Assembly (NCBI GenBank): GCA_951406725.2
Contig: OX597814.1
Location: 155,000,001-155,064,000, forward strand
Length of the DNA: 64,000 nucleotides
Source of the DNA: Octopus vulgaris
Lineage: Eukaryota
Direction of reading: 5' to 3'
Shown: piece by piece, positions 1 to 64,000 of the stretch
Numbering within the stretch: position 1 is the stretch's first letter
How the letters are laid out: each line of letters starts with the position of its first letter
The notes under the pieces: model-generated
Seen by the model: only the letters and a program-made list of their open reading frames with translations
Databases searched by the model: none
What the model was told of the DNA's origin: nothing
Translations under genes and position numbers: made by a program

Positions 1-1416
1 GTAGAGTCCAATTATTGCTAAATCATTAGATTTGTTGTACACATATACTGATTCACAATAGCCACTGAAGAACGAGGCGTTTGGATCTTCGGCAAATGAA
101 TCTTGAAGGAAAATGGCAACTCTTCCCCTTCTTCTGCCGGTGCGGTCCGCGCAAATGGAGGTAAAATTCCACACTTTTGCTTTGGCTTCCAAGTAGGAGT
201 TATCAAGGTGGATTTCATTGAGGACGAAGAAAAGAATGTGATGAGAGAAGTCGGCAATCTAATCTTCAACGAAGTGAATAAGTAATAATAATAAGGTCCC
301 TGATTATCACTCTCATTGTCAGTATCATTTATAATAACATCAACCCTAGTAACAATTGTATTAGGACTATGGCTCACCATTTCATAAACGCAGGACAAAC
401 CTGATAAAAGCATAACTGAATATTTGGATGTAATGGAGTATGTAAAAGCTACTAACAACCTATTCTGCTGTGAATCCTTCTGTATATTATACGAGGATAA
501 ATTCTGCCTCCTTAATTACTTTTCAGTTGACATCACAAAACTTTCTCTCATTACCCTAAATCTCTGTTCCGACTAAACAAATTAGTTCTTCCTTTCAGCC
601 TTACATTGTACATCTAAAATTTGCTATACTTAGAATTGTCTTGTTTTAGCACCTATCCACCAATCTTGCACCCATTCTGTCTCTCTAATCAACGCACTAT
701 TACATCACCTGCCTTCTCAAATTTTACTATTCTTTGCTTTTGACGTGACTGACACAAAATTAGTGTCATTATAATTCATGTTTATTGTTTTTTCCCTATT
801 TACTGTGACTGATTTGTTGTATACTGTTTGCTTGCTCTATATTGATTGTCCATTACGTTTTTCTCCGGTCTTCCTTTAGTTTAGTTTCCCTCAGCAGTTT
901 TATCTGTCTCCCATTTTTCTATAATTCTTCTTACTTCAATACCCTTTCTACATTTCTTGTCACTATTTTCCAATTGAACTTATATGTATTTATAAACACT
1001 ACTTTTTACTAAGCTATTTGCCCGTGTCTTCTGACGAGGATAATATGATTCTGCATAAGGAGACACTAAAAAATACGTGGCAGTCCATACACTTACAGTG
1101 TTAATGGACTTCATTAGATAATGTACAAGTTACGCACCAGTCATTGTAAATCGGAAACAATTTGAACTATTAGCTGAACGGTGTGGCTCTATCTCACATA
1201 GATCATACAATCATAAAATATCGGTAGATTTGTAATTACCATTCTTTTGGCAAACGTATTTCACGGGTGTATAGCATCCCCTTTGTGGAAGAGTTTTGAA
1301 AGAGCTTACATATTGGCATACTCAGCTACGAAGTGAATTTTCCATTAAGCTGGTGATGTATACTTCACTGTTATATCAGCAGTATTGGCCTGATAAACAG
1401 TATGGTTACTCAAACA

Positions 1417-1540
<124 letters not shown>

Positions 1541-1600
1541 TTAACTATTTATCTATCTATTTATATTTATCCCTATAAGAGGAGCTTGTTTCCTTGCATT

Positions 1601-1645
<45 letters not shown>

Positions 1646-1658
1646 CACATACATGCCT

Positions 1659-1724
<66 letters not shown>

Positions 1725-1729
1725 AGATG

Positions 1730-2110
1730 AAAGAATGTATGGTAAATAAACAAACGGCACAACGTATACTGAGTCTACAACCGGACGGGAGACAAACGCA
1801 GAATGTCCCTAATTCTTCATCAGTTTTCAACTAATTTAGTAATACTCAGCTTCGCACTATTAATGATAAGACTGAGAACTTCCTATATTGGCGGTGCCCG
1901 CAAAACTTTTTTGCGGAGAATTTAGGGCCTAGAGGAAAGAAAACAATATAGAATGGACATACAAAAGTGAATAAGTGAGATTTAGGACGATGGACAAAAA
2001 CGAAATATATAAAATAAAGTATGAACAAAATAGCCTTAGGACCAAAAAGCCAATAATAGTTGGTAACACTTAGAAGACATCCTAAAGGATAATGAACAGT
2101 GAGACAGAGA
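1730..2110 (-). mobile_element. Non-autonomous repeat, family C, carrying a rearranged hammerhead; homolog at about 42640-42910
   Basis: Shares ATTGGCGGTGC, TTTAGGACG(A/G)TGGAC, AGCCTTAGGG and GGTAAC(A/G)CTT blocks with 42640-42910; ends next to a (TA)n/(CA)n tract. Confidence 0.6.
1817..1897 (-). ncRNA. Rearranged (non-circularly permuted) hammerhead motif, family C, partly decayed
   Basis: Minus strand: GCAC-c-GCCAAT...CTCAGTC^TTATCA-ttaata-GTGC-GAAG-CTGAG...ATTAGT-TGAAAA-CTGATGA. GUC triplet; A15.1 is G; mismatches in stem I and helix X. Confidence 0.65.
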
Positions 2111-3111
2111 ATATGTATGTATTATACATTATTGTATATTTGAAATTTGAAAATATACATTATTGTATATTTGAAATTTGAAAATATACATTATTCTATA
2201 TTTGAAAAGATACGGGACCAGTGCGAGAAAGGGAATATATATACACACACACATACCTAAATGAATAAAGTAGCTGTGGCTTGGTCACTGAAGCGATTGC
2301 ATTGAAGAGCAGCTAATGGCCACCTTTTACTAGTCCCAAGAATTATCTTCCCTGTTTATTTTTTATTTTTATTTTTTATATTACTTCGTTTAACTATAAG
2401 ACGATTTTAATTAGTTTGCTACGCGAATTTTTTTTAATAATTTAATTCGGTAGTGTTTTGTACGTGAATGACTTTTCACTTATTTAACATTGGATCTATG
2501 GGTCTGTTGTTACCTCTACATTCAATTACTCTTCGTTCTCCTTTTCTTCTTATTTACTACCTGTCTTAAATAAAACAGCAAATTGGAAGGGCGACGTAGG
2601 AGAAATATCGAATAAAGTAAAATACTGAATTGCACAAGGGCCAGTCGATTGTACATTTCAGGTAAGTTTGAGTATTGATGAAGTCAAGTATCAACGCGAA
2701 ATAATTAATGAACCCTGCGCTATGTATTGAGTACGTTTTCCTTGCTCAAACAACTATATGAATTTGTGCGTATATATCCTGTATGTAATGCATGCACGCG
2801 TATGTTTGCGTGTAGGTTAGCGTTAGTTTCAGTTTAACTGTGAACAGAATTACAGTATCTTGCATTCTATCATGGGAGTGTTTTAAGTTGGCAGCGTGAT
2901 TTTAATGTTATGTTATTCTCTAGAAATTTCACTTACGAGTTTCGTATACATACATACATGCATGCATGCACACATACATACATACATACATACATTCATA
3001 CATATATATATATATAGAGAGAGAGAGGGGGAGACAGGGAGAGGAGGAGAGAAACTTATATACATACACAAATACACGCACTCATATAGGCATGCATGCG
3101 TGTATATATGA

Positions 3112-3544
<433 letters not shown>

Positions 3545-3974
3545 AATCAATTAGAGATAAAACCACTATTATGCAACTCAAACAGTGATAGACATAAACT
3601 AATACATAAATAACAAATAATATATATATATAATTTTTAAAAAATATATAACTTATAAAAAAGTATAAAATGAATGATATATATGTATATGTATGTATAT
3701 ATCAAACACTCACATATATAACAGAGGTTATATCAGATATACATAATGTTTTAAGTTGAAATATTAATGAAGATATAGCTCTACTTCTTCGCTGTCTTAC
3801 GGAAGAGTCACGACTTTAATATCAGAAAATAGTTGTCAACATGTCAACTTCCTCAGTCATTAATTTGATTTATATTCTTTGAAAAGTCTTTTCCATTCCT
3901 CTAGTCTGAGAGTTACAGAAGCTCAATAATTGTAAATCGTTTCACATAAAAAAGTTTACATTTAAATTGTAAAG

Positions 3975-4150
3975 CCGTAGGGTTATGAAGTTTGGTTCGC
4001 AAATGCATGGTTTCGGGTTCAGTCCCACTACGCGGCAACCTATCCTATATGTAGTATACAGTCCTGAAGTGCAGCACTGTATCCCCAGGTCGGATAATGT
4101 TTTGTAAATTAATATGGAACGCGGAAATTGTGAGAAGCCCATCGTATATG
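3975..4150 (+). mobile_element. Decayed 5' part of abundant SINE family 1
   Basis: GGGTTCAGTCCCACTACG...ACGCGGAAATTGTGAGAAGCCC resembles the intact copy at 17383. Confidence 0.6.
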
Positions 4151-4807
4151 TGTGTGTATGCGCGCGCACGAGTGTGTATGTGTTTGTTTATGTAAGTATG
4201 TATGTATTTATGTATTATACATTATTGTATATATTATTTGTTATAAATTATACTTTAATTCTCACCGTGCTTTAAATAAAGCGTCACAATGAGCATCGCT
4301 TAAATAACATCTCCAAATCTGTACACCACATGTCTAGTTGAATCAGCTAACAGACATAAACACAATAATCTCATAATCATACAGCTTTATTTTCCTGGTA
4401 CCTAGTGTGTAACAATAGTAGCGTAGCTGGGGGTCGAATCCTGGGGGAAGTCCGCCCCGGGCAACGCTTTTATGAAGGTGGTACTTCTGGGTCTATATTG
4501 GGGCACGGTAACCGGAAAGGCTGCCGCGAGTAGCACACACTAGCTAAGCTACTGCAATATATTGCTGAAATTTCAGAGAAATTTCTTAAAGCTATATAAA
4601 TTAGCAGGTTTTTTTGACATACAACATCTGTGACATTTTTCACATTTACTTTTATTTATGCTTTCTGTATACTTTTAGTACATTCTTGAAAGATTATTCA
4701 AAAGAACACCTTAAAATGGAAAATAAAAAAATAATCGGGAAAATTCTTAGAATGTTTTTAATAAATTCAAATATAGAAGGAACATGTACAAGATATGAAA
4801 ATAGTTA

Positions 4808-4875
<68 letters not shown>

Positions 4876-5430
4876 GAGTGAGAGAGCAGTGCATGCCATC
4901 AAAGTGACACTGGGGTAAAATATACGAAGCCCAGTATACCCATCATAACTACCCGTCTGATAAGGGTACACTAGGCACATGCATCACAACCATATGTGCA
5001 CTACATTGTGATCTCATATCAAGATAAACAGCACATGACCTTGCAGGTGGGGCCCAGTTAGAATTTTCTTCTGGTCCAGTAACCCGTCCCGCTCAAAAGG
5101 TCCCTGAATAAGGGTTGTTTAAGGATGTTGAACGAAACACCCATATTTCCAGAGGTGAATTGCTCAAACCCCAAAGAATCCCTTTCAACACATGGCTATG
5201 ATGCTCCCCAACTACTTCTGATCGTGATCAGAGATGCACATATCGTCAGCCACTAAGGGACATGGTCAACTGGTTAAGGTCAAACAACTGACAGGCAAAT
5301 CTGTGGTATCCAGCAGAATATTTGCTGTAACCCATCTTTTATACCAAGACAAAAAACAATGTACATGATAACACTTCCAATCAGTTAAGATCAGAAGCCA
5401 CAAGAGCCACTACCAGGTACTGCATCAGGG

Positions 5431-5431
<1 letters not shown>
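4876..5431. mobile_element. About 555 bp non-coding element inserted precisely in an (ATT)n microsatellite
   Basis: Complex sequence with long (ATT)n runs directly on both sides; no ORF and no TIR. The pattern fits a microsatellite-targeting non-autonomous retroelement. Confidence 0.65.
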
Positions 5432-5502
<71 letters not shown>

Positions 5503-6117
5503 CATCATTATCATTATCATTATCATTATCATTATAACGAAACAACAACTAGAGTGATAGCAAACACTATATGAGAGCAATGAGATACTTTAAAAATGCT
5601 ATGTCACAACACTTCACATGTTCTTAGTCTTGGTTTTCTTTAACAAAATACTTCCAATTTGAGCGGTTGTTGACTCTATACAAGAGACCGGTGGGGGCTC
5701 ACAATTCACATGTGTACGATGATGAAGATGGTGTTATATGCACTAACATACTTAGCTTGCATCTATAAATACAAATTACGTTGCATCTGTAAATAGACCA
5801 TCATGTTGGGTGGCAATGATGCATTCGCCAGCAAGCTGTAACCACTTGTACACCGAATGTGCTGAATCATATTCGAAATCAGCAAGCTGTGCATTAGCCG
5901 ATGCACTAGAATCTTCTTCGTTCGTCATCTTTGCTGTGTCTTACTTACAAAACTCCACTGTAAAACCTTCGCCAAATCTTTTATCCTTAGAACGGCAACC
6001 ATCTGGAACTCATGATCGTGCACATTTTCTCTGCAGGTATCAATCTTTAGAAGTTTTTTTGATCAACGGTTGATGTTCAAGAGCAATGAACTCTACTCGT
6101 TCTCGTCATAAGGAAAA

Positions 6118-6344
6118 TATATTTCTTTATTGCCCACAAGGGGCTAAACATAGAGGGGACAAACAAAGACAGACAAAGGGATTAAGTCAACTACATCGAC
6201 CCCAGTGCGCAACTGGTACTTTATTTATCGGCCCCGAAAGGATGAAAGGCAAAGTCGACCTCGGCGGTGTTTGAACCCAGAACGTAACGACAGACGAAAT
6301 ACTGCTGAGCATTTCGCCCGGCGTGCTAACGCTTCTGCCAGCTC
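6118..6344 (-). mobile_element. tRNA-derived SINE family 2
   Basis: GAGCTGGCAGAAGCGTTAGC (A box-like) ... GGGTTCAAAC (B box) ... GTCGACTTTGCCTTTCATCCTTTCGGGG. Copies at 37069, 48158 and 54776. Confidence 0.8.
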
Positions 6345-7002
6345 TGAAAATAGTAGATTATTTCCCCAATTCTGCCTTCTACACTTCGCTACGTAACAAC
6401 GCAGAACCTTTATGTGGTCACTTCACCTGCTTGAAATAGCAACCAAATCCCCCTTCCATATTTAAAAGAATACATTTTGGAGCTAAACAACAATAAAAAT
6501 ATTTTGCTGTTTCCATATTACGTTATGTAACCGCAATCAATATTTTCTCAGAAAACTTTTGTTAAACATTAGTGTTCGTTAAGCAAATTAGAAAATTATT
6601 ATCACCAAATTAAATTAATAATAAATTAATGAACAATTTTTCTGTGGTATCCATTGAGTTTGCCTGTTATCCACAAAATACGTCTCCCTCTGGGTTTTAC
6701 GTGTGTTTTTATAATCGCTAGAGTAATTATAATATGCACATTTATATATTTTTCCTGCATGTGTAAGCCTTCTGTAGGGAAAAGTTCATAATACCTTCAT
6801 TTGACAGAATATTACGCAGTGAAATTTACCCAGCATGTATCATCATAAGAGAAAAATATATATAACTGTTTATTATATTTTGTTTCAGATCGTTTCTCTG
6901 CTATCAAATAGTTTAATTAAGTGAAACCAGTCTGTAAGTGAATCCTCAGTAGTAATATAAATATACACACACGTATATATATGTATCTATGTATGTAATG
7001 TA

Positions 7003-7120
<118 letters not shown>

Positions 7121-7148
7121 TATACATATATATACATATATATATATA

Positions 7149-7186
<38 letters not shown>

Positions 7187-9590
7187 CATGCAGCTATAAG
7201 TCTGTAAGCTAGCTGGCTGGCTGGCTGGCTGGTTCACGTTTTCTGACATCTTATAATAATGTATCAACTCATTGCAAAATCTCTTGAAATTTAATCTAAC
7301 ATAACAAGGTTTCTTGTGAATGATGCAACAGCGATAGGCAACACTATACTATGGCTAAAAAGTTGCTTTTGTTGCTACGTGTGTTAAAGTTCAATCCTAC
7401 AGAGCAGCACATTGCATAAACGTTTTCTAGACTTAGACAAACCAAAGCCTTTTGAATAAAATTGATAGATAAAAACTGTGAAAACCAGCTAGTGTAGCTG
7501 TTTCTGCATTTTGGCGGTGGATTTAATCCGTCATCTGGTCTAAAACCACCGTTAGACACTTGTTATAAACATCTGGGTTAGAATCCAGTTTTAGGATAAT
7601 TTTCCGCCTCTTTCTCCCAGTTGTATGCTCTGAAAAAGCGCTATGGGTGATTCCCTTCCTCCTCTCACTAAATGATAAGAATGTTTTGAAATGCACGTCA
7701 GGATAAGAATCTAGAGCCATATTTCTTTTGAAAATTGACAATACTCAGAGGAACGCAGCTCCGATAACAGACAGAGTCAACATCCACTGACAAGGTTGCA
7801 AAAGAAACGAAACTTTTTGGAATACACATAAAATAAATAAAATGAGTGGAAATTGAACCGGTGAGTGTGTTAGATATTAAAGCAGTATGCCTTTGCCCAG
7901 ATATATCAAAATACTTAGAAGAGTTTCACTTTATTTCTCTCTGAACTTCTTGTCTCTTTGTTTTCAATATACTAATTTGACGGTGAAAGCACGTGGCCTA
8001 GTTGCTAGGATGTTGCATTCACGACTGCAAAATAGTAGTTTCGATCCTCGGGTCGGGCAGTGCGTTGTGTTTTTGAGCAAACTACTTCATTTCACATTAC
8101 TCCAGTTCGCTCAGCTGCGATGGTCTAGCGTCCTGTTCAAGAGGAATGTTGCGATTTCTGCCCCTTATGCTCCATGGAAAGCGGGTAACCAGCTGTATGA
8201 GTTCTAGAACTCGAGATTCTACTTACTTTTATTTGTTTGAAAAGAAAACTTCCATGGGTGTTCGTTTCTGTTTTTGTGTTTTCAGTTTATCATGATGTGA
8301 ATTCTATACACAACGCCTACATGATTTCAAATAACAACCAAATTCCCCTTAAACTACAAGTTAGCATTCCCTCGCCAAAATAAAAATTAGGAAGGCATAT
8401 GATAATTAAGTAATGTAAAACTGGATTCATTGTCTGAAAATCAGATGTGGTGACCATATCTGGAAAGCATTGTTCATACATCAGCTAGCTCGGGGATGAC
8501 CTGTGGTTGAAAAACAGTAACGTCAATATTCCTTTAAATTTATTATTAAAAAGTCATTTCAACTAATTGCTCAACGACATTGGTTTCGTCTGAATAAAAA
8601 AAATTACCCTTTCATACGTTCTAATTCAAATATCATTTATTTGTAAAGAACATTGGTTTGCACCGGAACCTCTAATTCACTGACATATTTGTATGCTGAT
8701 GTTAGGGAAGAACTATATAATTATTCCTGATGCTTGTGTAATAAATAATTATTTAATTCACCTTAAAATGTTCTAAAATAAAAGTGTTAAAATGTCGATT
8801 AGTGCATGCCATCGATGTAACCATGAGTTGAAAAGCCGATTTTAATCACTTTAATGAGAAAAATGATATATGTAGAAAATTAATTGAATTATAAATGAAT
8901 TAAAACTAGTTTCACCAAGTGTAGTTTACACTGAAAGTCACCATCAAGTAGATGCACTTCAATTCATCCTCAGTTCTATAAACATTTAGCTTCACTCGTT
9001 GTTGCACCAACATAGCCGAAACAAGATTTGACGTGAGGCAGCTTACACACCTTTCGTAGACAGTACACAGAGAGTAATGTTGATTAATTAGAACTTTAGT
9101 AGCTTGGTGAAAATCCCTCACCAAAAACTCCTTCTTCCCTTCACCATAATTTCCAAAAGACACCCATACATTCACAGACGCACATAAATACATACGCGCT
9201 CAAACTCACGCGCTCTCATATAGACAATGAGATTTGGGATGCTGGTAAAATCTGATTCTAGACAAAAATTTTAAAGTGAAAGTTTTAAAGACGCAAAGAA
9301 ATATCAATTTTAACAGCACCAACAGAAACAGTTTACTGACTAAAGACACTTTTTTCATTATTTATTTATGTTCGTATTTTATGTACAGGTACTAACTCGC
9401 AAAATCATGGCATAGATATTTATGTTTATGTACCTATATTTGTATTATTATACCTCATTATCAGTGTTCAAAGTTACTATACGAAGTCAAATATGGCATT
9501 TGAGTCGACGTAGTTTTTTCATCCATAAAAAGTTCTGTCAAGCTATTAGATTCAATATATACACGCATAAAGCGGTGAGCTGGCAGAATC

Positions 9591-10580
9591 GTGTGACCTT
9601 CTATACAAATATAATTTGCAGAAAATATACGAGGTCGTCCGCACGAGGTGGGACCTGTATATAGTTCTACCTATTATACGTGCAGTTATTTTTCAAAAGT
9701 CCTCGTTTTGGTGCACTAAATTAGCGGAAAACAATACTGCAGAAAATAATTTACTGCAGTGGCTTTCGCCGGTTAGAGAACGTATTAATTTAAATTTAAA
9801 TTTAAAATGAGGGTGAGAAATTGGATATTAATTTAATTAACATCAATTTAACACCAGTGGTCTAGCATATTAAAATTCTGAAAGTTCATTAAATTGTATT
9901 ATATACATATGAGAGGGATGACCGCCATGTGGACAACCCTTATGCTAGAAGTAGATCCGCTATGGTCTAACCACTAAGAAATGTTCTCAAGAAAAATGCT
10001 CTCAAGAAAAATTTAGCAATTTCTCACCCTCATTTTAAATTTATAATTTAAATTTAAATTAATACGTTCTCTAACCGTCGAAAGCCACTGCAGTAAATTA
10101 TTTTCTGCAGTATTGTTTTCCGGTAATTTAGCGCGCCAAAACGAGGAATAACCGCACGTATAATAGGTAGAACTATATACGACCTCGTGTGGACGCCCTC
10201 GTATATTGTTCTGCAAATTATATTTGTATAGACGGTCACACTGAGGATCTATGGACAAATTGCGTAAGTGAAATTACGTAATCTGTTTATAGTGAAACAT
10301 GTATGTGAATAATCTATAATCTATATTTTTGTTACTTTTCATATGTCTTGCACGCTTACGTTCTGGTGTTTACTAGACTTTTCTTGAGAACATTTCTTAA
10401 TGGTTAGACCATAGCGGATCTACTTCTAGCATATATGTTGTATACATGGTGGTCATCCCTCTCATATATATATATAATACAATTTATTGAACTTTCAGAA
10501 TTTTAATATACTAGACCACTGGTGTTAAATTGATGTTAATTAAATTAATATCCAATTTCTCACCCTCATTTTAAATTTAT
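9591..10580. repeat. Nested long inverted repeats (P-Q-P'-R-Q'), PLE-like inverted terminus
   Basis: 9591-9823 is inverted at 10018-10241, and about 9798-9994 is inverted at 10379-10580. ORFs 9616+ and 10013- share ENNTAENNLLQWLS. Confidence 0.85.
10236..10308 (+). ncRNA. Type I hammerhead ribozyme motif (minimal palindromic stem III)
   Basis: TCACA-CTGAGGA-t-CTATGGACA..ATTGCGTAA/TTACGTAAT..TGTTTATAG-t-GAAA-CAT-GTA^TGTGA. Stem I 5 bp, long stem II, U10.1.U11.1, ACATGT palindrome. Confidence 0.8.
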
Positions 10581-10599
10581 ATGTATATATATATATATG

Positions 10600-10698
<99 letters not shown>

Positions 10699-10719
10699 AT
10701 ATATATATATATATATATA

Positions 10720-10910
10720 AATCTAATGCTCGTAGCTTAGTTTTTCCTTGAGGCTGGCCGGATCGGAGCGATCTCGAGATTAATCAGCCGAAATTGCTAG
10801 GATGATCCGGTTCTTGACTGAAGATTGAAGGCTTCGAATGTCCCGTCCGTGTTTTTTGTATCGTCTTCTAAATGTTTTACGTTCTTGTCCCAGTTTGTAT
10901 TTTTCTACAT
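10720..10910 (+). mobile_element. Family A non-autonomous repeat between (TA)n tracts
   Basis: Homologous to 11830-12070, 12620-12812, 46172-46300, 53485-53717 and 62300-62510. Confidence 0.8.
10752..10824 (+). ncRNA. Rearranged hammerhead ribozyme, family A, intact core
   Basis: GGCTG-g-CCGGATC-gg-AGCGATC^TCGAGA-ttaat-CAGCC-GAAA-TTGCT-aggat-GATCCGG-t-TCTTGA-CTGAAGA; all four helices pair. Confidence 0.8.
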
Positions 10911-11410
10911 ATTTATATATATATATATATATGTACACACACATATGATTTTTTCCCTCTCTCGTATTCCTTAATCCCTTTCCCCTCTCCCATATCTCTT
11001 AGTCCTTCTGCCTTCTTCAACTCCTCCCCTCCTCTTCCACGTGATCACTGTCCAGTTTAGGCATTTTCGTATTTTTTCGGCTGACCACCTTTCAAGTTAG
11101 TCGCATCTGTTCTGTTCTGTCTCGTCACCCGGTCAGTTAAGATTTTTCCATTTCTTTTTTCCTTGCTATAGCCTACTACACTGTCTGATAGTCGAAAAAC
11201 TCTGTTTTGTTTTATTTTTATTGCAATTGTATAATTATTTTCCTTTTGTTGTATAGCCGAAAAGCTTTTGTCCATTGTATATAATTATAATTCTATTTCT
11301 TATGTTACGTTCGTCCGATAGTCGAAAGACCCTTTCAGTTTGTTATTTCCTTGTGTTAGTATATGTACATTTGTTTGCCTTGCTTAGGGTTTTAATGTCT
11401 TCAGGCCTTA

Positions 11411-11483
11411 GCTCAACTGGTTTCGAGTAGTATCGGAGAGGATTGGGCGAAACTACGTGGACATTCCAGACTCCGATTAAAGG
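11411..11483 (+). ncRNA. Rearranged hammerhead motif, family D, CUGANGA decayed
   Basis: GCTCA-a-CTGG..GTAGTA^TCGGAG-aggat-TGGGC-GAAA-CTAC..CCAG-a-CTCCGA-TTAAAGG; all helices pair. Confidence 0.65.
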
Positions 11484-11957
11484 GGTAATTGGCAGCGAAT
11501 GATCCGTATATCTTGTTTTGTCCCGTTTGCCATTGTACACACACACAGTATCTCACATAAGTTTGCCGAGCTATCGTCATTTTCCTGCTTGTTATGTTTT
11601 GACGATTCGGTTTACGTTGTTTCTTTTACCCCTAAAACATACATACATACATACATACATACATACATACATACATGCATACATATATACATACATACAT
11701 ACATGCATGCATATATACATGCATACATATATATATGTTGTGGATTTATAGAAAGAAAGCCCATAAAGCTCAAAAAATATATTCATATATACGTATGTAT
11801 GTATGTTGTCCCATTTTGTATGTTATATATATATATATATACAAGAATGGGACAAGAACGCAAAACACCCGGACAGCTAGGTGATACAAAAAGGGACAAC
11901 AAAACATCCAGGTAGATGATACAAAGAAAACAAGGACGGGTCATTCGAAGTTTTATT

Positions 11958-12030
11958 TCCTCAGTCAAGCACCAGATTATCATCGCAATTTCGGCTGATT
12001 ATTCTTGAGAGTGCTCCAATCTGGCCAGCC
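11958..12030 (-). ncRNA. Rearranged hammerhead, family A (CTGAGGA; 16.2 mismatch)
   Basis: Minus: GGCTG-g-CCAGATT-gga-GCACTC^TCAAG..CAGCC-GAAA-TTGC..AATCTGG..CTTGA-CTGAGGA. Confidence 0.7.
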
Positions 12031-12593
12031 CAAAGGAAAAATTAATCTAAGAGCATTAGATTCCTTGGAAAAAAGCAAATGTATACAAAAATAGTGACTG
12101 AGAAAGCAGACAATGTTACACAAATATGAATACAAAAAATAATAATAAAAATAATAACAGGGCATAACAACAAGTGTCTTTCGACTAAGGACGAATTGAA
12201 TTGAACTGGTGCGTGTGGAAATGAAGCCTTACGGCAGAGATACAAAATTTTCACAAACACAGGGAAGAATATCGATGTTGCACGGACAATGGTCAGAACA
12301 AGAAAGAAAGAGCAGGCTTGACCGAACACCACGTGGGAAGAGAAGAGAGAGAAGTAGAAGCAGAGGGACAGAAGAATTAAGGAGGGGCGAAAAAAAATGA
12401 CAGGGACACAGTGAAGTGAAAAGTGGAGGGAAAGTAAGAAGCGAAGGCAAAGAAATGTGAGAGAGGGGAAACGGAAGAACGAAAAGTGGAATGAACGAAT
12501 AAGCGTGAAAGGGCGTGATAGACAGAAATAGAGTCGTACAAGATTTTGAAAAATGTGTACTTACATATTAGAGACCAAAGTGTACGTACGCAG

Positions 12594-12629
<36 letters not shown>

Positions 12630-12744
12630 CAAAATGGGATAAGAACGCAAAACTTCCGGACAGCTAGGTGATACAAAAATATACAACAAAACATTCAGAT
12701 AGACGATACAAAGAAAACAAGGACGGGTCATTCGAAGTTTTCTT

Positions 12745-12812
12745 TCGTCAGTCAAGCACCAGGTTATCCTCGCAATTTCGGCTGATTATTCTTGAGATTG
12801 CTCCAATTTGGC
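12745..12812 (-). ncRNA. Rearranged hammerhead, family A, 5'-truncated (CTGACGA)
   Basis: GCAATC^TCAAG..CAGCC-GAAA-TTGC..CTTGA-CTGACGA; the GGCTG strand is replaced by another repeat at about 12813. Confidence 0.6.
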
Positions 12813-13099
12813 AACGCCACGCATCCATTTCCAACTGAGTTTATCTTAACCTTTTTGATGCAACTCTACTCTATACTGTTTTCTCTCTCATCCTTTTATA
12901 ATTCCCCTTCTTCCCTTCACTGTTTTCTATCTCTCTCTTTCTCCTTTCTCTTTTACTCTTTCTCCTTGCTCACACGTAACCATTATCCATCTTTTTTTTC
13001 CTCAAGTGACCATCTTTCTTTTCCTGCACGACGTTCTAAAAAATGGACGTCTTCTATCTCTCTCTTCAAACGTTATTGTTTTGAAAGAGTATTTCTCCC

Positions 13100-13238
13100 A
13101 GCGCTCACTATTTTCCTCTCATATGGCAAAGGTAAATCTTTTTGTCCGCTCTGTAACGAAGAACAATTTCTCATCCTTATCTCGGAGAATATTCTTGTAA
13201 ACACGTTTAAAGAATGCGTTTATCGTTGTAAACGTTGA
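13100..13238 (+). pseudogene. C-terminal remnant of a Penelope-like ORF (cysteine motif after GIY-YIG)
   Basis: YGKGKSFCPLCNEEQFLILISENILVNTFKECVYRCKR resembles the CxLCxxE..I..LN.xxE...C motif that ends many PLE ORFs. Confidence 0.5.
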
Positions 13239-13686
13239 CAAAAACATACCTTTACTTCCTATAAGTAATTTCTACCAGTCTATAAAATTCAACCTTTAAC
13301 TGTCTTACATTTCATTTCCACTACATATATCTATTTCCACGCTTTATTATTTTTACCTTAAGCTTTATTCCTATTACACTGTATTTCGCCACTCTTAATT
13401 TTCTGTTAACTTCTTTTTCCTTCTTCTTTTTCTCTAAATTTGACGTTATATCTATTAACAGTTAAAAAAAAACAACTTGCCAGCGTTCCCCTGCATCATA
13501 TACGCAGTAAAATGGTTAAAGTGGCTTATTAATGCATTTTGTGACTCTTTTTTTTTTCCGTGACGAGATAATTGCATTGTTTTACATCATTTTATTCCCT
13601 CCGAAATAATATAAATGTTTTCTTCGAAATATATGTCAGAAGTATAACGATTTGAATAATACCTGCGTTTGACTCCATTTCTTAAT

Positions 13687-13766
<80 letters not shown>

Positions 13767-13884
13767 ATATTAATTGTATAATACACACACACACATAAGT
13801 ATAATATAAATAATATATATATGCATATATATATGCATATATACATACATAAATTTACATATTTACATATATATCTATATACAT

Positions 13885-14615
13885 AATCATATATGGGTAC
13901 AGGACGTCATAGAACGTAAACAGCATGAAATAGGAAAACAACAGGGAAACACGAAATACGAAAACAAGGAATACAAACAGTTTTTTTGCGAACAACGAAA
14001 GAATGAAATGATAAACAAGGCAAGCTACATAACGAACGACCCTTCATCATTTGTCGACTGTTTTTCTACTCCGTATTTTGAGCAATTCCTGATAAGATAC
14101 GTCTTCGACAAAACAGTTGTTCCTGCAAAGCAAATTAAATAAAATTTGGGATTTTGCGTAGGGTCACAGTTGGTGACAATAATAGGACAGTGAAACAAAT
14201 AGAAAGGGCTGCTAAGCCTTAAGGAGGTGGCGAACGCTGGGGGAACAAGCTTTGACAGGAGAGAGACAAGAATGCGTCTGATCTCTGCCGCTGATTAGCA
14301 GGAAAGAAAGAAACTCAAGTTAAGAAAAGTAAGATGGCTGATGGTCACGTGCGAGCAACGAGAAAGCAAAGGAGGAAGAGTGAGGGAGAGAGAGGGATAG
14401 ACAGAGAACGGCGAAGGGGAGACGAAAAAAATTAGAGAAAGGATGAGAAAAACAAAAGAGGGAGAAAGAGAGATAAAAACAATTAGAGAAAGCAAGAGAG
14501 AGGAAACGAAAGGGGTAAGAGAAAGAGACATAGGAATAGAGATGGTAATAGAATAAGAGTCGTATCGAAATTATTAAGATAAAACTTACTTGGAAATGGA
14601 TGCGTGGCGTTCAAT
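13885..14615 (-). mobile_element. Family B non-autonomous repeat (homolog 43295-44003)
   Basis: Shared ATATGGGTACAGGACGTCA, GACCCTTCATCA, GATGGTCACGT..GAGCAACGAGA and TTACTTGGAAAT.GATGC.TGGCGTTCAATCA. Confidence 0.8.
14044..14122 (-). ncRNA. Rearranged hammerhead motif, family B, inactivated core
   Basis: GAACA-a-CTGTTTT..CGTATC^TTATC..TGCTC-AAAA-TACG..AAAACAG..GACAA-ATGATGA (C3>A, G12>A). Confidence 0.6.
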
Positions 14616-14674
14616 CATACAATAATAATAATAATAATAATAATAATATATATATATATTATTTTTCATTCTTG

Positions 14675-14897
14675 TATTTGTTTCAGCCATTTGACTGCGG
14701 CCAAGCTGGAGCACCGCCTTTAGTAGATCGAATCGACCCTTGTGCTTATTCTTTGTAAGCCTAGTACTTATCCTATCGGTCTCTTTTGCTGAACCGCTAA
14801 TTTACGAGGGACGTAAAACCACCAACATCAGTTGTCAAGCGATGGCCAGGGAGGGAGCAAATACACACACACACACACATGCACACACACACACACA

Positions 14898-14928
<31 letters not shown>

Positions 14929-15081
14929 CAACAGACATACGACGCGTTTCTTTCAGTTTCCGCCTACCAAATCCACTCACAAGCTTTTGGTCGGCGCGAG
15001 ACTATAGTAGAATAAACATGCCCAAAGTGCCACGTAGTGGGATTGAACCCGCGACCATGTGGTTGGTAAGCCACGCCTGCA

Positions 15082-15084
<3 letters not shown>
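14675..15084 (-). mobile_element. SINE family 1
   Basis: Reverse complement of the 17383-17790 type, with an internal (CA)n. Confidence 0.8.
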
Positions 15085-15133
<49 letters not shown>

Positions 15134-15621
15134 TATGTGTGTGTCTGTATTTGCCCCCCCCCCCAATTTTATTCTATATTAGATGTAAATTTAATAGTGT
15201 TCACTTCCGGACTCTCTCACTCTATGAGGGTTTTCTGGAGAATGTCTATTTTGGATATATTTGGGGTACTTAATTGTGCTCCATGACTTAGTGTTTGCTT
15301 CTTCCATGGGTACAATTAAGTATTTCATTTATTTCTTTGCCGCATTTATCACCGACAAAGAGAAGGTTCTTATGAATTAACTCTGAAATCGGGTCCGATA
15401 TGGTAATAACTGAATTATTTAGAAATTTCTGCTGGCTTTCTGCGATACGCGTGCGTATAGTGATAAATTATATGGTTATGGACGATGTGTCTAGTTTCGG
15501 CATATTTGGCATTAGAATTGTTTTTTTCTTTTGCCTTTGTTTATAAGTCGTTTATAAATTTAACCTTTAAATGTATTTTTAATATGCTGGCCATTGATAA
15601 AATTTTTTCGTAAAATTTTAT

Positions 15622-15702
<81 letters not shown>

Positions 15703-16025
15703 TGTATGTATGTATGTATGTATGGATTTATGTATGTATGTATGTATGTATGTATGTATGCGTGTGTGTGTGTGTGTGTTTGTGTGTCTTGACAACCGAT
15801 GTTGGTGAAGTTTATGCCTCTGTAACTTAACGGTTCGGCAAAAGAGAACGATAGAATAAGTACTAGGCATACAAAAGAATAAATCCAGGAGTCGATTTGT
15901 TCGACTAAAGCCGGTGCTCCAGCATGTATGTATATGTATGTGTATGTAGAAAGAGCGTGACAGTAAACGAAGAAAACCAGGACAGGCGGATAGATAGAAA
16001 GACAGACAGACAGACAGATAGAAAA

Positions 16026-16027
<2 letters not shown>

Positions 16028-16089
<62 letters not shown>

Positions 16090-16147
16090 GTGGACAGATA
16101 GACAGACAGATAGATAGACAGACAGACAGACAGACGGATAGACAGAC

Positions 16148-16211
<64 letters not shown>
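16028..16211. repeat. (GATA)n/(GACA)n microsatellite
   Basis: Direct runs. Confidence 0.9.
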
Positions 16212-16212
<1 letters not shown>

Positions 16213-16276
16213 CTAAATGAAATAAATACTAAATAGATTCAAACAATTGCAGAACGAAGTAGACAGATGGGAATTA

Positions 16277-16308
<32 letters not shown>

Positions 16309-16543
16309 GGAGAGAAAGAAGCGGATAGAAAGTGGAAGGGGAGAAAACGAGAGAGGGCAGAAGGAGGTGAGATCGTGTTAATTCACTTTATCAGTAGCCC
16401 TATTTGGGAGTGACTAGTTTACAGCATGACGTCTAATAGGCGAAGCTGTTTAGAAACATTGACAACAGGTGTGGTGTTAGGGCGAACAAATGTTTTTATA
16501 ATTGACCGACTATCTATCAACATCTTCATAGTTGTATTGGTGC

Positions 16544-16628
<85 letters not shown>

Positions 16629-16765
16629 TGATGTATAGTAGTAGATATTCGTTTGGGGAAGATGGTGATAATGGTGGATGCTTTTGTTAAGGTGGTAATA
16701 TGACTATCAGAGATAAATAGAGAAAGGCGGAAGTGAAATTGGAGTGAGAGAAGCTGGTTGGGAAT

Positions 16766-16824
<59 letters not shown>

Positions 16825-17180
16825 CGTTGCTATTATATCAAACTGTCGTATGTCCAAATTTGGCCAAATGCGTTTTTTTTTATTTTCAGTATTTATTTTT
16901 GTTTGCACTAGCTGGTTATTTTGGTCAAACTATCGTATCTCCAGTTGCTTCAGATGCCAAGGTGTCAAAAGTTGTACAACAGTTTTGCTATGGAATGGTG
17001 GAACTGTTTTCGTTTTCTGAAAAAGCAACGGTTTGGACTTACGACACTTTTGTATAATAAAAACGATATATATATAATATATATCGTTTTTATTATACAA
17101 AAGTGTCGTTCTGAAAAAGCAACGGTTCGGACTTGTGACACTTTTGTATGAGAAAAATTATATATACATATCAGTAATTC

Positions 17181-17252
17181 AGGTTCTACCGAGACTTAAA
17201 CTCGGATCTCTGGATTCAGAGTCCAGAGTGCTAACCATTACACCATAGAACC
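17181..17252 (-). pseudogene. tRNA-Gln(CTG) copy with T-loop mutation (TTT for TTC)
   Basis: GGTTCTATGGTGTAATGGTTAGCACTCTGGACTCTGAATCCAGAGATCCGAGTTTAAGTCTCGGTAGAACCT; B-box C56 lost. Confidence 0.8.
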
Positions 17253-17353
17253 TGCTACCGAATAACTGCCACATATTACATTTACGGATAAATTCCTCTA
17301 TTTACATAATATCGCGGTCTCTATTATTCTTTTGTTATCTTACCCTTTTATCA

Positions 17354-17382
<29 letters not shown>

Positions 17383-17385
<3 letters not shown>

Positions 17386-17790
17386 GTGGCTGTGTGGTAA
17401 GTAGCTTGCTAACCAACCACATGGTTCCGAGTTCAGTCCCACTGCGTGGCATCTTGGGCAAGTGTCTTCTGCTATAGCCTCGGGCCGACCAATGCCTTGT
17501 GAGTGGATTTGGTAGACGGAAACTGAAAGAAGCCTGTCGTATATATGTATATATATGTATGTGCGTGTTTGTGTGTCTGTGTTTGTCCCCCTAGCATTGC
17601 TTGACAACCGATGCTGGTGTGTTTACATCCCCGTCACTTAGCGGTTCGGCAAAAGAGACCGATAGAATAAGTACTGGGCTTACAAAGAATAAGTCCCGGG
17701 GTCGATTTGCTCGACTAAAAGGTGGTGCTCCAGCATGGCCGCAGTCAAATGACTGAAACAAATAAAAGAGTAAAGAGTAAAGAGTAAGAG
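17383..17790 (+). mobile_element. Near full-length SINE family 1 inserted in (TA)n
   Basis: GTGGCTGTGTGG (A box) ... GAGTTCAGTCC (B box) ... GACTGAAACA plus a TAAAGAG repeat tail. Confidence 0.85.
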
Positions 17791-17929
17791 TATATGTTTG
17801 TGTGTGTGTGTGTGTGTGTGTGAGTAAATGAATGAATGAATTATCCTTTGTTTACAGTTAACATGGAAAATTCAATAAACAGTTACCAGGATAGTAAGAA
17901 TAACACCTGCTTTCAACTCCATTTATTTA

Positions 17930-17971
<42 letters not shown>

Positions 17972-18020
17972 AGTGGATTTGGTAGACGGAAACTGAAATA
18001 AGCCTGTCGTATATATGTAT

Positions 18021-18190
18021 TCGAAACGTTTAGTAGATGAAACCTTAACGACTGAAGAAGGGGATTTTTCGTTGTGCTTATTGTCCTGTATCTCTTTTTT
18101 TGCTTGTCTTGTTCCTTGGTTTGTGTCTATGTTTTTCGTCTCTCTATGTGTTCGACGTCTTTTTGGTGTCCTGTACACATATATGCGTGT
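18021..18190 (+). mobile_element. 3' fragment of a family-B-like repeat with the GAAA...CTGAAGA half of the rearranged hammerhead
   Basis: TC-GAAA-CG...CTGAAGA-AGGG, then a tail ending GTCCTGTACACATATATGC like the family B tails. Confidence 0.5.
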
Positions 18191-18255
18191 ATATGTACAT
18201 GTAGAGGTAGGTACGTACATATATGTTTATATACATGCATATGTTCTATTTTATT

Positions 18256-18318
<63 letters not shown>

Positions 18319-18622
18319 TTGTGTGTCTGTGTTTGTCTCCCTAGCATTGCTTGACAACCGATGCTGGTGTGTTTACGTCCCCGTCACCTAGCGGTTCGGC
18401 AAAAGAGACCGATAGAATAAGTACTGGGCTTGCAAAGAATAAGTCCCGGGGTCGATTTGCTCGACTAAAGGCGGCGGTGCTCTAGCATGGCCGCAGCCAA
18501 ATGACTGAAACAAGTAAAAGAGTAAAGAGTATATCGTTTTTATTATACAAAAGTGTCGTTCTGAAAAAGCAACGGTTCGGACTTGTGACACTTTTGTATA
18601 ATAAAAATTATATATACATATC

Positions 18623-18693
18623 AGGTTCTACCGAGACTTGAACTCGGATCTCTGGATTCAGAGTCCAGAGTGCTAACCATTACACCATTAACC
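18623..18693 (-). pseudogene. tRNA-Gln(CTG) copy with damaged acceptor stem
   Basis: 5' end GGTTAATGG instead of GGTTCTATGG (71 nt); the rest is intact. Confidence 0.8.
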
Positions 18694-18935
18694 TGCTACC
18701 GAATGTCACATATTACATTTACGGATAAATTCCTCTATTTACATAATATCGCGGTCTCTATTATTCTTTTGTTATCTTACCCTTTTATCAAATATATATA
18801 TATATGTGTTTGTGTGTGTGTGTGTGTGAGTAAATGAATGAATGAATTATCCTTTGTTTACAGTTAACATGGAAAATTCAATAAACAGTTACCAGGATAT
18901 TAAGAATAACACCTGCTTTCAACTCCATTTATTTA

Positions 18936-18973
<38 letters not shown>

Positions 18974-19013
18974 AGTGGATTTGGTAGACGGAAACTGAAA
19001 TAAGCCTGTCGTA

Positions 19014-19060
<47 letters not shown>

Positions 19061-19372
19061 TTGTGTGTCTGTGTTTGTCTCCCTAGCATTGCTTGACAAC
19101 CGATGCTGGTGTGTTTACGTCCCCATCACTTAGCGGTTCTGCAAAAGAGACCGATAGAATAAGTACTGGGCTTACAAAGAATAAGTCCCGGGGTCGATTT
19201 GCTCGACTAAAGGCGGCGGTGCTCTAGCATGGCCGCAGTCAAATGACTGAAACAAGTAAAAGAGTAAAGAGTATATCGTTTTTATTATACAAAAGTGTCG
19301 TTCTGAAAAAGCAACGGTTCGGACTTGTGACACTTTTGTATAATAAAAATTATATATACATATCTGTAAATC

Positions 19373-19444
19373 AGGTTCTACCGAGACTTGAACTCGGATC
19401 GCTGGATTCAGAGTCCAGAGTGCTAACCATTACACCATAGAACC
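19373..19444 (-). tRNA. tRNA-Gln (anticodon CTG), intact
   Basis: GGTTCTA/TAGAACC acceptor stem, CTGGA-CT-CTG-AA-TCCAG anticodon arm, CCGAG-TTCAAGT-CTCGG T arm; TTTTT terminator about 23 nt downstream; matches metazoan tRNA-Gln. Confidence 0.93.
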
Positions 19445-19559
19445 TGCTACTGAATAACTGTCACATATTACATTTACAGATAAATTCCTCTATTTACATA
19501 ATATCGCGGTCTCTTTCATTCTTTTGTTATCTTACCATTTTTATCAATGTATATATATA

Positions 19560-19613
<54 letters not shown>

Positions 19614-19811
19614 TGTGTGTGTGTAAATGGATGAATGAATTATCCTTTGTTTACAGTTAACATGGAAAATTCAATAAACAGTTACCAGGGTAGTATGAAT
19701 AACACCTGCTTTCAACTCCATTTATTTACTTATATATATATATATATATGTGTGTGTGAGTGGATTTGGTAGACGGAAACTGAAAGAAGCCTGTCGTATA
19801 TATGTGTATAA

Positions 19812-19859
<48 letters not shown>

Positions 19860-20066
19860 TTGTGTGTCTGTGTTTGTCTCCCTAGCATTGCTTGACAACC
19901 GATGCTGGTGTGTTTACGTCCCCGTCACCTAGCGGTTAGGCAAAAGAGACCGATAGAATAAGTACTGGGGTTACAAAGAATAAGTCCCGGGGTCGATTTG
20001 CTCGACTAAAGGCGGTGCTCTAGCATGGTGCAGTCAAATGACTGAAACAAGTAAAAGAGTAAAAGA

Positions 20067-20135
<69 letters not shown>

Positions 20136-20601
20136 GTTTTTATTATACTAAAGTGTCGTAAGTCCAAACCGTTACTTTTTCAGAAAACGAAAACTGTTCT
20201 ACCATTCCATAGCAAAACCGTTGTATATATATATATATATATAAACATATATCGTTTACTTTTTTCAGTCATTAAACTGCAGGCTTACTGGGGCGTCGCC
20301 TTGAATAAGTTTTGTCAAACGAATCGAGTCCAGGTCTTTGTAGTTTTCGTCACTATTTACAATTATCTTTAAAAAATTTTTGTAATGTATCATATAGATA
20401 TAATTTGACGCTGAATCCGACTTAGTTATTCATTTATTCTAGAAAAATTTTTGCAAAAATGTTACTGGTATTCAAAGTTTGATAATTTTCAGAATTTCCA
20501 GCCAGTCAGAAAACAGCGCGTTCGCTGCCTCTTCAATCATCGGGAGGGGGTGGGCATCGGCATGTCAAAACATTAAAGCTACATTAAACTGAAAAACATG
20601 A

Positions 20602-20842
20602 AAACATTCGCGAGCAAATTAAATATTCAGAAGCTACGAACAAACTAGCAGGAGTTGCTAGAAATAACAGTCAAAACATTAAAATATACAGGAGCAAAGT
20701 TAACATTAAAGCATTCGCGAGCAAATTAAATATTCAGACGCTACGAACAAACTAATAGGAGTTGCTAGAAATAAGAGTCAAAACATTAAAATAGAACGAG
20801 CAAAGTTAACATTTAAACATTCGCGAGCAAATTAAATATTCA
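20602..20842. repeat. About 107 bp tandem repeat, roughly 2.3 copies
   Basis: CATTCGCGAGCAAATTAAATATTCA recurs at about 20605, 20712 and 20818. Confidence 0.8.
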
Positions 20843-20999
20843 AAGAGCTAGTATAAAGATCAACTGTATCTGCAATTTTAAACCTATCTCTAAACATAAA
20901 CCTGAACTTGAAAATAAAAGTATACATAAGCTAATAACTAATACTTACCTTTAAACCCCTCTCTATCACTAATCTTATGCTAATCCTGAATCAAAATGC

Positions 21000-21079
<80 letters not shown>

Positions 21080-21081
<2 letters not shown>

Positions 21082-21973
21082 GGACAACTTCCAGAGATCC
21101 CTGGCCTGGCGGTGCTACCGAGAAGCGCTACCCGTTCGGGATAAGCTCTATAGGCATGGCTCGAGAAACACGCGGCCGACCTGCCCGAGATGCGGGCAGA
21201 GCGACGAAACCGCTCTGCACGCAATCGTGCAGTGTCCAGCAATTTCCCACCTGTGGGCTTATGTCGAACGACTGCTGTCACGTGTGGAACGTGTCGGTTT
21301 ATCAGCCGAGTCTATCGTTAATATCGTCACGCCTCCTTCCTTCAAACGGGAAGGAAGAGCTATTTTTATCATACTTGTGGCTATGGCGAAAGAATGTATC
21401 TGGTGGACGCGTCTGAAAGGATTAGAGACAAACACTTTCCTCTCTGGTCAATCTCTCATCAACTTCTTCAAGTATCACTTGAAGAAAAAAGTGAGAGTAG
21501 AGAGGCAAGTTTTGTCTAGTGAATGTTTTAAAAAAAGATGGGTGAATATAGCAAGGATGGCACGTATGAATGACGAAGCAACCTTGACTATGATTCTATG
21601 AACCGTAAAAATTAAGACAGAGAGTTGCTTATTTGCAAAAAAAAAAAGAAAAAAAAGAAATATAACATGTGACTTCATTGACCGAGGTTACCGTGGTCTT
21701 TTCCGTAGGCTTTTCTTTCCACGGGTAAACCTCACCTGTCCTCCCCTTTACACTTCATATTGACATTTCTGTGATAACGATCCCTATTGATCAATTTTTT
21801 TCCTCTCCCCCTTTTTTTTTAACCCCCCCTTTTTTTGTCCTCTTTCTCTCCTTTTACGATCCCTTTTGATCGACTCCCCCCCCTTTTTTTTTTTTTTTTT
21901 ACCTTCAAAAGAAAAGCTCTACCTTGTAATTTGTTCTATCTGTGTGCAGCCCTGTGTGGCTAATAAAGAAACA
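21080..21973 (+). mobile_element. 5'-truncated L1/Tx1-like LINE: ORF2 C-terminus (zf-RVT) + 3' UTR, inserted in (TATC)n
   Basis: Open frame to TGA at 21601 with LAWR..ALP..CPRC...ETALH...C...W (CCHC zf-RVT); AATAAA at 21962 directly before (TATC)n. Confidence 0.85.
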
Positions 21974-22002
21974 TATCTATCTGTCTGTCTGTCTGTCTAT
22001 CT

Positions 22003-22438
22003 GTAGCAAGAATGGCACGTATGAATGACGAAGCCACCTTGAGCATAATCCTATGAACCCAGAAATTGAAAACAGAGATTTGCTTCTTTGCAAAAAAAAA
22101 AAAAAAAAAAAAAGAAATATAAAATGTGAATTCATTGACCGAGGTTACCGTGGTCTTTTCCGTAGGCTTTTCTTTCCACGGGTAAACCTCACCTGTCCTC
22201 CCCTTTACACTTCATATTGACATTTCTGTGATAACGATCCCTATTGATCAATTTTTCTTTCCTCTCCTCCCTTTTTTTAACCCCCCCTTTTTTGTCCTCT
22301 TTCTCTCCTTTTACGATCCCTTTTGATCGAAACTCCCCCCCTTTCCTTTTTTTCTTTTTTTTTAAACCTTCAAAAGAAAAGCTCTACCTTGTAATTTGTT
22401 CTATCTGTGTGCAGCCCTGTGTGGCTAATAAAGAAACA
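22003..22438 (+). mobile_element. Second, shorter 5'-truncated copy of the same Tx1-like LINE
   Basis: Near-identical ORF end and 3' UTR, with the same AATAAAGAAACA end followed by (TATC)n. Confidence 0.85.
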
Positions 22439-22790
<352 letters not shown>

Positions 22791-23049
22791 CGTCCGTATG
22801 TCTATCTACCTGTGTATACTGGATTTTTAATCAGCCAGTAGGTTAACTGCAATATCATTGAAAGTTTTATTCGCTTTTTCCAATATTAGAGACGACAAAT
22901 TTGACAGTAATTCGAATTTACCATTTTGAATCTCCGTGAAAATTGTAAAATTTTGACTGAAAATTGCTGTTTTCCTTAATTAAGGATTGGTAAATTTGAC
23001 AAACATCGGAAAATACTGGGCTATTTCACAGCTTGATTGATCTCTTGCT

Positions 23050-23510
23050 AATGATTCAAATATTAAGTTCAGTAGTAACCCTCGTCTAAATACAATTCTG
23101 AGTCCAACAACACCAAGAAATCTAAAAATAACCTTAACCGCCATCTTAAGTTAATCTATGTATTAACACTAACTTTAACAATATTTCTAAACTTAAAACT
23201 GAACCTTATTCTCTAAGGCTCAATTTGGCTATAAACCTGATTTTAAAAGTATAACTGAAACTAATATCAAGTCTAACATTGCCATAACTATAACAATGTG
23301 CTAGTATAAAGATCACTGTATCTGCAATTTTAAACCTATCTCTAAACATAAACCTGGTGGCTCTGTGGTAAGTAGCTTGTTTACCAACCACATGGCTCCG
23401 GGTTCAGTCCCACTGCATGCCACCTTGGGCGAGTGTCTTCTACTATAGCTTCAGGCCGACCAAAACCTTGTGAGTGGATTTGGTAGACGGAAACTGAAAG
23501 AAGCCCGTCG

Positions 23511-23573
<63 letters not shown>

Positions 23574-25815
23574 ATGTTTGTGTATCTGTGTTTGTCCCCC
23601 AAGCATTGCTTGACAACCGATGCTGGTGTGTTTATGTCCCCGTCACTTAGCGGTTCGGCAAAAGAGACCGATAGAATAAGTACTGGGCTTACAAAGAATA
23701 AGTCCCGGGGTCGAGTTGCTCGACTAAAGGTGGTGCTGACTGAAACAAGTAAAAGAGTTAGAGTATAAGCTAATACCTAATACTTACCTTTAAACCCCTC
23801 TCTATCACTAAGCTTACGCTAATCCTGAATCAAAATCTTCAATTAAAATTGTCTCTAATTTCAACATGAAAATTAGCTCACTATCTTTTAGCTCAGTCCA
23901 TTCTAAAACTCTGATCATAAAATGAACCCGAATATTGTACTTAATCCCAATACGAATTCTAAAACTAAACCTTGAACATTAACACAGACCATAAATTCAA
24001 CTATACCGAAAACCTAAGACTGGTCATAACCCAAATAACGTATGTAAACATTAACTAATTATCAAACCAGCTAATTCAGCGCAGAGCGCATCTTCAGCCT
24101 TAACACTAATCCCCCCACCCCATACTTAAATACAAAGGTGACACAAAACCTAAAATTAACTTAAATTCTAACCTCTATCTTAACCCTCATCTTGAAACCA
24201 AACTTCGCTCGAGAACTAAAAAAGTACCTAGCCATAAACATAACACTAACTGTATGTTTAAATCTAAAATAAACTACAGCCTAACACCAACATTGAAGCC
24301 ATATCCAAACTTAACCCACTAACCCTTAAATCTAAGCTTAGCTTAGCTCTCAAGTCGAGGCTAAAACCTAATATTTATGATAAACCTGATCCTAAAATTG
24401 ATACTATTATAAACTTGATCCTAACATTAATGAAACAAAAACACTATATCTAAGTTGAAACCAATAACTACTATGAAGCAAACACTAAATTAGACATAAT
24501 CTGAACGACATTGCTTGATTTAATTTAAAAGTTAGCGATAACCTTAGCATAACCTTAACCATATAGTAATAGTAACTATAAGCCAAGTCACAAATCTAAA
24601 ACTTGTGTTAATTTAATGCTAATCTTGGAACAAGTCATAGTCTGAAATTAACACTAAAGATAAAAATTAATCGTAAGACTAATGAATCTAATATTAAAGC
24701 TAAAGCAAGCATTTACACTAAGTTTAAACATTCACCGCTAAACTAAACACCATTATATTCCTTTACTAACACAAATCTAATACAGTCACAGCTCAAACAC
24801 GTAACATCAGCACTAGTTTTTCGCATTGCAATCACTACATCTAAGCATAAATCTAATAAACATTAAAACTAAACACCAGTTATCCTTAGCCCTGACTGTA
24901 GGCCTAAACCGGTCTCTAGCACTATCTCTAGCGGTCAAGCTAAATTTAACCATAAACCTAACCAAAATTACCAAAGATTAATTCTATCACTATTATTAAA
25001 ATTCAAGGGAACCGTGAAAAAGAGAATCCAAAGATAAATTTATAAGTAACCTTACTCCTAATCAATCCCTAATTTTAACACAGATAAAACCTAACATTAA
25101 ACGTAATAAAGACTCACCATAACCCTAAAACTAGAACTAAAACTAAATCTAACACTAGCCATAGTTCTAAACCGCAAATTAATCCTAACTTTAAAACTAA
25201 TTCCAGGATTAAACATAAAGTTTATCTTAGTTTAACTATAAAGCTGAACTTAACATAATCCAAAACACTAACCTTAAGCTTAACACAAGCCTTAAATTCT
25301 AATTCTAACTCTAACTTAGCGTAAATGATATTTAATTTAAAATATTAACCAAAAACCTAACCTAATATATATCTATGGTTATACTAAGTATAACCCTACA
25401 TATATATTTCCTGAGTTTAAATCAAAAATATTCCGAAGCATAAGTATATTTCCTACCCCGAATATAAACCTTACCTGAACAACAAAGCTAGCTTTATTCC
25501 GAAGACGAATAGTGATGAAACTATAACCCTAGCCCTATCACTTAATGCTAAACTAAACTCTATAACTCTAGTCCTTATCATAACCCTACCACAACCTAAT
25601 CATTAAACCTAAAATTTAGCCAATATGTAATCAACTTACCATACCACTACCCATGATATTAATCCTCAACTTATATTTACACTTAATCGAAGTCGTAATC
25701 GAAATCTTACCACTAAATCTAACGAACCCTAACTGGCCCTAAATCTTGCAATAATCTGTAGCACCACCTCTTAACCTAATTTTTAATCAAAACCCCATAC
25801 GCTAACTCTGTAACT
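23050..25815. repeat. Degenerate 6-bp-period A/C-rich tract (TAACCC/TAAACC-like)
   Basis: Recurrent TAA-NNN phase (TAAACC, TAACCC, TAATCC, TAACAC), low in G on the plus strand. Confidence 0.65.
23357..23764 (+). mobile_element. SINE family 1
   Basis: Same sequence as 17383-17790. Confidence 0.85.
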
Positions 25816-28532
25816 TTGAATTGCTTTCGCTACTTTAATGTCACAAAGCCAAACATTGTATGTCTGTCTTTCTCTCGTCATTATAACTTGTTCTCACGCT
25901 TCCAAAATCTACACTAAACAATAGTTAAGTTAGTTAACTTATTTAGTGCAATGAGCTTCAAAAGTCTAATCAATCAGATGGCGTCTCTGAGTAATTAACC
26001 TCAGTCAATTATTTCATATACTAAACAGTTGAATTCTTTATACCATGAACTGTGTAGCACCCTGGAGACTTCTCCTTGCTTAATTTCCCCCATGGGTATT
26101 AATCCACACAAATTCAATGCACACATACATAATACATACATATATACATACATACACACATACATGTATATAAGTGTGTGTATGTATGCATGTATGTATA
26201 TGTGTGTATGGCAACACTATATGTGAAAAAATCATGTCAATCAAATAATCAAATAATTATCCAGTATTAATTGATAGCAATAAATCAAGACAATAAATTA
26301 AAGCGAGTATTACATTTTTTAAGGCATTAACCAATAAATGAATGACAAAACGATAATCTTTACTTATTCAGGCAAAATGAAATTTGACAACTTAAATCTG
26401 ATTCTAATGATCCATTTCGATAAGTGTGAAATAATTTCTTTTAAATGACAAAAATTTCACATTCATAAATACATTCGCACATTCGTACGTTTGATACATT
26501 CATACATTCGTACGTTTGATACGTTCATACATTCGTAAATAGATATATTCGTACATTCATACATATATACCTGAATAAATATATTCATACGTAAATGCTT
26601 ACATGCACTGATATACTCAGGAAAATTAAGAATAAAAATAAAAACAAAATAAATAAAATAAAATTGTCGACAACATATACATATATACAGGCATACGCAA
26701 AAGCACATACTCTGTAACAATTTATTTCTAGTGTTACGAATGTGATTAACGTCTGTCTCCTTAAAAATCCAGAATTGAGTCAGTCATTATCTACCTCGTT
26801 ATGATCGTCTGCTTCACCCAATCATTCGTAAAACCAAAATCCTTTTTCTACAAAATTTCTCTCAAAGAAATGCGACGATATTTGTTAAGAAAATGATTCT
26901 TAAGTTTGGATATCTTCATCCATAGATGACAACAGGCATTTTTCACAATAATAAAAATACTACTTTGAAAAGTATGAAAATGAGCACATCCAAAATGTTT
27001 TTGCCGATGCAAGGTGGCTATTTCTTATGAAGTGCTTATTTTTGCAAAATTTCTAAAATTCTTAACGTTTTCAAATCCAGAAAGAGTAAACCGTCGTATC
27101 AGATGCTAGTCAACTTTGGTGCTTTTTTCTACGTTGTACCAATAAATCTGTCAAGACTAACAATTCACGAAAATGCACTGCTAGTACTAACATCACTTAC
27201 TCAGAAGAGCTGCGATCGTGAACCGATTGACAAACGAGTATCAATCGAATTGGCGTTTTGCCAGCTCTATATATTCGGTTCTATTTTGTCTGAAGGATCG
27301 CAGGTAAGGGGAAACTACCAATAAACTGAATTATCGGCTGCTTCGAAATAAATGTAAGTTCTATATAAATTGAGTATACTTTCTTTCATTGGTGGCCAAA
27401 ATTATGTGTGTATGTATGTATGTATGCATGTATCTTTGTATATATGTGCGTGCATGTTGATATTTTGTGGTTATCTTGAATTATGATAATAGAGATTTGA
27501 GCACCGATTTGAGAAAGAAACGATCAATACGAACAGACGACCGATACGAAAGAAATGACCGCTGATCTGTAATGCAGTTGGCAATGCTGTCGGTCCGTAA
27601 ATGACAAGTGGTTAGTGTTTTACCAGTGATTCTGTTGCCCTTTCTTATTTTAAATTGCTGCTTATTAAACCTAGCATGTTTTAATAGTTAATTAGATAGA
27701 ATTATCTAATACATTATTTGAAGACATATTACGAAATTACTCTTATTGTTCATGAGCTAAAGTTATAATTAAGCACTCACGTTAGCTATAACTGAACAAA
27801 TTAGAATCAATGTTACACCAACCATAACCACCCTACATCTTTATATATCATGGTTTCCAATGTGTCCTTTATTCGAAGCGACAGTATATAATTTGAAGAA
27901 GATTTAGCTGCTATTTCATGGAGAGCAAAAGGCCATGTTGATTCGTTCACAGAGTCGTTTATTACATCAGGGCCACACTACAAATGTCAGGATTTGAACG
28001 AAAAGTGTTGAACCAATGAGAAATCTCCTTATAGTCACTGAACTCATAAAAAAATCACTGGCTCTATCTCAGAAATAAAAAAGAGAAAAGACACAAGACT
28101 AGTCCATACAACCTAGTATCACATAGACAGCATCTAATAAACACTGAAGTAAAAATAGAAAAAAATCAACCAAATATCCCAAACTGATGAGAATAATTTT
28201 GCATGGGTCCATAGCGAAATCCTAATGAAATCCTCACTTTCCAACAACCTTCTATGGGACTCCAGAATTGCTGGACAAGCCGACATCAATAAGAATCACG
28301 GAAGCTAGAAGTGAAACACTTTACATTCCCGCATAAAAAGAAAAAAGAAAGGTTATGTATAGGTGTCTTGTACGCTGGAGTTCGATGCTAAAATTAACAT
28401 GAAGTGTAGACTTTTATGAACACACATGTTATGTCATCTCACATTTTGAGAGCAAGAAATAGTTACAAAATACATGATGCACAAAAGAAACTGCAAAGCT
28501 TTGCAACCCCGCAAGTTGCGACAATTTCCTTG

Positions 28533-28608
28533 GATGACATTCAGTAACTGCCTCAAATGCCGTTAAGATAGATGACATTCAGTAACTGCCTCAAATGCCG
28601 TTAAGATA
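28533..28608. repeat. 38 bp tandem duplication
   Basis: GATGACATTCAGTAACTGCCTCAAATGCCGTTAAGATA twice. Confidence 0.85.
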
Positions 28609-29329
28609 CTACCTCTCATTATGACATTATATTATTGCTTAAACAATGCCAAGCGTAAGAATATATTCTGTACATAGATGCTTATAAACAGGGAGTACTG
28701 GATAAAAGTTTGCATCAAATCTTTCACCAAATGCAAACATAACAAGGCTTCCTATAGTTGCTTGGTTCAAAAAGGATAATTATGTACCGTCACAGAAGTC
28801 AATTTCCTTGCAGATGTGAACATTTATTTCAAATTCAGTGAGAAGAAAAATATTTATGGAGAACTACTTCAAAGCCTTCTACTTCTGAACCTAGATTGTA
28901 AATTCACATTTATACTGATAGATGCATTCAGAAATGTGGGAATATTATTTTCGGACAAAGAAAATGAACAACTAATTGCAAATTAACTGGTCATTTTACT
29001 TTGTAAATGCAATATATAAGCTAAACAGTAAAAGTATGCCAGAATTTTCATCGGGTAACCTTTATCATTTTTGTTATTCAAATTCCATAAATGAAACTTT
29101 GCTTCGTGTTTAGAATCCTTTCTTAAAAGAGGGAGAATTAGAACTCAACACTCAAACAAGAGTATATTTGTTATTTATTAGTTGTAATGGTGCATGATTA
29201 ACTCACATGTCTCCCGTCCGGTTGTACACTTAGAATACGTTTACACTTTTTACCTGTCGTTTGATATTTACAATACATTTCTTTCATTTATTAAGTAACA
29301 GAACGCAACGCAGCCCGACTTAACAGTAA

Positions 29330-29393
<64 letters not shown>

Positions 29394-30438
29394 TATATAT
29401 GTACATATATATGTATATATATATATATGTGTATTATACATGTATATGTATATTGTATATATATATATGTATGTATATGTATATATATATAAATGTATGT
29501 ATATATATATAATCATATACAACTTCTGTTTTGTGTTCGTATGCACTCATGTGCATCCATCACACACAAACACACACACACACACATACTATATGTATGT
29601 AAATGTATGTGTGTGTGCGTGTATTTACATATGTATGTATAAGAGTAAGTTAAGTGCATTAAGTACTATTGCATCAGAGATAATGAAAGAAAGAGGGGAG
29701 CTAGAAAGGGAGAGAGAGAATGAGAGAATTAGTGAGAGAGATAGAGAGAGGGAAAGGGAGAGAATTCAATTCAGTTCAATTGTTGAATAAGTTTTAATGT
29801 GAATATGGGATGGGTATCTATGTTTGTGTGCGTGTAAAAAATAAATTTTTAAAATTATCCCGAGATACAACCGTGCTTGTTTTTGGGTGTATATGCGCAA
29901 ATATTTATAACAGCGACAGACAAAACTGTGTGATAGACTCACAATATTTTTTGCCGTGTTTTTGCTTTTGTTTTGTTTTAGCTAATTTTTATTTTCATTT
30001 CTATTATTATTATTATTTTGTTCTCTGCACATCCTTCGTTCGTTGTACTCATCACAAATCAAAACATACTTGACTTTATTTGCTCGAGTCGTAAATAGTA
30101 CTATAAATTTAATGATGAACTTTTCTCTTGTTTTCTTGTTGGTGCCAGTTTAGATTTTTCTTCCCGCCTTTGTAAATTAGTATAAACACAAAAACTTCCT
30201 CTTACATGTGTACATAGCTGGCACTGTTGCACTTCCGGTCCTAGTTCAGTTAGCACCTATCTAAATAGAACTATGTTCGTACAGAATACACTTTCTCCTA
30301 AACTGCACGTGTTTAGAATTACATTTTCTGCTGTTTTTATTATCGATGTTCTTGCTCTTGTTGTAGATCTTTTTACTTATTTTGTTTTATATTTTTGTAG
30401 GTAACTTGTCACAGTCGTTGTTGAATTTGAAATTGGTG

Positions 30439-30546
<108 letters not shown>

Positions 30547-30557
30547 TATATTCATAC

Positions 30558-30611
<54 letters not shown>

Positions 30612-30693
30612 ATTATATGTATATATTCATACGTTATATATATATATATATATTATATATATATATATATATTATATGTATATATTCATACGT

Positions 30694-30736
<43 letters not shown>

Positions 30737-33204
30737 GTGCTGCTACACATGATGATAATGAAATAAAGCATTATTGGAAGCGAAATTTATTTTTAAAATC
30801 TTCTCATTTTTATATTGTTCAATTGATGTCGCTGATCAATTTTTAGGAATCGGAATTGATAATTTCGAAACTTCTTCAACTATAACTGGCTGTTTGATCA
30901 GTCAAGAAACGTCATGTTTTTTTAATGGTTGTACAGTGTTATGAAAGAGCTGTGTTCATATTTCTAAAGTCGGTGGAATTCTTTTCCTGGTGGTGAAGTT
31001 AGAAAAAAAAAAAAGGAAGAAAGGCAGAAAGAGAGAGCGTAGTGAGAGAATGTTGGGTTGATTTAGTGCAGTTCGTATTTATCTTTGAATTCTTGTAAGT
31101 TCATTGTCGTGGGAGGGACGATTTCAGGTAGACAGCCTCCTGGGGAGGTTGTGTCAGAGAAAGAAAACGACTGGGCACGCTGTTTAGACGGGACGGTAGG
31201 GAGTCAGACACAGTGGAAGCGTCGCCAGATGGTTTAACCGGTGCAGCGAAATGGAATTGAAATGGAGCACCAGAGTTCATCAACAGCAGCAGCAGTAGCA
31301 GCATTAGTAATTGTTATAAGAAAGAGGTCACTTGTTAACACAATATTTTGTGGGCTTTGGGCTGGAGAAATTACAACTAAGTACATCGGCATCAATGCAG
31401 CTGGTCACTATAGCTTCATGTTAAATAAGTAAAAAGTGCCATCAAAAGTAAACAGAATAAAGTCAAATTTCACTCTATTTAGATACATCACTCTCTCAAT
31501 TGTGTACTTTTTTTTTCCTGCACCCTTGGATTTGTAAGGCAGGTTTATTTGGTTCCCATGATGTACAAGTGTACGAAATCACAGCAATTCTCCTTCAACG
31601 AGACGCCGGTTGTTGCAGGTTTCAAGGCCAACAATGTTTTGACGAAATGAAGGAAGTCGATTACATTGAGTCTATTATTTGAATGGTACTTTATATTATC
31701 GACCTCTTGGGGATGAAAGAAAAATTTTACCTTGGCGTGATTTGATCCCAAAACGTAAAAAGGCCGGAGAAAATGCTGCTAAGCAGTTTATCCGATGTGT
31801 TAACGATTCTACTAGCTCCCGCTTTATTGCATAAAAATTCAACAATTTGTTCTCTTAGCCTAAAAAGTTGATTTATATTCCTCGTGGCCAAGAAGTTCCT
31901 TTCTCAATCAAAGTGCGCAACATCATTGGCATATTTCTCCTACTGTACCCACGAGTTCACCCATTAATAGAAACTGTTGGTTATTTGCGGTATAGATTTA
32001 ATCCATCATTCGGTTTATCATTCCAATTTGGTCCTTTAATGCTGTCCCCACTGCTGCCTGCATTTGGATCTTAACGCCAGCTTGGGGATATCTAAATCAA
32101 CTCCGATCCCTTTCTCGTATTGTTTCGGACACTCTGTAAAAACGTCATACGCGCAGCTTTCTTCTCTGGTTATGTCATGAAGAAATACGGAGTTTAGATC
32201 TTTTGATATTTATTAGTTAATTCCACTTGGCAAAATATTTACAATAAAACTTTACTCTTGCTTTTGCTTGTCATATCTCAATAAATCCGACTGTATATCT
32301 AAGATACCGTTCTATTATCAAAACAGAGAGAACATCAAATAACATTTATTGACGTTTGAAAGAAGTCTGCTTGTTTCGCTTCTGAGGTAGTGTCACCAAG
32401 GTCACATCCAGTTAGAACAACCAGCTCTCCAGCGATAAGATTTTTCTCATACCGTTTCCTACGTCTCAATTAAATGATGCTGCCACCCCTCTTTTACACG
32501 AATAACCAAACAAAGCTACAAAAAAAAGAAGAGAAAAAGAAATGATAAGAGAACAAATGCATTTGTTCTGGAGAAACCAATATTGATGAAGTCTATAAAA
32601 TACATGCTCAGTAAACGTTGCTCATTTAGTATCTTTTATCTGGAAAGTGAAACTAGACCTCATGGATTCACACATCTAACTTGTAATGTCATTGTTTCAG
32701 TGGACAGGACACAAAGTACTTAATTAACTTGGTGCACATTTTATTTGGAGACTTAAAATCTTAAATGTTCTACCAACTACTAGAAAGATCTATCTCTGTA
32801 TTCTGAATACTGCGGGTATGTTATGTAGCTTCCCTTTTTTTGGTTCTGCAGTGAAAGTATGTGAGATCTCTTGCACAACGTCATTCGCGACAACAATTAG
32901 ATACTTTCCTAGTTTCACCATGTCATGTTAGGCAACTAAACCAGCAATAATTACCAAGCTATTGGGCAACTATACTTGGAAGGGAAGAACAAGAAGTTTT
33001 CGAATTTTTTTATTGTCTGTTATGTGCGGAACCATCGCCTTCGAATTATTTTGACCCAAAACGTTCGTCTGCATCCTAAGTTGTGTATTTTTATACATTA
33101 TTTTATCATGCAATTAGCGTTCCTGTCGTGGTCATCCTGTTTCTTTATTTTACATATTGCCAAACACATTCCAGTTATGACAATATGGTCATACACACAC
33201 ATAT

Positions 33205-33292
<88 letters not shown>

Positions 33293-33530
33293 ATATACAG
33301 ATACACACATAGATACATACAAACACACACATATTCTCGATCGGCATTTTTGGGATGATTATGGTCCATGTTAGTGTAAACGTTTTCATTCATGGGTGTT
33401 AACTACAGCATTGGAGCAGTTTAGCTCTTATTACTAGCAATATAAGCCTTTCCTAACACACTAGTCACATTTAGTGACATATTTAATTCTCCTTTTTGGA
33501 GAATTAAAAATGTCACTAATTTTATATATA

Positions 33531-33855
33531 GGCGCAGGGGTGGTTCCGGGTTCAGTCCCACTGCGTGGTACTTTGGATAATTCTCTTCTACTATGGCTTC
33601 GGGCCGACCAAAGACTTGTGAGTGGATTTGGTAGACGGAAACTGAAAGAAGCCCATTGTATATGAATATATATGTGTATGTGTGTATGGGTCCCAACCAC
33701 CGCTTGACAATCGATGCTGGTGTGTTTACGTCCGGTAACTTAGCGGCTCGGCAAAAAAAAACTGATAGAATAAGTACTAGGCTTACAAGGAATTTGGTCG
33801 ACTAAAAGCGGTGCTCCGGCATGGCCACAGTTAAATGACTGAAATAGGTAAAAGA
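33531..33855 (+). mobile_element. SINE family 1, internally deleted
   Basis: GGCGCAGG..GGTTCAGTCCCACTGCGTGG..GACTGAAA. Confidence 0.8.
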
Positions 33856-34399
33856 ATATATGTATGTATATATATATATATGTATACGAGCAAAAGCCCC
33901 CCCCCCCACGTCCAATGGACGGTGCTGAGTTGTCAAACATTTACACCAAATTTTCTCAAAACAACTTGTCCGACCGTCCCATAGGCCTCCCCCTTGAGAA
34001 ACACTGATTTAACCTAAATTTGAGACACCAGCAAAAGAAGAAATAAAGATAGACTCTTTTTCTATTCCAAAGAAAAACGATTTTATTCACAGAAATATGC
34101 AACCGAAGAGTTTAAAGTACCAGTAATGATAAGGTTGTTGACTGGGAGAACACAAACATGGTAAATCATTTATTAGCAAGAAAATAGTATTTTCTTCCTT
34201 GAATAAAAAGCAATCAGTGTTTTCTTTTCATTAAAAAATAATTAAGCATGCCTTTATCTCAATAAAATTGTTGGTTTTGTTAAACGAAGTTAAGGCAAAA
34301 AGAAACCCCAAAAAACTTCTTGAGAAACCAAATAATCTTTCCATCCGTCATGCCATGTTAAAGAAAATATCTCTTTTGCATCTTACTTTTTTGGTCTCT

Positions 34400-34695
34400 T
34401 AAATATACTGCATTTTGTGACATTATTTCAAGCCAACCGGCTTTTTTGCGCAAACTGCACGCGCATTTTCCTCGCGTACGCGTAGTATCGATCGCAACAG
34501 CTGATGTACTTGCGCGTACAAACGCACGTTCCCACGGCTTTACCGATCGCATTCTAACCTGGAATCGATTTTTAAAGACTTATGCACGCCCTGATACCGT
34601 CGTTATCTACATATCAAATTTGAGCGCAATCGGATGGAGGATGCACGAGATCAGAAGGCACACACACAGACAGACAGAACGGATTTTATATAATG
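34400..34695 (+). mobile_element. Possible Helentron-associated (HINE/DINE-like) end
   Basis: AAATTTGAGCGCAATCGG...(CA)n(CAGA)n..TTTTATATA architecture; family assignment is by resemblance only. Confidence 0.35.
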
Positions 34696-34711
34696 TATAT
34701 ATATATATATA

Positions 34712-35139
34712 CTCCTTTTACTCTTTCACTTGTTTCAGGATTTGACTGCGGCCACGTCGGAGCACGGCCTATTAGTGAAATAAATTGACCTTAGGATTTA
34801 TTTCTTTGTAAACCTAGTACTTATTCTATCGACCTCTTTTGCCGAACCGCTATGTTACGGGGACGTAAATAAACACATCAACATCGGTTGTCCAGCGATG
34901 GTAGGGGGAAAAACACAGACACATACACACACGCACACACACACATACACATACACACACGCACACAAATACATACGTCAGGCTTCTTTCAGTTTCCGTC
35001 TACCAAATCCACTCAGAAGGCTTTAGTCGGCCCGAAGCTATAGTTGAAGACACTTGCCCAAGGTTCCGTGCAGTGGACCGGAACCCGGAACCATGTGGTT
35101 GGGAAGCACGCTTCTTACCACATAGCCACTCGTGTGCCT
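34712..35139 (-). mobile_element. SINE family 1
   Basis: Reverse-complement copy. Confidence 0.8.
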
Positions 35140-36602
35140 ATGTATGTATATGTATGTGTGTGTGTGTGTGTGTTTGTGTGTGTGTGGGTGTATTTATACT
35201 GTCGCTTATGTCTATTTTTTAAGTGGTTGTGTAATTTGAGAAAGATTTAACTGCTATATCCAGCAGGGCGAACAACCACGTAGAAACTATTCGTTTTGAT
35301 TAAGCTGTTGTTAATTATCCTTATGCCAGCGATGACCGATCAGACGTATGATCAAAAATGTTTCGGTTCTGACCATCCTATCTTCTTTTATTCTTTCTTA
35401 TCGTCAGACATAACTTATTTGGGATCATATTGTTGAATATGTTCAGCTTCAGAAGAGTAGGATGTATTTTGAGGAGGATTTAGCCGACCATTCCTGGCCG
35501 GCTGAGCGACCACACAGGTGTCTCCTTGTATTAGAGTACTTAGAGATAGATTTGATTGTCAATTCTAGGCGGACCAGGTTTCTTGAGAGAATTCATAATT
35601 TACCTGTAATACATCGAAGGTCCAACGATGTTGATCAACGGTCATGTTACCATAGAATAATTACAATGCACACGATACATGGTAAGCATATTTTCTCTTA
35701 GTGAGCAATCAAATAGCGCTCAACGTATACTATCAATCGATTTCTCTGTCAGAATACTTTCATGTAAACCAGTCTGTCAATTTATTCCATCACACTTATA
35801 TCTTCTCTGGAAAATTGATATTTCTGGACAAATACACGATATATATATATATATGTGTGTGTGTATGTGAATGATAAATGACTCAGTATTCAGCGCTCTA
35901 GCTATATATCGAGATTACGTTGGACATAAAGATTATTTTGGGGTCATCTCAGTATTGTCTTAGAATTTAATTTACCGTGTGCAAACGAGCTTTGGGTATA
36001 ATTGTTGCCGTCACTTGCATTGTTGCTGCTGATGCTTTACAGTTGAAAGCCAATTCAACAAACCTATGATCAAAGGTATTCCAATCTTGAATATGTGGAT
36101 TTTGTTTTTAATACACAGTGTATCTAAGGTCGCATTATAATTTTGTTTTAGGAATATACGGGGAGAGTTGAGATAATTAAATTCGAATTCTATTTCTAGT
36201 AGGAAAGATGATCATGAAGAGGCTCCTATACTGGCTCTTTTTATTATGATATTGTTTAACCTTAGCTTATCTCTCATCAAGCATACTTATAATCAAAAGT
36301 GTTTCAACATTGGCCGTCCAATGTTTTACGAGTGCTACGAAATCCTTTTTCAAAGGCCTAGTCTTTAGATTGAGGTAGAGTGACTTTGAGGGATATCTAG
36401 CTAATATTTTCAGCACTGCGAAAGAGGCCCTGTTGTCATTACATTTGTTGTTTTATTAATTTCATGTTGTTACATTGCTCAAGATCAACACTGATCGGCT
36501 ATACTTATGATCAAATGCATTCTAACCATGACCATCCCGTCAGTGTTACTGTTTTCGATTGTGTTATTCTTGTTCATATTCTTCTTATGCAGTATATTAC
36601 TG

Positions 36603-37017
36603 CAGGGCTGGATTAAGACCCTTTTAACGGACCCTGAGCACTTAAAAGATTTTGGTGCCCCGATATACATGCAATTCAAAATATAAACAATAATAAACCA
36701 TAAAATAATTTTTTTTTCAAAATGAAGCAAAGTTAACAGTAAGATGGAAGATAATGTTTATTTTTGTATACTTCCACTTTATTTATATTCGAAAATTTTT
36801 CTCCTACATTTTTAATTGCAAAGTCTTTGATCCGATCCTCACTATATGACACCATAAACATTATTTTGAAATTATGTTTCCGATCATATCGAATATTATT
36901 TTAGTATGTTGAAAATTATTTCTCTTCTGCCGGAAAATATTTATCATTTCTGCAGTGCTCTCCTTCGCTTGATACCCTAAGCACGTGCTTATTTGCTTAA
37001 TGGGTATTTCAGTGCTG
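36603..37017. mobile_element. Decayed hAT-like MITE
   Basis: CAGGGCTGGATTA ... TATTTCAGTGCTG imperfect TIRs; no clear TSD. Confidence 0.35.
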
Positions 37018-37068
37018 ATTATTATTTATAACAATACTCTGTTATTTTTTACACTTTTGGTTAAGTTG

Positions 37069-37280
37069 ATGAACTGGCAGAATTTTTGGCTCGTCGGGCA
37101 AAATGCTTAGCGGCATTTCGTCCGTTTTTACGTTCTGAGTTCAAACTATAACGATGTCATCTTTGCCATTCATCATCTCAAGATCGATACCATAAGTACC
37201 AGTTAAGCAATGGGATCGATACAAACGACAAATCCCCTTCCCCAAAGTTTCGAGCCTTGTTCCTATAATTGAAAGAATTA
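37069..37280 (+). mobile_element. Diverged SINE family 2
   Basis: CTGGCAGAA..GGGCAAAATGCTTAGCGGCATTTCGTC..TTCTGAGTTCAAA. Confidence 0.7.
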
Positions 37281-38046
37281 TAATATACACCTTTGGTAAA
37301 GTAGTCTAGCTTTTATTATCGTAGTTATCTCCTCCTAGTACTATTTCCGTTTACATTCGTAATAATTTTGTTTGCTTTGTGAGCAAACGGCGAATTAAGT
37401 ACAAATAATCTCATCTAGACTGAAGATATTCTCAGAAAAAAAATAATAAGAGAGAAGCGTAATAAATATATAAAAGAAAATGTTACTTTTACTTACCGGA
37501 CAAGTTACAAGTCCACCACAAAAACAACAAAAATTTTGAAATAAATATTTTCCTCCAACGTTTGCAGAAAACTGCTCGGTACGTCTGACTAATTCTAGCC
37601 GCCATTGCGACGGCGAAATGATTATGAAAAATATCAATAATATCCGGCAAAAAATGAAATAAATAAATAATAAATAAAAATCCCCTACTTAACTAACCCC
37701 TATGTATTCATAGCTGTTTTGTACTTGCACCCCATCATCTTATCACCCTATGTCAAACTCCTTACACCCCCATCTCCTTTCCTACATTTCTGTACATCAA
37801 TGTTTTGTTTTCTCGCACGACACTTGTTTCTTTATTTGCCTAACTTTCGCTTAGATTCTGTTCTGTTATTATCGCTGTTAGTCTTGAATATAACTATAAC
37901 TAACTTCATCGTCAAGTTCATAATAATGAAACACATAGTCATCACCATAACCACTACCACAAGCATCATCACCGCCATCATCAACATCACCGTTGTCCTC
38001 GTCGTCGCTGTCGTTGTCATTGTCATCATCATCATCATCATCGTCG

Positions 38047-38080
<34 letters not shown>

Positions 38081-38467
38081 TATTATCATCATCATCTTCA
38101 CCCTTTCGCCCCTGCGATAACCACTGCTGTAACAACTGCCATCAACTTTATTATTAAGGGAGCCTTTATGAGATCATCCAACCGACTAGATATAATAACC
38201 GAATCTGCCTCGAATCACAATCTACAGCCTTAAATAATGGATACATTAAACAATGATCAATAAAAAGAAGGTTATAGCCATAGATGGAAGGCCTTTGATC
38301 ATAGATATCCTCAATACGGCTGTATAGGGCTAAATATTATCATCGTTATCATCATACGAGCTGGTAGAATTGTTACGACGTCGGGCAAATACCTTGCAGT
38401 ATTAATTCCCTCACTTTATGTTCTGGTCCAAATCCCATCGAAGAATCGTTTGCAACAGTAGCAATAA

Positions 38468-38529
<62 letters not shown>

Positions 38530-38881
38530 ATGATGGTGGTGGTGGAGGTGTAGGTGGTGATAGGAATAAATGCCTTCAGATAACAAGAAGCAAAACGGAA
38601 AATCAAAGATAACTGGAAAACATTAATAGAGTGGTTGCAACAATAATAGCAGGCCTCAAAAGAAAATCAATGGCGTGTTACTACTTCTGTTTCAGAACAC
38701 CGCTGGTTGCAGTCCCAAGAATGTTTAGAGCGAAAGCATAAAAGATTATTTCTTTCTTAATATCACGAGCAGAAACGGTAAATCATGTTTGATAAACCGA
38801 GGGTTCTTTCACACGCGTACACAAAAATCCATGATATTCGGAAGGGATCGACAAATTGTGATTGTTACATGTATCTATCTA

Positions 38882-38969
<88 letters not shown>

Positions 38970-38975
38970 TATATA

Positions 38976-39840
38976 GGAAAAAAGTTGAAAATGCACTGAT
39001 AATAGTTAGAATATTTTTTACTATTATATTTAAAGCTTTAACCGGTTTCACAGTTTACCCTGATTTTCAAAATGTTGAAATAGAAAGTCGTGGCTTACGT
39101 CACATTTGTCTTATTTCCGACTAGTGTTTGAAGCTTGCCCTATTTTTGTAGGGAGTTCATGGCTCAAATTAGTATATGTTTTGAATAGGATTTGATTGGA
39201 AGAGGATAGTTACATGACTGGCCTTAGAAATTTTTGTATGTTTTCCGCTACGTCCGTGTTTTAGTATCAACTGACAATGTTTAACGTCCTAAGTTAAGGC
39301 TGAAGCAGGCGACTGAACATGTTTCCTGGCAGTACCTTAACAATCAACGGTCTGAAAATTTTTTGTCAAGTGTTTCTAGAGAATGAACACGTTTAGAATC
39401 TTATGCACGTTTCCCGCTTCATCCGTGCGTTGGTAACACCTGAAAGTATATTTGTGCCCAAAATGAAGGCCGGCACGGTTGAGTGAACATGTTTTGTTAC
39501 AATCAATGCACTTCAAATTTAATCTGTCTGGTGGGAGAGTGGACAGGAGTCGTTTGTATGTAGTCCAGGGGCTAAAGTTTAGGCTATTAACTGTGTATGT
39601 TCCTCGTGTTATGTGGCAGAATAAGTTTTGTGTGTGAATAGTTATTTGTGTAGTTATCTATTAAAGTTTGTTGTCTTGGTTCATACTTTTTCATGAAAAT
39701 ATGGTCTTTGTTTATCTGTGGTATTCCCTGAACATAGGTAGTGTGGGTAGACCTATTTGTTGTCGGTGAATGGTCAGTCTATTTCTTAGAGTAAGCTTTG
39801 TTTGACCTATGTAATCATTGACATTTGATAGCGTATTTGA
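38976..39840 (-). mobile_element. 3' part of a Penelope-like element: GIY-YIG remnant, 3' region and decayed hammerhead
   Basis: Minus-strand KYAIKC [frameshift] DYIGQTKLTLRNRLTIHRQQI (about 39745-39838) and TLAPGL near 39560; hammerhead relic TTGAAAA-t-CAG..CTG-t-GAAA-CCG-GTT^AAAG at 39036-39074. Confidence 0.7.
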
Positions 39841-40109
39841 ATTCCTTGAAGAATATGTAAAGGAATCTTTTGCGGTAAAAAAAGATCACTATACATGGTG
39901 ATTTAAAATTTATAAGCTCAACTCCAGTAAACAGCTAAACACAATAAAATATACTATAATATAATACATAATTTAATTATTAAATATTTAATACATATAT
40001 ATTGTTTTCAAATTTTAGAGGAAAGTCAGAAGTTTTTGGGCAGGGGATGGGTGGATTCTGCCAGCTCACCGCATTATAATACAACATACATACATTCGAC
40101 TCTATTCCT

Positions 40110-41985
40110 CATTCATGGCTGTTGAAGTGCCTACATCTGGCGAAAGTACCTACTACCTTAATTGGTGGTATAGAGAGACTCACAAAGACATGGACAACAA
40201 TTTTTAGCCTTACTACTGAGAACAGAATAATTGTTTTTGATAGTATAGTCATTTCAAAGGGAATATTGCAGGGGGATATTCTTTATGTACTTCTTTTCAT
40301 TTTGACACTGAATTCATTATCGTTCCTACTGCAAATTGTTACATGCTAGGATCTTCAACTGCTAGAAATATCAATGTAACTCATAATTTCTTTGTAGACG
40401 TCCTGAAGATTTATGCTAAAAGTGTTAACAATGCCAAAAAACAACTGGAATTAATAACAACATTTTCAGCTGATATAAGCATGGAGTTTGGCCAAAAGAA
40501 ATGTTCATATTTGGTTATAGAACGAGGAAAGTCAGTCCCCCAAACCCAAAGCCTGTGCGTCAACGGTCTCTCTGTCTCTCGTATTCCACACAAAGAATGT
40601 TACAAGTACCTAGACATAGATAAAAATATTTCACATGAAGGTATTTTGAATAAAGCTAGAGTGTCCCGAGAATATTACACCAGATTTAGGAAAATATGGC
40701 AGTCGTAACTCTCCTCTTACAACAAAACAATATCCCACAATGCATTTGCAATACTAATGCTGATCCCAACATTTGGGATACTTAATTAGTCTGTAGAGGA
40801 AATTCACTCCAAAGATATCAAAACCCTCAAAATCCTGACAACGACTGGGAACTTCCTCAGAAACAGTGATGTTGACAGGCTCTACCAAAGAAAAAATGAA
40901 GGTGGTAGAGGCCTGGGATCAGCGCAGGCGGCCTTCGAATGCCGTATTGTATCACTCAAGCAGCACCTGCTAAACAACAGCAACAAAAATAAATATATTA
41001 ATGCAGTGCTGCAAAGTGAAGTGAGCAACTTTTTACGAGTTGGCAATGAGCTCCTCAAGAAACGCTCTCTTCCTGATGATCTCCTATACAGCCTCAAAAC
41101 AGGTGGGCTATTTTATCTCAGAGAAGACCTAGATGGAAAGCACTCAGCATACAAAAAAAAAAGACTATGCAAGGGAATAGTCCGGAAAAGTATTGCCCGG
41201 AAGCTTGAAGAAAACAGTAGAATTGACACGAAGCGCAGCCGCTCTTGGACACAAGACCACATCGCATCACACTTTTGCAATCCAGGAATAGAAGATTGCT
41301 ATAAAGTACCTATAAAGTAAAGTGAACAGTAGAGACAGTGACGCTCTTGTAATCCCAAGGTACAACCGCATGTGCAGGCTATGTCATGTTTCTGTGGAAG
41401 ACATCACGCATGTGATTAGCAGCTGTCCTAAAATGTCGTCACGGTACTACCTCCCGATATGAAACGACGCTGCTGCTAAAACAATTCACAATGCCATCCG
41501 CAAAAAAGACTGTCCTGAAATAAGCTTAGAAAATCCCTGTAATGGAATACATTCATAAACATCAATTCAAGAAATACTGGTGGAATATTTTCATCAAAAC
41601 TTGTATTAAATGTAAACATAATATGCCAGATATTGATCTTCGGGATAGAGGGGCAAAGGTGTGTATCATCACAGAGGTCAGCTGCCCAGCAAATATAAAA
41701 ATCTGCTTCGATATCCAAACTATGAATTCATATTCATACCAATAATAATTGGAGCACCAGGTTTTGTTAGTAAATGCTTTAAGGAAAATCAGGATAAACT
41801 GGAATTTTCAGAAAGAAAAATCGATCGGCTAATTCTTACATTACAAGTGCAATCTGTGAGTGGAACAATACAAATATACAAATCTTCTCTCAAGTTACAT
41901 ATGTGAATTTGTCTATGTTAACTACATCCCGAAGATGTGCACAGGGCTAAGTAAATTGGTTTGGCATCTTAAAGACAACAATAAA
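40110..41985 (+). mobile_element. Decayed 5'-truncated R4/Dong-like non-LTR retrotransposon (RT + CCHC + restriction-like endonuclease)
   Basis: KGILQGD (RT5), HNFFVDVLKIYA (YADD region), DISMEFGQKKC, YKYL, GGRGL, CRLCHVSVEDITHVISSCP, and HNMPDIDLRD..IITEVSCP (PD-(D/E)xK); many frameshifts and stops. Confidence 0.85.
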
Positions 41986-42275
41986 GATTTTAAGTTAGAT
42001 TGGTTCATCCTGTCCGTATCCTTTCCTTAACAGTTAGTTTAACTTGCACTTTACTTCAATAGAGAAATCTACTTCTAAGCCTTTGAACATTTTTTCAACC
42101 AACGTATCCCTCTTTATTAGTTCTCTACTTATTATTTCTTTAACCCTTCTCTTCCTAGTATCTGTCTTTGACGTCAAATCTACTAACGTTTTTTTTAAAT
42201 ACTTAACGTTCTGTTTATCATTTAGGCAGTCATCGTAATTGTTATAATGTCTTGTTGTTGAGATAGGCTCTCTTT

Positions 42276-42357
42276 CTTTCCTGATGAGAAGATTGCATGT
42301 TACACCGTTTATTCCTTTGGAATAAAACCATGTTGTCTTCGAAACTTATGTCGAAAG
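42276..42357 (+). ncRNA. Type I hammerhead ribozyme, perfect core
   Basis: CTTTC-CTGATGA-GAAGAT..(CATG..TTTATTCC/GGAATAAA..CATG)..GTCTTC-GAAA-C-ttat-GTC^GAAAG. Confidence 0.85.
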
Positions 42358-42537
42358 TAAAAGAATTTTAATAACATCTTCGTTCAACTTCATTTATTTA
42401 CTTATACCACACATTAACCCGGAGTTTTTACCTTTGAATAGGTCACTTCATCCGTGTTATTTGGGTGAATTTTGTTACCCTGGTAACTGTTTATTGAATT
42501 TTCCATGTTAACGGTAAACAAAGGATAATTCATTCAT

Positions 42538-42599
<62 letters not shown>

Positions 42600-42665
42600 A
42601 TATGTTTGTGTGTCTGTGTTTATATATATATATATATAAATGCAAAAATGCATAAATAAACGGCG

Positions 42666-42728
42666 TAATGGTACTGTTTAGTTTCAAACCTTTAACGATA
42701 AAACTGACTGCTTCCAAATTGGCGGTGC
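42666..42728 (-). ncRNA. Rearranged hammerhead relic, family C (CUGANGA segment lost)
   Basis: GCACC-GCCAAT..TCAGTT^TTATCG-ttaaa-GGTTT-GAAA-CTAA; supplies the GAAA that is mutated in the 1817 copy. Confidence 0.45.
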
Positions 42729-43175
42729 AAGCAAAAAAAATGTTTTCTTGCGTAGAATTAGGGACAAGAGCAAACAAAACGAAACAAAACAAGCAAAACG
42801 ACACATATTTAGGACGGTGGACGAAGACAAACAGTCGAACACAATACAGCCTTAGGGTCAAGGAAACGAAAATAGTGGGTAACGCTTCGAAAATGTCTTG
42901 AAGGATGGATAAGAGACAGAATTTGTGACTGGTCCGCTAAGGGACAAGTCTAAGAAAGGAAGAAAAAGAGGCACTAGCTGATCACATGATAGCAGCAGGC
43001 AGATGAAAAAGACAGCAGGGAGACGGAACAACAGAGAAAAGAAGGGGAGTGGATGAAGGGGAAGGAGAAGGGCTAGGAATACAAGAGGGAGAGAGAGAAG
43101 GAATGAGTAGAAAGGCTAGAATAGAAGTGATAGGGTAGGAGAGAGAGAGAGAAAGGGGGAAAGAAAGAAGGCAAA

Positions 43176-43226
<51 letters not shown>

Positions 43227-43414
43227 TATATACATGCATATATATATATATATATATATATACATACATATATATATATGTGTGTAAATATATATATGCA
43301 TATATGGGTACAGGACGTCACAAAACGTAACATGAAATACGAAAACAAAGTTGTGTACGCAAACAACGGGAGAAACAAATAGAAAACAAGACAAGTAACA
43401 TAAAGAATGACCCT

Positions 43415-43491
43415 TCATCAGTTGTCAGCTGCCCATGTACTCTTCGTTTCAAGCATTGAACGACAATATGAAACTTCGAAGACAGTTGCTC
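43415..43491 (-). ncRNA. Rearranged hammerhead motif, family B, core boxes intact
   Basis: GAGCA-a-CTGTC..TTCATA^TTGTC..TGCTT-GAAA-CGAA..GGCAG-ct-GACAA-CTGATGA; one CpG-type mismatch at 16.2. Confidence 0.7.
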
Positions 43492-43852
43492 CCGTGAATC
43501 AAAATTAAATTTGGGATTTGCGGAGGATTTGCGGAGACATACAAGGAAACCGAACGAAAACAATCATGGAAGGTCGTTAGACCAGACGAGGTAATGTAGC
43601 GAACGCTGGAGAAATATTGTCTTTGACAAGAGAAAAGATAGAAGAGGTGATAAATAAGATACGTGCAGTCACTACAACACTGAAGAAACGAAAGAGGGAC
43701 GATGGTCACGTTGAGCAACGAGAGAGAGATAGAGTAAAAGAAAAAGAGCAAGAGAGAGAGACAGTAAAGGAGAAAGAGAGACAGACAGAGAGATAGAAAA
43801 CGGCGAAGGGGAGAAAATAATAATTAGAGAAAGGATGAGAGAAAAAACGATT

Positions 43853-43931
<79 letters not shown>

Positions 43932-44024
43932 CAGTAAAGAGTTGAGTTGCATCAAAAATATTAAGATAAACTTACTTGGAAATAGATGCATGGCGTTCAA
44001 TCAAAAAAATAATATATATATATA

Positions 44025-44900
44025 CCAATAAGTAGCCGGACTGTTGCTATAGTAACGAAGCTAAAGCACGCAGAGTAAACCCGCTGGACAAAGATTGACC
44101 TTGAAATCTGCTGTGCATTAAGTCTTTTACGTTCATGCGCATTAAGTTTTTACGTTCTAGCTCACTTCCGCTGTTTACAGCAGTGCTTGGAAGGAAGAAT
44201 AACGTATGATCGTCGCATTGACCATGACAGAGAATGTTGTCATGTCGATACCTGCTCAGAGGCCTATGCAAAGTTGCAGAAGGTGTATGGAGAGGGCGGT
44301 GTGAGCCGCACACAAGTGTACGAGTGATTCAGACATTTCCAAGATGGCCGATAAAATGTCGATATTGACGAATGTTCAGGGATGCCCGTAACCAGCAGAA
44401 CTATGAAGAATATCGCAGATGTGCGTGCAACTGTGAGAGGAAATCGTCGAATCATCATCCGTGAGTTATCAGAGGATGTGCAGGTTATTTACAGTTCAGT
44501 TCAGTCCATTACCACTGAAGATGATGAAGATATGAGACGCGTATCTTCCAAGTTTGTCCCAAAACTGCTTTCAGCTGACGAAAAGGACATTCAGGTTTCA
44601 GTCGCACAAGATCTTCATTCTGTCGAGAACAATGAAAACATTTTGAAAACTTTGCATAGGCCTTTGAGCACGTATCGCCAAGCTTTAGGCTAAATTTAAT
44701 GCAGATTCTCTCCTCAAATTTCTGTCATGGTCAATGCGATGATCACACTCTAAACGCCTTCCTTCCAAGCACTGCTGTAAACAGCCGAAATGAGCTAGAA
44801 CGTTGAAACTTTGTGCACATACACACCAGAGTTCAAGGTCAATTAACTCTGCGTACTATAGCTTCGTTACTATGGCAATAACCCGGCTATTCTTATGGAT
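44025..44900 (+). mobile_element. Internally deleted mariner element with long (about 200 bp) inverted ends
   Basis: AGCCGG..GCTATAGTAACGAAGCTA..GCTGTTTACAGCAGTGCTTGGAAGGAAG..CGCATTGACCATGACAGA is inverted at 44718-44895; internal HTH remnant ..NRRIIIRELSE..MRRVSSKFVPKLLS. Confidence 0.85.
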
Positions 44901-45989
44901 CAGACCGCGCATACACACACACACACAGACACACACACACGCACACACACACACGCACACACACACACACACACACATGTTATTGATTATACATATATAT
45001 ACATACATGCATGTACATCCATCTATCTACACACAGCACACACACACTCACACACATGTACGAATAACAACACCGTCTAACCCACACTCATACACACAGA
45101 CACCCATGCGTATATTTGTGCTTTCGTTTTTGAATATGTATGTATATTATACATGCTCAGTTTTTGAATATACATGCTCGTTTTTGAATATGTATGTATA
45201 TTATACATGCTCAGTAACACAAGCTCAAACACAAAAATATATTACGTGTCTTATTTTGTAAATGCGTACGCATTATGATCAGAGTGTGCATATTTAAATG
45301 CTTGTATGTTTGTATATATGTAAATACGTATGTACGTACGTATGTATGTATGCATGTATATTGACACACGCTTATTTGTATATTTATATTTGCATATGTA
45401 CATATACATGCCTGTGTGTATTTGTCCAGGAAACTGTCGTCGAATGATACTAGTTCATTTCCGTTTTGCAGTTGCTGTAAAAAAATTTAAAATTTTATTT
45501 ACATTACACCTATCAGCTATTAACAGTAATGAAATTCAAGAAGCTAAGTAATTAATTAATATAACAGAAAGTACTACTGTGTCGTGAGATTAATAATTAT
45601 ATCAATTACTAATTAATTTATTACTGATTAATTTATTGCCCAAATTTGTTGAATTCGTTAAAGTGATACGAAGTTATTATATCGACTGCTACACTTGTCT
45701 TGATATGTATGAAACCTAAATATCATTAGTTTAGTAACAACAAACAAATACACTTACATCAAAGTGAAATTGAGAAAGCATGGTATTTCAGTTGCTCTCA
45801 TTCAGTCAGAACAAATATATACACAACATCATTTCACATAATATATACTCACTCTGCTACACCTTCAATATATAGCTATGCGCACGCGCTTTATTTCCAC
45901 ACGTACATACAAACATACAAATATATGCATGTATACATACATACATACATACATACATACATACATACATACATACATACATACATACA

Positions 45990-46023
<34 letters not shown>

Positions 46024-46173
46024 CATACATACATACATACATACATACATACATACATTCAGTCATTCATTCATTCATTCATTCATACACACGTACATAC
46101 GTATATACATATATGCACAATTTTTCTGTATATACACATATAATTGCATATATACAGGCATATAATAAATCCA

Positions 46174-46214
46174 TCAGCCGAAATTGCGAGGATGATCCGG
46201 TTCTTGACTAAAGA
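46174..46214 (+). ncRNA. 3' half of a family A rearranged hammerhead (G5 mutated)
   Basis: CAGCC-GAAA-TTGC..GATCCGG-t-TCTTGA-CTAAAGA. Confidence 0.5.
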
Positions 46215-46297
46215 TTGAAGGCTTCGAATGTCCCATCCGTGTTTTTTGTGTCATCATCAAAATGTTTTGCGTTCTTGTCCCTGTTTGTATTTTTATA

Positions 46298-46372
<75 letters not shown>

Positions 46373-46709
46373 TAAAAATATACATAATTATATTTATACA
46401 TTCAAACGCACATATATACACACTCCACTCGCACACACGCACATACACACACACACACGTGCACACAAACAGACCACCACCATCACCACCACCACCACCA
46501 CCACCACCACCACCACCACCACCACCACCACGCACCGACATACATATATCAGTTTTGTATTTTATCTCCTCCATCCGTAGCTGACTATTTATCAGTCACA
46601 GCTAAATTCGAACGTTTCGTCTGACCAAGTCGGTGGTAGGAGTACAGATCTGTATGTTGCGAGAGCAAATAATAATGACATGAGGTCGTATTAAAAATAT
46701 TCTCTATTA

Positions 46710-47192
46710 CTGTAAATCCTCGAGTATAATCCGCATTTTTTCCCAAAATTAAATGTCAAAATCCCTTGTTTCTAAGCAATGTCCGAGTCTCTATTTGCTG
46801 TCCGGCAATGTTTATTCAGACGTATTTTGTGATGTCGGGCGCGAAAATACCTTAAGCTAAGTCTGAAAGCAATGAAGTCATAAAAGAATCATCCATAACT
46901 TGCAGTAAGCAACATTTATTAAAATAAAAGTATTCAGAACACAGAATAACATGTAACAAAAACAATTTGCAAATATATTTACATTCCCGTATAACAGTTA
47001 AGAACATCACCATTATTGTATTATGCATACGCGGAAGTGTTTGTTCGACTAGGTGCTGCTGGCTTAATTACGCACGACTCAAGTTAGAGAAGGGGTGCGT
47101 ATTATACATAAGGTTTGATTTTCAGAGGTACAGCCCCATAAAACTCCCCTGCGTATTATACTCAAGGGCGGACTATACTCGAGGATTTACGG
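46710..47192. mobile_element. Tc2/pogo-like MITE with TA target duplication
   Basis: TA|CTGTAAATCCTCGAGTATAATCCGC ... GCGGACTATACTCGAGGATTTACGG|TA. Confidence 0.85.
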
Positions 47193-48157
47193 TATATGCT
47201 GTATCGAAATTTCTTTTTCGTTATATTCTTCTTATAATGTCACAGCCTCGATTTATAATTATGTTTTGAAGTCTTTTGTGCTATAATACTCTCCATTGAG
47301 CCAGAAACACATGTCCATAGCTCCGAGAGAAAGCAGACTGTTTTTATTGAATGACATATTCTCAGGAATTATTGAGATATTCTCTAACGGCTATTCATGA
47401 TGTACACTGCTTAAAGATATCATCAAGTCTAGGGATCGCGCCCATGATTTTATGATCGAGAGTCAAACACCTTAAACGCCAAGCCACGCATCTACTCTCT
47501 CATCCATTCTCTCCCGTGTATATTTATACTTATACGTACCTATATATGTGTTTATGTATGCAACCATGCAAGCATGTTTATATGTATGCGTGTATGCATG
47601 TATGCATATACGCATACATGTATGTCTGGATGGATAAATGAATAAGTATCAGTTTGATTTTCCGACAAGGTGTGTTCAATTGTTCAATCAACCAAACAAC
47701 CAAATTCATTAAATTAGTGTGCATAAATGATAGTGTTCTACAGACATATCTACCCTTAATGTAATTTTCAGCCGAAATTCTCGTTACATTCGATGGGCTT
47801 GTATACAGTTTACATCTACTCAATTTCAAACAAATGCACAAGCTGCTCTCACCCTAAAGAAAATAATACCTGATGCATGCCATTGGGACTGTATCTTGTG
47901 ATTATGAAGCGAACTTCCTAACAATTACGCCATAACCGTCTACACACACATGCCCGCGCACACATACAAATACACACACACATATATAAATGCAGGGCAC
48001 TGAAACACAAAGAATGTAAAGAAGCCAATCACTTTGAAGTAAAAAGTAATTTGTAGAGGAACTGCTTTGAGAGAACAACTGATTCAATACGTCAAAGGGA
48101 AACAACAATAAATATTCCAGTGTACTATTGCTGCTGCTGCAGCTACTGCTTATTTTG

Positions 48158-48568
48158 TTATTGCCCACAAGGGGCTAAATATAGAGGGGACAAACAAAGA
48201 CACACAAACGGATTAAGTCAATTACATCGACCCCAGGGCATAATTGGTACTTAATTTATCGACCCCGAAAGGATGAAAGGCAAAGTCGACCTCGGCGGAA
48301 TTTGAACTCAGAACGTAAAGGCAGACAAAATACCTATTTCTATTTCTTTACTACCCACAAGGAGCTAAACACAGAGAGGACAAACAAGAACAGACAAACG
48401 GATTAAGTCGATTATATCGACCCCAGTGCGTAACTGGTACTTATTTAATCGACCCCGAAAGGATGAAAGGCAAAGTCGACCTCGGCGGAATTTGAACTCA
48501 GAACGTAACTGCAGACGAAATACTGCTCAGCATTTCGCTCGGCATGTTAACGTTTCTGCCAGCTCGCT
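48158..48568 (-). mobile_element. SINE family 2 with tandem-duplicated body
   Basis: Two copies of GACCCCGAAAGGATGAAAGGCAAAGTCGACCTCGGCGGAATTTGAACTCAGAACGTAA. Confidence 0.85.
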
Positions 48569-48597
48569 ACCTGCTGCTGCTGCTGCTGCTGCTGGTG

Positions 48598-48668
<71 letters not shown>

Positions 48669-49651
48669 GGTTTTATTAACCCCATGGCATGCAGATTTTC
48701 TAAACCTATATGCAGCATTATAATCACAAATGGTGCTAGAGTTCGAACTTAAAGGGTACCTATATGTTGGTAGTACTCGAAGATTCAACGAAAACTGTTT
48801 ATATTTGCCTTTTTTTCCCGTGTTTATTATTTTTAGATTTTAAGTAGAGTTGTTCTCCTCTAATTGCATATACACAATCTCAATCAATCGAAGTTTTCAA
48901 CTTATATTACATGTATAGTTGATCATAAATGTGATCCGAATACCAGTTTCTTCCGGCTCTTTATATTCTATGTTCAGGTTCCATTGAAGTCAACTTTGCT
49001 TCATGGTTGATAAAATATTCATCAGTTAAGCTTTGGGGTCGATGTAATTGGCTTACCCACCTCCCTTCAAAACTGCTGACTTGTACCAAAATTAGGAAGA
49101 AGTATTACAGTGTTCACACTAACAGCTTGTTACAAAAACACAGGCAATAATTGAAAGGGAAACGTACTCTGAAATGGAAATTGAATTCTCTATATTTCTG
49201 GATCTTATTTAATCATCCGTCAGGATTTGAGCATGGAACCTGGAGGGAAGAAACTTAACTTGTTTTCATAAGTTAATTAGAGAGCAAGGAAGAGTATCAT
49301 GGACTATACTAATGCGGACCTTCAAAGACTAGTGGAATCAATATAGTTAATGTTTATTAAGAGTATGTCTGGATGAAAAATAAGCGCACGAAGAAAATTT
49401 CAGAGGGTTGAAGCGTTATGTAGAGCGGATCGGGAAAATTTTTAACTCAGAAGTTTGAAGTGGAAGAGTAAGAATGACTAAAGGAAGAGACAGATATGCT
49501 ATACGGATCTGGGTTGTCGGGGTAAATGGCCAGGAAGTTTAAACAGAAAGAAAAGCCGTTTTAGTAGAAGAAAAGAAGTAAAGAAAAAAAGCAACACGTT
49601 TGTGAATCAGTGATGGAAACGCTTTGGTGAGAGAGTATTTATTTGTCAATG

Positions 49652-49694
<43 letters not shown>

Positions 49695-49703
49695 ATTTTA
49701 AAG

Positions 49704-49942
49704 CAGGGGTCTCAACAGGGGTTCATATGACCATTGGGTGGGATGAGGGTCACTATAAAATTTTATTGTTAAAATTAATGTGCAATAAATTGGTCATACT
49801 TCTATAGTACACAAAATGATTTAACTATTTCCTAATAATATTTAATTAAGAAAATTATAAGATCATTGAGTGGTTAAATGGTTCCCTCCTCGTAAAATAG
49901 GGATCAAAGCGGTCCGTACGTAAAAATGGTTAGGAACAACTG
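49704..49942. mobile_element. Decayed hAT-like MITE
   Basis: CAGGGGTCTCAAC ... GGTTAGGAACAACTG imperfect TIRs. Confidence 0.4.
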
Positions 49943-50328
49943 TTGTAAGATGTTAAAACTCGCGCACACGCGCAAATAAATACAGACAGACTGACAGACA
50001 CACACACACACACACACATACACGCAAACACACACTGATAGATAGGAACGTAGTTAGATTGATAGAAATAAACATATGTATGAAAAATACAACCGTTAAA
50101 CACAGTTGAATACGAGTTAATACCAGGAAGGACCATGCATTCGTAAATGGTTTTAGGCGCCCATATAGTCGTGAGCAAACACGGAAAACATTCACACTCC
50201 TCTCACTAATGACTAAGAAGGACATCCAGAAAGTGGCAGCAAATCGGGAACAAAAGACTGGTTTTACGCTTAGAACTTATATATATTAACTCCGACTTAA
50301 TGGAAGGCAAAATTTACTGTGTCAGGAT

Positions 50329-50418
50329 TTGAAGGAGCACACTGCATGTCGATGGTTTAAGAAGTTCCGGTCTGGTGACGTTACTCTTGAAAATCAGCCC
50401 CGTGGTAGACCTGAGATG
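50329..50418 (+). pseudogene. Mariner transposase HTH fragment
   Basis: TACRWFKKFRSGDVTLENQPRGRP. Confidence 0.75.
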
Positions 50419-50477
50419 AATGTATTTATATATATATATATATACTTTATTTTAAGCAGCAGAAAATTCAACAAAAT

Positions 50478-50515
50478 CTGTTACTCTGAGTTTCTCGTTG
50501 CCGTTCATCAGACAG
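50478..50515 (-). ncRNA. Minimal type I hammerhead (38 nt)
   Basis: CTGT-CTGATGA-ACG-GCAA-CGA-GAAA-CTCAGA-GTA^ACAG. The partial homolog at 52216-52246 has stem II ACG/CGT. Confidence 0.7.
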
Positions 50516-52115
50516 TTTTTGCTAGAATGGAACCGATATATCAATTCAATCTAGACTCTTACAAACGCTACACCTTTAAAAAGAAATGGACTTGTTTGAT
50601 TGGCCCTTTAGAAAAAACGGTCAATCTTCGAGCGATAAACAAAAAGGTCAAAAATATACGTATATATATATAAAAAAAAACTTATAAAAATTATAAAATC
50701 CGAGGAAAAAACCTTACATTGAATAAAACACATATTGACGTTAATGAAGAAAGTGCAAATTAATGCAATACATATTTATATTAAAATGTACATATATATA
50801 TCAACATACACAAAAGGATGCGCGCTAACGCCATACATATACAGACGTATGAATATAAATCTAAATATACACATAAATGCATGTGTACATATATTCACGC
50901 AAAACCATCTCGCACGCAAGCTAAAATTCATCTATGTAGCGATTCTCATATACTGAGTAAGGGGGGGAACGAAAGAAAGGGAGACAGAGAAAAAGGAACG
51001 AAGGAGGGGTGGGGAAAAAACGAAATAAGAAAACATTATGTATACAAGCTGTGTAACGGCATTATTGGCATATATGGAGACATGTATACAACCACAAGTT
51101 CGAATGGATACATATACATACAGTCGTGTATGTGTGTGCTTAAGCACAAACATACTCTCACTTACACATACACAGATACGCATGCTTACAAATACATATC
51201 CTTTGCTATACACATCAACATTCTAATTTTGACAACATTGCTTTTTTTTAAAAAAAACATTGCTTTTTTTTAAAAAAAATGGGTGCATTAATAAAAATTA
51301 AAATTAAAATTAAAATATATACGAAAGACATATAAAATAAAATATAACATCCTATTTTGGATCATTTATAAATAATCAAGGTAATATAAATAATCAAGGT
51401 AATCCTATACAATACAAAAACACGAAAACAAAGTCGGAGGTTTTTCCTAATGTATATGTAGAAACATAAGACTTTGCTATACGGATTAAGATCCGCATAG
51501 CTTGGAAACAAAATCCATCGTAGCGCTCATCGTTCAAGAGTCAAAATCAAAATCAAAAATACAAAATATATACTCTATCCATATGGTATATTTATATTCG
51601 ACATTTTAAATTTAGTCGCGTGCCTACATAAGTTCATTAGCTCACTTCTTTGATATATATATATATCGGTGTTTCATTTTCCTTTCATTAAATTATATTT
51701 TAATCTTTCTACTTTCTGTCTGTCTGTCTCTCCCCCCTCTCTCTCTTCCTCTCTCAGTCTTCTCGCTTATCTATGTTAAATGAATGCTGACTATCCCGCT
51801 CGCTTTCCATCAATATTAACTGGACGCGAGATTTAACGCTTTCTATAATTAAATACGTATTTACAAATATTAAATATATTCATTTGTAGATTGGATATTA
51901 TTTTTCATATAACATGTATTGGTTAATATATTTAATCTTAGCTATTAATATTTATTACACATACATATAGTACACAGATATGCTTAGCGAAGTACATATG
52001 TTCACGCATATCAACACATGTATCACACGTGTACTCATACATGTGTACTCATACATACTCATATGTATGTATGTTTAAATTACTAAAAACATACATTCAG
52101 GCATACACACACGCG

Positions 52116-52171
<56 letters not shown>

Positions 52172-52439
52172 ATGTATATTCTTTATTAAACCATCATAAA
52201 AAATATCACAAGAAACTGCTACTCAGAGTTTCACGCTCCCGTTCGTATTCTTGGCAGCTTTAATAATAAAGCATATTACTCTACCTGCGTGTTCGAGTAC
52301 TATTTTTTCCCCACCAGTTTCAGATCTATGTGCTTAAAATGTCATCTAAATTACGCAAAAATGAAAATAATACTGACAATTTCAACAGATATATACACCA
52401 AAATTACATAAAAATATCTTGAAATACTAAAGGGTAAAT

Positions 52440-52665
52440 TTATTCAATAAAATCGCCATTTGCTTCCACAAGAATTTCCTGCAACTCTTCTGAACGGTCT
52501 CCTTGTTTAAGTTGGAGAATGCTGCCATAATCTTTACCTTCAGTTTTGTTGGTCTCTCGTTCAACTGCGCCCCACACATAATAATCAATGGGGCTGCAGT
52601 GTTGGCAGTTAGGTGTCCAGATGTTAGGGTTGATGTGGTCGCAGAAATTGTCTGACAACCACGAC
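52440..52665 (-). pseudogene. Tc1/mariner (maT-like) transposase C-terminal remnant
   Basis: IWTPNCQHCSPIDYYVWGAVERE...ANGDFIE, a decayed WPPNSPDxNPxDYYVW motif. Confidence 0.75.
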
Positions 52666-53609
52666 TACATCTACCTAAACATCTAGCTAAACATCTAGTG
52701 GAATCACACCCTATCAGTGAGACTGAGTAGTTGGAACATCTTGCAAATCCCTCTCACGATTATATGTGTAGTTCAGAGAAAATAACTTGTTACACACAAA
52801 TTCACTTTGATTCTATCAGAGGATTATATTAAATTGTACAATCATCTGAGGAATGCACGGTCACCTATGCAGTAATACATCGAGTTATCAGTTCTGGAAT
52901 ATTTACTGTCAAAAGAGACGCAAAATACTTATACTTTTATGAGTTGGTTATGCAGATTAGAACGAACGCACACAAGTGTTTTACAAGTGTCTATATATTC
53001 ATATATGCTTATTGAATCGTGCATAAATGAATTATGAGGACTTGATGAACACATGCACGTGAATATGGTATCGGATGTATTATAAGCGCCTGAAAATTCG
53101 TGCCGTTCACACGTAAACACGCAAAAGAAAAAAAGAAAAAGAAAAAATGTATGTGTAGCAGGGCATATAATCAGAACATAAAACGATATTTAGTTGAAGC
53201 TGCACAATTACTGATGGGAAAAATAACGTACACGTCTCTTGCTATTAAAATAGAAAAGGGCTGTGTGGTTACAAAGCTCGTTTTGCAGTCACAGAGATTC
53301 GGGTTCAGCCCACTAGCTACTTTAGCCATATATGTAAATTCGGTGGACGGAAACTGGGAAGCCCGTCCTATACATACATACATATGTGTGTTTGTGTGTG
53401 CGTGTATATATATATGTGAGTGTGTGTGTATATATATATATATATGTGAGTGTGTGTGTGAGTGTATATATATATATATATATATAATACAAAATGGGAC
53501 AAGAACGCAACACATCCGGACAACTAATGATACAAAAAGGGACAACAAAACATCCAGATAGACGATACAAAACAAACAAAAAAAAAAACGGGTCATTCGA
53601 TGCTTTCTA

Positions 53610-53682
53610 TCTTCAGTCAAGAACCGGATCATCCTCGCAATTTCGGGTGACTAATCTTGAGATTGCTCCAATCTGGCCAGCC
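53610..53682 (-). ncRNA. Rearranged hammerhead, family A (CTGAAGA; single mismatches in stem II and helix X)
   Basis: GGCTG-g-CCAGATT-gga-GCAATC^TCAAGA..CACCC-GAAA-TTGC..GATCCGG-t-TCTTGA-CTGAAGA. Confidence 0.7.
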
Positions 53683-53818
53683 CCAAGGAAAAACTAAGCT
53701 AAGAGCATTAGATTCCTTATACATACACTAGTAATTATACATACACTAGTAATTATTCAAATATATACCGTTGAACATAGAAAGTAGGATATATGTATAT
53801 ATGTATATATACATATAT

Positions 53819-53908
<90 letters not shown>

Positions 53909-53938
53909 AAGTAAGCAACAAGAATATCTTCAGTAATT

Positions 53939-54022
53939 TGGTACGATCGTTTCATGCTACATCATTTTATTAAACATTGTAAGTATTACATCAGTTTTAA
54001 AATGTTGAGCTATCTTCAGCCA
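53939..54022 (-). ncRNA. Type I hammerhead motif with palindromic stem III
   Basis: TGG-CTGAAGA-ta-GCT-CAACATTTTA..TAAAATGATG-t-AGC-at-GAAA-CGATC-GTA^CCA. Confidence 0.6.
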
Positions 54023-54547
54023 TTCATAGAGGTTTTCCATCAATACATATACTTATTTCCATGTCAATTGCTAACATTATAAAGAGGGTAGATATACAGA
54101 CAGAGAGGTTGATTTGATTGTTAAGAACATTATAGTGTTAGAATTTTCCTTCTGATTATAGATTTTTCTTTTAGTTATCCGACTGAACACTTCAAAGTAG
54201 TGCCCCAGCATCGCCGCAGTTCAATGAATGAAAGAAGTGAAAGACAAAAGAAGCTGTTGAACGTGCACGTACATGCATTCATGTGTCCTTTGGCAGAGAT
54301 CAGCAAGTATCGAAGAGAAGCATGATCAAACATGTTTCGTACGTAGCTTTTTTTTACAGGCAAAACACATCTCGATTACGTTAAGATGATGTCCTCCACC
54401 TTTTAAGATGCTATTTGTAATTTTAGAGGAACTCGACTGCTGTCTTAGTAGGGTTAGAGGGTGTGTAGAAGCATTTCTCGTAGACTCGTATTTCTCTTTA
54501 GTGTTATGCTTGCGAAAGTGTGTTGCACATGTGTGAGTGTATATGTG

Positions 54548-54583
<36 letters not shown>

Positions 54584-54775
54584 TGTGTGTGTATGTGTGT
54601 ATGTGTGTGTGTGTGCTTGTATGTGTGAGTGTGTGTGTGAGGGCGAACGAGAGTGAAAGAGAAGGTGTGAGACAGAGTGAGAGAGACAGAGAACGTGAGG
54701 GCAGAAAGAAAAGAAGAGACAGTATGAGGGAGAGGGAGAGAGGAGAGAGAGATAGAGAGAGAGATAGAGAGCGAG

Positions 54776-55240
54776 AGACTTTGCCTTTCATCCTTTCGGG
54801 GTCGATTAAATAAGTACCAGTTACGCACTGGGGTCGATATAATCGACTTAATCCGTTTGTCGGTCTTTGTTTGTCCTCTCCGTGTTTGGCCCCTTGTGGG
54901 TAGTAAAGAAATAGGTATTTCGTCTGCTGCTACGTTCTGAGTTCAAATGACTTTCATCATTTCGGGGTCGATTAAATAAATACCAGTTACGCACTGGGGT
55001 AGATATAATTCACTTAATCCTTTTGTCTGTCCTTGTTTGTCCTCTCTGTGTTTAGCCCCTGTGGGTAATAAAAAATAGGTATTTCGTCTGTCTTTGTGTT
55101 CTGAGTTCAAATTCCGCCGGGGTCAACTTTGCCTTTCACTCCTTCGGAGTCGATAAATTAATTACCATTTGCGTACTGTGGTCGACCTAATCGACTGGCC
55201 CTCTTCCCTAAAATCTAGGGCTTGTGCCTAGAGCAGAAAA
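54776..55240 (+). mobile_element. SINE family 2, three tandem body units
   Basis: Repeated CTTTCATCCTTTCGGGGTCGATTAAATAAGTACCAG blocks. Confidence 0.8.
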
Positions 55241-58200
55241 TAAAAAAAAAGGAATATACAATAACAACGTAAGCGGACACATTGTAGGATTTAGTATGAG
55301 TGCAAGCATAGCTGAGTTTTTAAGAAATTTTCTTCGAAACTATCTAAGTCTGGATTCGAACCTACTGAACAGTAGTATTTGGGCCTGCTGCCTATAAAAG
55401 CTTCTACATGACACCTGACTTCCGATTGAAATTTTATAGGCAGAAATTGTGCGGAAGCCTATAGTGAATATATCATATATGCGTATGAGTGTATATCTCG
55501 TCGTTGTAAAGTTGAGTGGAATGAAAATTTATGAGAGAAAAATAAAAAACCAAGTAAGAAAAAATCAGGTAAGAATCACCTGAAATATTTGGTCTATATC
55601 GAGATAAGCGTTCATTCCCTTGTCACTCACGCCGTCAAAGACACATTGATCTGGTCAGTTGGAAATCATTGTAGTCTTAGCCCTTTCTTGCTTACGTTTT
55701 TCTCTGACAGAATTTTAACCTGGAAATCAACACATCGAAGACAAACTTTAAAAGGGCCTGAAAAAATTGTGATGCTGAGCATGTCTCAGATTTGATAGTG
55801 AGTAATTATTATGAATGTATGTGTGTCTTTTCATTCCTTAGAACATAAACTCAGTCAAGAGTCGTACGTGCACCGTCACAACATACGATAGATCATCGAT
55901 GTTTAAACCCATCTGTGCCTCTCCTGGCTTAAACACAACTTGTTCATGAAAATAACATAAAGAAAGTAAGAAAGAGTGAGAACGAGAGAGAGAGAGAAAG
56001 AGAGAGCGTAAAAAGTCATGCTCTAGTACTAGATTCTGAAACGATGAAAATCAAAGTTGAGCTCGGATGGATTTGAACTCAGAGCGTAGAAAGCTAGGAC
56101 AAATACTGCAAGGCAGTTTATCTAACACTCAAATGACTCGGCCAATTCTTGACCTGCATGGCTGTACATATGTATGTATGTATGTATGTAATATTATGTT
56201 GCATTGCACATGTATATATGCATGTATGTGTGTATATATGAATGTATGTATGTGTGTACGTGTATGTGTGTGTGATCTAAAAATGTCAAGGAAACATCTC
56301 TGATGTGGTTTCACAAATTTTTTTTCCGTAACAAAGCGTGGTTGCATTAATAAAATCTATGCAAAAATTAACAACACATCTGCCCAACTGTTATACGCAC
56401 TCCTTTACACATATGAGGCAACAAAGGAAGAAAATAAAGCTGAATTAACAAAATCCTATTTTTGCCAGTCGGTAAGTAGATGCAACCATACTTAAATATT
56501 TATTGCATAGAACATTAAAGATCTGCGGTACAATAAATAGAATAAGCAACAGCCATATATGTAATTGAATGTGGCCACTGTTTCACCAAATTACAATAAT
56601 AGTACACAACTTTGATGATGTTCAATGATAGAAGTAAAGTCCCAGCATTATCTCCCTTGTTTACCTGAAAATGTATAGAAGGACGAAAGGACAAGCATAA
56701 AGCTCTCTAAATGTCCTTTTTTTGTTTTGCACTTTCGAATGCTTGGGGTTTTAGTGTGTTGTGAGACAGTATTAGTGTTCGAATGTCATTTCACGTAGCT
56801 ACGTTATTTTGATGTTTGATTTTATAATTTTTATGATACTTCCGCCGAAATTTTATTGTCTCGTTTTGTTGTTGAAAACTGGTTGTTGTCTATGATTGCA
56901 AATTTCATGTCTCAAAGGATTAGGGCCAGGCAATACTTATACAGCTTTCTCTTAGTACCATCGCAGATGTTGCTATTAGAACAAAACTTGAACATACACT
57001 ACAAGACATACCGCCCTTCACTCTAAAAATTCCACGTACCCTACATATTGAACTGATCTTTTATTTAAGGACTCCGAAAAGAGTGTAATGTAAAGTTGAC
57101 GTTGAAGAGATTTGAACTCAATGAGCTGGAATATAAATCGCACAGCATTCTAGCTGACGCTCTAAAGACTAAGCCGATTCGCCCTCGTAAATAACACTCT
57201 ATTAAAGTAGAAATGTGGTTGCTATTTCTAGCAAATTGAGTTACCATACAACACTATCATTATTAGCATGCTGTTGTCAACTCTGACCTTGTAGACCTAT
57301 GGCGAAAATCATTCTAATTGTGGCCATCTCGACTATACCTATATACTTTTTCAGAGATCCTGCACTAAATGTTTTGTTATTGTAATACTATACTACCTTT
57401 AATTTTTCTTGAACGACTGGATTTAATGACGAAATGCGTCTGAGAATTAGTTCAATTTCATTCAAAGAAATTACAATAGTCAACGTAAACGGTAATTTCC
57501 AACGTATACTTTGTTAAGACAGCAGAGTGTGATTTAAAGGAATTTAGCTATAGCTCTCATTGGTGGAGTAAGTGTTGGTATTTGTATTAAAATTTTTGTT
57601 TGTTTCAAATAACTGTTAAGTTGGTAGGAGGGAAAAAAATGTTGAGTAATGACTTTAGGTCCGTATTGGAGTAAACAATAATTGTGTGTTGGTGAAATGG
57701 GTTTTTGTAGCAGTGTTGGTCATTGTACAAGTTGTGATAGTGATATTGATAGCGTTACTAATGTTGGTGAGAATACTGGGCTTTTCTTTTTCTTCCAAGT
57801 CGAGTAGACTTGAAATTTCAGCCATGATCTGTCATCTTTCATTACTGATATAGTATATCTCAGACCATATTATCAAAGATAACTTCACTTTTTTGAAACG
57901 ATTGTGGGAGAGATTTAACTGAGGTTTCTTGCAAACAAACGACCACAAGCATTTATAATTGTTTATAACATTACTACAAGCCTGATATAGATCGCAGCAC
58001 TAATCCAGTACTTATTTTATCAAAACACGCGGGATAGTAGGCAAAGCTGGCCTCAGCGAAATCTGAGCTCAAAACTTAAAGACTTAAGAAGTACTATAAG
58101 GCATTTTGCCCGATGCTCTAACGATTGTGTCAACCCTATTAATGCCTTTTATTAATGCCTTTTATACCTTTAGAAGCATAGTGTCTGATTATTGTGAATG

Positions 58201-60534
58201 GTTTTAATAGTGTTACAGTTGAGCATATTTTATAGCAGTGTTAATGATTATTATAAGTTCATTTTTGTTATTTTGCGTTGTATTTAGTGAAACGTTAATC
58301 GAATATGCAACGAGAAATGCATTTTTGAAGGCTTTACGTTGATATACTACAGTTTTCCTAACCGACTGGCTCTCTAAGTGTGATCCAATCTATCCTCGTA
58401 ATATTTCGAGAACGAATACACATTCGATTAAACAGTTACAGTAATTAAATTGAATAGCAACAAGAAATGGGCAGACTTACAATATTTTGTTGGACATCCT
58501 GTTTATCGACTTCAATACATTATACCCGTCATTCGGTACTTAAGTCAGAAAGTCATGATTAGAGAGAAATATGGCTGCTATCTGCAGTTGATCGATCGAA
58601 CACATAGAGGTTACAGACCAAATCAGACCTCATCAAGCAGAACTATGATCAAGGTCTATGATTACATCATCCAATATGTTTTTCCTTTATTAAAAAGACA
58701 CTTTGAGGCTATACTACGTTTATGTCCAACAGATTGAGCTACTTGCTGTATAAACGCTCCCTGGATGAATGGTAAAAATGGCGGTTAGTTTTTGGTGCCA
58801 GTAACAATTCTTTCTGATTTTGGTGCAAGGTCAGCAATTTTGGGAGCAACGGATAAGTATATTACATCAACCCCAGTACTCAACTAGTATTTATATATAT
58901 AAAGCAAAGTCGACGTCGTCGGAATTTGAACTTGGAGCTTAAAGATCCGGAAGAAATGCTGCTAAGCATTTTCTTCGACATCCTAACGATCCTACGATCT
59001 TATCGCCTTATTTTAATGCCAGTAATAATGGGTGTGGGTGAAAGTGTAGTATCAAGAATGTAGTGGTGGTAGTAGTAGTGATTATGGCGGTAGTGGTGAA
59101 GATGGTGGACGTAATAGGTGTGTTTCTAAAGCGGACATTGCTTGTGTTGCTTTGAGGAGTTGCAACAATTAACACAAAAGACTTGAAAAATTAATCTGTG
59201 ATTATCAAAGGATTTTTGATAAATAATAGTAATAATAAAAATAAAATTTCACGATGTAATTAAAACCTATAAAGCAGGAAAAGTGGAAGTTGAGAAATGT
59301 TGTTACTGTTGTTGTTGTTTTATTACATTAAATGAATTATTGTTACTATTGTTAATGTTGTCGTTGTTGTAGATTTTGTTGCTGCTGTTGTTGTTACTGC
59401 AATTATGTTTAATATTGTTATTACAGCACTAAGTATGGAAATCTAATTGTCAAATTAATTATATCTACACAATAGCTTCTGAATTGTATAGATTTACATC
59501 ATACGTATATACATACAAACACCTACCTACCTACCTACCTAAATACATACATACATACATACATACATACATACATACATACATACATACATACATACAT
59601 ACATGCATACGTACACACACATACATACATGCATAATCAGGTTTCTATGCATTGGCACGCACTTATGTATACATATAAATATCAGGATATGTAACATATA
59701 TACTTAAATACTAATATGTAAATATATAAAGTATACATTGTTCTTCTCCTCTTACGGGTGTAGATCTTAATGGAGTTTATTATATACATTAATATAAAAC
59801 AATGGACCAAATCTAATTCCAAAAAAATCAAAATCAAAATCAAAATAAAAGCGACTAAAATAAAAATTATGTAGACTTTGAAGATTAATGAAACCCAATC
59901 TGAAAGAAACTTTAATAAGTAGCAAATGCCATGCATTTGCCATTTTGCAATTAATTGTAGCTGATGATACGTTACAAAAATACGTAACAGATAATCTTTG
60001 TTAGAAAACAATGAAAAAATGATGATGAATAACTGCAACAATGTATCATCAAAAGAAACAATAGTTGTTTAAGAAGAAAATCTTACCACAATTACTGCAA
60101 GACCATGATCCATACCAAGATGTATCTATCCGGGCATCGAATATCTTACAAGTTCTCCCGTCATCCAAACTATAACCGGTTCACTTGGCATTTGTTAAAA
60201 GGATCTTTACTAATTTAGCGGAATATGGCTTTCTTCCATTTTTCGACAATACTCCTGTGGAAAAGGAACCTTATACATTTGCTGTCCACTTTGTTTTCAA
60301 ATCCACACCGCCTCACACACTATCACATTCTATTCCACATCGTCATCGCTAAACACACGTACAAGCCAAGTGCGAAAGCGTCTTTAGTCGTTTCGAAGAA
60401 TCTTTGCTAAAGGTATCAGCAAAGCTTTCAACAGAGACCTGAAAATTTTGTTTCTATTACCCTTAAAGAATACATCGACGGAACCAAGCAACTGAATGAT
60501 CAAGCCGACCCACCCTCTGTGTGTGTGCATCAAC

Positions 60535-60567
<33 letters not shown>

Positions 60568-60569
60568 TG

Positions 60570-61721
<1,152 letters not shown>

Positions 61722-62234
61722 TATTGAACCCAGAACAAATCTTTCTGAATAAATCTATGATGAAATGCTGGGATGTCTTATAATTTGGTTCGCCATATTA
61801 TTGTTGACGTCATCACTCTATTTGAAAGAACCTATTTGTTGATGCACACTCTATTTGGAGAGAAAACATTCGGAGTTAAAACTGAGGTAAAGATCTGCTA
61901 CATTACTGAAATTGATAGCTGATGCACGTGGGTTTGATTACTGTCTGGCATCACATGCGATAGATTTTTCCGAGAGAGGGGTGAGCATTAATATACAGAA
62001 AAGCTAGGGATAATATATCCAGACAGGCACCGTTCAAGCACTCTAATATAACTCAAGTTATGGTTGACCGCATTGAAAATCATTAACAGGAATGAAATCT
62101 GGATGCAGATGAACAAACATGGTACAAATGAAAACCACTTCGTGAGATATCCATGCAGCAGAAACATATGTCGGAGAGAGCTTTAATTTAAATATGGTGT
62201 ACAAATTACTTTGATAATAATTTATTTGAATTGT

Positions 62235-62302
<68 letters not shown>

Positions 62303-63491
62303 TAAACGTTAAAAAAACACAAACTGGGACAAGAACGTGAAACATTTTGAAGACGGCAAAAAAACACACAGACGGGACTTTCGAAGCTCTCAGTCATCAG
62401 TCAAGAACCAGATCATCTTCGCAATTTCGGCTGATTAATCTTGAGATTGCTCCAATCTGGGCAGCCAACCAAGGGAAATCTAAGCCAATCGCATTAGATT
62501 CCTTGGAAGAAAACCTCGAAAGTATACAACACGGTGACGGAAAAACGGACGATGTTACTCGAAAAAAAAAAAATTCAAAAATACGTAAAAACAATAAAGA
62601 AAGCACGGATAAAAATACAAAATAACTTAAAAACAATCATAACAAAACCAGGACGTCAGGACAAGCGTCTTTCGACAGGACGAGTTGAGTATAGGGCTGG
62701 CTGTGCACACGGATTTTTTGAAATTCCCCACAATCTGTGCCCTGGCACATTCCCAAGAAAGTGAACGCTTCTTGTCTGCAAGAAATTTGGTTAAAACAAT
62801 GTTCTTGCTGAAGCTATCTGCCTGTGTTTTCCATCGGTCTCCCGTCTCTTATATCTGTGATTGGAAAAAACTGCGCGTTCGAATATAACAAATGATGTGT
62901 ATTGTTTGAAGAATGAGAACTGTAATGTTCAGTTTTAATTCTTCATCTCTTTTATTGTTACGAATTTATATTTACAAGGGACACTACCATTTTAGGGAAA
63001 GAAAGACAAGTTACATTGACAAGTACTGTTTATGAAGGAAAAAAATTTACGTTCATTGAGAAGGTAGAAAAATGTTTGTGGAAGTAGGAAATGTTTTAGT
63101 TTTAGGGTAACATTTCTTTTTACAATCTAACAAGTTGACAGAGACGGGACGATGATTACTGCCATGATCGAAAATTTGGCGGTTGTCATGCCTCGTTGCT
63201 CATATCCACAGATTCGATCTCTTTTATTGAGTTCAGAACTAATCTTCCTGGATAAATCTATGGTGAAATTATGGCATGTCTCATAATTTTATTGGCCATG
63301 TTATTGTAAATGTCATCATTCATTTTGAAAGATCCTGTTGGTTAAAGCATACTTTATTTGAAAAGAAAACATTCGGAGTTAAAACTGAGGCAGAGATCTG
63401 CTACATTGCTGAAATTGATAGCTGATGCGGGTAGGTTCGATTACTGTCTGGTATCATTTGCGATAGATGTTTGCCAAGAGAGGGGTGAGCA
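61722..63491 (-). repeat. Two diverged direct copies (61722-61987 and about 63222-63491) of a probable decayed PLE RT segment
   Basis: Shared GAAAACATTCGGAGTTAAAACTGAGG..GATCTGCTACATT. Minus translation gives ..ADLYL..FK.xDD(I/V)..IYP..L, which resembles the PLE RT YIDD region. Confidence 0.45.
62394..62466 (-). ncRNA. Rearranged hammerhead ribozyme, family A, fully intact
   Basis: GGCTG-c-CCAGATT-gga-GCAATC^TCAAGA-ttaat-CAGCC-GAAA-TTGC-gaagat-GATCTGG-t-TCTTGA-CTGATGA. Confidence 0.82.
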
Positions 63492-64000
63492 AGAATGTTA
63501 TATATCCATAAAACTCGTAAAGCAGATTACACAATCAAAAATATATGCTTCTCATCCATTCTACTCATCACTGACTACACCCATGGCGCTTTTATCGGCA
63601 ACAATACAAATTTTTGATCAAGAACAACAAAAACATCAAGGTAAAGGTTTTCCACTGTTTTCTGTCACGAAATAGTTGGCCAAAATATGGTTGGAAAACC
63701 ACATTTGCTGGTAATCAAATAGCAAGCACTAGTGTGATCTGTCAAAGGACTGATTCTAGTATTGTTAAGATATCGTGTCTATTTAACCCAGGTTTATCAA
63801 ACGGATTTCCTGCCCTCGTGTCTAACAGTATGCGCCTTAAGAACTATTTTCGCTAGCAAGTCCGGCGCGAGTATAAACAACAACTACTCTGAATGCATCA
63901 CCGTCAAGTCCACCAACCTGCTATCCAGTCGAAGAAGGGCGTTCATACCACAAACCCGAAATAATTTCCCAAGTAATATTCCCATTCTGCTTTATTCAGT

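What the first reader, a model, noticed from the sequence alone, without database searches (positions are those of the whole stretch)
10752..10824. Intact plus-strand family A copy with compensatory changes
Compared with the 11958 copy, helix X changes CCAGATT/AATCTGG to CCGGATC/GATCCGG (two compensatory pairs). Compared with the 62394 copy, the changes in stem III (GCAAT to GCGAT) and stem I (TCAAGA to TCGAGA) are both G-U-compatible. The core CTGAAGA, GAAA and AUC are intact, with predicted cleavage between 10773 and 10774.
Basis: seen in the sequence. Interest (0 to 1): 0.8.

Follow-up and report, generated by a model that had tools for sequence, protein, structure and literature searches.

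The report
Rewired hammerhead ribozyme in octopus retroelements
This stretch is a clipped copy of a repeat, present thousands of times in the genome, that carries every core base of a hammerhead ribozyme in a scrambled order with the core opened by an extra helix junction; the same layout appears at the ends of Naiad jumping genes from comb jellies to octopus, so it is likely the self-cutting RNA these elements were thought to lack, though cutting is untested.

Summary
The motif is real. All hammerhead core bases are present, and the predicted cut is at 10773|10774. The wiring is unusual. The blocks run cleavage site, GAAA, CUGANGA (the pseudoknotted 'SGC' order). The 5' strand of stem II does not follow CUGANGA; it lies upstream. 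The A9/G10.1 gap is closed by a junction of two further helices (Y, and hairpin Z). A diagnostic pattern has 13,122 genome matches against 199 for the control. At least five families with different stem sequences keep the layout. By eye, 9 of 52 published Naiad 3' ends from ctenophore, cnidarians and cephalopods show it, although Naiads were reported to lack canonical hammerheads. The carrier is a ~830-bp tandem, (TA)n-inserted, retrozyme-like element. Its stem I G-U is essentially private. One 'compensatory' X pair is A.C in 34 of 100 genomic copies. Cleavage is untested, and the mobilising enzyme was not found.

The parts
10580..10719 (.). (TA)n-rich microsatellite into which the element is inserted; the 5' truncation point is at 10720
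   Evidence: sequence; unit alignment starts at 10720
10720..10912 (+). 5'-truncated copy of the ~830-bp family A1 retrozyme-like unit, ending at the family's fixed 3' end before a second (TA)n run
   Evidence: 98% identity to unit positions 1-203; shared 3' end in sibling copies
10720..10751 (+). remnant of hairpin Z (inner stem 10723-10726/10737-10740 kept; 5' base strand and helix Y 5' strand missing)
10752..10757 (+). stem II 5' strand (G10.1 = 10752), displaced upstream; pairs with 10784-10789
10758..10764 (+). helix X 5' strand (stem I-II bridging helix); pairs with 10804-10810
10768..10779 (+). block S: stem III 3' strand (10768-10772), C17 (10773), predicted cut 10773|10774, stem I 3' strand (10774-10779)
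   Evidence: cut site inferred by analogy with hammerheads
10784..10797 (+). block G: stem II 3' strand, GAAA (10790-10793), stem III 5' strand (10794-10797)
10804..10824 (+). helix X 3' strand (10804-10810), stem I 5' strand (10812-10817), core CUGAAGA (10818-10824; A9 = 10824)
10827..10841 (+). helix Y 3' strand; its partner is lost in this copy
   Evidence: co-fold of sibling L002: 13 Y pairs, -26.0 kcal/mol, 0 of 100 shuffles as low; pair counts
62377..62523 (-). complete family A2 motif (Y, Z, II, X, III, I, core); the best window candidate for an activity test
   Evidence: (15-bp Y, -36.7 kcal/mol, 0 of 100 shuffles); 14 genomic places identical over 141 nt, itself included
11824..12814 (-). 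older family A3 tandem 1.2-mer with cores at 11958-11964 (stem III mismatch) and 12745-12751 (5'-truncated), 787 bp apart
53610..53682 (-). family A copy with a stem II mismatch, 5'-truncated (no Y 5' strand)
46170..46214 (+). family A fragment lacking block S, with mutated core CTAAAGA
11411..11483 (+). family B copy of the same layout with entirely different stems and a decayed core, inside a ~700-bp element at about 10950-11630

Best explanation
The sequence is a 5'-truncated copy of a non-autonomous, Penelope-like (Naiad-type) retroelement that carries all hammerhead core bases in S-G-C order with the stem II 5' strand moved upstream, and in full-length copies it likely folds into a pseudoknotted hammerhead that would cut itself after AUC. 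Shown: block order; pairing and covariation of stems I, II, III, X, Y and Z; copy number; tandem ~700-870-bp units; fixed 3' end at (TA)n with variable 5' truncation; and the same layout at Naiad 3' ends. Inferred: helices Y and Z form a junction that holds A9 against G10.1 in place of the backbone link, and X plays the role of the stem I-II interaction. Cleavage in tandem transcripts would release unit-length (~830 nt) RNAs, possibly circularised, which a PLE reverse transcriptase/GIY-YIG endonuclease copies into (TA)n sites. The 10752 copy lacks the Y 5' strand, so its own activity is doubtful (about 0.4).
For: Core and four helices at the stated coordinates. 13,122 vs 199 genome matches. 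18 family A variants: 95.1% of cells paired and 8 pairs changed on both sides, 0 of 500 shuffles reach this, and slid registers give 13-45%. With Y and Z added, 20 variants: 90.4% paired, 16 both-sided pairs, 5 of them in Y. 64 distinct passing sequences fall into families with unrelated stems: stem II GGCTG/CAGCC, GCCCAA/TTGGGC, GAAGG/CCTTC, GACACC/GGTGTC, GAGCA/TGCTC. The bases directly after A9 give 0-1 bp with stem II in all 64. B and C came from a scan that did not require stem II; N was found with a pattern lacking the upstream strand. Chance of the upstream partner per family is 0.008-0.054. The Y+Z co-fold beats all or nearly all shuffles in young A, B, C and E copies. By eye, 9 of 52 published Naiad 3' ends show the layout; Y and Z are clear in Bfor, Chem-3, Amil and Movir-2. 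355 Naiad-type ends are in this genome, control 0. Type-SGC ribozymes with an X-like helix cleave in vitro (PMC10085705). An extra base between 9 and 10.1 is conserved in PLE hammerheads (PMC4209133) and tolerated in CChMVd (PMC3705267).
Against: There are no cleavage data. A junction at A9/G10.1 is far larger than the one-base insertions known to be tolerated, and Eckert et al. assumed block C cannot be interrupted. Core insertions at another position impaired cleavage (PMC3088659). X pair 3 is A.C in 34 of 100 copies. Y/Z was not recovered by co-folding in the old N copies L223 and L219, nor in L176 or L166, and E copies L175 and L183 did not beat shuffles (28 and 38 of 100). Within family A, stem II has only one both-sided change, and related sequences can beat the shuffle control without structure. 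AUC is rare at natural sites and was the least efficient co-transcriptionally in one viroid (PMC1636495 abstract). No intact Naiad ORF was found: 14 EN hits at 47-100% identity are fragments, 7 with stops, and 12 of them showed no linked ribozyme or intact RT. The young intact PLE is Neptune-like and shares no sequence with the unit. The Naiad evidence from other phyla was read by eye.
Confidence: 0.75

Rival explanations
1. The fold is real and selected but does not cleave. It is a hammerhead-derived 3' recognition structure for the PLE reverse transcriptase or for RNA stability.
For: No activity is shown. The core is interrupted at A9/G10.1. The copy 3' ends lie about 85 nt past the core and not at the cut site. 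An earlier AI note on a moss PLE tail reached a non-cutting verdict (e1-7364151, not tested here).
Against: CUGANGA, GAAA, U16.1-A15.1, G10.1-C11.1 and a non-G at position 17 are kept in families and phyla whose stems share no sequence, though my scans required several of these. Nematode Naiads carry the uninterrupted CSG form at the same place, and that form cleaves in vitro.
Confidence: 0.12
2. It is an ordinary type-SGC hammerhead whose stem II 5' strand is downstream of CUGANGA after a short insertion (GGCU at 10830-10833 here), possibly switching with helix Y.
For: A 4-bp downstream partner exists at offset 5 in A1 and at offset 1 in families C and E. In the truncated 10752 copy this GGCU is free because the Y partner is lost.
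Against: The downstream partner is absent or at a different offset in subfamilies A2 and A3 and in B and N, and none was seen by eye in the cnidarian and ctenophore ends. It is shorter than the 5-6-bp upstream partner. It is normally paired in Y, and it would leave X unattached to stem II.
Confidence: 0.07
3. Active ribozymes form only between neighbouring tandem units (dimeric hammerhead), in a non-pseudoknotted order.
For: Units occur as tandem arrays, and PLE minimal hammerheads work as dimers (PMC4209133).
Against: Every helix has a full partner within one 150-nt motif, stem III is 4-5 bp and not palindromic, and Y closes the motif. Any inter-unit assembly still needs the A9/G10.1 break. 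Naiad_Ovul and Naiad_Esco are listed as having no pLTR.
Confidence: 0.04
4. The pairings are chance features of an amplified repeat.
For: High copy number inflates counts. MFE folding of the 73-nt core is no better than shuffles (z -0.77), although that program cannot form pseudoknots.
Against: The same six-helix geometry holds with unrelated stem sequences in several families and three phyla.
Confidence: 0.02

Closest known systems
Type-SGC hammerhead ribozymes (HRIMA-1 and variants), Eckert et al. 2023, PMC10085705
   Same: S-G-C block order; short linker from stem I to stem II; a helix bridging stems I and II next to the stem II 5' strand and the stem I 5' strand; full core.
   Different: There the stem II 5' strand follows CUGANGA directly and the RNAs were found only in metatranscriptomes, none in genomes of known organisms. 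Here block C is split at A9/G10.1, all three inter-block linkers are closed, the ends enter through helix Y with hairpin Z, and the motif is genomic with more than 10,000 copies.
Type-CSG hammerheads (same paper; two metagenomic sequences)
   Same: Same cyclic wiring (C-S-G). By eye, six nematode Naiad 3' ends have this form.
   Different: CSG is opened after block G with block C intact; this form is opened inside block C.
Naiad Penelope-like elements, 'HHR_half_core' (Craig et al. 2021, PMC8557442)
   Same: (TA)n targets, tandem and inverted 5'-truncated copies, motif near the 3' end. Naiad_Ovul and Naiad_Esco, flagged HHR_half_core, show this layout.
   Different: That paper found no canonical HHR and proposed no fold. 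Family A is non-coding, and no intact Naiad ORF was found in this genome.
Non-LTR retrozymes of animals (Cervera and de la Pena 2020, PMC7229834; Li et al. 2026, 10.64898/2026.07.22.740005)
   Same: Non-coding tandem repeats with one hammerhead per unit, dispersed monomers to multimers, proposed PLE dependence.
   Different: Those carry type I hammerheads in units of about 300 bp; here the units are about 700-870 bp and the ribozyme is non-circularly permuted. Circular RNA is not shown here.
PLE minimal hammerheads (Cervera and de la Pena 2014, PMC4209133)
   Same: PLE context; departure from the consensus at position 9/10.1.
   Different: A single extra base, canonical block order, dimer-dependent, low activity.

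Membership tests
Hammerhead ribozyme (class) | Core CUGANGA, GAAA, UH with A15.1-U16.1 and R10.1-Y11.1 | tested here: met
Hammerhead ribozyme (class) | Stems I, II, III supported by covariation | tested here: met
   stem II support is mainly across families
Hammerhead ribozyme (class) | Site-specific self-cleavage 3' of position 17 | not testable with these tools
   only assembled contigs of runs guessed to be RNA were available
Hammerhead types I/II/III (Rfam models) | Circular block order C-G-S | tested here: not met
   order is S-G-C; no hammerhead family among the 150 of 157 Rfam matches shown at E<=1; descriptor scan
Type-SGC hammerhead | S-G-C order with a stem I-II bridging helix | tested here: met
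Type-SGC hammerhead | Stem II 5' strand directly 3' of CUGANGA (intact block C) | tested here: not met
   0-1 bp directly after A9 in 64 of 64 sequences; partner is upstream
Non-LTR retrozyme | Non-coding tandem repeat with one hammerhead per unit | tested here: met
Non-LTR retrozyme | Type I hammerhead | tested here: not met
   permuted layout
Non-LTR retrozyme | Unit-length linear and circular RNA in tissues | not testable with these tools
   contigs cannot show ends or circles
Naiad-dependent element | 3' motif of the Naiad layout and (TA)n insertion with 5' truncation and inversions | tested here: met
Naiad-dependent element | An intact Naiad ORF (N-terminal GIY-YIG) able to mobilise it | tested here: inconclusive
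   only decayed Naiad fragments among 150 scored of 12,443 candidates; the young intact PLE is Neptune-like

The most novel reading that the evidence does not exclude
This is an active seventh hammerhead wiring: the non-circular (SGC/CSG) cycle opened inside the catalytic core at A9/G10.1 by a three-way junction. It is ancestral in animal Naiad retroelements (ctenophores, cnidarians, cephalopods), was missed by all descriptor searches, and drives more than 10,000 copies of a retrozyme family that is still young in an octopus genome. Non-circular permutations would then be a major genomic class in animals and not a metatranscriptome rarity.
Probability: 0.65. Interest if true: 0.9.

Novelty: new variant of a known kind. 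Interest (0 to 1): 0.8.

Why it matters
Eckert et al. counted six possible hammerhead orders by assuming CUGANGA and the adjacent stem II strand cannot be separated, and found type SGC in no known organism. This motif breaks that assumption with cross-phylum covariation and puts non-circular hammerheads in animal chromosomes at high copy number. It also offers a direct, cheap test of a stated puzzle, that Naiad elements lack canonical hammerheads: the ribozyme seems to be there in a wiring the descriptors could not see. A hammerhead that tolerates a helix junction at A9/G10.1 would also give a new site for allosteric engineering.

Tried and rejected
Rfam scan: no hammerhead match among the rows shown; the mir- hits lie on (TA)/(CATA) repeats and are below gathering score. 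MFE folding: uninformative for a doubly pseudoknotted core. My first constrained fold of the flanks was distorted by the long unpaired core and was replaced by two-strand co-folding. RNA evidence: no RNA holder listed on record. Contigs of eight runs guessed to be RNA cover the unit but cannot show ends, strand or level; their breakpoints scatter around the cut site, so they are not used as evidence. One search was aimed at the wrong stretch of L058 and repeated; its loci happened to contain family E. Family D (L166) rests on one decayed copy and failed the Y/Z and Watson-Crick tests, so it is not counted. L124:1210-1274 is probably a chance hit. Search for the mobiliser: no PLE ORF upstream of family A, B, C or N loci; Naiad fragments are decayed; the Neptune-like element has no shared sequence and only a degenerate minimal-hammerhead-like hairpin. 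Literature: nine searches found no description of this wiring. The library lacks most subscription papers, I did not open the supplements of Eckert et al., and bioRxiv supplements were closed.

Full report
Observation. The bases are as described. CTGAAGA is at 10818-10824, GAAA at 10790-10793 and ATC at 10771-10773. The window holds six family A copies. Rfam shows no hammerhead among the 150 of 157 matches listed, because the blocks are out of order. Using the block names of Eckert et al. (PMC10085705; I read the introduction, one methods section, all results and the first part of the discussion), the order is S (cleavage site), G (GAAA), C (CUGANGA). That is their non-circular type SGC.

The wiring differs from SGC. 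In SGC the stem II 5' strand follows CUGANGA. Here the bases after A9 do not pair with the strand before GAAA, while GGCTGG at 10752-10757 does. Helix X starts directly after that strand and ends one base before stem I, which is where the stem I-II bridging helix sits in SGC. The motif is therefore the SGC/CSG cycle cut between A9 and G10.1.

Copy number and carrier. The genome is 2.8 Gb in 227 contigs. The pattern GCCGAAA-N18-34-CTGANGA has 13,122 matches against 199 for the reversed control. The nearest relatives are 98-99% identical on many contigs and include an array of 830-bp units. Other subfamilies repeat at about 713-865 bp. Copies share a 3' end about 85 nt past the core, run into (TA)n, are variably 5'-truncated and sometimes carry an inverted partner (L019, L022, L025). 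These are the marks described for Penelope-like elements (PMC8557442 passages). In 600 kb of unbiased sample, my descriptor found 2 sites of this layout, 0 of the six published orders and 0 in 3 shuffles. The descriptor needs stem I of 5 bp or more, so it would miss minimal hammerheads.

Covariation. On 18 hand-picked family A variants, 95.1% of cells pair and 8 of 24 pairs change on both sides; 0 of 500 shuffles reach this, and slid registers pair at 13-45%. Relatedness can inflate the shuffle test. Stem II has only one such change inside family A, but across families it is fully replaced. Among 64 distinct passing sequences from 166 hits, stem II is GGCTG/CAGCC (A), GCCCAA/TTGGGC (B), GAAGG/CCTTC (C), GACACC/GGTGTC (N) or GAGCA/TGCTC (E, with one GGGCA/TGCCC copy). 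Stems I, III and X are also different, and only 0-1 bp form directly after A9. That scan required an upstream partner, but B and C first appeared in a scan that did not, and N was fetched with a pattern lacking it. The chance of such a partner anywhere in 40 upstream bases is 0.008-0.054 per family.

The gap is closed by a junction. Co-folding 66 upstream with 20 downstream bases gives a helix Y that starts 0-2 nt after A9 and a hairpin Z directly before the stem II strand. Of 31 copies tested, young A, B, C and one E copy beat all or nearly all of 100 shuffles (L002 -26.0 against -12.4; the 62394 copy -36.7 against -17.8). Old N copies, two E copies, L176, L166 and the damaged window copies did not. 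On 20 family A variants Y is 81.7% paired with 5 both-sided changes, and the whole structure is 90.4% paired with 16.

This corrects the finding. The 10752 copy begins at 10720, inside Z. It is the only one of the 30 nearest loci with none of the Y 5' strand. Its two differences from siblings, at 10751 and 10776, are essentially private (27 and 28 of 29 siblings differ), so the stem I G-U says nothing about selection. In the first 100 of 4,262 genomic matches, tallied by hand, X pair 7 follows a clean U-A, U-G, C-G path (96 paired). X pair 3 is A.C in 34, though G occurs only with C. The complete copy in the window is 62377-62523 on the minus strand.

Link to Naiads. Craig et al. report that Naiads lack canonical hammerheads but flag eight with half a core. 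I read by eye the last 330-420 nt of 52 of their about 54 Naiad consensi. Nine show this layout: Bfor (ctenophore), Chem-3, Amil, Aacu (two mismatches), Anas, Movir-2, Obim, Ovul and, decayed, Esco. Y and Z are clear in Bfor, Chem-3, Amil and Movir-2. Six nematode ends show the uninterrupted CSG order. The rest show neither within the part shown. The Ovul-type end has 355 matches in this genome, control 0; these copies are old and truncated. Together with Naiad endonuclease fragments, this indicates an octopus host (inference).

Mechanism. Shown: the anatomy, conservation and genomic behaviour above. Inferred: Y and Z hold A9 next to G10.1, X docks stems I and II, and the core cuts after C17. 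Position 9/10.1 is the known soft spot: PLE minimal hammerheads keep an extra base there (PMC4209133 passages), and the CChMVd hammerhead tolerates one (PMC3705267 passage). SGC and CSG RNAs cleave in vitro. In tandem transcripts cleavage would give unit-length RNA, as shown for type I retrozymes (PMC7229834 passages), to be copied into (TA)n by a PLE enzyme, as argued in the 2026 preprint (abstract, introduction, passages). The mobiliser is unresolved. Naiad hits are decayed, and the young PLE with 784-codon frames has a C-terminal endonuclease (Neptune-like, my reading) and shares no sequence with the unit.

Against. No cleavage or RNA-end data exist here. The insertion is much larger than any known at this site. 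AUC is rare at natural sites (PMC1636495 abstract). A 4-bp downstream stem II partner is possible in A1, C and E, which keeps a plain-SGC or switching model alive at low odds.

Novelty. Nine literature searches found only Eckert et al. for type SGC and no description of a core opened at A9/G10.1 or of a fold for the Naiad half cores; coverage of subscription journals is poor. Earlier AI notes of this scan mention a phage hammerhead entered through a core helix and a CSG copy elsewhere; I did not test them. Verdict: a new wiring variant of the hammerhead class in a Naiad-type retrozyme, confidence 0.75, interest 0.8. The flagged copy itself is a clipped representative.

Noticed in passing
PMC8557442 File S5, 3' ends of Naiad-1/2/3_Nbra, Hcon, Hpol, Asuum: Nematode Naiads end in uninterrupted type-CSG hammerheads, a form published from only two metagenomic sequences. 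Read by eye.
   Followed up: partly
PMC8557442 File S5, 3' ends of bivalve, hemichordate and two Clytia Naiads: At the position where other Naiads have the hammerhead, these share a different conserved structured-looking motif (GRCGGGTG ... CACCTG). It is a candidate for another self-cleaving RNA.
   Followed up: no
window 10580-12814: One microsatellite region holds three nested insertions of this class: an A1 fragment (+), a family B unit (+) and an A3 1.2-mer (-). The window has six family A copies in 64 kb, against 2 in the first 200 kb sampled.
   Followed up: partly
L014 unit about 30-35 nt after the unit's 3'-end/TATA junction; L081, L084, L086: A1 and A2 units both have a GTAAGT splice-donor-like word near the unit start, and A2 has a TAACCCT word just before it. 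PLEs are known to carry a 5' intron.
   Followed up: no
L305-L312: A young PLE family with 725-784-codon frames (RT then GIY-YIG), inverted truncated partners and a degenerate minimal-hammerhead-like hairpin at the 3' end.
   Followed up: partly
L313 minus strand about 8600-8660; L314 about 5900-5970: A canonical-order minimal hammerhead-like repeat with one extra base after CUGAUGA; in L313 stem II is GGCTG/CAGCC, as in family A.
   Followed up: no
window 17180-17253, 19372-19445 (and a weaker Rfam match at 18623-18693), minus strand: Cluster of tRNA-Gln(CTG) genes.
   Followed up: no
window 20990-21601, 40244-41320, 44355-44693: Decayed open frames that look like non-LTR retrotransposon and mariner-type transposase remnants (my reading, no family scan).
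   Followed up: no

Follow-up and report, generated by a model that had tools for sequence, protein, structure and literature searches.

A 64,000-nucleotide stretch of the Octopus vulgaris genome (GCA_951406725.2, contig OX597814.1, positions 155,000,001 to 155,064,000; hereafter the window) carries at 43415 a motif in which the parts of a hammerhead ribozyme stand in a rearranged order. This locus raises the question of which kind of hammerhead the motif represents, whether it could cut, and what element carries it. With good confidence, the analysis points to a decayed copy of a predicted hammerhead whose core is split at the A9/G10.1 joint. The motif sits close to the 3' end of a repeat that has no coding frame and is likely moved by a Naiad-type Penelope-like element (PLE). 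The repeat is termed family B, and a second set of motifs in the window is termed family A (Table 1).

Table 1. Positions of family B and family A features in the window, counted from its first letter.
Feature	Position	Strand	Basis
Family B motif, worn copy	43415-43491	minus	Sequence, BLAST
Family B host repeat, ~700 nt, without coding frame	43305..44003	minus	Alignment with 14044 element, BLAST
Stem II 5' strand (10.1 onward), extreme 5' end of motif	43486..43491	minus	Blind scan, duplex energy, majority letters
Helix X 5' strand (predicted counterpart of SGC stem I/II interaction helix 'I')	43480..43485	minus	Pairing in both copies
Stem III 5' strand, ending in U16.1	43468..43472	minus	Two-sided changes, majority letters
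H17 (A at 43467); predicted cleavage between 43467 and 43466	43466..43467	minus	Sequence; site by hammerhead-core analogy
Stem I 5' strand	43461..43466	minus	6/6 paired in 43415 copy
Block G	43443..43456	minus	Sequence; majority letters at 43443, 43446, 43451
Block G, stem II 3' strand	43451-43456	minus	
Block G, G12 A13 A14	43448-43450	minus	
Block G, stem III 3' strand	43443-43447	minus	
Helix X 3' strand	43429..43434	minus	Pairing with 43480-43485
Stem I 3' strand	43422-43427	minus	Pairing with 43461-43466
CUGAUGA core, closing the motif	43415-43421	minus	Sequence
Second family B motif, C3 and G12 of the core lost	14044..14122	minus	Sequence, alignment
Second family B element	13894..14625	minus	BLAST, alignment
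Family A copy, four helices and core intact	10752..10824	plus	Descriptor, pairing
Family A copy, same layout, intact core	62394..62466	minus	Descriptor, pairing
Family A copy, stem II and helix X each with a single mismatch	53610..53682	minus	Descriptor, pairing
Family A copy, 787 nt downstream of 12745..12812 copy, same orientation	11958..12030	minus	
Family A copy, 5' end cut, without upstream stem II strand	12745..12812	minus	

Read 5' to 3', the strands of the motif follow one another as stem II, helix X, stem III, cut site, stem I, stem II, GAAA, stem III, helix X, stem I and CUGAUGA. As read from the sequence, this order is that of an SGC-type ring with its opening at the A9/G10.1 joint, helix X being the putative 'I' helix. 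The core positions C3 U4 G5 A6 N7 G8 A9, G12 A13 A14, A15.1-U16.1 and H17 are all present in the 43415 copy, where stems I and III directly adjoin the core and stems I and II are joined by a 4-nt linker (43457-43460). Stem III and helix X were found as given in the preliminary description, both on the minus strand. Helix X is paired at 6/6 positions in both copies, and stem III is paired at 5/5 positions in the 14044 copy and carries one A.C mismatch beside A15.1-U16.1 in the 43415 copy. In the latter, stem II closes on G12 with a G.U at 10.1-11.1. With an A.C beside the core and this G.U, the 43415 copy is probably weak or inactive, and it is unlikely that it cuts well. The available text of Perreault 2011, in which hits mispaired beside the core were discarded, bears on this likely weakness. 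The 14044 copy, which lacks both C3 and G12 as first reported (C3 to A, G12 to A) and carries one mismatch in its upstream stem II strand, is predicted to be dead.

Alignment of the elements at 43305-44003 and 13894-14625 demonstrated that they are one repeat, with 79% mean column identity. No Pfam hit was found in the repeat at 43305..44003, in which the motif sits ~110 nt from the 3' end. Both family B copies are bordered on either side by (TA)n-type repeats. The window as a whole is AT-rich, with many simple repeats and three tRNA genes; these genes are similar, carry a CUG anticodon (Gln) and lie on the minus strand within 2.3 kb (17181-17252, 18623-18693 and 19373-19444). At 21080-21601, beside (TATC)n arrays, lies a 3' fragment from a non-LTR retroelement, in which Pfam finds a zf-RVT domain (E 6e-9); a tandem duplication of 457 nt accompanies it at 21549-22459. 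Among the 150 of 223 Rfam matches listed for the window, none was to a hammerhead family and none lay at the motif, all being tRNA or simple-repeat noise.

Sequencing runs from six organisms contained matches to the stretch 43310-43720. At 80% likeness, three DNA runs, each from a different organism, had 5,790, 6,243 and 3,771 contigs that could be placed on 43310-43850. Family B is abundant as judged by this contig depth, which is not a copy number. A further run, guessed to be RNA, placed 108 contigs on family B, a count that says nothing about expression, and none of the 15 joints listed out of 108 was a circle-type joint at the predicted cut site. The family B pattern found no match when scanned against metagenome contigs.

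Majority letters were taken from the 3,771-6,243 contigs of each DNA run, position by position and without linkage. Ten majority changes were listed in 43405-43491, of which 7 fall in helices, and all 7 yield Watson-Crick pairs; together they mend 6/6 listed helix defects, wobbles or swaps of the 43415 copy. The stem III mismatch is repaired to give 5/5 Watson-Crick pairs, one U-A pair becomes C-G through changes on both sides, and four wobbles in stem II, helix X and stem I become standard pairs, with both G.U pairs of helix X turning into U-A. In stem II, the upstream strand gives 5 Watson-Crick pairs including G10.1-C11.1, and a sixth pair is suggested by loose-end contig rows. A second variant of the stem III 3' strand also occurs among the placed contigs, and the copies that have it are predicted to carry the matching change at 43470. 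No majority change in the core was found among the rows listed. The 43415 copy has thus decayed from a common family form that keeps all four helices and, among the rows listed, the core. Decay after insertion, as originally proposed, agrees with this repair of the helices and with the loss of C3 and G12 at 14044. A family consensus had been expected to restore the helices, GAAA, CTGATGA and a GUA or AUC triplet at the cut site. The helices are restored, and GAAA and CTGATGA are unchanged among the rows listed. AUC is present at 14044, but the 43415 copy has AUA, and GUA is unsupported because the majority stem III ends in A-U. Under majority letters (at 43472 and 43473), the bases that connect helix X to stem III fall in a perfect 12-base palindrome (43470-43481), a rival to helix X formation or a possible site of pairing between two RNAs.

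Comparison of the 43415 and 14044 copies revealed that 4 of 23 pairs were changed on both sides (3 in stem III and 1 in helix X). Across both copies 89% of cells pair, versus 28-46% when the partners are slid. The covariation claimed for these copies was recovered, with modest statistics: four two-sided changes were reached in 80 of 500 shuffles, a simple independent-change model gave P ~0.03, and differing columns made up 17/46 of the paired versus 14/51 of the unpaired, so that paired columns are not less variable. The two-copy covariation in family B is suggestive only. No two-sided change in stem II was found within the family A copies or within the family B copies compared.

The original reading was right on the layout and incomplete in two respects, the partner of stem II and the class of the host element. 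The position of the stem II partner is what separates family B from the published SGC type. In a blind scan for the partner of the strand before GAAA, the best match lay upstream of helix X and not after CUGAUGA; the upstream place ranked first in 7/7 copies and coincided with the layout position in 5 of the 6 copies that retain the strand. Consistent with this placement, the duplex energy of the 43415 copy was -5.0 kcal/mol with the upstream strand versus -2.1 kcal/mol with the downstream strand, and the upstream strand was the stronger in 5 of 6 copies, namely the 43415 copy and 4/4 intact family A copies. In the 14044 copy, where the upstream strand is mutated, the downstream strand reached -6.6 versus 0.0 kcal/mol upstream. 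A stem II strand within 1-2 nt of CUGANGA was found as a weak 4-pair register in family B and not at all in family A. The 3' strand of helix X, 43429-43434, has its covarying partner 5' of stem III and not 3' of the core, where inspection by eye gave nothing but matches out of register within the T-rich tail. Plain minimum-energy folding, which is unable to represent the knot, was not used as support. The split layout is probably the working fold of family B.

The same rearranged layout is common to family A, as the preliminary description had stated, both by an exact-core descriptor and by pairing. Under the split layout, 93.6% of 110 family A cells pair, versus 20-47% when slid; the two two-sided changes, both in helix X, were reached by 122/500 shuffles. 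The absence of sequence likeness between the families also held at the level of the motif, with 866 and 497 of 1000 shuffles scoring as high. No match to the family A pattern was found in viral, metagenome or prokaryote contigs. Joined directly to the copy at 12745-12812 is an inverted piece (12813-13027) that is 72-83% like the 5' body of family B. The arrangement at 11958-13027 resembles the inverted-plus-tandem pattern drawn for PLEs. A further stretch, 46173-46336, is a family A copy with its 5' end cut inside the motif and G5 lost. In the bodies beside family A, GAAA between GTC and GAC recurs (11140-11330, 12170-12195 and 62665-62685).

According to the available text of Craig 2021 (PMC8557442), Naiads favour (TA)n and are without canonical hammerhead motifs, and 8 Naiads have an 'HHR_half_core' whose second core half lies 35-50 nt away on either side. 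The Naiad consensi in the accessible parts of the supplement (PMC8557442) were searched for the four core heptamers and parsed by eye, none being computed. The word search misses heptamers broken by line ends; the counts treat four unparsed CTGACGA places (parts 17-19, likely ostracod elements) as misses and leave out 4 CTGATGA and 14 CTGAAGA places outside the Naiad file. By this reading, the split order is present in 11 of 54 consensi, 10 of them with G10.1-C11.1, and a downstream stem II of at least 3 pairs is present in 0/11. Adjacent headers identify six as Bfor, Amil, Aacu, Anas, Obim and Ovul, and file position identifies the others as one Clytia, one Morbakka, Plae or Dcar, one crustacean and Esco. 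Flaws were seen in Bfor (stem I of 2 pairs), Aacu (2 mismatches) and Esco (stem II 4/5). The helix sequences of the split Naiads are unrelated between phyla. The nematode stretch of the file holds six consensi of type CSG with an interaction helix, one of which has a U inserted after A9. From the arachnid stretch come two that look SGC-like by eye with a weak stem II, and the remaining 35 of the 54 had no motif parsable by eye. At the 5' ends of Naiad_Obim, Naiad_Ovul and Naiad_Omin, in the supplement text available, CUGAAGA is followed directly by ten letters equal to the upstream stem II strand and start of helix X of family B. The site has a complementary strand upstream and no GAAA, and overlaps the start of the translated frame; it is possibly a relic of an unsplit form, or chance.

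The link between family B and Naiads is inferred because the window holds no Naiad reading frame; it rests on the layout, on flanking (TA)n repeats and on the combination of tandem and inverted pieces at 11958-13027. Among the 150 of 155 window frames covered by Pfam, none had a hit for a Naiad or other PLE frame (N-terminal GIY-YIG plus RT), as expected of a non-autonomous element. The Naiad_Ovul motif had no match in the window, and four window motifs were not in the Craig 2021 consensi. We lean, with some reserve, towards a Naiad-type element as the mover of family B.

The leading alternative is that family B is an ordinary type SGC with an extra A after A9, in which the G-rich run 43410-43413 forms stem II. 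Four downstream pairs are indeed possible under majority letters (2 G-C and 2 wobbles), the 14044 copy attains its -6.6 kcal/mol in this register, and the G-rich run is common to both family B copies. An extra base at 9/10.1 is also common in PLE hammerheads; according to the available text of Cervera 2014 (PMC4209133), those of metazoans carry one between 9 and 10.1 and often act as dimers. However, the upstream strand offers 5 Watson-Crick pairs and abuts helix X as stem II abuts 'I' in types SGC and CSG, and the G-rich run can instead fold back on the core. The alternative was demoted because neither family A nor the 11 split Naiads in the supplement text available have a downstream strand within 2 nt of A9, and we regard it as improbable. 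The fold-back involves the bases right after the core in both families (43404-43421 and 10818-10836), as seen in folding energies for both family B copies and by eye for family A. Such a hairpin could be an off-switch and may explain the retention of the G-rich run in family B.

Under the split layout, intact copies likely cut their own RNA, by analogy with known hammerheads. In hammerhead chemistry, G12 is the general base and G8 the general acid. Like the 'I' helix of type SGC, helix X would clamp stems I and II together at their far ends; A9 would stack on G10.1-C11.1 without a backbone link, and intact copies would cut after H17, which here is 43467. Tolerance of the break between A9 and G10.1 is suggested by the extra base at 9/10.1 in metazoan PLE hammerheads. 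De la Pena and Flores reportedly described in 2001 an extra A in a viroid hammerhead, which is likewise invoked for break tolerance. With each terminal repeat carrying a motif, read-through or tandem transcripts would be reduced by cutting to single units. The 5' product would remain bound through ~17 pairs (stem II, helix X and stem III), an arrangement that would promote re-joining or the formation of circles. Of the whole mechanism, this biological role is the part of which we are least sure.

A second alternative is that the fold is conserved and no longer catalytic, a hammerhead-derived knot that is protein-bound or protects RNA ends. A backbone break beside A9 may not allow cutting, and many Naiads lacked a readable motif in the searches made of the available consensi. 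The available text of Frangieh 2024 adds that a Poseidon PLE hammerhead needed protein and that its cleavage was not required for insertion in vitro. Against this, families whose helix sequences are unrelated retain CUGANGA, GAAA, U16.1 and a base other than G at H17, and a binding role alone would not need such a core; we hold this reading to be quite improbable. Less probable still is an active unit made of a dimer or two tandem repeats with swapped strands, of which a single copy would be half. The dimers often formed by metazoan PLE hammerheads, the palindrome at 43470-43481 under majority letters and the tandem pair of family A copies fit such a unit, yet all four helices close inside one copy, and the palindrome is absent from the 14044 copy and from family A.

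Chance was gauged with a descriptor of the four helices and the exact core, run on the window and on 60 shuffled windows. Six sites were found in the window, comprising 5 family A copies and the 43415 copy, with scores of 17-22 and a score of 18 for the 43415 copy. The 60 shuffled windows gave 11 sites in total, 7 scoring at least 16, 4 at least 18 and none at least 20, and no shuffled site scored as high as the four best family A copies. On its own, the 43415 copy is borderline versus chance. When 1-2 core mismatches were allowed (the 14044 copy needs 2), the descriptor was unspecific, with dozens of hits. Chance pairing in an old repeat, for which the 4 shuffled sites reaching the score of the 43415 copy would speak, is very unlikely given that 6/6 exact-core hits fall in two repeat families, that majority letters mend 7/7 helix positions, and that the order is common to unrelated sequences of several phyla.

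Collectively, these data make it somewhat probable that the split layout is a seventh natural topology, active without the A9-G10.1 backbone link. It would serve as the normal ribozyme in many Naiads and in the short elements derived from them, over a range of hosts that begins with ctenophores and corals and extends to crustaceans and cephalopods, in a clade that has the reversed ring in three openings (split, CSG and SGC). If so, the three Naiad openings point to circular or tandem RNA intermediates that re-open the ring, and animal genomes would hold thousands of unrecognised ribozymes. The available text of Eckert 2023 (PMC10085705) counts six possible orders and assumes that CUGANGA is inseparable from its neighbouring stems, an assumption that a split motif in an animal genome breaks. 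The layout also offers an answer to the seeming lack of hammerheads in Naiads, as compared with other endonuclease-bearing PLEs; as far as the accessible sources go, Naiads would have seemed hammerhead-free because searches used the standard order. Should the split form prove active, a large set of genomic ribozymes escapes standard descriptors, and ribozyme design would gain a new handle in the open joint at A9/G10.1. In the literature searched, which included few subscription papers and some only in part, neither the split order, animal SGC or CSG forms nor a structure for the Naiad half-core was found, and the available text of a 2026 retrozyme preprint (bioRxiv 10.64898/2026.07.22.740005) had no passage on these forms.

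Compared with known systems, the chemistry of family B is that of the known hammerhead class. Types I, II and III (CGS, GSC and SCG, without core-stem pseudoknots) do not describe it; its blocks run S, G, C. The Naiads of Craig 2021 share with the window their (TA)n targets, a motif near the 3' end and an inverted 5' piece beside a terminal repeat (12813-13027 in the window). They differ in that the available text gives no half-core structure and in that families A and B are short and non-coding. The type I or minimal hammerheads in PLEs and in non-LTR retrozymes (PMC4209133; bioRxiv 10.64898/2026.07.22.740005, as far as available) are alike in having a hammerhead in a terminal repeat, either of the PLE or of a non-autonomous element derived from it, with an interruption at 9/10.1. 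Those hammerheads, however, run C-G-S and function as dimers, with stem III short or missing, whereas family B is reversed, knotted and has a full stem III.

The reversed orders come closest; in the available text of Eckert 2023 (PMC10085705) they are almost only from environmental data. Type CSG, which is the same ring of strands opened elsewhere and has an interaction helix, differs in placing the core first with stem II directly after it, and is known there from 2 metagenome sequences. Type SGC has a short linker from stem I to stem II and an 'I' helix, and mutations show that all four helices are needed (PMC10085705, available text). With this type (the HRIMA-1 motif and variants) family B shares block order, short linker, a fourth helix that joins stems I and II at their far ends, a full core and a similar size. 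Family B was not classed as type SGC because its block C is not clearly that of the type: in SGC, as described there, CUGANGA precedes stem II and the 'I' strand, whereas in family B both stand at the 5' end, breaking block C. Finally, type SGC as described there comes from metatranscriptomes rather than from the genomes of known organisms, whereas family B is an animal genomic repeat.

What the first reader, a model, noticed from the sequence alone, without database searches (positions are those of the whole stretch)
62394..62466. Best-preserved rearranged hammerhead, downstream of a possible GIY-YIG relic
All four helices and the core (CTGATGA, GAAA, AUC) are intact; predicted cut between 62445 and 62444 on the minus strand. 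Upstream on the same strand (about 62830-62900) reads HIICYIRT..QI*ETGDR, weakly like the PLE IYxIxC..YIGETGR motif. This suggests the ribozyme sits in the 3' repeat of a Penelope-like element (weak inference).
Basis: partly seen in the sequence, partly recalled or inferred. Interest (0 to 1): 0.75.

Follow-up and report, generated by a model that had tools for sequence, protein, structure and literature searches.

The report
Split six-helix hammerhead in Naiad-like retroelements
A short, broken-off tail of a likely Penelope-type jumping gene carries a hammerhead RNA motif whose parts are wired in an unusual order, is predicted to cut RNA, and recurs with different letters in published Naiad jumping genes that were reported to lack such ribozymes.

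Summary
The motif is real and larger than reported. All core bases and four helices are present (22 of 22 Watson-Crick pairs); no shuffled window matched it. It is not an intact type-SGC hammerhead: no stem II strand follows CUGAUGA; that strand lies 72 nt upstream. Three other sequence families in the window share the wiring. By eye, 10 of 54 published Naiad Penelope-like consensus sequences, from five phyla, carry the same split form with different helix sequences, and 7 more carry intact type-CSG hammerheads, although Naiads were reported to lack hammerheads. The GIY-YIG relic is not supported: it lies in single-copy DNA beyond the repeat's edge at 62702 and has no Pfam match. This copy is a roughly 400-nt, 5'-truncated tail beside (TA)n. 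Cleavage after C62445 is predicted, untested; helix geometry suggests it works between two copies. That this family is a Naiad is inferred from shared architecture, as no ORF was recovered. I found no description of this form in nine literature searches.

The parts
62377..62523 (-). Whole six-helix split hammerhead motif (147 nt): V5' - VI - II5' - IV5' - S block - G block - IV3' - I5' - CUGAUGA - V3'
   Evidence: MFE -48.9 kcal/mol, z -3.2, 2 of 300 shuffles as stable
62509..62523 (-). Helix V, 5' strand (15 bp with 62391-62377)
   Evidence: pair probability 0.97; 86 of 20000 random places give 15 contiguous pairs; compensatory U62521-A62379 against A-U in other copies
62469..62506 (-). Hairpin VI, directly 5' of G10.1 (2-nt link in this copy, none in the other aligned copies)
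   Evidence: pair probability 0.93
62462..62466 (-). Stem II 5' strand; G62466 is G10.1
62455..62460 (-). Helix IV 5' strand (the stem I-stem II joining helix of type SGC/CSG)
   Evidence: Eckert 2023
62439..62450 (-). Block S: stem III strand 62450-62446, C17 at 62445, predicted cut 62445/62444, stem I strand 62444-62439
   Evidence: cut site by analogy, untested
62421..62433 (-). Block G: stem II 3' strand 62433-62429 (C11.1 at 62429), GAAA 62428-62425, stem III strand to 62421
62408..62413 (-). Helix IV 3' strand
62394..62406 (-). Broken block C: stem I strand 62406-62401 and CUGAUGA 62400-62394, with no stem II strand after it
   Evidence: the 5 nt after A9 give at most 2 of 5 pairs with stem II in 4 of 4 family copies tested
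62377..62391 (-). Helix V, 3' strand, starting 2 nt after A9
62301..62702 (-). The 5'-truncated repeat copy (family A), 3' end abutting (TA)n; no ORF
62834..62899 (-).
10720..10898 (+). Family A copy; four core helices intact with two G-U pairs, truncated inside VI
11923..12199 (-). Family A copy, decayed; follows the 12.7-kb copy in tandem 787 nt away
12689..12811 (-). Family A copy truncated in stem II/IV, joined head to head to an inverted piece of family B
46173..46288 (+). Family A copy lacking block S; core mutated
53573..53718 (-). Family A copy with mismatches in II and IV, truncated before V5'
43410..43528 (-). Family B split motif, other helix sequences, intact core words
   Evidence: (score 16; 0 of 411 shuffles)
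14036..14167 (-). Family B split motif, decayed core
11380..11488 (+). Family C split motif, core word decayed at 3 positions
1811..1922 (-). Family D split motif, with clean V and VI

Best explanation
The stretch 62523-62377 is a six-helix, non-circularly permuted hammerhead motif at the 3' end of a 5'-truncated, ORF-less repeat copy that likely derives from a Naiad-type Penelope-like retroelement; it is predicted to cut after C62445 and likely does so in trans, when two copies meet. Shown: the order of parts is V5', hairpin VI, II5', IV5', block S, block G, IV3', I5', CUGAnGA, V3'; the backbone link A9-G10.1 of all described hammerheads is absent, and helices V and VI hold those two ends together. 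It equals a type-CSG hammerhead with two helices inserted at A9/G10.1 and opened there. Inferred: the RNA first folds into the nested set V+VI+IV+III (-37.5 kcal/mol), which leaves a 20-nt apical loop (C17, I3', II3', GAA) as a plug and a multiloop (II5', I5', CUGAnGA) as a socket; docking forms stems I and II and the usual core (G12 base, G8 2'-OH acid). Because III and IV are nearly one continuous helix in several Naiads, the plug would more easily reach the socket of a second copy, as in a tandem read-through transcript, so cleavage would trim multi-copy RNA. My odds: selected structure 0.9; cleaves 0.75; Penelope-like host 0.85, Naiad 0.65; trans rather than cis 0.55-0.6.
For: Core and helices. 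All four bases occur at N7 across 5 aligned copies while the other six core letters and GAAA do not vary. Four window families with 44-59% core identity to one another keep stems I-III with different letters; with geometry fixed, 8 loci score 12 or more and 0 of 355 shuffles reach 10 (ranges set after seeing the hits). V+VI, not used to find the loci, score 9-12 in the best copy of each of the 4 families, null frequencies about 0.06, 0.04, 0.04 and 0.003. Compensatory U-A/A-U pair in V. By eye, the same split form with V, VI and G10.1-C11.1 in Naiad_Bfor, 3_Chem, Amil, Aacu, Anas, 2_Movir, Plae, EuTe, Obim, Ovul; intact type CSG in six nematode entries and one spider entry. Type SGC and CSG cleave in vitro and need all four stems (PMC10085705). 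Penelope-type hammerheads commonly carry an extra base between 9 and 10.1 and work as dimers (PMC4209133). (TA)n target and 5' truncation are Naiad traits. For trans: in EuTe III (10 bp) and IV (5 bp) are joined by 1 and 0 nt, in Amil a 12-bp III meets IV with 0 nt on one strand (by eye); Eckert et al. flag the same steric puzzle.
Against: No cleavage data. No ORF links family A to any clade; nine short motifs from the window's families had 0 hits in the published consensus file. Within family A the four core helices show no covariation beyond shuffles (264 of 500 reach it), and a change at 62410 that leaves an A-C mismatch in IV shows in 43-72% of depth with no partner change among the listed rows (8 rows hidden). 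ViennaRNA, which cannot form pseudoknots, gives III and IV only 0.02 pair probability in this copy's 147-nt context and favours II (0.66), against the plug-and-socket intermediate for this copy; the 10.7-kb copy's core does fold III+IV at 1.0. The 91-nt core region alone folds worse than shuffles (z +1.07). A broken block C contradicts the stated assumption of Eckert et al.. In Bfor stem I is only 2 bp. The Naiad comparison is by eye; 37 of 54 entries gave no fit. One Penelope-type hammerhead cleaved only with protein and was dispensable for insertion in vitro (PMC11167929). The trans argument rests on my recalled helix dimensions, not on a model.
Confidence: 0.6

Rival explanations
1. Same six-helix ribozyme, but a monomer: helix IV folds back beside stems II and III through the 4-nt and 7-nt links, and the RNA cuts in cis.
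For: This copy has slack links (4 and 7 nt) between III and IV. Single SGC and CSG constructs cleaved during transcription. Distal pairs of a long stem III could open.
Against: 0-1-nt links with 10-12-bp stem III in EuTe and Acropora Naiads (by eye). The SGC/CSG assays as described in the parts I read do not separate monomer from dimer.
Confidence: 0.25
2. The fold is selected but does not cleave by itself: a protein-dependent ribozyme or a binding signal for the element's RT that kept hammerhead words.
For: Broken A9-G10.1 link; the anole Poseidon hammerhead needs protein and no RNA-seq reads ended at its site; low in vitro activity of Penelope-type hammerheads; an earlier unchecked note reads such words in a moss element as non-cleaving.
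Against: C3-A9, G12-A14, the 15.1-16.1 A-U pair, a non-G at 17 and G10.1-C11.1 are kept across five phyla while N7 and the helices change.
Confidence: 0.12
3. One reading: the motif is the 3' repeat of a canonical C-terminal-nuclease Penelope element whose GIY-YIG relic lies at 62830-62900.
For: The peptide is the only match in six frames to a loose pattern shaped on it. A very old relic could fall under the 80% likeness.
Against: Repeat ends at 62702, flank single-copy, family copies continue otherwise; no Pfam hit; motif residues missing; canonical clades carry canonical type I hammerheads.
Confidence: 0.03

Closest known systems
Type-SGC and type-CSG non-circularly permuted hammerheads (Eckert, Friedrich, Weinberg, Weinberg 2023, PMC10085705)
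   Same: Same cyclic order of blocks C, S, G; same short link from stem I to stem II; same fourth helix joining the far ends of stems I and II; full core.
   Different: Block C is broken: stem II strand is 72 nt upstream of A9, bridged by two extra helices (V, VI); III and IV are linked on both strands. [quoted passage not shown]
Naiad Penelope-like elements and their 'HHR_core' / 'HHR_half_core' marks (Craig, Yushenova, Rodriguez, Arkhipova 2021, PMC8557442)
   Same: (TA)n target, 5' truncation, tandem and inverted pieces; identical RNA architecture at the 3' end of 10 of their 54 consensus entries (by eye).
   Different: The paper reports no canonical hammerhead and gives no structure for the partial cores; family A's own sequence is not in their set; no ORF here to test clade membership.
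[quoted passage not shown]
   Same: Position in the terminal repeat; G10.1-C11.1; tolerance of an insert between 9 and 10.1; proposed dimer action in tandem copies.
   Different: Those have classic block order and a tiny palindromic stem III; dimers swap through stem III. Here the order is non-circular, stem III is 5 bp or longer and the insert is two helices.
Pseudoknot (PK) hammerhead, PDB 8YDC (Zhan et al. 2024, PMC11300833)
   Same: Helix II formed as a pseudoknot, core unchanged.
   Different: A9 runs on into G10.1; classic order; no V/VI.

Membership tests
Hammerhead ribozyme (class) | CUGAnGA, GAAA and UH core words | tested here: met
Hammerhead ribozyme (class) | Stems I, II, III abutting the core, with A15.1-U16.1 and G10.1-C11.1 | tested here: met
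   stem II by an upstream strand
Hammerhead ribozyme (class) | Covariation in the stems | tested here: met
   Across families (by eye); not within family A core
Hammerhead ribozyme (class) | Site-specific self-cleavage | not testable with these tools
   Only contigs were available
Classic types I, II, III (Rfam models) | Circular block order CGS, GSC or SCG | tested here: not met
   Order is S, G, C; no hammerhead among the 150 of 157 Rfam matches listed at E<=1
Type SGC (Eckert 2023) | Block order S, G, C | tested here: met
Type SGC (Eckert 2023) | Helix joining the far ends of stems I and II | tested here: met
   Helix IV
Type SGC / CSG (Eckert 2023) | Unbroken block C: stem II strand within 1-2 nt after CUGAnGA | tested here: not met
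   at most 2 of 5 pairs in 4 of 4 family A copies; B and D copies reach 4 of 5 with G-U pairs only at skips of 1-2 nt, where those letters form helix V
Naiad clade of Penelope-like elements | ORF with N-terminal GIY-YIG, CxC and DKA motifs, C-terminal RT | not testable with these tools
   No genome held; no ORF next to the copies scanned; no relative in viral or metagenome contigs
Naiad clade of Penelope-like elements | (TA)n insertion bias, fixed 3' end, 5' truncation | tested here: met
   6 of 6 copies
Naiad clade of Penelope-like elements | Partial tandems and inverted 5' pieces | tested here: inconclusive
   One tandem pair and one head-to-head junction; one contig joint
Naiad clade of Penelope-like elements | Sequence match to a published Naiad consensus | tested here: not met
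   0 hits for 9 short motifs; exact-match search only
Canonical C-terminal-nuclease Penelope-like elements | GIY-YIG domain directly upstream of the 3' repeat | tested here: not met

The most novel reading that the evidence does not exclude
Naiad retroelements do not lack hammerheads: across at least six animal phyla they carry non-circularly permuted ones, including a six-helix form opened inside the catalytic strand at A9/G10.1, which works as a plug-and-socket ribozyme that cuts only when two element copies meet. This would be the first abundant animal home of non-circular hammerheads, add a topology held impossible, and explain both the 'half-core' marks in Naiads and the steric puzzle of type-SGC ribozymes.
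Probability: 0.4. Interest if true: 0.9.

Novelty: new variant of a known kind. Interest (0 to 1): 0.8.

Why it matters
Non-circular hammerheads were known from environmental sequences of unknown host, and their classification assumes the CUGAnGA strand cannot be split from stem II. A split form conserved in five phyla, with six co-varying helices, overturns that assumption and gives structural biologists many natural examples. It also answers a stated gap in Penelope-like element biology (why Naiads seem to have no ribozyme) and makes it testable with a one-day transcription assay. Six copies of one family and four of three others in 64 kb suggest a very large uncounted class of ribozyme motifs in such genomes, invisible to Rfam.

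Tried and rejected
Rfam scan: no hammerhead listed. Whole genome not held. Exact-pattern scans for family A: 0 loci in viral contigs; 4 loci in metagenome contigs, all 4 lacking block S and judged chance. Sequencing runs: no RNA holder listed; two runs guessed to be RNA hold contigs of the family, but contigs show neither strand, level nor ends, so nothing on expression or cleavage. Summed depth (about 3 million against 52-69) shows a large family but is not a copy number. Intact type SGC: rejected. A downstream minimal type I hammerhead using the GAAA at 62382-62379: rejected, the other 5 copies read otherwise there, no stem I partner follows, and those letters form helix V. Covariation within family A core: none beyond shuffles. 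GIY-YIG or RT beside the copies: none in 18 frames. A peptide at 13110-13238 that looked like a Penelope-type nuclease end (recalled pattern): no hit in Pfam, protein or Atlas searches. Loose scan with free spacing is not discriminating below score 14 (0.6 hits per shuffle at 13). Naiad entries I could not fit: Esco, 2_Skow, the Darwinula block, one part-16 entry, all bivalves seen. Earlier-finding look-ups by sequence and place were empty. Lunse et al. 2017 was not held.

Full report
Setting. The window is AT-rich (32-40% GC), microsatellite-laden eukaryotic DNA; it looks cephalopod-like to me (recalled, no call). No whole genome is held. Rfam lists no hammerhead among the 150 of 157 matches shown at E<=1.

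Observation. A strict descriptor found 3 loci in the window and a mean of 0.007 in 150 shuffles, none as strong; a scored scan gave this locus the full 19 points with 0 of 411 shuffles at 16 or more. It belongs to a dispersed family (A) with 6 copies in the window. In the 5 copies aligned over the core, N7 takes all four bases while the other core letters stay fixed. Pair counts on those 5 copies give 90.9% paired cells against 23-49% for slid controls, but no covariation beyond shuffles (264 of 500), as expected for decaying copies.

Wiring. The block order is S, G, C, the non-circular order of Eckert et al. (PMC10085705; I read parts 2-6 of 8; supplements not opened, and they could hold alignments that bear on novelty). 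That paper assumes block C (stem I strand, CUGAnGA, stem II strand) is unbreakable. Here the 5 nt after A9 make at most 2 of 5 pairs with stem II in 4 of 4 family A copies tested, while the upstream strand makes 4-5 of 5. So this is not an intact SGC.

Two more helices. Folding with flanks showed a 15-bp helix V (62523-62509 with 62391-62377, starting 2 nt after A9) and a hairpin VI (62506-62469) ending next to G10.1. The 147-nt unit folds at -48.9 kcal/mol, z -3.2, 2 of 300 shuffles as stable; V and VI have pair probabilities 0.97 and 0.93; 86 of 20000 random places give 15 such pairs. This copy has U62521-A62379; the other 5 window copies have U at the second place and 58-99% of laid depth in 4 runs has A at the first: a compensatory pair. 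V and VI thus hold together the two ends of the missing A9-G10.1 link. The motif equals a type-CSG hammerhead with two helices inserted at 9/10.1 and opened there. Single extra bases at that junction are known (PMC4209133 passages; PMC3705267 passage), and the core turns sharply just before A9 (PMC11300833, parts 1-2 of 6). AUC is a favourable triplet in purified RNA, less so during transcription (PMC1636495 passages).

Other families in the window. A looser scan found the same spacing at 43491, 14122 (family B), 11411 (C) and 1897 (D); at their scores (12-16) free-spacing shuffles give up to 2 hits per window, so I fixed the geometry: 8 loci score 12 or more, 0 of 355 shuffles reach 10 (the ranges were chosen after seeing these hits). 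Cores of different families are 44-59% identical and keep stems I-III with different letters, with 0-2 mismatches per stem. V+VI, an independent check, scored 9, 9.5, 9.5 and 12 in the best copy of A, B, C, D (null about 0.06, 0.04, 0.04, 0.003); the other copies scored 8, 7.5, 7.5 and one none, two of them being truncated there.

Naiads. Craig et al. (PMC8557442; passages and section 6; supplement list, part 1 and ten searches) report that Naiads lack canonical hammerheads, favour (TA)n, and mark 8 entries 'half core'. I searched their file for the four CUGAnGA words and saw 60 of 62, 30 of 43, 23 of 23 and 25 of 25 places; 62 places lay in the Naiad FASTA; words broken by a line end are missed (one such was seen). 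By eye, 10 of 54 entries end in the split form with all six helices and G10.1-C11.1: Bfor (stem I only 2 bp), 3_Chem, Amil, Aacu, Anas, 2_Movir, Plae, EuTe, Obim, Ovul, that is 7 independent sequence types in ctenophores, cnidarians, an acanthocephalan, a crustacean and octopuses. Seven more are intact type CSG: a Pristionchus entry, Nbra-1, -2, -3, Hcon, Hpol and the entry before Lpol (Smim by table order), the last with one extra U after A9. That resolves 5 of the 8 'half core' marks if the Pristionchus entry is Parc; 37 entries gave no fit, among them Esco, the Darwinula block and all bivalves seen. These readings were not run through a tool.

Host element. All 6 family A copies end 87-123 nt after the core at (TA)n and begin at different places. 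Contigs of 4 runs laid at 80% likeness show the repeat from 62300 to 62702, then single-contig depth (69 and 52) to 63200, with family copies leaving the window sequence at 62702. Family A itself is not in the published set (0 hits for 9 motifs), and no relative came from viral or metagenome contigs. Naiad origin is thus inferred from architecture, target and truncation pattern.

Mechanism. Chemistry is inferred from the intact core (G12 base, G8 2'-OH acid). The nested set V+VI+IV+III (-37.5 kcal/mol) leaves a 20-nt loop and a multiloop that must dock to form stems I and II. In one molecule helix IV must turn back along stems II and III. With recalled dimensions (2.8 A per pair, up to about 6.5 A per unpaired step) this is borderline for the 4- and 7-nt links here and out of reach for EuTe (10-bp III, 5-bp IV, links 1 and 0) and Acropora (12-bp III, 0-nt link) unless III opens. 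Docking between two copies has no such limit and fits the tandem layout and dimer action described for other Penelope-type hammerheads. Eckert et al. note the same steric problem for some SGC ribozymes. Against: the energy model favours stem II over III+IV in this copy, a mismatch variant in IV is common, and one Penelope-type hammerhead needed protein and was dispensable in vitro (PMC11167929 passages). This copy has no ORF and is not autonomous; whether it is transcribed is unknown.

Novelty. Nine searches of the held library found no description of non-circular hammerheads in Penelope-like elements or of a form split at A9/G10.1; passages of a 2026 retrozyme preprint, a 2026 ribozyme paper and Forgia 2023 add none. 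Subscription papers, including Lunse 2017, were not seen. Earlier unchecked notes of this scan mention rearranged hammerheads in Penelope-like tails and twisters in clam Naiads; they are leads only. Verdict: a new variant of a known ribozyme class; interest 0.8.

Noticed in passing
window 43528-43410 (-), 14167-14036 (-), 11380-11488 (+), 1922-1811 (-); weaker 17990-18060 (+): Three more sequence families (B, C, D) with the same split six-helix wiring; the 18-kb one is a decayed, truncated relative of B.
   Followed up: partly
PMC8557442 supplement, nematode and spider Naiad entries: Seven intact type-CSG hammerheads by eye, a type published from only two sequences.
   Followed up: partly
PMC8557442 supplement, part 16 (one search place 12) and parts 17-19 (one search places 10-14): Core words with yet other wirings (S, G, C order with a helix right after CUGAnGA) in a chelicerate entry and the Darwinula block; not resolved.
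   Followed up: no
window 62690 to 62319, run X12: One contig jumps back 372 nt: a possible head-to-tail tandem or circular unit of the repeat; single contig.
   Followed up: no
window 12811-12820: Family A copy (-) joined head to head to a family B piece (+), like the inverted 5' pieces of Penelope-like insertions.
   Followed up: partly
window 13110-13238 (+): Short peptide with a C-x2-C, E, N, E, C spacing that recalls the end of a Hydra-type nuclease (recalled pattern); no database hit.
   Followed up: partly
window 17180-17253, 19372-19445, 18623-18693 (-): Two tRNA-Gln(CTG) genes and a third weaker tRNA match.
   Followed up: no
window 20990-21601 (+); 40244-41320 (+): zf-RVT match (E 6e-9) and a weak RT relic of non-LTR type.
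   Followed up: no
window 61715-61987 and 63218-63491: A 274-nt direct repeat (84%) on either side of the insertion, 1.5 kb apart, in otherwise single-copy-looking flank.
   Followed up: no
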